NCBI RefSeq assembly: GCF_000195955.2
Contig: NC_000962.3
Coordinates: 780,001-812,000 of the forward strand
DNA: 32,000 nt
Direction: 5' to 3'
Source: Mycobacterium tuberculosis H37Rv
GTDB lineage: Bacteria > Actinomycetota > Actinomycetes > Mycobacteriales > Mycobacteriaceae
Shown: positions 1 through 32,000 of the stretch, piece after piece
How positions within the stretch are numbered: position 1 is the stretch's first letter
How the letters are laid out: each line of letters begins with the position of its first letter
The notes under the pieces: generated by a model
What the model was told of the DNA's origin: nothing
Seen by the model: only the letters and a program-made list of their open reading frames with translations
The model's database searches: none
Made by a program: the position numbers and the translations under genes

Positions 1-40
1 AGTGGGTAGCGCGATCGGCGCGCAACGGTTTCTCGACCAC
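1..40 (-). CDS. 5' end (13 codons) of a minus-strand gene that continues beyond the window edge; product not callable from this fragment
   Basis: GTG at 40..38 lies 1 nt downstream of the stop (44..42) of the 42..416 ORF, and the frame stays open to position 1. The tight spacing suggests an operon partner. By synteny from memory this would be the Rv0679c start. Confidence 0.3.
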   Translation of the reverse strand, partial: MVEKPLRADRATH

Positions 41-41
41 C

Positions 42-416
42 TCAGCCGACCCGCTGCAGTCGGTTTACCATTCCTAGTTCCCGGCCACGGTCCCAGATGA
101 ACGGATCACCATTGCGGAAGAACACCGTTTCGTCCCAGCCGTAGACGGTGATGTCGTTGATGATCGTGTCGGCGACAACGGTGTTGGACGAGCCCATCAC
201 GGTCACCGCCCAGCAGGTTCCCAGCGCGGTCACGATGTTCTGAGTGCCGTTGACCAACAAGGTGGATTCGTTGCAGTCCAGCGTCCGCTCGATGCCCTGC
301 CCGGTGACATGGGTGTCGCCGTTCTTGGCGTGTGCGGCCGGCGGTGGGGCGGCCAAGGCGACAGCGATGGTGATGACACCGGCAGCCAGCGACGCGGCGA
401 CGGTGTTCCACTTCAC
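42..416 (-). CDS. small secreted or membrane-anchored protein (Rv0680c-like; DUF3060-like beta-repeat pattern)
   Basis: 124-aa ORF. The N-terminal signal/anchor is MKWNTVAASLAAGVITIAVALAAPPPAAHA. It is followed by a Cys-containing region with a recurring G-x-x-N-x-V pattern (LVNGTQNIV, VMGSSNTVV). The family name is from memory. Confidence 0.8.
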   Translation of the reverse strand: MKWNTVAASLAAGVITIAVALAAPPPAAHAKNGDTHVTGQGIERTLDCNESTLLVNGTQNIVTALGTCWAVTVMGSSNTVVADTIINDITVYGWDETVFFRNGDPFIWDRGRELGMVNRLQRVG

Positions 417-654
417 GGCGGGCCCCCCTTCGACTGGGCGGGTGATGCTTGACTGAGCCTTGGTCGGGCCTTGATTGAGCGTACGTGCATTCGCCCGGGC
501 GACGACAGACCTGAGTGCATTTGCCGGGCAGGCACCCCGCGTCTGATGTCAGCTACTCCACAACCCGGTCGCTAGAGTCATTAGTTGGCCCTAACGTCCC
601 CCGAAGACCGGTGCGGACCCAAAGCCGATCACCCCAACCGAAGGGCGAACCGCC

Positions 655-1311
655 ATGGCAGCTCAGCCGCAAGCACCGTCAGCGGGCGGCCGCCCGCGCG
701 CGGGGAAAGCGGTGAAGTCCGTGGCTCGCCCGGCCAAACTGAGCCGTGAGAGCATCGTCGAGGGCGCCCTGACCTTTTTGGATCGGGAGGGGTGGGACTC
801 GCTGACCATCAATGCGCTGGCGACCCAGCTCGGGACCAAGGGGCCGTCGCTGTACAACCACGTGGACAGCCTCGAGGATCTACGCCGGGCGGTGCGGATT
901 CGGGTGATCGACGACATCATCACGATGCTGAATAGGGTCGGTGCGGGTCGCGCACGCGATGACGCGGTGTTGGTCATGGCCGGTGCCTACCGCAGCTACG
1001 CCCACCACCACCCGGGTCGGTACTCGGCGTTCACCCGGATGCCGCTGGGCGGTGACGATCCCGAATACACCGCTGCGACTAGGGGCGCAGCCGCGCCCGT
1101 CATCGCCGTGCTGTCCTCGTACGGCCTCGACGGTGAGCAGGCTTTCTACGCGGCGCTCGAGTTTTGGTCGGCACTGCATGGGTTTGTGTTGCTGGAAATG
1201 ACCGGCGTCATGGACGACATCGATACCGATGCGGTGTTCACCGACATGGTGCTGCGGCTGGCGGCGGGCATGGAAAGGCGCACCACACACGGTGGTACCG
1301 CGTCAACGTAG
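655..1311 (+). CDS. TetR-family transcriptional regulator (Rv0681-like)
   Basis: 218-aa ORF with a TetR HTH (ESIVEGALTFLDREGWDSLTINALATQLGTKGPSLYNHV) and a C-terminal FWSALHGFVLLE motif (WHG-type TetR C-domain). ATG 655 is the longest start; an in-frame GTG at 721 would give 196 aa. The gene is divergent from the 42..416 gene. Confidence 0.9.
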   Translation: MAAQPQAPSAGGRPRAGKAVKSVARPAKLSRESIVEGALTFLDREGWDSLTINALATQLGTKGPSLYNHVDSLEDLRRAVRIRVIDDIITMLNRVGAGRARDDAVLVMAGAYRSYAHHHPGRYSAFTRMPLGGDDPEYTAATRGAAAPVIAVLSSYGLDGEQAFYAALEFWSALHGFVLLEMTGVMDDIDTDAVFTDMVLRLAAGMERRTTHGGTAST

Positions 1312-1559
1312 CGCCCTGCTTCGGCCGCAACGCCCGCTTTGACCTGCCAGACTGGCGGCGGGTATTGTGGTTGCTCGTGCCTGGCGGCTTACGCTTGATG
1401 TAGGGGCGTGGATGCCGGGCCAATTCGCATGTCCGCGATGCCTCGGATGAGACGAATCGAGTTTGAGGCAAGCTATGCGACACACCCGGCCGCGGGTAAC
1501 CGTGGCGGGGCATGGCCGACAAACAGAACGTGAAAGCGCCCAAGATAGAAAGCCGGTAG

Positions 1560-1934
1560 ATGCCAACCATCCAGCAGCTGGTCCGCAAGGGTCGTCGGGA
1601 CAAGATCAGTAAGGTCAAGACCGCGGCTCTGAAGGGCAGCCCGCAGCGTCGTGGTGTATGCACCCGCGTGTACACCACCACTCCGAAGAAGCCGAACTCG
1701 GCGCTTCGGAAGGTTGCCCGCGTGAAGTTGACGAGTCAGGTCGAGGTCACGGCGTACATTCCCGGCGAGGGCCACAACCTGCAGGAGCACTCGATGGTGC
1801 TGGTGCGCGGCGGCCGGGTGAAGGACCTGCCTGGTGTGCGCTACAAGATCATCCGCGGTTCGCTGGATACGCAGGGTGTCAAGAACCGCAAACAGGCACG
1901 CAGCCGTTACGGCGCTAAGAAGGAGAAGGGCTGA
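1560..1934 (+). CDS. rpsL: 30S ribosomal protein S12
   Basis: 124 aa, [13 protein letters not shown]...[15 protein letters not shown] is an unmistakable S12 sequence. The stop overlaps the rpsG start (ATGA-type junction at 1934). Confidence 0.99.
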
Positions 1935-2404
1935 TGCCACGCAAGGGGCCCGCGCCCAAGCGTCCGTTGGTCAACGACCCGGTCTACGGATCGCAGTTGG
2001 TCACCCAGTTGGTGAACAAGGTTCTGTTGAAGGGGAAAAAATCGCTGGCCGAGCGCATTGTTTATGGTGCGCTTGAGCAAGCTCGCGACAAGACCGGCAC
2101 CGATCCGGTGATCACCCTCAAGCGGGCTCTCGACAATGTCAAACCCGCCCTGGAGGTGCGCAGCCGTCGCGTCGGCGGCGCGACCTATCAGGTGCCTGTC
2201 GAGGTGCGCCCCGACCGGTCGACCACGCTGGCGCTGCGCTGGCTCGTCGGCTACTCGCGGCAACGCCGTGAGAAGACGATGATCGAGCGCCTGGCAAATG
2301 AGATCCTGGATGCCAGCAATGGCCTTGGGGCCTCCGTCAAGCGGCGTGAGGACACCCACAAGATGGCCGAGGCGAACCGAGCCTTTGCGCATTATCGCTG
2401 GTGA
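1934..2404 (+). CDS. rpsG: 30S ribosomal protein S7
   Basis: 156 aa, [44 protein letters not shown] is a canonical S7 sequence. Confidence 0.99.
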
Positions 2405-2484
2405 GAAGCGCCGGTTAGCCAGCCAGGGCGCAAACCGACAGTGATAGACAGCTAACTAGCAACCGAAAGAGTGGGAAGACTTCT

Positions 2485-4590
2485 GTGGCACAGAAGGACG
2501 TGCTGACCGACCTGAGTAGGGTCCGCAACTTCGGCATCATGGCGCACATCGATGCCGGCAAGACCACAACCACCGAGCGCATCCTGTACTACACCGGTAT
2601 CAACTACAAGATTGGTGAGGTGCACGACGGCGCAGCCACCATGGACTGGATGGAACAGGAACAGGAGCGCGGCATCACCATCACCTCTGCGGCCACGACC
2701 ACGTTCTGGAAAGACAACCAGCTCAATATCATCGACACGCCAGGGCATGTGGATTTCACCGTCGAGGTGGAGCGCAATCTGCGCGTGCTCGACGGCGCGG
2801 TCGCGGTTTTCGACGGCAAAGAGGGTGTCGAACCGCAGTCCGAACAGGTGTGGCGGCAGGCCGACAAATACGATGTCCCCCGAATCTGCTTCGTCAACAA
2901 GATGGACAAGATCGGTGCGGACTTCTACTTCTCGGTTCGCACGATGGGGGAGCGGCTTGGGGCCAACGCCGTGCCCATTCAGCTTCCCGTCGGTGCGGAG
3001 GCCGACTTCGAAGGCGTCGTCGACCTGGTGGAGATGAACGCCAAGGTGTGGCGCGGCGAGACGAAACTCGGCGAAACCTACGACACCGTGGAAATACCGG
3101 CCGACCTGGCCGAGCAGGCTGAGGAGTACCGGACCAAGCTGCTCGAGGTGGTCGCCGAGTCCGACGAGCACCTGTTGGAGAAGTACCTGGGCGGTGAGGA
3201 GCTCACCGTCGACGAGATCAAGGGCGCGATCCGCAAGCTGACAATCGCCAGCGAGATCTACCCGGTGCTGTGCGGCAGCGCGTTCAAGAACAAGGGCGTG
3301 CAGCCGATGCTGGATGCCGTCGTCGACTACCTGCCGTCGCCGCTGGACGTTCCGCCGGCGATCGGGCACGCGCCCGCCAAGGAGGACGAGGAGGTGGTGC
3401 GCAAGGCGACCACCGACGAGCCCTTTGCGGCCCTGGCGTTCAAGATCGCTACTCACCCGTTCTTCGGCAAGCTCACCTACATCCGGGTGTACTCGGGCAC
3501 CGTCGAGTCGGGTAGCCAGGTCATCAATGCCACCAAGGGCAAGAAAGAACGGCTGGGCAAGCTGTTCCAGATGCACTCCAACAAGGAGAACCCGGTCGAT
3601 AGGGCTAGTGCCGGTCACATCTACGCGGTGATCGGTCTCAAGGACACCACCACCGGTGACACCTTGAGCGACCCGAACCAGCAGATCGTGCTGGAGTCGA
3701 TGACCTTCCCCGACCCGGTGATCGAGGTGGCCATCGAGCCGAAGACCAAGAGCGACCAAGAGAAGCTGAGTCTGTCGATCCAGAAGCTCGCCGAAGAGGA
3801 TCCGACCTTCAAGGTGCACCTGGATTCCGAGACCGGCCAGACCGTCATCGGCGGCATGGGCGAGCTGCATCTGGACATCCTGGTGGACCGCATGCGCCGG
3901 GAATTCAAGGTCGAGGCCAACGTCGGCAAGCCTCAGGTTGCCTACAAGGAGACCATCAAGCGGCTCGTGCAGAACGTCGAGTACACCCACAAGAAGCAGA
4001 CGGGTGGCTCGGGCCAGTTCGCCAAGGTCATCATCAACCTCGAGCCGTTCACCGGTGAAGAGGGCGCGACCTACGAGTTCGAGAGCAAAGTCACCGGCGG
4101 GCGTATCCCGCGGGAGTACATCCCGTCGGTGGATGCCGGCGCACAGGACGCCATGCAGTACGGCGTGCTGGCCGGCTATCCGCTGGTGAACCTGAAGGTC
4201 ACGCTGCTCGACGGCGCCTACCACGAGGTTGACTCCTCGGAAATGGCGTTCAAGATCGCGGGCTCGCAGGTGCTCAAAAAGGCTGCCGCACTTGCGCAGC
4301 CGGTGATCCTGGAACCGATCATGGCGGTCGAGGTGACCACACCCGAGGACTACATGGGTGACGTGATCGGCGACCTGAACTCCCGCCGTGGCCAGATCCA
4401 GGCCATGGAGGAGCGGGCTGGTGCGCGCGTTGTTAGGGCGCACGTGCCGCTGTCGGAGATGTTCGGCTACGTCGGTGACCTTCGGTCCAAGACTCAAGGC
4501 CGGGCAAACTACTCCATGGTGTTCGACTCGTACTCCGAAGTGCCGGCGAACGTGTCGAAGGAAATCATCGCGAAGGCGACGGGCGAGTGA
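2485..4590 (+). CDS. fusA1: translation elongation factor G
   Basis: 701 aa with a GTG start. G-domain motifs are [14 protein letters not shown] and NKMD. The full EF-G domain order follows rpsG. Confidence 0.99.
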
Positions 4591-4720
4591 GCGCAAGCTC
4601 ACGAGTGAGGAGCCGAGCAATGGGTACAGCGAAGGCGACGGGCGACTAGGCGATGCGAAGACGACCGCTAGTGAGCGAAGCTCACGAGCAATGAGCAGCG
4701 CGAAGGCGACTGGCGAGTAG
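4570..4720 (+). repeat. degenerate tandem (MIRU-like) repeat that triplicates the last 21 nt of fusA1
   Basis: Three copies: GCGAAGGCGACGGGCGAGTGA at 4570-4590, GCGAAGGCGACGGGCGACTAG at 4629-4649, and GCGAAGGCGACTGGCGAGTAG at 4700-4720. The spacers share AGTGAGCG(C)AAGCTCACGAG blocks that form small hairpins (GTGAGC/GCTCAC at 4587-4602 and 4671-4685). Confidence 0.85.
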
Positions 4721-4820
4721 ATACAACCATACGAGTAGGCTGGCCCGGTTACGACCGCGGCATAACTGAAAACATCAACACTGCTTTTATAAGCACTAAC
4801 AAGTCCAGGAGGACACAAAA

Positions 4821-6011
<1,191 letters not shown>

Positions 6012-6024
6012 GTCTACCGGCCAC

Positions 6025-6080
6025 CAGACGCAAAAGAACATGATGGGCGCACCAGCGCCCATCATGTTCTTTTGCGTCTG
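6025..6080 (+). terminator. intrinsic-terminator-like hairpin closing the str operon
   Basis: Perfect 26-bp stem: 6025-6050 (CAGACGCAAAAGAACATGATGGGCGC) pairs with 6055-6080, around the 4-nt loop ACCA. I checked every pair by hand. The U-run lies inside the descending arm (CUUUUGCG) rather than trailing it. Confidence 0.8.
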
Positions 6081-6148
6081 CTCGCGAAAATGCCCAGCGT
6101 GCGGCGCTACGCTGACATGGACCCTCCGACGAGGCAAGGAGCAGGCAC

Positions 6149-6946
6149 GTGTTAGCGCGCTACATCAAGATGCAGTTATTGGTGCTGTTGTGCGGTGGTC
6201 TGGTCGGGCCGATCTTCTTGGTCGTCTACTTCACGCTCGGACTGGGCAGCCTGATGTCGTGGATGTTCTATGTCGGTCTGATCATTACCGTTGCTGACGT
6301 GCTGGTCGCGCTCGCATTGACCAACTACGGGGCAAAGACCGCTGCCAAGACCGCGGCACTTGAACGGAGTGGAGTGCTGGCGCTCGCCCAAATCACCGGG
6401 CTCAGCGAGACAGGGACCCGGATCAACGATCAACCGCTGGTAAAGGTGCACCTGCACATCTCGGGACCCGGCATCACTCCGTTCGACACGGAAGACCGGG
6501 TCATCGCCAGTGTGACCCGGCTGGGCAATCTCACGGCTCGAAAACTGGTGGTATTGGTGAATCCCGCCACGCAGCAATACCTGATCGACTGGGAACGAAG
6601 CGCTTTGGTCAACGGCCTGGTGCCCGCCCAATTCACCGTCGCCGAAGACAACAAGACCTACGACTTGAGTGGGCAAACCGGCCCGCTGATGGAGATCTTG
6701 CAGATTCTGAAGGCAAACAACGTTCCGCTGAACCGGATGGTTGACATCCGCTCGAATCCGGCACTGCGTCAGCAAGTCCAAGCGGTGGTGCGGCGGGCAG
6801 CCGAGCGGCAGGCGCCGGCGGCCGAGCCAGCGTCGCAAGGATCGATCGCCGAGCGGCTTGCGGAGCTGGAATCGCTGCGCGCCAGCGGTGCGGTCAACGC
6901 GGCGGAATACGAGAGCAAGCGCGCCCAGATCATCTCCGAAATCTGA
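6149..6946 (+). CDS. membrane protein with a C-terminal SHOCT domain (Rv0686-like)
   Basis: 265 aa with a GTG start preceded by AAGGAG. Two N-terminal TM helices (LLVLLCGGLVGPIFLVVYFTLGL, MFYVGLIITVADVLVALALTNY). The C-terminus IAERLAELESLRASGAVNAAEYESKRAQIISEI fits the SHOCT short C-terminal domain pattern. Confidence 0.85.
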   Translation: MLARYIKMQLLVLLCGGLVGPIFLVVYFTLGLGSLMSWMFYVGLIITVADVLVALALTNYGAKTAAKTAALERSGVLALAQITGLSETGTRINDQPLVKVHLHISGPGITPFDTEDRVIASVTRLGNLTARKLVVLVNPATQQYLIDWERSALVNGLVPAQFTVAEDNKTYDLSGQTGPLMEILQILKANNVPLNRMVDIRSNPALRQQVQAVVRRAAERQAPAAEPASQGSIAERLAELESLRASGAVNAAEYESKRAQIISEI

Positions 6947-7077
6947 GGCGAGCTGGGGCACCATCCGCGGCGAGCAGACGCGAAAGCCCGCGACACGCCG
7001 AGGCATCGGGGGATTTTGTCTGGTGGGCGGGAATCTGGGGCACGTTAGAACACGTTACAGTTTCGCTGCTAGCCTGA

Positions 7078-7926
<849 letters not shown>

Positions 7927-7939
7927 CGCGCGATCGTGT

Positions 7940-9160
7940 ATGAACGCACACGTGACCAGTCGTGAAGGCGTCAATGAGTTTGACGATGGAATTGTGATCG
8001 TCGGCGGCGGATTGGCAGCTGCGCGCACCGCCGAGCAGTTGCGTCGTGCGGGCTATTCGGGTCGCCTCACGATCGTCAGCGACGAGGTGCATCTGCCGTA
8101 CGACCGTCCGCCGCTATCCAAGGAGGTGCTGCGCAGCGAGGTCGACGATGTGGCCCTCAAACCCCGCGAGTTCTACGACGAAAAGGACATCGCACTTCGG
8201 CTGGGGTCGGCTGCCGTCAGCTTGGACACGGGAGAACAGACGGTAACGCTGGCCGACGGTACGGTGCTCGGCTACGACGAGCTCGTCATCGCGACTGGTT
8301 TGGTGCCCCGGCGTATTCCATCGCTTCCCGACCTTGATGGCATTCGGGTGCTCCGGTCGTTCGACGAGAGCATGGCACTGCGCAAGCATGCATCCGCCGC
8401 ACGGCACGCCGTGGTGGTGGGGGCCGGTTTCATCGGCTGCGAGGTGGCTGCCAGTCTGCGCGGTCTCGGTGTGGATGTGGTGCTGGTTGAGCCGCAGCCG
8501 GCGCCGTTGGCCTCGGTGCTGGGCGAGCAGATCGGCCAGTTGGTGACGCGGCTCCATCGCGATGAGGGCGTTGATGTTCGCACGGGTGTGACAGTGGCCG
8601 AGGTACGTGGCAAGGGGCATGTCGACGCGGTGGTCCTGACCGACGGTACCGAACTGCCGGCTGATCTGGTGGTTGTGGGCATTGGGTCGACCCCGGCGAC
8701 CGAATGGCTAGAGGGTAGCGGCGTCGAGGTCGACAACGGCGTGATCTGTGACAAAGCCGGGCGGACTAGCGCGCCGAATGTGTGGGCGCTCGGTGACGTC
8801 GCCTCCTGGCGAGATCCGATGGGACACCAAGCACGCGTGGAACATTGGAGCAACGTCGCCGACCAGGCCCGAGTCGTGGTGCCCGCGATGCTCGGGACCG
8901 ATGTGCCCACGGGCGTGGTCGTCCCGTATTTCTGGAGTGACCAGTATGACGTCAAAATCCAGTGCCTGGGGGAGCCGCACGCCACCGACGTTGTGCATCT
9001 GGTCGAGGACGACGGGCGCAAGTTCCTTGCCTATTACGAGCGCGATGGCGTGCTGGTTGGCGTGGTCGGTGGCGGGATGGCCGGCAAGGTCATGAAGGTG
9101 CGCGGCAAGATCGCCGCGGGCGCGCCCATCGCCGAAGTGTTAGACCAAACTCAGGCCTAG
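7940..9160 (+). CDS. FAD-dependent ferredoxin reductase (pyridine nucleotide-disulfide oxidoreductase family; Rv0688-like)
   Basis: 406 aa with two Rossmann motifs (IVIVGGGLAAARTA for FAD, AVVVGAGFIGCEVAASL for NAD) and a putidaredoxin-reductase-like C-terminal domain. It starts 13 nt after the SDR gene. Confidence 0.9.
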   Translation: MNAHVTSREGVNEFDDGIVIVGGGLAAARTAEQLRRAGYSGRLTIVSDEVHLPYDRPPLSKEVLRSEVDDVALKPREFYDEKDIALRLGSAAVSLDTGEQTVTLADGTVLGYDELVIATGLVPRRIPSLPDLDGIRVLRSFDESMALRKHASAARHAVVVGAGFIGCEVAASLRGLGVDVVLVEPQPAPLASVLGEQIGQLVTRLHRDEGVDVRTGVTVAEVRGKGHVDAVVLTDGTELPADLVVVGIGSTPATEWLEGSGVEVDNGVICDKAGRTSAPNVWALGDVASWRDPMGHQARVEHWSNVADQARVVVPAMLGTDVPTGVVVPYFWSDQYDVKIQCLGEPHATDVVHLVEDDGRKFLAYYERDGVLVGVVGGGMAGKVMKVRGKIAAGAPIAEVLDQTQA

Positions 9161-9411
9161 AGCTGACCTAGGTGGCAGCGGGCGCCCTGGTCGTCGGCGC
9201 ATTCGGCGGACATATCGTCTGGCTGTCGGGACGGCTCGGCCAGCGCGCCGGCCGCACGCACCCGTGCGACCGCCGCGTCGATATCGCCACCGTCCATATC
9301 GGCACGGCGCTCGGATGCGGGCTGCGGCCCGCTGCACCGGGCCATCAGATGCACGCCCGGCGCCTGCCAGCCATCCGCGACGCGGCCCGGTTTGACGGTC
9401 CACCCCAGCAC
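9157..9411 (-). CDS. 84-codon ORF encoding the C-terminal two thirds of a VOC/glyoxalase-like domain; probably a frameshifted remnant
   Basis: The ORF reads LGWTVKPG...DIDAAVARVRAAGA...ECADDQGARCHL. The expected N-terminal VOC strand (NVSYEVADSDVIRDFYAT) sits immediately upstream in another frame (9345..9527 ORF). There is no convincing RBS. Confidence 0.4.
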   Translation of the reverse strand: MLGWTVKPGRVADGWQAPGVHLMARCSGPQPASERRADMDGGDIDAAVARVRAAGALAEPSRQPDDMSAECADDQGARCHLGQL

Positions 9412-10023
9412 GTGGCGTAGAAGTCGCGGATGACGTCGGAATCGGCTACCTCGTAGCTGACATTCGCCGTTTCACTGAGCCGGCATCTGTTGAGCTCTGG
9501 GCGTTTCCGGCACGGGCTCGGCTTCAAGACCGCGAATGCCGCGCTTCGGTTGTCGGTAGCATCGAGGATGGCTCCGTGCTCGGATTGACCTGTTTGTCCC
9601 GCGGCGCCGCTGGCTGCGGTGATCGCCTCGCGCGTGGCGACCAGGCCTGCGACGGCCTAGCAGCAACCAGGGTGGGACAACCGGAGCCGGCGAATATGCC
9701 GGTCGGGAGCTCGGTTGTTCGTGGGAGCTCGGTGACCGGCATGGGGACATGACGGCGGCTGATCGTGGTCAGCCAGCTTGTGTCGCGCCACGCAGCCATG
9801 AAATCGCGATTGGCGGCGGATCGCTTCCATGCGCGGCATCCGTTGCAGCCCGAAATGTCTCCGACGTCAGGTCCTCGGCCGTGCCACGGGCGCCGCAGAG
9901 CCGCCCATACCGTCGCCGCGCTGGCGTGAATTCCGACGGGTTGGTCAGGAAAATATCCGGCGAGCTGCTACCGTGGCGGCGCCAACACTGTGCCGACCCA
10001 ACTCGGGGATCGCAGATCGCTCG

Positions 10024-11073
10024 TCATTGCCAGGTCACCGGTGGGCCGTGTGGATGGCATTCACCCAAGACCCGGGCGTGACCACCCGGCCAACTGCGCA
10101 TACGTACCAGGTACTTGATTTGGGCGCCGGGCCGCTGGTGGGCAGGCTCCAAGGTGAGGTGCACGAACGGGCAGTGGGCATCGGCTTGCGCGGCTAATGC
10201 GTCGATTCCGGCGCGGATCGCTGCGCGTTCGTCGGCGGGCAGGTACTGCCAGGTGATCGAATGCCACAACACGGTGAGTGCATCGTCGGTCAGAGTCATG
10301 CCGGCGACTGCGGCGTGCGCCGCCTGCCGATGGAGGTCCGCGGGAATGTTGCGGGCGACGGCGATGGCGCCCCGCAACCGCTCCAACCGATCGGTCTGGT
10401 CCGGCCAGATGTAGCTCAACGCGTTCAGCTCCCCGTCGGGGCTGGTGACGTCGATGGGCGCGATGTCGTATCCGTGTCGTTCGACGATCCGCACCGTGGC
10501 CGTCGGCGGCAATTCGCCCAGCCAGGCATTGTCGATTCGCACCGGTGAGTCGGCCAGGCCCCATTCGCCGCCGAGATAACGGTAGCGGTACCGATCTGGT
10601 CGCAGGTTCAGCCCTGCACTGGACCCTATCTCGAAAAGCCTTATTGGCAAGTCGAATTGGAGGCAGGCGATGAGAAGTCCACCGATCAACGCCGCCGAGC
10701 GCCCTACCTCGTTGGTCTGCGGTGGCCGATCGAGAGCCGCACGCAGCGACTCCGGCTGGTCGGTCGCGGTGCGGACGATATCGGGCCAGGCTGCCTCCGC
10801 CTGCCAGGTGCCGCCGGTGCTGGGGTACCAGCGGCGCAACACCGGTGCGCGGCCGTCGAGCACCATCCGGTGCAATCCGCCGAGCAGCCGAAGCGGCACC
10901 GCCTGGCCCTCCGGAGCACCCTTCTGGTCGGCCAAGATGGACGCGAAGACGCCGCCGCTTTCGACGTCAGCTGCCACGAGCTCAAGTAGCTCGCGGTACA
11001 TCGGGGAGCCGGAGGAGGTGCACACCCGCCCCTGTGACCGCAGGGTGTGGACCAGGTGTTCGGTGCCCGTCAC
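10024..11073 (-). CDS. conserved protein of unknown function (DUF2332-like, Rv0690c-like) with a methyltransferase-reminiscent [12 protein letters not shown] segment
   Basis: 349-aa ORF whose ATG (11073..11071) overlaps the mftR stop by 4 nt. The family name is from memory. The motif is at 10603-10638. Confidence 0.85.
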
Positions 11074-11666
11074 TGGTTGAGTCGGTCCAGACCGGCGCCG
11101 ACGACGTCAAACGCGGCCCCGAGCGCTTCGGTCAAGGAGACGGATTCGTCGCGCAGCCAATGTTCATAGGCGCTCAGAGCGACCCCCAGCATTGTCCAGG
11201 CGACGGTTTGGGGCATAAAGTCTGTCGTCTTTCCACCCGATCTGCGGGCAACGAATTTGGCGATCACCTCGCGCCAGCCAGCATACATGGTCATCGAATA
11301 GGCCTGCAGTTCAGGAGTTTGCAAGATGACCCGCATGCGCTTGCGGTGTCGGATGGTTTCGGATTCGTCAAAGGTGTTGAAGGCCAACAGCGCTGCGCGC
11401 AACGCGTCCCTCAGCTGAATCCGTGAATCGATATTGTCGAGTAGACCTTGTAGCTGTGCAAGGTGGGTGCTGAAGTCACCCCAGGGGATGGCGTTCTTGG
11501 AGGCGTAGTAGCGAAACAACGTTCTGCGGGCGATGCCGGCCGCCCGGGCGATGTCGTCCACGCTGACATCGGTGAAACCGTGGGCAGCGAACAGTTCGAT
11601 GGCAACATCGCTGATGTGGTGCGGTGTGGTTGAGCGCCGTCGGCCCACCCGCGACTCGTGCGGCAT
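11070..11666 (-). CDS. mftR: TetR-family regulator of the mycofactocin cluster
   Basis: 198 aa from ATG 11666..11664 ([58 protein letters not shown]). It is divergent from mftA. The 370-aa ORF in the track is an upstream read-through that runs antisense to mftA/mftB. Confidence 0.92.
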
Positions 11667-11756
11667 CACATTCGCCCTTCCATTTCGGCACTCGATGCCA
11701 TATTGTGTCCAGATCGACGGATCGCTGTCGAGACCTGCTGGCGAAAGGCAATCCAG
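11667..11756. promoter_or_regulatory. divergent mftR / mftA promoter-operator region
   Basis: 90-bp spacer between divergent start codons. It contains an imperfect dyad TCGACGGATCGCTGTCGA (11714-11731) and an AAAGG RBS about 9 nt before the mftA ATG. No promoter hexamers assigned. Confidence 0.5.
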
Positions 11757-11846
11757 ATGGACTACGAAACCGATACCGACACCGAGCTTGTCACCGAGAC
11801 CCTGGTTGAAGAGGTGTCCATCGACGGAATGTGTGGGGTTTACTGA
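11757..11846 (+). CDS. mftA: mycofactocin precursor peptide
   Basis: 29 codons: [29 protein letters not shown]. The acidic leader plus the invariant C-terminal IDGMCGVY is the signature of MftA. It lies directly upstream of mftB/mftC and is hidden inside the 62-aa ORF 11658..11846 of the track. Confidence 0.93.
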
Positions 11847-11848
11847 CC

Positions 11849-12160
11849 GTGCCGGCGCCCGCGCAGGCTCGCCGGGCTGATTCCAGCGAATTCGATCCCG
11901 ATCGCGGCTGGCGACTACACCCACAGGTGGCGGTCCGGCCGGAGCCTTTTGGCGCGCTGCTCTATCACTTCGGCACCCGTAAGTTGTCATTTCTGAAAAA
12001 TCGCACCATCCTCGCGGTGGTGCAGACGCTGGCGGATTATCCCGATATCCGGTCGGCCTGCCGCGGCGCCGGCGTCGACGACTGTGACCAGGATCCGTAC
12101 CTGCACGCCCTGAGTGTGCTCGCCGGTTCGAACATGCTGGTTCCTCGGCAGACAACATGA
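11849..12160 (+). CDS. mftB: mycofactocin precursor chaperone (PqqD-like RiPP recognition element)
   Basis: [40 protein letters not shown] is typical of MftB. The start is ambiguous: GTG 11849 (103 aa, 2 nt after the mftA stop) or GTG 11831 (109 aa, overlapping mftA). The stop overlaps the mftC ATG (ATGA). Confidence 0.88.
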
Positions 12161-13332
12161 CGAGCCCCGTACCCCGACTCATCGAGCAGTTCGAGCGGGG
12201 GCTCGACGCGCCGATCTGCCTTACCTGGGAGCTGACCTACGCCTGCAACCTAGCTTGCGTGCACTGCCTGTCGTCCTCGGGCAAACGCGATCCCGGCGAG
12301 TTGTCCACCCGCCAATGCAAGGACATCATCGACGAACTGGAACGCATGCAGGTGTTCTACGTGAACATCGGCGGCGGCGAACCAACCGTGCGCCCGGACT
12401 TTTGGGAGCTGGTAGATTACGCCACCGCACACCACGTCGGGGTGAAATTCTCCACCAACGGGGTCCGGATCACCCCCGAGGTGGCCACGCGGCTGGCAGC
12501 CACCGACTACGTCGACGTTCAGATCTCACTCGACGGCGCCACGGCCGAGGTCAACGACGCCATCCGCGGCACCGGGTCGTTCGACATGGCGGTGCGCGCG
12601 CTGCAGAACCTGGCAGCGGCGGGATTTGCCGGCGTCAAGATCTCGGTTGTGATCACCCGGCGCAACGTCGCCCAGCTCGACGAATTCGCCACGCTGGCAA
12701 GCCGTTACGGAGCGACGTTGCGGATAACCAGGTTGCGACCGTCCGGGCGCGGGACTGACGTATGGGCCGACCTGCACCCCACCGCCGACCAGCAGGTGCA
12801 GCTTTACGACTGGCTGGTTTCCAAAGGAGAGCGGGTGCTCACCGGCGATTCCTTCTTCCACCTGGCGCCGCTCGGCCAGTCGGGGGCTCTGGCCGGCTTG
12901 AACATGTGCGGAGCCGGGCGGGTAGTGTGCCTGATCGACCCGGTGGGTGACGTGTATGCGTGCCCATTCGCCATTCATGACCACTTCTTAGCCGGAAACG
13001 TGTTGTCCGACGGCGGATTTCAAAATGTCTGGAAGAACTCGTCGCTGTTTCGCGAGCTCCGGGAGCCCCAGTCCGCAGGCGCCTGTGGCAGCTGCGGACA
13101 CTACGACAGCTGCCGGGGCGGCTGCATGGCGGCGAAATTCTTCACCGGCCTGCCGCTGGACGGGCCGGATCCCGAATGCGTGCAAGGCCATAGCGAGCCG
13201 GCGCTGGCGCGCGAGCGCCACCTACCGCGGCCCCGCGCCGACCACTCCCGCGGTCGGCGCGTCAGCAAACCGGTGCCCCTGACGCTGTCGATGCGGCCAC
13301 CCAAGCGCCCGTGCAATGAAAGTCCGGTGTAG
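12157..13332 (+). CDS. mftC: radical SAM/SPASM maturase (oxidative decarboxylation and C-C cross-link of the MftA C-terminal Val-Tyr)
   Basis: 391 aa. The CxxxCxxC motif is CNLACVHC at 12244-12267. SPASM Cys clusters are [21 protein letters not shown] and [16 protein letters not shown]. Confidence 0.97.
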
Positions 13333-13334
13333 CC

Positions 13335-14525
13335 GTGGCCGAAGCGTGGTTTGAAACGGTAGCCATCGCGCAGCAACGCGCGAAGCGGAGGCTGCCGAAA
13401 TCGGTTTACTCGTCCCTGATTGCGGCCAGTGAAAAGGGAATCACGGTCGCCGACAATGTCGCAGCATTCAGCGAGCTCGGGTTCGCGCCGCACGTCATCG
13501 GGGCGACAGATAAACGTGACTTGTCGACGACCGTTATGGGGCAAGAAGTTTCGTTGCCAGTGATTATTTCGCCGACCGGTGTTCAGGCGGTCGATCCCGG
13601 CGGTGAAGTCGCCGTCGCGCGGGCCGCGGCCGCCCGGGGTACTGTGATGGGATTGTCCTCGTTTGCCAGCAAGCCGATCGAGGAGGTCATTGCCGCCAAC
13701 CCCAAGACCTTCTTCCAGGTCTACTGGCAGGGCGGGCGCGACGCGCTCGCTGAACGCGTCGAACGGGCGCGGCAGGCCGGCGCGGTCGGCCTGGTCGTCA
13801 CCACCGACTGGACGTTCTCGCACGGGCGCGACTGGGGCAGCCCCAAGATCCCCGAAGAGATGAACTTGAAGACCATCCTGCGGCTATCCCCGGAGGCGAT
13901 CACCCGGCCGAGGTGGTTGTGGAAGTTCGCCAAGACGCTACGGCCACCGGACCTACGGGTGCCCAACCAGGGCCGGCGCGGCGAGCCCGGCCCACCGTTC
14001 TTCGCAGCCTACGGCGAATGGATGGCAACACCTCCGCCGACCTGGGAAGATATCGGCTGGCTGCGCGAACTGTGGGGCGGACCGTTCATGCTCAAGGGCG
14101 TCATGCGGGTCGACGATGCCAAAAGAGCTGTGGATGCCGGGGTTTCGGCGATCTCGGTATCCAACCATGGTGGCAACAATTTGGATGGGACGCCAGCATC
14201 GATCCGGGCCCTGCCCGCGGTCTCGGCGGCGGTCGGCGATCAGGTCGAAGTGTTGCTCGACGGCGGCATCCGGCGGGGCAGCGATGTCGTCAAGGCGGTG
14301 GCGCTGGGCGCGCGCGCGGTAATGATTGGTCGCGCTTACCTGTGGGGCTTGGCCGCCAACGGCCAAGCCGGGGTCGAGAATGTACTCGACATCCTGCGCG
14401 GTGGTATCGACTCGGCTCTGATGGGTCTCGGGCATGCCTCTGTCCATGACCTCAGCCCAGCCGACATCCTCGTTCCCACCGGGTTCATCCGCGACCTGGG
14501 TGTGCCCTCCCGACGGGACGTTTAG
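13335..14525 (+). CDS. mftD: FMN-dependent alpha-hydroxy-acid-oxidase-family enzyme of mycofactocin biosynthesis (annotated lldD1 in Mtb)
   Basis: 396 aa with a GTG start 2 nt after the mftC stop. The TIM-barrel FMN motif is VSNHGGNNLDG, followed by LLDGGIRRGSDVVKAVALGA. Confidence 0.95.
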   Translation: MAEAWFETVAIAQQRAKRRLPKSVYSSLIAASEKGITVADNVAAFSELGFAPHVIGATDKRDLSTTVMGQEVSLPVIISPTGVQAVDPGGEVAVARAAAARGTVMGLSSFASKPIEEVIAANPKTFFQVYWQGGRDALAERVERARQAGAVGLVVTTDWTFSHGRDWGSPKIPEEMNLKTILRLSPEAITRPRWLWKFAKTLRPPDLRVPNQGRRGEPGPPFFAAYGEWMATPPPTWEDIGWLRELWGGPFMLKGVMRVDDAKRAVDAGVSAISVSNHGGNNLDGTPASIRALPAVSAAVGDQVEVLLDGGIRRGSDVVKAVALGARAVMIGRAYLWGLAANGQAGVENVLDILRGGIDSALMGLGHASVHDLSPADILVPTGFIRDLGVPSRRDV

Positions 14526-14714
14526 CCGGATGTTGAGCTGGGCCCAAATTGGGGTTGGCCCTCCCATTACCACAGAGATGCTCGCGACGGAATGACGTTT
14601 TTAGAAATTCTGATACGGGCGTGGCAGCCGTGGCGGGCGAGCAGGATGTGTGGCCGGTAAGTCATCACGACGAAAAAAATTTCGGTAGAAGACATAACAA
14701 TTGGTGCACGCCAG

Positions 14715-15470
14715 GTGAATTCGTCCTACCATCGGCGAGTGCCGGTAGTCGGGGAACTCGGGAGTGCGACGTCGAGCCAGCTACCAAGCACGTCGCCGTC
14801 GATAGTGATCCCGCTGGGGTCCACCGAGCAGCACGGTCCCCACCTGCCGTTAGATACCGATACCCGGATCGCGACCGCCGTGGCCCGGACCGTCACCGCG
14901 AGGCTGCACGCCGAGGACCTGCCCATTGCTCAGGAGGAATGGCTGATGGCGCCCGCCATTGCCTACGGCGCCAGCGGCGAACACCAGCGTTTCGCTGGAA
15001 CGATCTCTATCGGCACTGAAGCCCTGACGATGTTGCTCGTGGAGTATGGCAGGTCGGCCGCCTGCTGGGCCCGGCGCCTGGTCTTCGTCAACGGGCACGG
15101 CGGCAATGTCGGCGCTTTGACCCGAGCGGTAGGCCTGCTGCGCGCTGAAGGTCGCGACGCCGGATGGTGCCCGTGCACCTGCCCGGGCGGTGACCCCCAC
15201 GCCGGCCACACCGAAACATCCGTGCTGCTGCATCTTTCGCCGGCCGACGTGCGCACCGAACGGTGGCGCGCGGGTAATCGCGCACCGCTGCCCGTGTTGT
15301 TGCCGTCGATGCGCCGAGGCGGGGTCGCGGCCGTGAGCGAGACAGGAGTGCTCGGGGATCCGACCACGGCGACCGCGGCCGAGGGGCGGCGGATCTTCGC
15401 GGCGATGGTCGACGACTGTGTGCGCCGAGTCGCCCGGTGGATGCCACAGCCCGACGGGATGTTGACATGA
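14715..15470 (+). CDS. mftE: creatininase-family peptidase releasing the modified MftA C-terminus
   Basis: 251 aa with a GTG start. Motifs are VIPLGSTEQHGPHLPLDTD and VNGHGGN. Confidence 0.93.
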   Translation: MNSSYHRRVPVVGELGSATSSQLPSTSPSIVIPLGSTEQHGPHLPLDTDTRIATAVARTVTARLHAEDLPIAQEEWLMAPAIAYGASGEHQRFAGTISIGTEALTMLLVEYGRSAACWARRLVFVNGHGGNVGALTRAVGLLRAEGRDAGWCPCTCPGGDPHAGHTETSVLLHLSPADVRTERWRAGNRAPLPVLLPSMRRGGVAAVSETGVLGDPTTATAAEGRRIFAAMVDDCVRRVARWMPQPDGMLT

Positions 15471-15518
15471 CCGCGCCGGCGACGATGCAGAGCGAAGCGA
15501 TGAGGAGAAGCGGCGCAG
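15471..15518. repeat. single MIRU-family unit filling the mftE-mftF spacer
   Basis: 15476-15507 (CCGGCGACGATGCAGAGCGAAGCGATGAGGAG) is 32/32 identical to 22437-22468 in the rplW-rplB MIRU. The minus-strand translation [12 protein letters not shown] appears at both sites in the ORF track. Confidence 0.85.
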
Positions 15519-16931
15519 ATGACCGCGACCCGACTGCCTGACGGGTTCGCCGTCCAGGTTGACCGTCGCGTGCGAGTGCTTGGCGACGGCTCGGCCCTGC
15601 TCGGTGGCTCACCGACCCGGTTGCTGCGGCTGGCTCCCGCCGCACGAGGCCTGCTCTGTGACGGCCGCCTTAAGGTCCGCGACGAGGTCAGCGCGGAGCT
15701 GGCCCGCATCCTGCTGGACGCCACGGTGGCGCATCCACGGCCGCCGAGTGGGCCGTCACATCGTGACGTCACCGTCGTTATACCAGTACGGAACAACGCA
15801 TCTGGTCTGCGGCGTCTGGTGACCTCGTTACGCGGATTACGCGTCATCGTGGTCGACGACGGTTCGGCGTGCCCGGTCGAGTCGGACGACTTTGTCGGCG
15901 CACATTGCGACATCGAAGTACTCCACCACCCCCACAGCAAGGGGCCGGCCGCGGCTCGCAACACCGGGCTAGCGGCCTGCACCACCGACTTCGTGGCGTT
16001 CCTGGATTCCGACGTGACGCCGCGGCGGGGATGGTTGGAATCCTTACTCGGCCACTTCTGCGATCCCACCGTCGCACTCGTCGCACCTCGCATCGTCAGC
16101 TTGGTGGAAGGCGAGAACCCGGTAGCTCGCTATGAGGCCCTGCACTCGTCGTTGGACCTTGGTCAGCGCGAAGCGCCGGTGTTACCGCATAGCACAGTCT
16201 CTTACGTGCCGAGCGCCGCCATCGTTTGCCGGAGTTCAGCCATCCGCGACGTCGGCGGCTTCGACGAGACCATGCACTCCGGGGAAGATGTCGACTTGTG
16301 CTGGCGGCTCATCGAGGCTGGTGCTCGGCTGCGCTACGAGCCAATTGCGCTGGTCGCCCATGACCATCGGACCCAATTGCGGGACTGGATCGCGCGCAAG
16401 GCGTTTTACGGCGGTTCGGCGGCTCCGCTAGCTGTGCGGCACCCGGACAAGACCGCGCCGCTGGTGATTTCGGGCGGGGCGCTGATGGCGTGGATCCTCA
16501 TGTCGATCGGCACAGGCCTTGGTCGACTGGCGTCGTTGGTGATCGCGGTGCTGACTGGTCGCCGGATCGCCAGGGCCATGCGCTGCGCCGAGACGTCGTT
16601 CTTGGATGTGCTTGCCGTCGCCACCCGCGGGTTGTGGGCGGCCGCGCTGCAGCTGGCGTCGGCCATCTGCCGGCACTATTGGCCACTGGCATTGCTCGCG
16701 GCCATCCTGTCGCGCCGCTGTAGGCGGGTGGTGTTGATTGCGGCGGTAGTGGACGGTGTGGTGGATTGGCTTCGCCGCAGGGAGGGCGCCGACGATGATG
16801 CTGAACCGATTGGGCCGCTGACCTACCTAGTGCTGAAGCGCGTGGACGACTTGGCTTATGGCGCTGGCCTGTGGTACGGGGTGGTGCGCGAACGTAACAT
16901 CGGCGCGCTCAAGCCGCAGATTCGTACCTAG
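15519..16931 (+). CDS. mftF: family-2 glycosyltransferase of mycofactocin biosynthesis with a C-terminal membrane domain
   Basis: 470 aa. The GT2 core is [10 protein letters not shown]...VIVVDDGS...FLDSDV. The C-terminal ~140 aa carry several hydrophobic helices. Confidence 0.93.
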
Positions 16932-16932
16932 T

Positions 16933-18372
16933 GTGACTGCGGCGGTCCGGCATAGCGATGTGCTGGTCGTCGGTGCTGGAAGTGCTGGATCGGTTGTTGC
17001 CGAGCGTCTTTCCATGGACTCGAGCTGTGTGGTGACCGTGCTTGAGGCTGGCCCCGGGCTGGCCGATCCGGGGTTGCTGGCTCAGACGGCCAATGGGTTG
17101 CAACTGCCGATCGGAGCTGGCAGCCCTCTGGTTGAGCGTTATCGGACGCGGCTCACCGATCGACCGGTTCGCCACTTGCCGATCGTGCGGGGTGCGACGG
17201 TCGGCGGTTCCGGCGCAATCAACGGCGGCTATTTCTGCCGCGGACTGCCCAGCGATTTCGACCGTGCCTCGATACCAGGCTGGGCATGGTCTGACGTTCT
17301 GGAGCACTTCCGGGCTATCGAGACAGATCTGGATTTCGAGACGCCTGTGCATGGCCGTAGTGGCCCCATCCCAGTTCGCCGCACACACGAAATGACTGGC
17401 ATCACTGAAAGTTTCATGGCTGCCGCAGAGGACGCAGGGTTCGCTTGGATCGCTGACCTCAACGATGTTGGGCCGGAAATGCCTTCGGGTGTAGGCGCGG
17501 TCCCGCTCAACATCGTTAACGGCGTACGCACCAGCTCGGCGGTCGGCTATCTGATGCCCGCGCTGGGACGGCCGAATCTGACACTGCTGGCCCGGACGCG
17601 GGCGGTGCGGTTGCGCTTTTCCGCCACCACCGCGGTGGGTGTCGACGCGATCGGCCCAGGAGGCCCGGTAAGCCTGAGCGCTGACCGAATCGTATTGTGC
17701 GCCGGAGCGATTCAGTCAGCTCATCTGTTGATGCTCTCGGGCGTCGGCGAGGAGGAGGTGTTGCGATCCGCCGGTGTGAAGGTGCTTATGGCGTTGCCGG
17801 TTGGCATGGGCTGCAGTGACCACCCGGAATGGGTGATGCCGACCAACTGGGCGGTGGCTGTCGATCGGCCGGTGTTAGAGGTGCTGCTGAGCACTCATGA
17901 CGGCATCGAAATAAGGCCGTACACAGGCGGCTTCGTTGCGATGACCGGCGACGGTACAGCCGGGCATCGCGATTGGCCGCATATCGGGGTGGCGCTCATG
18001 CAGCCGCGGGCACGCGGACGCATCACGTTGGTCTCGAGTGATCCCCAGATACCAGTCCGCATCGAGCACCGATACGACAGTGAACCTGCCGATGTCGCGG
18101 CCCTGCGCCAGGGTAGCGCATTGGCCCACGAATTATGCGGTGCGGCAACGCGCATCGGTCCAGCCGTATGGGCGACATCGCAGCATCTGTGTGGTAGTGC
18201 CCCAATGGGCACCGACGATGACCCACGAGCCGTCGTCGACCCGAGGTGTCGGGTCCGCGGCATCGAAAACCTATGGGTGATAGACGGATCTGTCCTTCCG
18301 TCGATCACCAGTCGCGGTCCACACGCAACGATCGTAATGCTGGGCCACCGCGCGGCCGAATTTGTTCAGTGA
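16933..18372 (+). CDS. mftG: GMC-family flavoprotein oxidoreductase (mycofactocin dehydrogenase)
   Basis: 479 aa from the GTG at 16933, 1 nt after the mftF stop. The N-terminal FAD motif is DVLVVGAGSAGSVVAERLS and the GMC C-terminal block is HLCGSAPMG...VIDGSVLP. The 504-aa track ORF would overlap mftF by 74 nt. Confidence 0.92.
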   Translation: MTAAVRHSDVLVVGAGSAGSVVAERLSMDSSCVVTVLEAGPGLADPGLLAQTANGLQLPIGAGSPLVERYRTRLTDRPVRHLPIVRGATVGGSGAINGGYFCRGLPSDFDRASIPGWAWSDVLEHFRAIETDLDFETPVHGRSGPIPVRRTHEMTGITESFMAAAEDAGFAWIADLNDVGPEMPSGVGAVPLNIVNGVRTSSAVGYLMPALGRPNLTLLARTRAVRLRFSATTAVGVDAIGPGGPVSLSADRIVLCAGAIQSAHLLMLSGVGEEEVLRSAGVKVLMALPVGMGCSDHPEWVMPTNWAVAVDRPVLEVLLSTHDGIEIRPYTGGFVAMTGDGTAGHRDWPHIGVALMQPRARGRITLVSSDPQIPVRIEHRYDSEPADVAALRQGSALAHELCGAATRIGPAVWATSQHLCGSAPMGTDDDPRAVVDPRCRVRGIENLWVIDGSVLPSITSRGPHATIVMLGHRAAEFVQ

Positions 18373-18832
18373 CTTTCGTCGAGTGGGGCGACCACAGCGG
18401 TCGCTGCCGAATGTGCATTTCGGTCAGGCATTGAGCAGGGGACCGAATAGCGTAGCTCCGCATCGGACTGCAGTCGTCAGGTCGACGATGATGGCGCTGA
18501 CATCGGAGGTGGGCCGCGGCCCAGGCTTCGCGGTTTGGCGGCCTGCGAAGAAGTGGCTCTTCTGACACTTCCGTGGGTGGACTTCTGGTTTGAGTAGGCG
18601 CACGTCGTTGTCGCTTAGGGTTTCTGGCTTGTCAAAGGACAGGACCAGCGCAGATCACTGTAGTCTTAGCTGATGCTGCCGCCCGGATTGCCGACGTCGT
18701 GGCCCAGCGGTGCCCCAACGCGGTCCGCCGCGTCGATCCTTTCCACGTGGTGGCCTGGGCCACCGAGGCTCTAGAGGCTGAACGGCGCCGGGCCTGAAAC
18801 GACGCGCGAGCGCCCGCCCGGACCCCGAGTCA

Positions 18833-19444
18833 TTGGGTCGCAGGGGTAACCGAAGGGTGCACGTTGACCGCGTGAGGCTAACCGGCACCGAGCGTGAACT
18901 GAGGGCGGAGAATCAGAGCCCCCCGATTTTCCGCCCGCAGAACACGTTGGGCGACGGCGCCAACGGGCTGCCACTGGCCGTGTGCACCACGACGGCTCAC
19001 ACGTGCCACACTTCCCATACTCACCCATCGCGGTGGACCCCAAACCCAGTGCCGGCCACCAAGGGCGTCCCCGCTGGATTGGTGCAAGCAACCTTCATCA
19101 TCGAAAACCTTGACCCCGGCAACAACGACACGCCGACCCCCCCTACACCCAAACTGCGATTAGCCCGAAAACCTGGGCACCATAGGCGATCTGAATACGA
19201 TGCGGATTCGGTGCTGCGGAGAAAGGATACATCGCGCCGATGCGTCCAGGCGGATGACGTCCGATGCGTGCAGCTGGTCCAGGATCCGCGGCGCGGACGT
19301 GTCGAACTCGGTGGTTACCGCGCCGAGCTTACTGTTGGCCGACGGGCGGCGGTGAATTGCCAACGCCCGCAATATGGTGCGGATGGATGGCCCGTTCGGT
19401 TGGGTTGCGGGGTAGGCGGCGCCGCGCGAGGCGATCAGCGCTGA
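18833..19444 (+). CDS. questionable 203-codon ORF (Rv0698-type hypothetical)
   Basis: The N-terminal part (about 18900-19150) has visibly G/C-rich third positions; by my hand count roughly three quarters of codons end in G/C. The 3' half runs antisense to a coding-like minus-strand ORF. No recognisable domain and no clear RBS. Confidence 0.2.
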   Translation: MGRRGNRRVHVDRVRLTGTERELRAENQSPPIFRPQNTLGDGANGLPLAVCTTTAHTCHTSHTHPSRWTPNPVPATKGVPAGLVQATFIIENLDPGNNDTPTPPTPKLRLARKPGHHRRSEYDADSVLRRKDTSRRCVQADDVRCVQLVQDPRRGRVELGGYRAELTVGRRAAVNCQRPQYGADGWPVRLGCGVGGAARGDQR

Positions 19445-20053
19445 GGTCGGGAATTCACCTCCGGTCGCGGGAGTACAGCGGTCGGCTGGGGTGCCGCCGG
19501 TGTCTGTCGGGTAGAGGCGGCAGGACACGCTCGCCGTCAAAACGGCTTCGGCAAACGGGTCTTCGCCGTCGACAGGCAGGGTTGGTGATCCCGGCCTCGG
19601 CGGCGACGGTCTGGTCATTGATTGTGCGATGGGTGATCGTCGTGTCGATCTGCTCGCGGCGAAGGACTCGGAGATCCGGCGCTCGATGGGGGCAGTACCG
19701 GTCGGCGCGGGAAGCTCGCAGGTGGCGACGAGTTGGGCGAGTGATCGTTGCATCCGCTGTCGGGCGGCGATTCTGTCGGCCGACTGTGCCAACTTGGCTA
19801 GGGCCAATTCGCGGGGCGGTCTGGCAGTCGGCGGGTCCGCTGTCAGCTAGCTGCAGCAGCTCCTCGATCTCGTCGAGGCTGAATCCATGGGACTACGCGC
19901 GTCTGACGGACGAGACCACCGATACCGCATCGGCGCGATACCGCGATAGCCCTGAGAACGACCGGGCCGGCGCGGCTAGCAGGTCCTCCGCTCGTAATAG
20001 CGCAGCGTCTGGCCGTTGATCCCAGCCCGCGCGGCAACCTGGCTACTCCGCAT
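19160..20053 (-). pseudogene. MerR-family regulator pseudogene followed by further decayed coding sequence
   Basis: From ATG 20053 the sequence reads MRSSQVAARAGINGQTLRYYERR. The rest of the MerR fold appears only after a frame switch (~19985), an in-frame TAG (19893-19895) and a second frame switch in a G-run (19813-19816). Those segments read LLAAPARSFSGLSRYRADAVSVVSSVRRA*SHGFSLDEIEELLQLADSGPADCQTA, then RELALAKLAQSADRIAARQRMQRSLAQLVATCE. Confidence 0.6.
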
Positions 20054-20073
20054 TCCGCCATTCCGAACCCTGT

Positions 20074-20088
20074 ACTCGACTGTCGAGT
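20074..20088. promoter_or_regulatory. perfect dyad ACTCGAC-T-GTCGAGT overlapping a TTGACT hexamer just upstream of the MerR-like start (candidate MerR operator)
   Basis: 7-bp arms with a 1-nt centre, 21 nt upstream of the MerR-like ATG. On the minus strand it reads CTTGACTCGACAGTCGAGTACA, resembling MerR-type operator/-35 arrangements. Confidence 0.35.
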
Positions 20089-20486
20089 CAAGGGTGTGTG
20101 TTGTCAGTGCCGGGTCAGGTGCCGATAGCAACCGGCCGCCCGCCGCTGCACCCGAGCCAGCGGCGATTTGGCCGAAGCGGTGATCTGGGGCATACTGTTC
20201 AGGTTGCCCTGCGCCAGGTTTGCGTCTGGCCGGGCATACGACCAGCGCCCACACGGGCGCGTCCGGTCCCACCCTTGAAGCGCGACGATTTCGGCCTTGA
20301 AATTGATCGCGACAAGGCTGTGTGCGGGCGACACGCCCGAGCGCGGGGCCGGTGGACCTACGACAGGTAAACAGCGGCGCAGTATTCGGCGCAACGCTAG
20401 ATCGGTCCAGAAGGACCGGGTCGATCGGCGCGCCGGGGAGCACCGGACCCGGATACGGGCTCGAGTGGGAGTGAGGTAGGAGAAGC

Positions 20487-20792
20487 GTGGCGGGACAGAA
20501 GATCCGCATCAGGCTGAAGGCCTACGACCATGAGGCCATTGACGCTTCGGCGCGCAAGATCGTCGAAACCGTCGTCCGCACCGGTGCCAGCGTCGTAGGG
20601 CCGGTGCCGCTACCGACTGAGAAGAACGTGTATTGCGTCATCCGCTCACCGCATAAGTACAAGGACTCGCGGGAGCACTTCGAGATGCGCACACACAAGC
20701 GGTTGATCGACATCATCGATCCCACGCCGAAGACCGTTGACGCGCTCATGCGCATCGACCTTCCGGCCAGCGTCGACGTCAACATCCAGTAG
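20487..20792 (+). CDS. rpsJ: 30S ribosomal protein S10
   Basis: 101 aa with a GTG start after TAGGAGAAG. Canonical S10: [29 protein letters not shown]. Confidence 0.99.
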
Positions 20793-20808
20793 GAGATTGG
20801 ACAGAGCA

Positions 20809-21462
20809 ATGGCACGAAAGGGCATTCTCGGTACCAAGCTGGGTATGACGCAGGTATTCGACGAAAGCAACAGAGTAGTACCGGTGACCGTGGTCAAGGC
20901 CGGGCCCAACGTGGTAACCCGCATCCGCACGCCCGAACGCGACGGTTATAGCGCCGTGCAGCTGGCCTATGGCGAGATCAGCCCACGCAAGGTCAACAAG
21001 CCGCTGACAGGTCAGTACACCGCCGCCGGCGTCAACCCACGCCGATACCTGGCGGAGCTGCGGCTGGACGACTCGGATGCCGCGACCGAGTACCAGGTTG
21101 GGCAAGAGTTGACCGCGGAGATCTTCGCCGATGGCAGCTACGTCGATGTGACGGGTACCTCCAAGGGCAAAGGTTTCGCCGGCACCATGAAGCGGCACGG
21201 CTTCCGCGGTCAGGGCGCCAGTCACGGTGCCCAGGCGGTGCACCGCCGTCCGGGCTCCATCGGCGGATGTGCCACGCCGGCGCGGGTGTTCAAGGGCACC
21301 CGGATGGCCGGGCGGATGGGCAATGACCGGGTGACCGTTCTTAACCTTTTGGTGCATAAGGTCGATGCCGAGAACGGCGTGCTGCTGATCAAGGGTGCGG
21401 TTCCTGGCCGCACCGGTGGACTGGTCATGGTCCGCAGTGCGATCAAACGAGGTGAGAAGTGA
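20809..21462 (+). CDS. rplC: 50S ribosomal protein L3
   Basis: 217 aa from ATG 20809 ([19 protein letters not shown]). The upstream 24 codons of the track ORF overlap rpsJ and are rejected. Confidence 0.98.
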
Positions 21463-22133
21463 TGGCTGCGCAAGAGCAGAAGACACTCAAAATCGACGTC
21501 AAGACGCCGGCGGGCAAGGTCGACGGCGCTATCGAGCTGCCGGCCGAGCTGTTCGACGTCCCGGCCAACATCGCGCTGATGCACCAGGTGGTCACCGCCC
21601 AGCGGGCGGCGGCACGCCAGGGTACCCACTCGACGAAGACGCGCGGCGAGGTCAGTGGCGGTGGCCGCAAGCCCTACCGGCAGAAGGGGACCGGTCGTGC
21701 CCGGCAGGGCTCGACGCGGGCGCCGCAGTTCACCGGCGGTGGCGTGGTACACGGTCCCAAGCCGCGCGACTACAGCCAGCGCACACCCAAGAAGATGATC
21801 GCCGCGGCGCTGCGCGGGGCGCTGTCCGACCGGGCCCGCAACGGGCGTATCCACGCGATCACCGAGCTAGTGGAAGGTCAAAACCCGTCGACCAAGAGCG
21901 CCAGGGCATTTCTGGCCAGCCTGACAGAACGTAAACAGGTGCTGGTGGTCATCGGGCGCAGCGACGAGGCCGGCGCGAAAAGCGTGCGCAATCTGCCGGG
22001 CGTGCACATCCTGGCGCCGGACCAGCTCAACACCTATGACGTGCTGCGTGCCGACGACGTGGTGTTCAGCGTTGAGGCGCTGAATGCCTATATCGCGGCC
22101 AACACCACGACGTCCGAGGAGGTTTCGGCCTGA
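21462..22133 (+). CDS. rplD: 50S ribosomal protein L4
   Basis: 223 aa from ATG 21462, overlapping the rplC TGA by 1 nt. A GTG at 21459 is an alternative start. Canonical L4: [22 protein letters not shown]...[19 protein letters not shown]. Confidence 0.98.
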
Positions 22134-22435
22134 TGGCGACGCTCGCTGACCCCCGCGACATCATCCTGGCCCCGGTGATCTCGGAGAAATCCTATGGGTT
22201 GCTGGATGACAACGTGTACACGTTTTTGGTGCGCCCGGATTCCAACAAGACGCAGATCAAGATCGCCGTCGAGAAGATTTTTGCCGTCAAGGTCGCATCG
22301 GTGAACACCGCGAACCGGCAGGGCAAGCGTAAACGCACCCGGACCGGATACGGCAAGCGCAAGAGCACCAAGCGCGCCATCGTCACCCTGGCGCCGGGCA
22401 GCAGGCCGATCGACCTGTTCGGGGCACCGGCCTAG
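22133..22435 (+). CDS. rplW: 50S ribosomal protein L23
   Basis: 100 aa with an ATGA junction to rplD. Canonical L23: [16 protein letters not shown]...[20 protein letters not shown]. Confidence 0.98.
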
Positions 22436-22500
22436 CCCGGCGACGATGCAGAGCGAAGCGATGAGGAGGAGCAGGGCAATGCGGCCTAGCCCGGCGACGA
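22429..22500. repeat. MIRU minisatellite (MIRU-VNTR locus 802 / MIRU40): one full 54-bp unit plus a partial second unit
   Basis: GGCCTAGCCCGGCGACGA occurs at 22429-22446 and again at 22483-22500, exactly 54 bp apart. The unit includes the rplW stop codon. The core matches the classic MIRU consensus (reverse complement GCTCCTCCTCATCGCTTCGCTCTGCATCGTCGCCGG). The locus name is from memory and rests on position 802.4 kb, assuming this window starts at H37Rv 780001. Confidence 0.85.
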
Positions 22501-22527
22501 GAGCGTGAGAGAAAGACCTGATTAGAC

Positions 22528-23370
22528 ATGGCAATTCGCAAGTACAAGCCCACGACGCCTGGTCGTCGCGGCGCCAGCGTATCTGATTTCGCCGAGATCA
22601 CCCGGTCAACCCCGGAGAAGTCGCTGGTGCGCCCGCTGCACGGTCGCGGTGGACGCAACGCGCATGGCCGGATTACCACCCGGCACAAAGGCGGCGGTCA
22701 TAAGCGCGCTTACCGGATGATCGACTTTCGCCGCAATGACAAAGATGGTGTCAACGCCAAGGTCGCGCACATCGAGTACGACCCGAACCGTACCGCACGG
22801 ATTGCGTTGCTCCACTATCTCGATGGGGAGAAGCGCTACATCATTGCACCCAACGGACTTTCGCAAGGGGATGTGGTGGAATCCGGCGCTAACGCCGACA
22901 TCAAGCCGGGCAACAACCTGCCATTGCGCAACATCCCGGCCGGTACCTTGATCCACGCCGTGGAGCTCCGCCCGGGAGGTGGCGCTAAGCTTGCGCGCTC
23001 GGCCGGGTCGAGCATCCAGCTGCTCGGCAAGGAGGCCAGCTACGCGTCGCTGCGTATGCCCAGCGGTGAGATCCGCCGGGTCGACGTCCGCTGCCGCGCG
23101 ACCGTCGGCGAAGTGGGCAATGCCGAGCAGGCAAACATCAACTGGGGCAAGGCCGGTCGGATGCGGTGGAAGGGCAAGCGCCCGTCGGTCCGGGGCGTGG
23201 TGATGAACCCGGTCGACCACCCGCACGGCGGTGGTGAGGGTAAGACCTCCGGCGGCCGTCACCCGGTTAGCCCGTGGGGCAAGCCTGAGGGGCGTACCCG
23301 CAATGCGAACAAGTCGAGCAACAAGTTCATCGTCCGACGCCGGCGCACCGGCAAGAAGCACTCGCGTTAG
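22528..23370 (+). CDS. rplB: 50S ribosomal protein L2
   Basis: 280 aa. Canonical L2: [15 protein letters not shown]...[12 protein letters not shown]. Confidence 0.99.
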
Positions 23371-23410
23371 CCGCGCAATCAGATCTAGGGAGTTTCAGGA
23401 GTAGCCAACC

Positions 23411-23688
23411 ATGCCACGCAGCCTGAAGAAGGGCCCGTTCGTCGACGAGCATCTGCTCAAGAAGGTCGATGTCCAGAACGAGAAGAACACCAAGCAGGTC
23501 ATCAAGACCTGGTCGCGTCGGTCGACCATCATTCCGGACTTCATCGGCCATACCTTTGCGGTGCACGACGGCCGCAAGCACGTCCCCGTGTTCGTCACCG
23601 AATCGATGGTGGGCCACAAACTTGGTGAGTTCGCGCCGACACGCACCTTCAAGGGCCACATTAAAGACGACCGAAAGAGCAAGCGGCG

Positions 23689-23692
<4 letters not shown>
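23411..23692 (+). CDS. rpsS: 30S ribosomal protein S19
   Basis: 93 aa with an AGGAG RBS. Canonical S19: [19 protein letters not shown]. Confidence 0.99.
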
Positions 23693-25106
<1,414 letters not shown>

Positions 25107-25109
25107 ATC

Positions 25110-25526
25110 ATGTTGATTCCCCGTAAGGTTAAACATCGCAAGCAGCACCATCCTCGCCAGCGCGGCATCGCCAGCGGCGGCACCACGGTGAACTTCGGCG
25201 ACTACGGCATTCAGGCCCTTGAGCACGCCTATGTCACCAACCGGCAGATCGAATCGGCGCGTATCGCCATCAACCGGCACATCAAGCGTGGCGGCAAGGT
25301 TTGGATCAACATCTTCCCTGACCGCCCGCTGACCAAGAAGCCCGCCGAAACCCGCATGGGTTCGGGCAAGGGCTCGCCGGAGTGGTGGGTAGCCAACGTT
25401 AAGCCGGGCCGGGTGCTGTTCGAGCTCAGTTACCCCAATGAAGGTGTCGCCCGGGCCGCGCTCACCCGAGCGATCCACAAGCTGCCGATCAAGGCACGCA
25501 TTATTACTCGAGAGGAGCAGTTCTGA
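25110..25526 (+). CDS. rplP: 50S ribosomal protein L16
   Basis: 138 aa. Canonical L16: [19 protein letters not shown]. Confidence 0.99.
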
Positions 25527-25759
25527 TGGCAGTGGGTGTCTCGCCGGGCGAACTGCGTGAGCTCACCGACGAGGAGCTGGCCGAGCGGTTGCGCGAGTCC
25601 AAGGAAGAGTTGTTCAACTTGCGTTTCCAGATGGCGACCGGCCAGCTCAACAATAACCGCCGGCTCCGTACGGTGCGTCAGGAAATCGCGCGCATCTACA
25701 CCGTGCTGCGCGAACGAGAACTGGGTCTGGCGACTGGGCCCGATGGTAAGGAATCGTGA
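25526..25759 (+). CDS. rpmC: 50S ribosomal protein L29
   Basis: 77 aa with a TGATG-type junction to rplP. Canonical L29: [33 protein letters not shown]. Confidence 0.98.
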
Positions 25760-26166
25760 TGGCAGAGGCTAAGACCGGCGCGAAGGCGGCGCCTAGGGTG
25801 GCTAAGGCCGCCAAGGCGGCCCCCAAGAAGGCCGCACCCAACGACGCTGAGGCCATAGGTGCGGCCAACGCGGCAAACGTTAAGGGGCCCAAGCACACTC
25901 CGCGTACTCCGAAGCCACGCGGCCGCCGCAAGACACGAATCGGCTATGTGGTGAGCGACAAAATGCAGAAGACCATTGTGGTGGAGCTGGAAGACCGCAT
26001 GCGGCACCCGCTATACGGCAAGATCATCCGGACCACTAAGAAGGTCAAGGCACACGACGAAGACAGCGTTGCCGGCATTGGCGACCGTGTCTCGCTGATG
26101 GAGACGCGTCCGCTGTCGGCGACCAAGCGCTGGCGGCTCGTCGAGATCCTCGAGAAGGCTAAGTAA
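25756..26166 (+). CDS. rpsQ: 30S ribosomal protein S17 with a ~50-aa Ala/Lys-rich N-terminal extension
   Basis: 136 aa with a GTGA junction to rpmC. The S17 core is [45 protein letters not shown]. Confidence 0.98.
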
Positions 26167-26172
26167 GCCTGA

Positions 26173-26230
26173 CGAGCAGTCGCAAAAGCCCCCGACACGC
26201 GCGGCGTGCGGGGGCTTTTGCGACTGCTCG
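26173..26230 (+). terminator. intrinsic-terminator-like hairpin closing the S10 operon
   Basis: 22-bp perfect stem (26173-26194 with 26209-26230), then a bulged A at 26195, then a 5-bp inner stem (26196-26200 with 26204-26208) and a 3-nt loop. The descending arm contains CUUUUGCG. Confidence 0.8.
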
Positions 26231-26334
26231 CCCAACCAGCGCGGCGTCAGTGCGGAAATCCTCAGCTGATTCCTACCCTGTGCGTGTAGTGTACACAACC
26301 GTTCATTAACTCCACGGGGAAGTGAGGCTGGCTT

Positions 26335-28698
26335 ATGGCACCCGAGGCCACCGAGGCGTTCAACGGCACCATCGAGCTGGATATTCGTGATTCGGAGCCG
26401 GATTGGGGCCCATACGCAGCGCCGGTGGCACCGGAGCACTCACCAAACATCCTGTATCTGGTCTGGGACGACGTCGGCATCGCGACCTGGGACTGCTTTG
26501 GCGGCCTGGTCGAGATGCCCGCGATGACGCGCGTCGCCGAGCGTGGCGTGCGACTGTCGCAATTTCACACCACCGCACTGTGCTCGCCGACCCGGGCGTC
26601 GCTGCTGACCGGTCGCAACGCCACCACCGTAGGCATGGCTACCATCGAAGAGTTCACCGACGGGTTCCCCAACTGCAACGGGCGGATCCCGGCTGACACC
26701 GCGTTGCTCCCAGAGGTGCTGGCCGAACATGGCTACAACACCTACTGTGTGGGCAAGTGGCACCTGACGCCACTCGAAGAATCCAATATGGCGTCGACGA
26801 AGCGGCACTGGCCGACCTCGCGTGGGTTCGAGCGGTTCTACGGATTCCTAGGCGGGGAGACCGACCAGTGGTATCCCGACCTGGTATACGACAACCACCC
26901 AGTGAGTCCTCCCGGCACACCCGAGGGTGGCTACCACCTGTCAAAAGACATCGCCGACAAGACGATCGAGTTCATTCGTGATGCCAAGGTGATCGCGCCC
27001 GACAAGCCGTGGTTCAGCTACGTGTGCCCAGGCGCCGGGCATGCGCCGCACCACGTCTTCAAGGAATGGGCGGACAGATACGCCGGCCGATTCGACATGG
27101 GGTATGAGCGCTATCGCGAGATCGTGCTGGAAAGGCAAAAGGCGCTAGGGATCGTGCCACCCGACACCGAACTGTCGCCCATAAACCCTTATCTGGATGT
27201 GCCGGGGCCAAACGGCGAGACCTGGCCGCTGCAGGACACGGTGCGGCCGTGGGACTCGCTGAGCGATGAAGAAAAGAAGCTGTTTTGCCGGATGGCCGAG
27301 GTGTTCGCCGGCTTTCTGAGCTACACCGACGCCCAGATCGGACGGATCCTGGACTACCTCGAGGAATCCGGCCAGCTGGACAACACCATCATCGTGGTGA
27401 TCTCCGACAACGGCGCCAGCGGCGAGGGCGGACCCAACGGATCGGTCAACGAAGGCAAGTTCTTCAACGGCTACATCGACACCGTCGCTGAAAGCATGAA
27501 GCTCTTCGACCACCTCGGTGGCCCGCAGACCTACAACCACTACCCCATCGGGTGGGCAATGGCCTTCAACACCCCCTACAAGCTGTTCAAGCGCTACGCC
27601 TCGCATGAAGGCGGCATTGCCGACCCGGCAATCATCTCCTGGCCCAACGGCATTGCCGCACACGGTGAAATCCGCGACAACTACGTCAATGTCAGCGACA
27701 TCACGCCCACCGTCTACGACCTGTTGGGCATGACACCGCCGGGGACCGTCAAGGGGATTCCGCAGAAACCGATGGACGGCGTGAGCTTCATAGCGGCCCT
27801 TGCCGACCCGGCCGCCGACACCGGCAAGACCACCCAGTTCTACACCATGCTGGGCACCCGCGGGATCTGGCATGAAGGTTGGTTCGCCAACACCATTCAC
27901 GCGGCCACGCCCGCCGGCTGGTCGAATTTCAACGCTGACCGCTGGGAACTGTTCCACATCGCAGCAGACCGCAGCCAGTGCCACGACCTGGCCGCCGAGC
28001 ATCCCGACAAACTTGAGGAGCTCAAGGCGCTGTGGTTCTCCGAAGCCGCCAAGTACAACGGGCTGCCGCTGGCCGATCTGAACCTCCTGGAAACGATGAC
28101 TCGGTCGCGGCCTTACCTGGTCAGCGAACGAGCCAGCTACGTCTACTATCCCGACTGCGCTGACGTCGGCATCGGCGCGGCCGTAGAGATTCGCGGGCGC
28201 TCGTTCGCCGTGCTGGCCGATGTGACCATCGATACCACCGGCGCCGAGGGCGTGCTGTTCAAGCACGGCGGCGCCCATGGCGGGCACGTGCTGTTCGTCC
28301 GGGACGGACGCTTGCACTACGTCTACAACTTCCTCGGTGAGCGCCAGCAGCTGGTCAGCTCGTCGGGTCCGGTCCCGTCGGGAAGACATCTACTCGGGGT
28401 TCGTTATTTGCGGACCGGAACCGTGCCCAACAGTCACACGCCGGTGGGCGATCTTGAGCTGTTCTTCGACGAGAACCTGGTCGGCGCCCTGACCAATGTG
28501 CTGACCCACCCTGGAACGTTCGGGTTGGCCGGCGCCGCTATCAGCGTTGGCCGCAACGGCGGTTCGGCTGTGTCCAGCCACTACGAAGCGCCGTTCGCGT
28601 TCACCGGCGGTACCATCACCCAGGTCACCGTCGACGTGTCAGGCCGACCGTTCGAAGATGTGGAATCCGATCTTGCGCTTGCTTTTTCGCGTGACTGA
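26335..28698 (+). CDS. atsA: Cys-type arylsulfatase
   Basis: 787 aa. The sulfatase signature is LCSPTRASLLTGR, with Cys83 codon TGC at 26581-26583. Metal-binding residues are YLVWDDVG and GKWHL. A large C-terminal extra domain follows. Confidence 0.95.
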   Translation: MAPEATEAFNGTIELDIRDSEPDWGPYAAPVAPEHSPNILYLVWDDVGIATWDCFGGLVEMPAMTRVAERGVRLSQFHTTALCSPTRASLLTGRNATTVGMATIEEFTDGFPNCNGRIPADTALLPEVLAEHGYNTYCVGKWHLTPLEESNMASTKRHWPTSRGFERFYGFLGGETDQWYPDLVYDNHPVSPPGTPEGGYHLSKDIADKTIEFIRDAKVIAPDKPWFSYVCPGAGHAPHHVFKEWADRYAGRFDMGYERYREIVLERQKALGIVPPDTELSPINPYLDVPGPNGETWPLQDTVRPWDSLSDEEKKLFCRMAEVFAGFLSYTDAQIGRILDYLEESGQLDNTIIVVISDNGASGEGGPNGSVNEGKFFNGYIDTVAESMKLFDHLGGPQTYNHYPIGWAMAFNTPYKLFKRYASHEGGIADPAIISWPNGIAAHGEIRDNYVNVSDITPTVYDLLGMTPPGTVKGIPQKPMDGVSFIAALADPAADTGKTTQFYTMLGTRGIWHEGWFANTIHAATPAGWSNFNADRWELFHIAADRSQCHDLAAEHPDKLEELKALWFSEAAKYNGLPLADLNLLETMTRSRPYLVSERASYVYYPDCADVGIGAAVEIRGRSFAVLADVTIDTTGAEGVLFKHGGAHGGHVLFVRDGRLHYVYNFLGERQQLVSSSGPVPSGRHLLGVRYLRTGTVPNSHTPVGDLELFFDENLVGALTNVLTHPGTFGLAGAAISVGRNGGSAVSSHYEAPFAFTGGTITQVTVDVSGRPFEDVESDLALAFSRD

Positions 28699-28745
28699 GC
28701 GGTCTGCTGTGACGCGGGACGGCGTGGTCGGCATACGCTGAAGTC

Positions 28746-29645
28746 GTGCTGACCGAGTTGGTTGACCTGCCCGGCGGATCGTTCCGCATGGGCTCGACGC
28801 GCTTCTACCCCGAAGAAGCGCCGATTCATACCGTGACCGTGCGCGCCTTTGCGGTAGAGCGACACCCGGTGACCAACGCGCAATTTGCCGAATTCGTCTC
28901 CGCGACAGGCTATGTGACGGTTGCAGAACAACCCCTTGACCCCGGGCTCTACCCAGGAGTGGACGCAGCAGACCTGTGTCCCGGTGCGATGGTGTTTTGT
29001 CCGACGGCCGGGCCGGTCGACCTGCGTGACTGGCGGCAATGGTGGGACTGGGTACCTGGCGCCTGCTGGCGCCATCCGTTTGGCCGGGACAGCGATATCG
29101 CCGACCGAGCCGGCCACCCGGTCGTACAGGTGGCCTATCCGGACGCCGTGGCCTACGCACGATGGGCTGGTCGACGCCTACCGACCGAGGCCGAGTGGGA
29201 GTACGCGGCCCGTGGCGGAACCACGGCAACCTATGCGTGGGGCGACCAGGAGAAGCCGGGGGGCATGCTCATGGCGAACACCTGGCAGGGCCGGTTTCCT
29301 TACCGCAACGACGGTGCATTGGGCTGGGTGGGAACCTCCCCGGTGGGCAGGTTTCCGGCCAACGGGTTTGGCTTGCTCGACATGATCGGAAACGTTTGGG
29401 AGTGGACCACCACCGAGTTCTATCCACACCATCGCATCGATCCACCCTCGACGGCCTGCTGCGCACCGGTCAAGCTCGCTACAGCCGCCGACCCGACGAT
29501 CAGCCAGACCCTCAAGGGCGGCTCGCACCTGTGCGCGCCGGAGTACTGCCACCGCTACCGCCCGGCGGCGCGCTCGCCGCAGTCGCAGGACACCGCGACC
29601 ACCCATATCGGGTTCCGGTGCGTGGCCGACCCGGTGTCCGGGTAG
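28746..29645 (+). CDS. formylglycine-generating enzyme (sulfatase-modifying factor, Rv0712-like)
   Basis: 299 aa with a GTG start. FGE-sulfatase domain: FRMGSTRFYPEEAPIHTVTVRAFAVERHPVTNAQFAEFVSATGY. Active-site region: GGSHLCAPEYCHRYRPAAR. Confidence 0.95.
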   Translation: MLTELVDLPGGSFRMGSTRFYPEEAPIHTVTVRAFAVERHPVTNAQFAEFVSATGYVTVAEQPLDPGLYPGVDAADLCPGAMVFCPTAGPVDLRDWRQWWDWVPGACWRHPFGRDSDIADRAGHPVVQVAYPDAVAYARWAGRRLPTEAEWEYAARGGTTATYAWGDQEKPGGMLMANTWQGRFPYRNDGALGWVGTSPVGRFPANGFGLLDMIGNVWEWTTTEFYPHHRIDPPSTACCAPVKLATAADPTISQTLKGGSHLCAPEYCHRYRPAARSPQSQDTATTHIGFRCVADPVSG

Positions 29646-29945
29646 TGCCAACTTCGCATGAGGAACTGCACACCCAGCAGGGCGTCAGTCGGCGCGACGA
29701 GTCACTCCCGGGGGCTACGCATGAATTCGACTACCGGAGCGGGCCTGGCTGGGCGTGGGCGCGCGCAGTTGTACGGCCCCAACGGCGTGTCGCTGTACAA
29801 ACACACGCCCTCGCTGGTCCGGTTGCCCCAAAAAGCCAAGCCCCCCAAACCAGTTGCTCGCCAGCAATGACGCCGGTTGCTACCATCTGACTCCGTGTCG
29901 CTTCCCGGGGCAGGACTGGGGCAGTGGGTTATCCGGTGATGACCG

Positions 29946-30887
29946 ATGGCCGGTAGCGACCCACCAACAGGTGGGCCGGCGTCGCAGGCGGGTTCAGACG
30001 CGGGAGCCTCGCCAGAACACAAACACATGTCGCGGCGAAAGCACCTCGTGCTCGATGTCTGCATCATCCTGGGTGTTCTCATTGCCTACGTCTTTTCGCT
30101 GCTCGGCTACGACTGGTTGGCCCACACACCGGGTCCGCTTCCGCAGCCGGACGTGGGCACGACTGACGACACCGTGGTTTTGATCCGCTTCGAGGAGCTG
30201 CACACTGTGGCAAATCGCCTCGATGTGAAAGTGCTGGTGCTGCCCGACGATTCGATGATCGACCATCGCCTCCAAGTGTTGACTACCGACACCTCGGTGC
30301 GGTTGTATCCGGAGAACGAACTCGGAGATCTGCAGTACCCGGTAGGAAAGCTGCCCGCGCAAGTAGCGACCACGATCGAGGCGCACGGCAACCCGGGCGC
30401 CTGGCCATTCGATACATACACCACCGATACGGTCCAGGCCGATGTGCTCGTCGGCGCTGGCGACAACCGTCAATACGTACCCGCCCGGGTCGAAGTGACC
30501 GGATCGCTGGAAGGCTGGGACATCAGCGCCGTCCGCGTCGGGGAAAGCAGCCAAACCTCTGATCGCCCGGACAATGTCATCATCACCCTGAAGAGGGCCA
30601 AGGGTCCGCTGGTTTTCGACCTGGGCATCTGCCTGGTGCTGATCACATTGCCGACGTTGGCCTTGTTCGTGGCCATCCAGATGATTACCGGCCGCAGAAA
30701 ATTCCAACCACCGTTCGGCACTTGGTACGCCGCGATGTTGTTCGCTGTCGTGCCGCTGCGCACTATTCTCCCGGGCTCGCCGCCGGCGGGTGCGTGGATT
30801 GACCGGGCCGTTGTGATCTGGGTGCTCATAGCGCTGGCGGCGGCGATGGTGGTGTACATCGTCGCCTGGTACCGAGAATCGGACTAA
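29946..30887 (+). CDS. polytopic membrane protein of unknown function (Rv0713-like; DUF4436-like from memory)
   Basis: 313 aa. One N-terminal TM helix (LVLDVCIILGVLIAYVFSLLGY), a ~170-aa extracytoplasmic-looking domain, then three C-terminal TM helices. An in-frame stop 3 nt upstream of the ATG fixes the start. Confidence 0.85.
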   Translation: MAGSDPPTGGPASQAGSDAGASPEHKHMSRRKHLVLDVCIILGVLIAYVFSLLGYDWLAHTPGPLPQPDVGTTDDTVVLIRFEELHTVANRLDVKVLVLPDDSMIDHRLQVLTTDTSVRLYPENELGDLQYPVGKLPAQVATTIEAHGNPGAWPFDTYTTDTVQADVLVGAGDNRQYVPARVEVTGSLEGWDISAVRVGESSQTSDRPDNVIITLKRAKGPLVFDLGICLVLITLPTLALFVAIQMITGRRKFQPPFGTWYAAMLFAVVPLRTILPGSPPAGAWIDRAVVIWVLIALAAAMVVYIVAWYRESD

Positions 30888-31372
30888 GGCGGGCGTCAGA
30901 TGGCTTCTGTCGACGCGTCCGGAGGGTTTCCGCTGGATTTCATAAACAGGCGCTAGCGCGGTGTCCAACGATACGATTGGGGCCCATGCGGCCCGACGAG
31001 ATCGGCTCGCTGCGGGCCGGCCTGGCGGCTGTTGCGCGGTGAACTCAAAACGCGTTGACGCCGGATCAGCTATCCGATGATTCAGGCGGAGATCTCGACG
31101 ATCGTGGGCGCTACCGCCAATCCGGTATCCGGGTAGATCATGATCGACATGGGTTGATCTGCCCTGGTGGGGCGGACTCACATTAGCGAAATTTTGCGCT
31201 GAGTAGGTCGTCCCCTAAACTTCAGGGGTTGCCGTGAGCAGACCTCGGCCGGCGCGCATAAGCTTTGCTTGGTCGGCCCCGCGTGCCCGTCGGCGACAAA
31301 GACCGCGCACGTCAGGGATGGTCCTGGCTGGCTCCTCCTACCGTGCACACGTCAACCAGGTCAGGAGATCTA

Positions 31373-31741
31373 GTGATTCAGCAGGAATCGCGGCTGAAGG
31401 TCGCCGACAACACCGGCGCCAAGGAGATCTTGTGCATCCGGGTGCTGGGCGGTTCGTCGCGACGCTACGCCGGCATCGGTGACGTCATCGTCGCCACCGT
31501 GAAGGACGCCATTCCGGGCGGCAACGTTAAGCGGGGGGATGTCGTCAAGGCCGTCGTGGTGCGCACAGTCAAGGAACGCCGACGTCCCGACGGCAGCTAC
31601 ATCAAGTTCGACGAGAACGCCGCGGTGATCATCAAGCCCGACAACGACCCGCGCGGCACCCGCATTTTTGGACCGGTCGGTCGCGAGCTGCGGGAGAAGC
31701 GGTTTATGAAGATCATTTCGCTGGCCCCGGAGGTGTTGTAG
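31373..31741 (+). CDS. rplN: 50S ribosomal protein L14
   Basis: 122 aa from GTG 31373 after CAGGAGATC ([18 protein letters not shown]). The upstream 36 codons of the track ORF are rejected. Confidence 0.98.
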
Positions 31742-32000
31742 ATGAAGGTCCACAAAGGCGACACCGTGCTGGTGATTTCGGGCAAAGATAAAGGGGCCAA
31801 GGGCAAAGTCTTGCAGGCGTATCCGGACCGCAACCGGGTATTGGTCGAGGGTGTCAACCGGATCAAGAAGCACACCGCGATCTCGACCACCCAGCGGGGC
31901 GCGCGTTCGGGTGGGATCGTCACCCAGGAAGCGCCGATCCATGTCTCCAACGTGATGGTGGTTGACTCCGACGGCAAGCCCACCCGAATCGGCTATCGGG
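31742..32000 (+). CDS. rplX: 50S ribosomal protein L24 (5' part, truncated by the window end)
   Basis: ATG 31742 follows directly after the rplN TAG. My own translation is [44 protein letters not shown]..., a canonical L24 KOW motif. It is absent from the ORF track because no stop lies inside the window. Confidence 0.95.

Follow-up and report, generated by a model that had tools for sequence, protein, structure and literature searches.

The experimental model for the mycofactocin (MFT) system is Mycolicibacterium smegmatis, whose genes (MSMEG_1420-1426, with mftG as MSMEG_1428) comprise the same set, mftR and mftABCDEFG, as was found here in a window of 32,000 nucleotides (the whole stretch of DNA analyzed). 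The products belong to the same NCBIfam equivalog families, and the MftR proteins of M. tuberculosis and M. smegmatis are 69% identical; the two species also share the operator palindrome and its spacing from mftA (PMC8728441). M. tuberculosis differs in possessing neither the unlinked methyltransferase mftM nor the alcohol dehydrogenase mdo, and its mycofactocins are consequently, unlike those of M. smegmatis, unmethylated only (PMC9679996). Of the LC-MS search for (methyl)mycofactocinones that had been proposed for this locus, one part is already answered, as LC-MS has revealed mycofactocins in M. tuberculosis (PMC9679996), while methyl forms are not expected because mftM is missing.

The pathway was established mostly with enzymes of M. 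smegmatis and M. ulcerans, and is carried over to this locus by orthology. The chaperone MftB would bind MftA, whose C-terminal Tyr would be decarboxylated and cross-linked to Val by the radical-SAM/SPASM enzyme MftC. Cleavage by MftE would release the modified Val-Tyr core, the FMN-dependent MftD would convert the core into pre-mycofactocin by oxidative deamination, and MftF would attach a beta-1,4-glucan chain. Nicotinoprotein dehydrogenases, e.g. the neighboring Rv0687 SDR, would use the cofactor, and its reduced form would be re-oxidized by MftG with transfer of electrons to the respiratory chain.

PQQ biosynthesis (PqqA, PqqD, PqqE) follows the same logic, in which a redox cofactor arises from a ribosomal peptide through an RRE chaperone and a radical-SAM/SPASM enzyme, but its precursor, chemistry, and downstream enzymes are all unlike those of mycofactocin. 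Variant-type mycofactocin systems constitute related families (NF040489 for MftA; TIGR04542 and NF038210 for MftG). Among slow growers, represented by 80 related Mycobacterium loci (M. simulans, M. szulgai, M. interjectum, and M. gastri among them), protein identity to M. tuberculosis is 75-92%, and the MftR operator and mftE promoter block are kept. On contigs that were long enough, these loci share the order SDR, ferredoxin-reductase-like, DUF2332, mftR, mftABCDEFG, S10 ribosomal operon. An insertion of 8 residues in M. tuberculosis MftE (~14910-14933) is missing from most slow-grower relatives, and the Rv0698-like ORF downstream of M. tuberculosis mft has a counterpart in none of the 80 loci.

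Identity and gene content of the locus

It is virtually certain that positions 11070-18372 of the window are the canonical mycofactocin locus of M. tuberculosis, Rv0691c-Rv0697 (H37Rv coordinates 791070-798372), with mftR on the minus strand and mftA-B-C-D-E-F-G on the plus strand. The original prediction was of a complete mftR/mftABCDEFG system, to be checked against the mycofactocin NCBIfam models; in that profile search all eight products, including the 29-aa peptide and the radical-SAM/SPASM protein, passed the equivalog cut-offs at near full length. The eight proteins and Rv0687 were all sequence-identical to M. tuberculosis complex (MTBC) proteins (among them MFTB_MYCTU, MFTF_MYCTU, and the Rv0687 family), and the Mft sequences were unchanged across the MTBC on >1000 contigs. 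A constant offset of 780000 aligned five published H37Rv coordinates with features of the window. Since the 80 comparison loci contained no M. tuberculosis genome record, the identity derives from exact matches at the protein level and from cross-checked coordinates, not from DNA alignment; nothing substantive runs contrary to it. No frameshifts or internal stops were found in the eight mft genes, which are full length with their catalytic motifs present, as had been claimed. The system was likewise correctly described as known: family models, exact matches to annotated MTBC proteins, published coordinates, and the MftR operator all agree on an already well-studied cluster, to which the sole refinement is that a conserved internal promoter serves mftE, whose start is probably eight codons downstream of the annotated one.

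Every component of the original prediction was recovered, with one qualification for MftB. The precursor ending in IDGMCGVY is MftA (Rv0691A, 11758-11847, plus strand, 29 aa), an exact MTBC match which scored 53.3 bits against the canonical TIGR03969 (cut-off 25) and 58.9 against Pfam PF23709 (cut-off 27, 1-29/29 covered), versus 18.2 on the variant model NF040489 (cut-off 30). The open frame of mftB (Rv0692, 11849-12160, plus strand) starts at 11831, an annotated alternative start; 109-aa and 103-aa forms both occur in MTBC annotations, and Cortes 2013 proposed the start at 791849. MftB matched the peptide chaperone (RRE) family TIGR03967 (104.7 bits, cut-off 33, profile positions 2-85/85), but the PqqD likeness ascribed to it was unsupported by sequence, with no Pfam match (PqqD included) and no PDB sequence match. 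Its single-sequence structure model was of low confidence (pLDDT 54.9) and gave only weak fold matches, to leader-peptide-binding RRE proteins.

The radical-SAM/SPASM maturase MftC (Rv0693, formerly 'pqqE', 12157-13332, plus strand, 391 aa) scored 682.1 bits against TIGR03962 (cut-off 265), with the CX3CX2C motif CNLACVHC (residues 30-37) at the anticipated positions 12244-12267 and a SPASM motif CX2CX5CX3C at residue 310. MftD (Rv0694, formerly 'lldD1', 13335-14525, plus strand, 396 aa), the anticipated FMN oxidase-family enzyme and FMN-dependent pre-mycofactocin synthase, scored 710.5 bits against TIGR03966 (cut-off 470.85) and carries SNHGG at residue 276; both proteins were exact MTBC matches. 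The creatininase-family peptidase MftE (Rv0695, plus strand) scored 358.9 bits against TIGR03964 (cut-off 172), with GSTEQHG at residue 35 and the model alignment beginning at residue 15 of the 251-aa form. The GT2 glycosyltransferase MftF (Rv0696, 15519-16931, plus strand, 470 aa) scored 600.4 bits against TIGR03965 (cut-off 280, 1-466/467 covered) and matched MFTF_MYCTU exactly; it carries a DSD motif at residue 163 and hydrophobic windows at residues 312-345, and its C-terminal part is hydrophobic. MftG (Rv0697, 16933-18372, plus strand, 479 aa, open frame from 16858), a GMC flavoprotein mycofactocin dehydrogenase of demonstrated function (PMC11778925), matched the whole of TIGR03970 (762 bits, cut-off 387.45, 1-487/487) and an MTBC protein exactly, with GAGSAG at residue 14; it is of the Rv0697 type, unlike the TIGR04542 and NF038210 variants. 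Although the predicted extent placed the genes correctly, the functional neighborhood reaches further upstream, to an Rv0687-family mycofactocin-dependent SDR (7099-7926, plus strand; NF009467, 385.6 bits, cut-off 269; TIGR03971, 360.2 bits, cut-off 300). In most of the 80 loci this SDR likewise lies upstream of mft, in conserved synteny, and it is predicted to be a client nicotinoprotein of mycofactocin.

Read by the legacy names of Rv0693 (pqqE) and Rv0694 (lldD1), the cluster would make a PQQ-type cofactor or an L-lactate dehydrogenase. MftC is indeed distantly similar to PqqE (TIGR02109, 108.9 bits; PDB 6c8v, E = 4e-15) and MftD resembles LldD and lactate oxidases, but the legacy models fall well under their cut-offs (PqqE, 108.9 versus 381 for MftC; LldD, 226.6 versus 550 for MftD), against 682 and 710 bits for the mycofactocin equivalogs. 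Furthermore, pqqA, pqqB, and pqqC are absent and the precursor is MftA, not PqqA; the model scores refute this reading, which is left with practically no probability. It is also very improbable that the cluster has lost its function and is decaying as a relic in this obligate pathogen, as might be argued from the loss of mdo and mftM and the weak expression of mftG (~1.2 units versus ~20 for mftD; Cortes 2013). The full-length genes, intact motifs, and identity across the MTBC speak against decay, and the published LC-MS detection (PMC9679996) together with the growth and infection phenotypes reported for mft mutants contradicts it.

The divergent mftR and mftA promoters

The divergent regulator mftR (Rv0691c, 11070-11666, minus strand, 198 aa) encodes, as predicted, a TetR-family protein, the repressor of the cluster; it scored 295.3 bits against TIGR03968 (cut-off 224.9, profile positions 2-189/190), matched the Pfam TetR_N and MftR C-terminal domains, and was identical to the MTBC protein. 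Its start is confirmed by the TSS 791696R, at -30 from the start codon and mapped in both Shell 2015 and Cortes 2013. A promoter scan placed the mftR promoter at 11696-11707 (minus strand; -10 CACAAT 11707-11702, TSS 11696), back-to-back with that of mftA at 11701-11713 (plus strand; -10 TATTGT 11701-11706, TSS 11713), which yields a 45-nt mftA leader. The mftA TSS, 791713F, is strong (coverage 6035 in a published TSS map), and its signal rises 4.7-fold upon starvation (Cortes 2013).

Both promoters are overlapped by the operator palindrome Omft, T-N2-GGCA-N5-TGCC-N2-A, located by pattern search at 11684-11702 (equivalent of the 27-bp footprint, 11680-11706) as a single match in the window versus 0.03 expected by chance. 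Omft of M. tuberculosis was placed at -78 to -52 of mftA (PMC8728441), which is the same site. The pattern was present in 76/80 related loci (once in 75, twice in L070), ~18-20 nt beyond the mftR start in the loci checked (e.g. L001, L002), as in the window. MftR would occupy the palindrome across both promoters and would be released by long-chain acyl-CoAs, as shown in M. smegmatis.

The mftD-mftE spacer and transcription of mftE

The mft cluster is organized in at least two transcription units, not one operon. The TSS 794739F, found in two independent M. tuberculosis maps (flagged 'shortens annotated ORF' in one, and reported independently in Cortes 2013), coincides with the first base of the GTG at 14739, which is the ninth codon of mftE as annotated, and the M. 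marinum orthologue has been assigned a primary TSS (PMC8022548). Upstream, an internal promoter (14695-14738, plus strand) consists of a conserved block, CAATTGGTGCACGCCAGGTGAATTC (block B, 14698-14722, plus strand), and the -10 hexamer TACCAT (14727-14732). Block B contains GGTGNA repeats spaced 10 bp, is 95-99% conserved among related loci, and is unique within the window. TACCAT was invariant in 79/79 Mycobacterium loci, the following 6-nt discriminator was variable, and the codon at 14739 was GTG or ATG in all 79. The position of the TSS on this GTG, the invariant -10, and the start-codon conservation suggest that mftE is probably leaderless, with 243 aa initiating at 14739 (14739-15470) rather than at 14715 (14715-15470 as annotated, 251 aa). 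The TSS comes from published maps and we infer the regulatory logic: the conserved second promoter would drive a leaderless transcript of mftE, mftF, and possibly mftG. Consistent with a separate unit, mftE and mftF respond jointly to WhiB1 depletion as an 'mftEF' operon (PMC5741622), and MftR overexpression represses them far less than mftA, mftC, and mftD (PMC8728441).

Alternatively, mftA-G could form one MftR-controlled transcript, with the 14739 5' end minor or spurious and MftE translated from GTG 14715. Most annotations use 14715 (>1000 contigs, versus 18 for the 243-aa form), GTG stands there in 72/79 loci, and MftR overexpression does lower mftE and mftF somewhat (<10-fold), which indicates that read-through exists; translation from 14715 could occur by such read-through from the mftA promoter. 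Nevertheless, a single operon is unlikely, given that the 14739 TSS recurs in independent triphosphate-enriched or 5'-mapping data sets and in the M. marinum orthologue, that an invariant TANNNT hexamer lies at -12 to -7 ahead of a variable discriminator, and that codon 14715 is a non-start GTA or GTT in 7 loci while 14739 is always a start codon. The sequence before 14715 also lacks a Shine-Dalgarno, and the 189-nt mftD-mftE spacer is conserved at the DNA level with neither a conserved RNA fold nor an Rfam match.

In addition to the internal mftE promoter, the spacer contains a second conserved block, TGrTAC-N3-CGTGGyA-N2-CGTGrCGrACGAGC (block A, 14611-14642; -97 to -128 from the mftE TSS), kept across ~76 Mycobacterium loci and occurring once in the window. 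It contains the direct repeat CGTGGC-N3-CGTGGC and is presumed to be a regulator binding site. An A7 homopolymer tract (14673-14679) between the two blocks is also kept in relatives, and indels in the corresponding tract (794672-794679, Rv0694-Rv0695) were reported in 8 MTBC isolates (PMC10334774).

Composition of the mycofactocin cluster

The mycofactocin (MFT) cluster of Mycobacterium tuberculosis H37Rv (Rv0691c-Rv0697) comprises the regulator gene mftR on the reverse strand and mftABCDEFG on the forward strand. Gene coordinates were taken from a mechanical ORF listing together with direct reading of positions 11500-12300, and membership was assessed according to Haft 2011 and the NCBIfam models TIGR03962-TIGR03970. 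All eight gene products exceeded the cut-offs of their family models, and both the cluster limits (11070-18372) and the position of the CNLACVHC motif (12244-12267) in the original prediction were exact upon ORF listing and motif check. The MftA peptide and the radical-SAM protein, whose failure against the models was to have counted against that prediction, both cleared them; thus the observation is confirmed and its interpretation supported. The system was also rightly held to be already described, being known in M. tuberculosis itself, with every gene named, modelled and biochemically characterized in orthologues. As a discovery the cluster has no importance, and its practical worth lies in annotation and regulation. 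The conserved leaderless promoter of mftE, with the resulting re-annotation, is the sole element beyond common knowledge, and the transcription start site (TSS) underlying it is already present in public supplementary tables.

The divergent TetR regulator gene mftR (11070-11666, reverse strand) encodes 198 aa matching TIGR03968 at 295.3 bits (cut-off 224.9). On the forward strand, mftA (11758-11847) encodes the 29-aa precursor ending ...IDGxCGVY and was matched by TIGR03969 (53.3 bits, cut-off 25) as well as Pfam PF23709 (58.9, cut-off 27). Between mftA and mftC lies the chaperone gene mftB (11849-12160; TIGR03967, 104.7 bits, cut-off 33), with an ATGA overlap joining its stop and the start of mftC. 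The predicted radical-SAM/SPASM maturase, MftC (12157-13332, 391 aa), was borne out by TIGR03962 (682.1 bits, cut-off 265, profile positions 1-338 of 339) and by both cysteine motifs, CX3CX2C (CNLACVHC, residues 30-37) and the SPASM CX2CX5CX3C auxiliary-cluster cysteines. Near full-length matches were obtained for MftD (13335-14525, 396 aa; TIGR03966, 710.5 bits, cut-off 470.85), MftE (annotated 14715-15470, 251 aa; TIGR03964, 358.9 bits, cut-off 172) and MftF (15519-16931, 470 aa; TIGR03965, 600.4 bits, cut-off 280). The GMC oxidoreductase MftG (16933-18372, 479 aa) is of the Rv0697 type (TIGR03970, 762 bits, cut-off 387.45, profile positions 1-487 of 487), and 2 nt separate the mftF stop from its start. 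The NCBIfam matches of seven proteins (MftR and MftB through MftG) span essentially the whole profile. Catalytic motifs are intact in MftD (SNHGG) and MftE (GSTEQHG), as are the DSD motif of MftF, which has hydrophobic windows at residues 312-345, and GAGSAG and HLCGSAPMG in MftG.

By exact-sequence look-up, all eight proteins are identical to entries of the M. tuberculosis complex, including MFTB_MYCTU and MFTF_MYCTU, and occur on at least 1000 contigs. Protein clusters at 90% identity merge some neighbors (MftR/DUF2332, MftC/MftD, MftF/MftG), presumably reflecting fused gene calls. The M. tuberculosis MftE carries an 8-residue insertion (window about 14910-14933, ...AEDLPIAQEE...) relative to the consensus of other mycobacteria, so that 236 residues align to 228 profile positions. 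Furthermore, mftE and mftF of M. tuberculosis lie 48 nt apart (15471-15518), while in most relatives the end of mftE abuts or overlaps the mftF start.

The legacy names pqqE (MftC) and lldD1 (MftD) found no support, as MftC scored 108.9 bits against the PqqE equivalog TIGR02109 (cut-off 381.35) and MftD 226.6 bits against the LldD model (cut-off 550). In contrast to PQQ biosynthesis, the precursor of the cluster is MftA rather than PqqA, and all eight ORFs fall in Mft families. A PDB sequence search returned no entry for the Mft enzymes themselves; the closest were PqqE and SkfB for MftC, hydroxy-acid oxidases for MftD, and creatininases for MftE. For the putative PqqD-like RRE fold of MftB, neither Pfam nor a PDB sequence search gave a match. 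Its single-sequence AF2 model (pLDDT 54.9) consists of strands followed by three helices, for which the best Foldseek matches were lasso-peptide RRE proteins, weak at E = 0.085 or worse.

The pathway is applied here by orthology, following established work on orthologues and the reviews within PMC9679996 and PMC11778925. MftB would present MftA to MftC, which is expected to perform an oxidative decarboxylation and the Val-Tyr cross-link. The modified core would be released by MftE and converted by MftD, through FMN-dependent oxidative deamination, to pre-mycofactocin, to which MftF would add the glucan chain. The reduced cofactor would be re-oxidized by MftG, in the direction of the respiratory chain. 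Mycofactocin production in M. tuberculosis has been reported by LC-MS as unmethylated congeners only, and the organism lacks mftM and mdo (PMC9679996). The methylated mycofactocins originally proposed as an LC-MS target are thus not to be expected.

Control region of mftR-mftA and neighboring genes

Footprinting of the MftR operator in M. smegmatis has been published, together with the palindrome T-N2-GGCA-N5-TGCC-N2-A and a location for the M. tuberculosis operator at -78 to -52 of mftA (PMC8728441). The palindrome has a single match in the 32-kb window (0.03 expected by chance), at 11684-11702, which is the published position. The pattern recurs in 76 of 80 related loci, i.e. mft regions of other Mycobacterium; among the loci compared with mftR coordinates, its distance past the mftR start is approximately 18-20 nt, matching the window. 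Published TSS maps and the sequence place the mftA promoter at TSS 11713 (forward strand; -10 hexamer TATTGT, 11701-11706), with a TSS signal that increased 4.7-fold upon starvation (Cortes 2013). The mftR promoter, at TSS 11696 (reverse strand; -10 hexamer CACAAT, 11707-11702), was taken from the TSS maps and was also picked up by a promoter scan. Since the operator covers both promoters, we infer that MftR shuts off both and thereby represses its own gene. The divergent regulator of the original prediction is joined by an operator upstream of mftA.

Five published H37Rv coordinates match features of the window with one offset (780000): TSS 791696R, at -30 of Rv0691c (mftR start 11666); TSS 791713F, at -118 of Rv0692 (open frame at 11831); TSS 791272R, at -199 of Rv0690c (start 11073); TSS 794739F, at +25 in Rv0695 (annotated mftE start 14715); and the homopolymer tract 794672-794679 of the Rv0694-Rv0695 spacer (A7 run, 14673-14679). 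Together with the exact protein matches, this places the window at positions 780001-812000 of H37Rv (or an identical MTBC strain), and the flanking genes fusA, tuf and rpsJ agree.

Upstream, fusA (2485-4590) and tuf (4821-6011) precede a mycofactocin-dependent SDR (7099-7926, forward strand) identical to Rv0687, which exceeded the cut-offs of both NF009467 (385.6, cut-off 269) and TIGR03971 (360.2, cut-off 300). Co-occurrence of this TIGR03971-type SDR agrees with the nicotinoprotein link that had been drawn. It is directly followed by Rv0688, a ferredoxin-NAD(+) reductase-like flavoprotein gene (7940-9160, forward strand), and in most of the related loci this pair precedes mft. There is a 4-nt overlap between the mftR stop and the DUF2332 gene Rv0690c (10024-11073, reverse strand), for which synteny with mftR holds in nearly all of the 80 loci. 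Rv0690c is served by a strong TSS of its own within mftR, at 11272 (coverage 978). Downstream, the stretch between mftG and rpsJ (rpsJ at 20487) measures 2115 nt (18373-20486), compared with 378-6836 nt in 67 relatives. Its ORFs 18833-19444 (Rv0698-like) and 19264-20019 had no tblastn counterpart in the 80 loci.

Probable start codon and internal promoter of mftE

A forward-strand TSS at 794739 begins with G and was flagged as shortening the annotated ORF (Shell et al. 2015), and the same TSS is listed for exponential and starved cultures alike (Cortes et al. 2013). In the window this is position 14739, the G of the GTG codon for residue 9 of annotated MftE, from which a leaderless 243-aa protein would be translated. 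A -10 hexamer, TACCAT, is located at 14727-14732 (-12 to -7) and is invariant in all 79 distinct loci; the intervening six bases up to the TSS vary freely. At 14739, GTG occurs in 78 of these loci and ATG in one.

The annotation itself places the start at 14715, giving MftE an apparently conserved N-terminus of MNSSYHRR, in which AAT, CAT and similar rare codons are conserved as well. The corresponding DNA (14715-14738) contains TACCAT, the annotated start codon is GTA or GTT in 7 of the 79 loci, and TIGR03964 matches the 251-aa form only from residue 15 onward. Taken together, the late beginning of the family match and the conservation of the -10 hexamer and of the codon at the TSS suggest that this stretch is promoter DNA, so that the conserved 'N-terminus' is most simply explained as promoter mis-annotated as coding sequence. 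The expected N-terminus of MftE is (M/V)PVVGELGSATSSQ from 14739 and MNSSYHRR from 14715. Should mftE prove leaderless and shorter by eight codons, the expression constructs and operon models used for mycofactocin in M. tuberculosis would need to be adjusted.

Spacer conservation and proposed regulation of mftE and mftF

The spacer between mftD and mftE is 189 nt long with reduced G+C content. It was compared across the 80 related Mycobacterium loci, which are 75-83% identical (best match 83%) and come from species other than M. tuberculosis itself; a spacer was nearly always present, with a median of 164 nt. Its last 100 nt (3') are conserved at the DNA level and comprise block A, an A-run, and block B. 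The non-coding block A (14611-14642) contains the direct repeat CGTGGC-N3-CGTGGC (14620-14635) and precedes the mftE TSS by approximately 100-130 nt. Block B (14698-14722) contains GGTGNA-N4-GGTGNA (14703-14718) and continues unbroken into the first annotated mftE codons. Between the blocks, 60-66 nt upstream of the TSS, lies the A7 tract (14673-14679), at which indels have been reported in 8 clinical isolates with a weak moxifloxacin association (PMC10334774); such indels would alter the spacing of A and B.

For an RNA element in the spacer, Rfam gave no match at gathering, and extending the search to E 10 yielded two chance-level matches, below gathering and both within mftD. The consensus fold was -3.1 kcal/mol with negligible covariation, and no significant fold was detected, block A included (single-sequence z-score 0.18). 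The RNA reading was given up for a promoter and operator acting at the DNA level. A palindrome search found no second MftR operator in the spacer, no intrinsic terminator was found after mftD, and no further copies of block A or B occur elsewhere in the window, e.g. upstream of the SDR. We know of no convincing match of either block to the CRP, PhoP, KstR or DosR motifs. A CRP ChIP paper makes no mention of these genes (PMC4117774).

Published expression data fit mftE and mftF as a separate unit. Depletion of WhiB1 raised mftE 5.2-fold and mftF 4.7-fold, listed as an operon 'mftEF' (PMC5741622). Overexpression of MftR lowered mftA, mftC and mftD 15- to 80-fold, and mftE and mftF less than 10-fold (PMC8728441). 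Furthermore, a primary M. marinum TSS assigned to the mftE orthologue ranked with those most strongly repressed by hypoxia (PMC8022548). On balance, we lean slightly toward a model in which mftE and mftF, possibly with mftG, are uncoupled from MftR/acyl-CoA control by a deeply conserved internal promoter producing a leaderless mftE mRNA, in which blocks A and B would bind a regulator and the promoter would respond to WhiB1 level and hypoxia. In the library searched, no paper connected mycofactocin with an internal mftE promoter. If mftEF(G) is independently regulated, the amount of mature, glycosylated, recyclable cofactor would be set apart from precursor supply, which bears on the reported roles of mycofactocin in hypoxia adaptation and drug-response phenotypes.

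Additional TSSs within mftD are listed by Cortes 2013, namely a sense TSS at 793652 (window 13652, forward strand) in the starvation data set and an antisense TSS at 794160 (window 14160, reverse strand).
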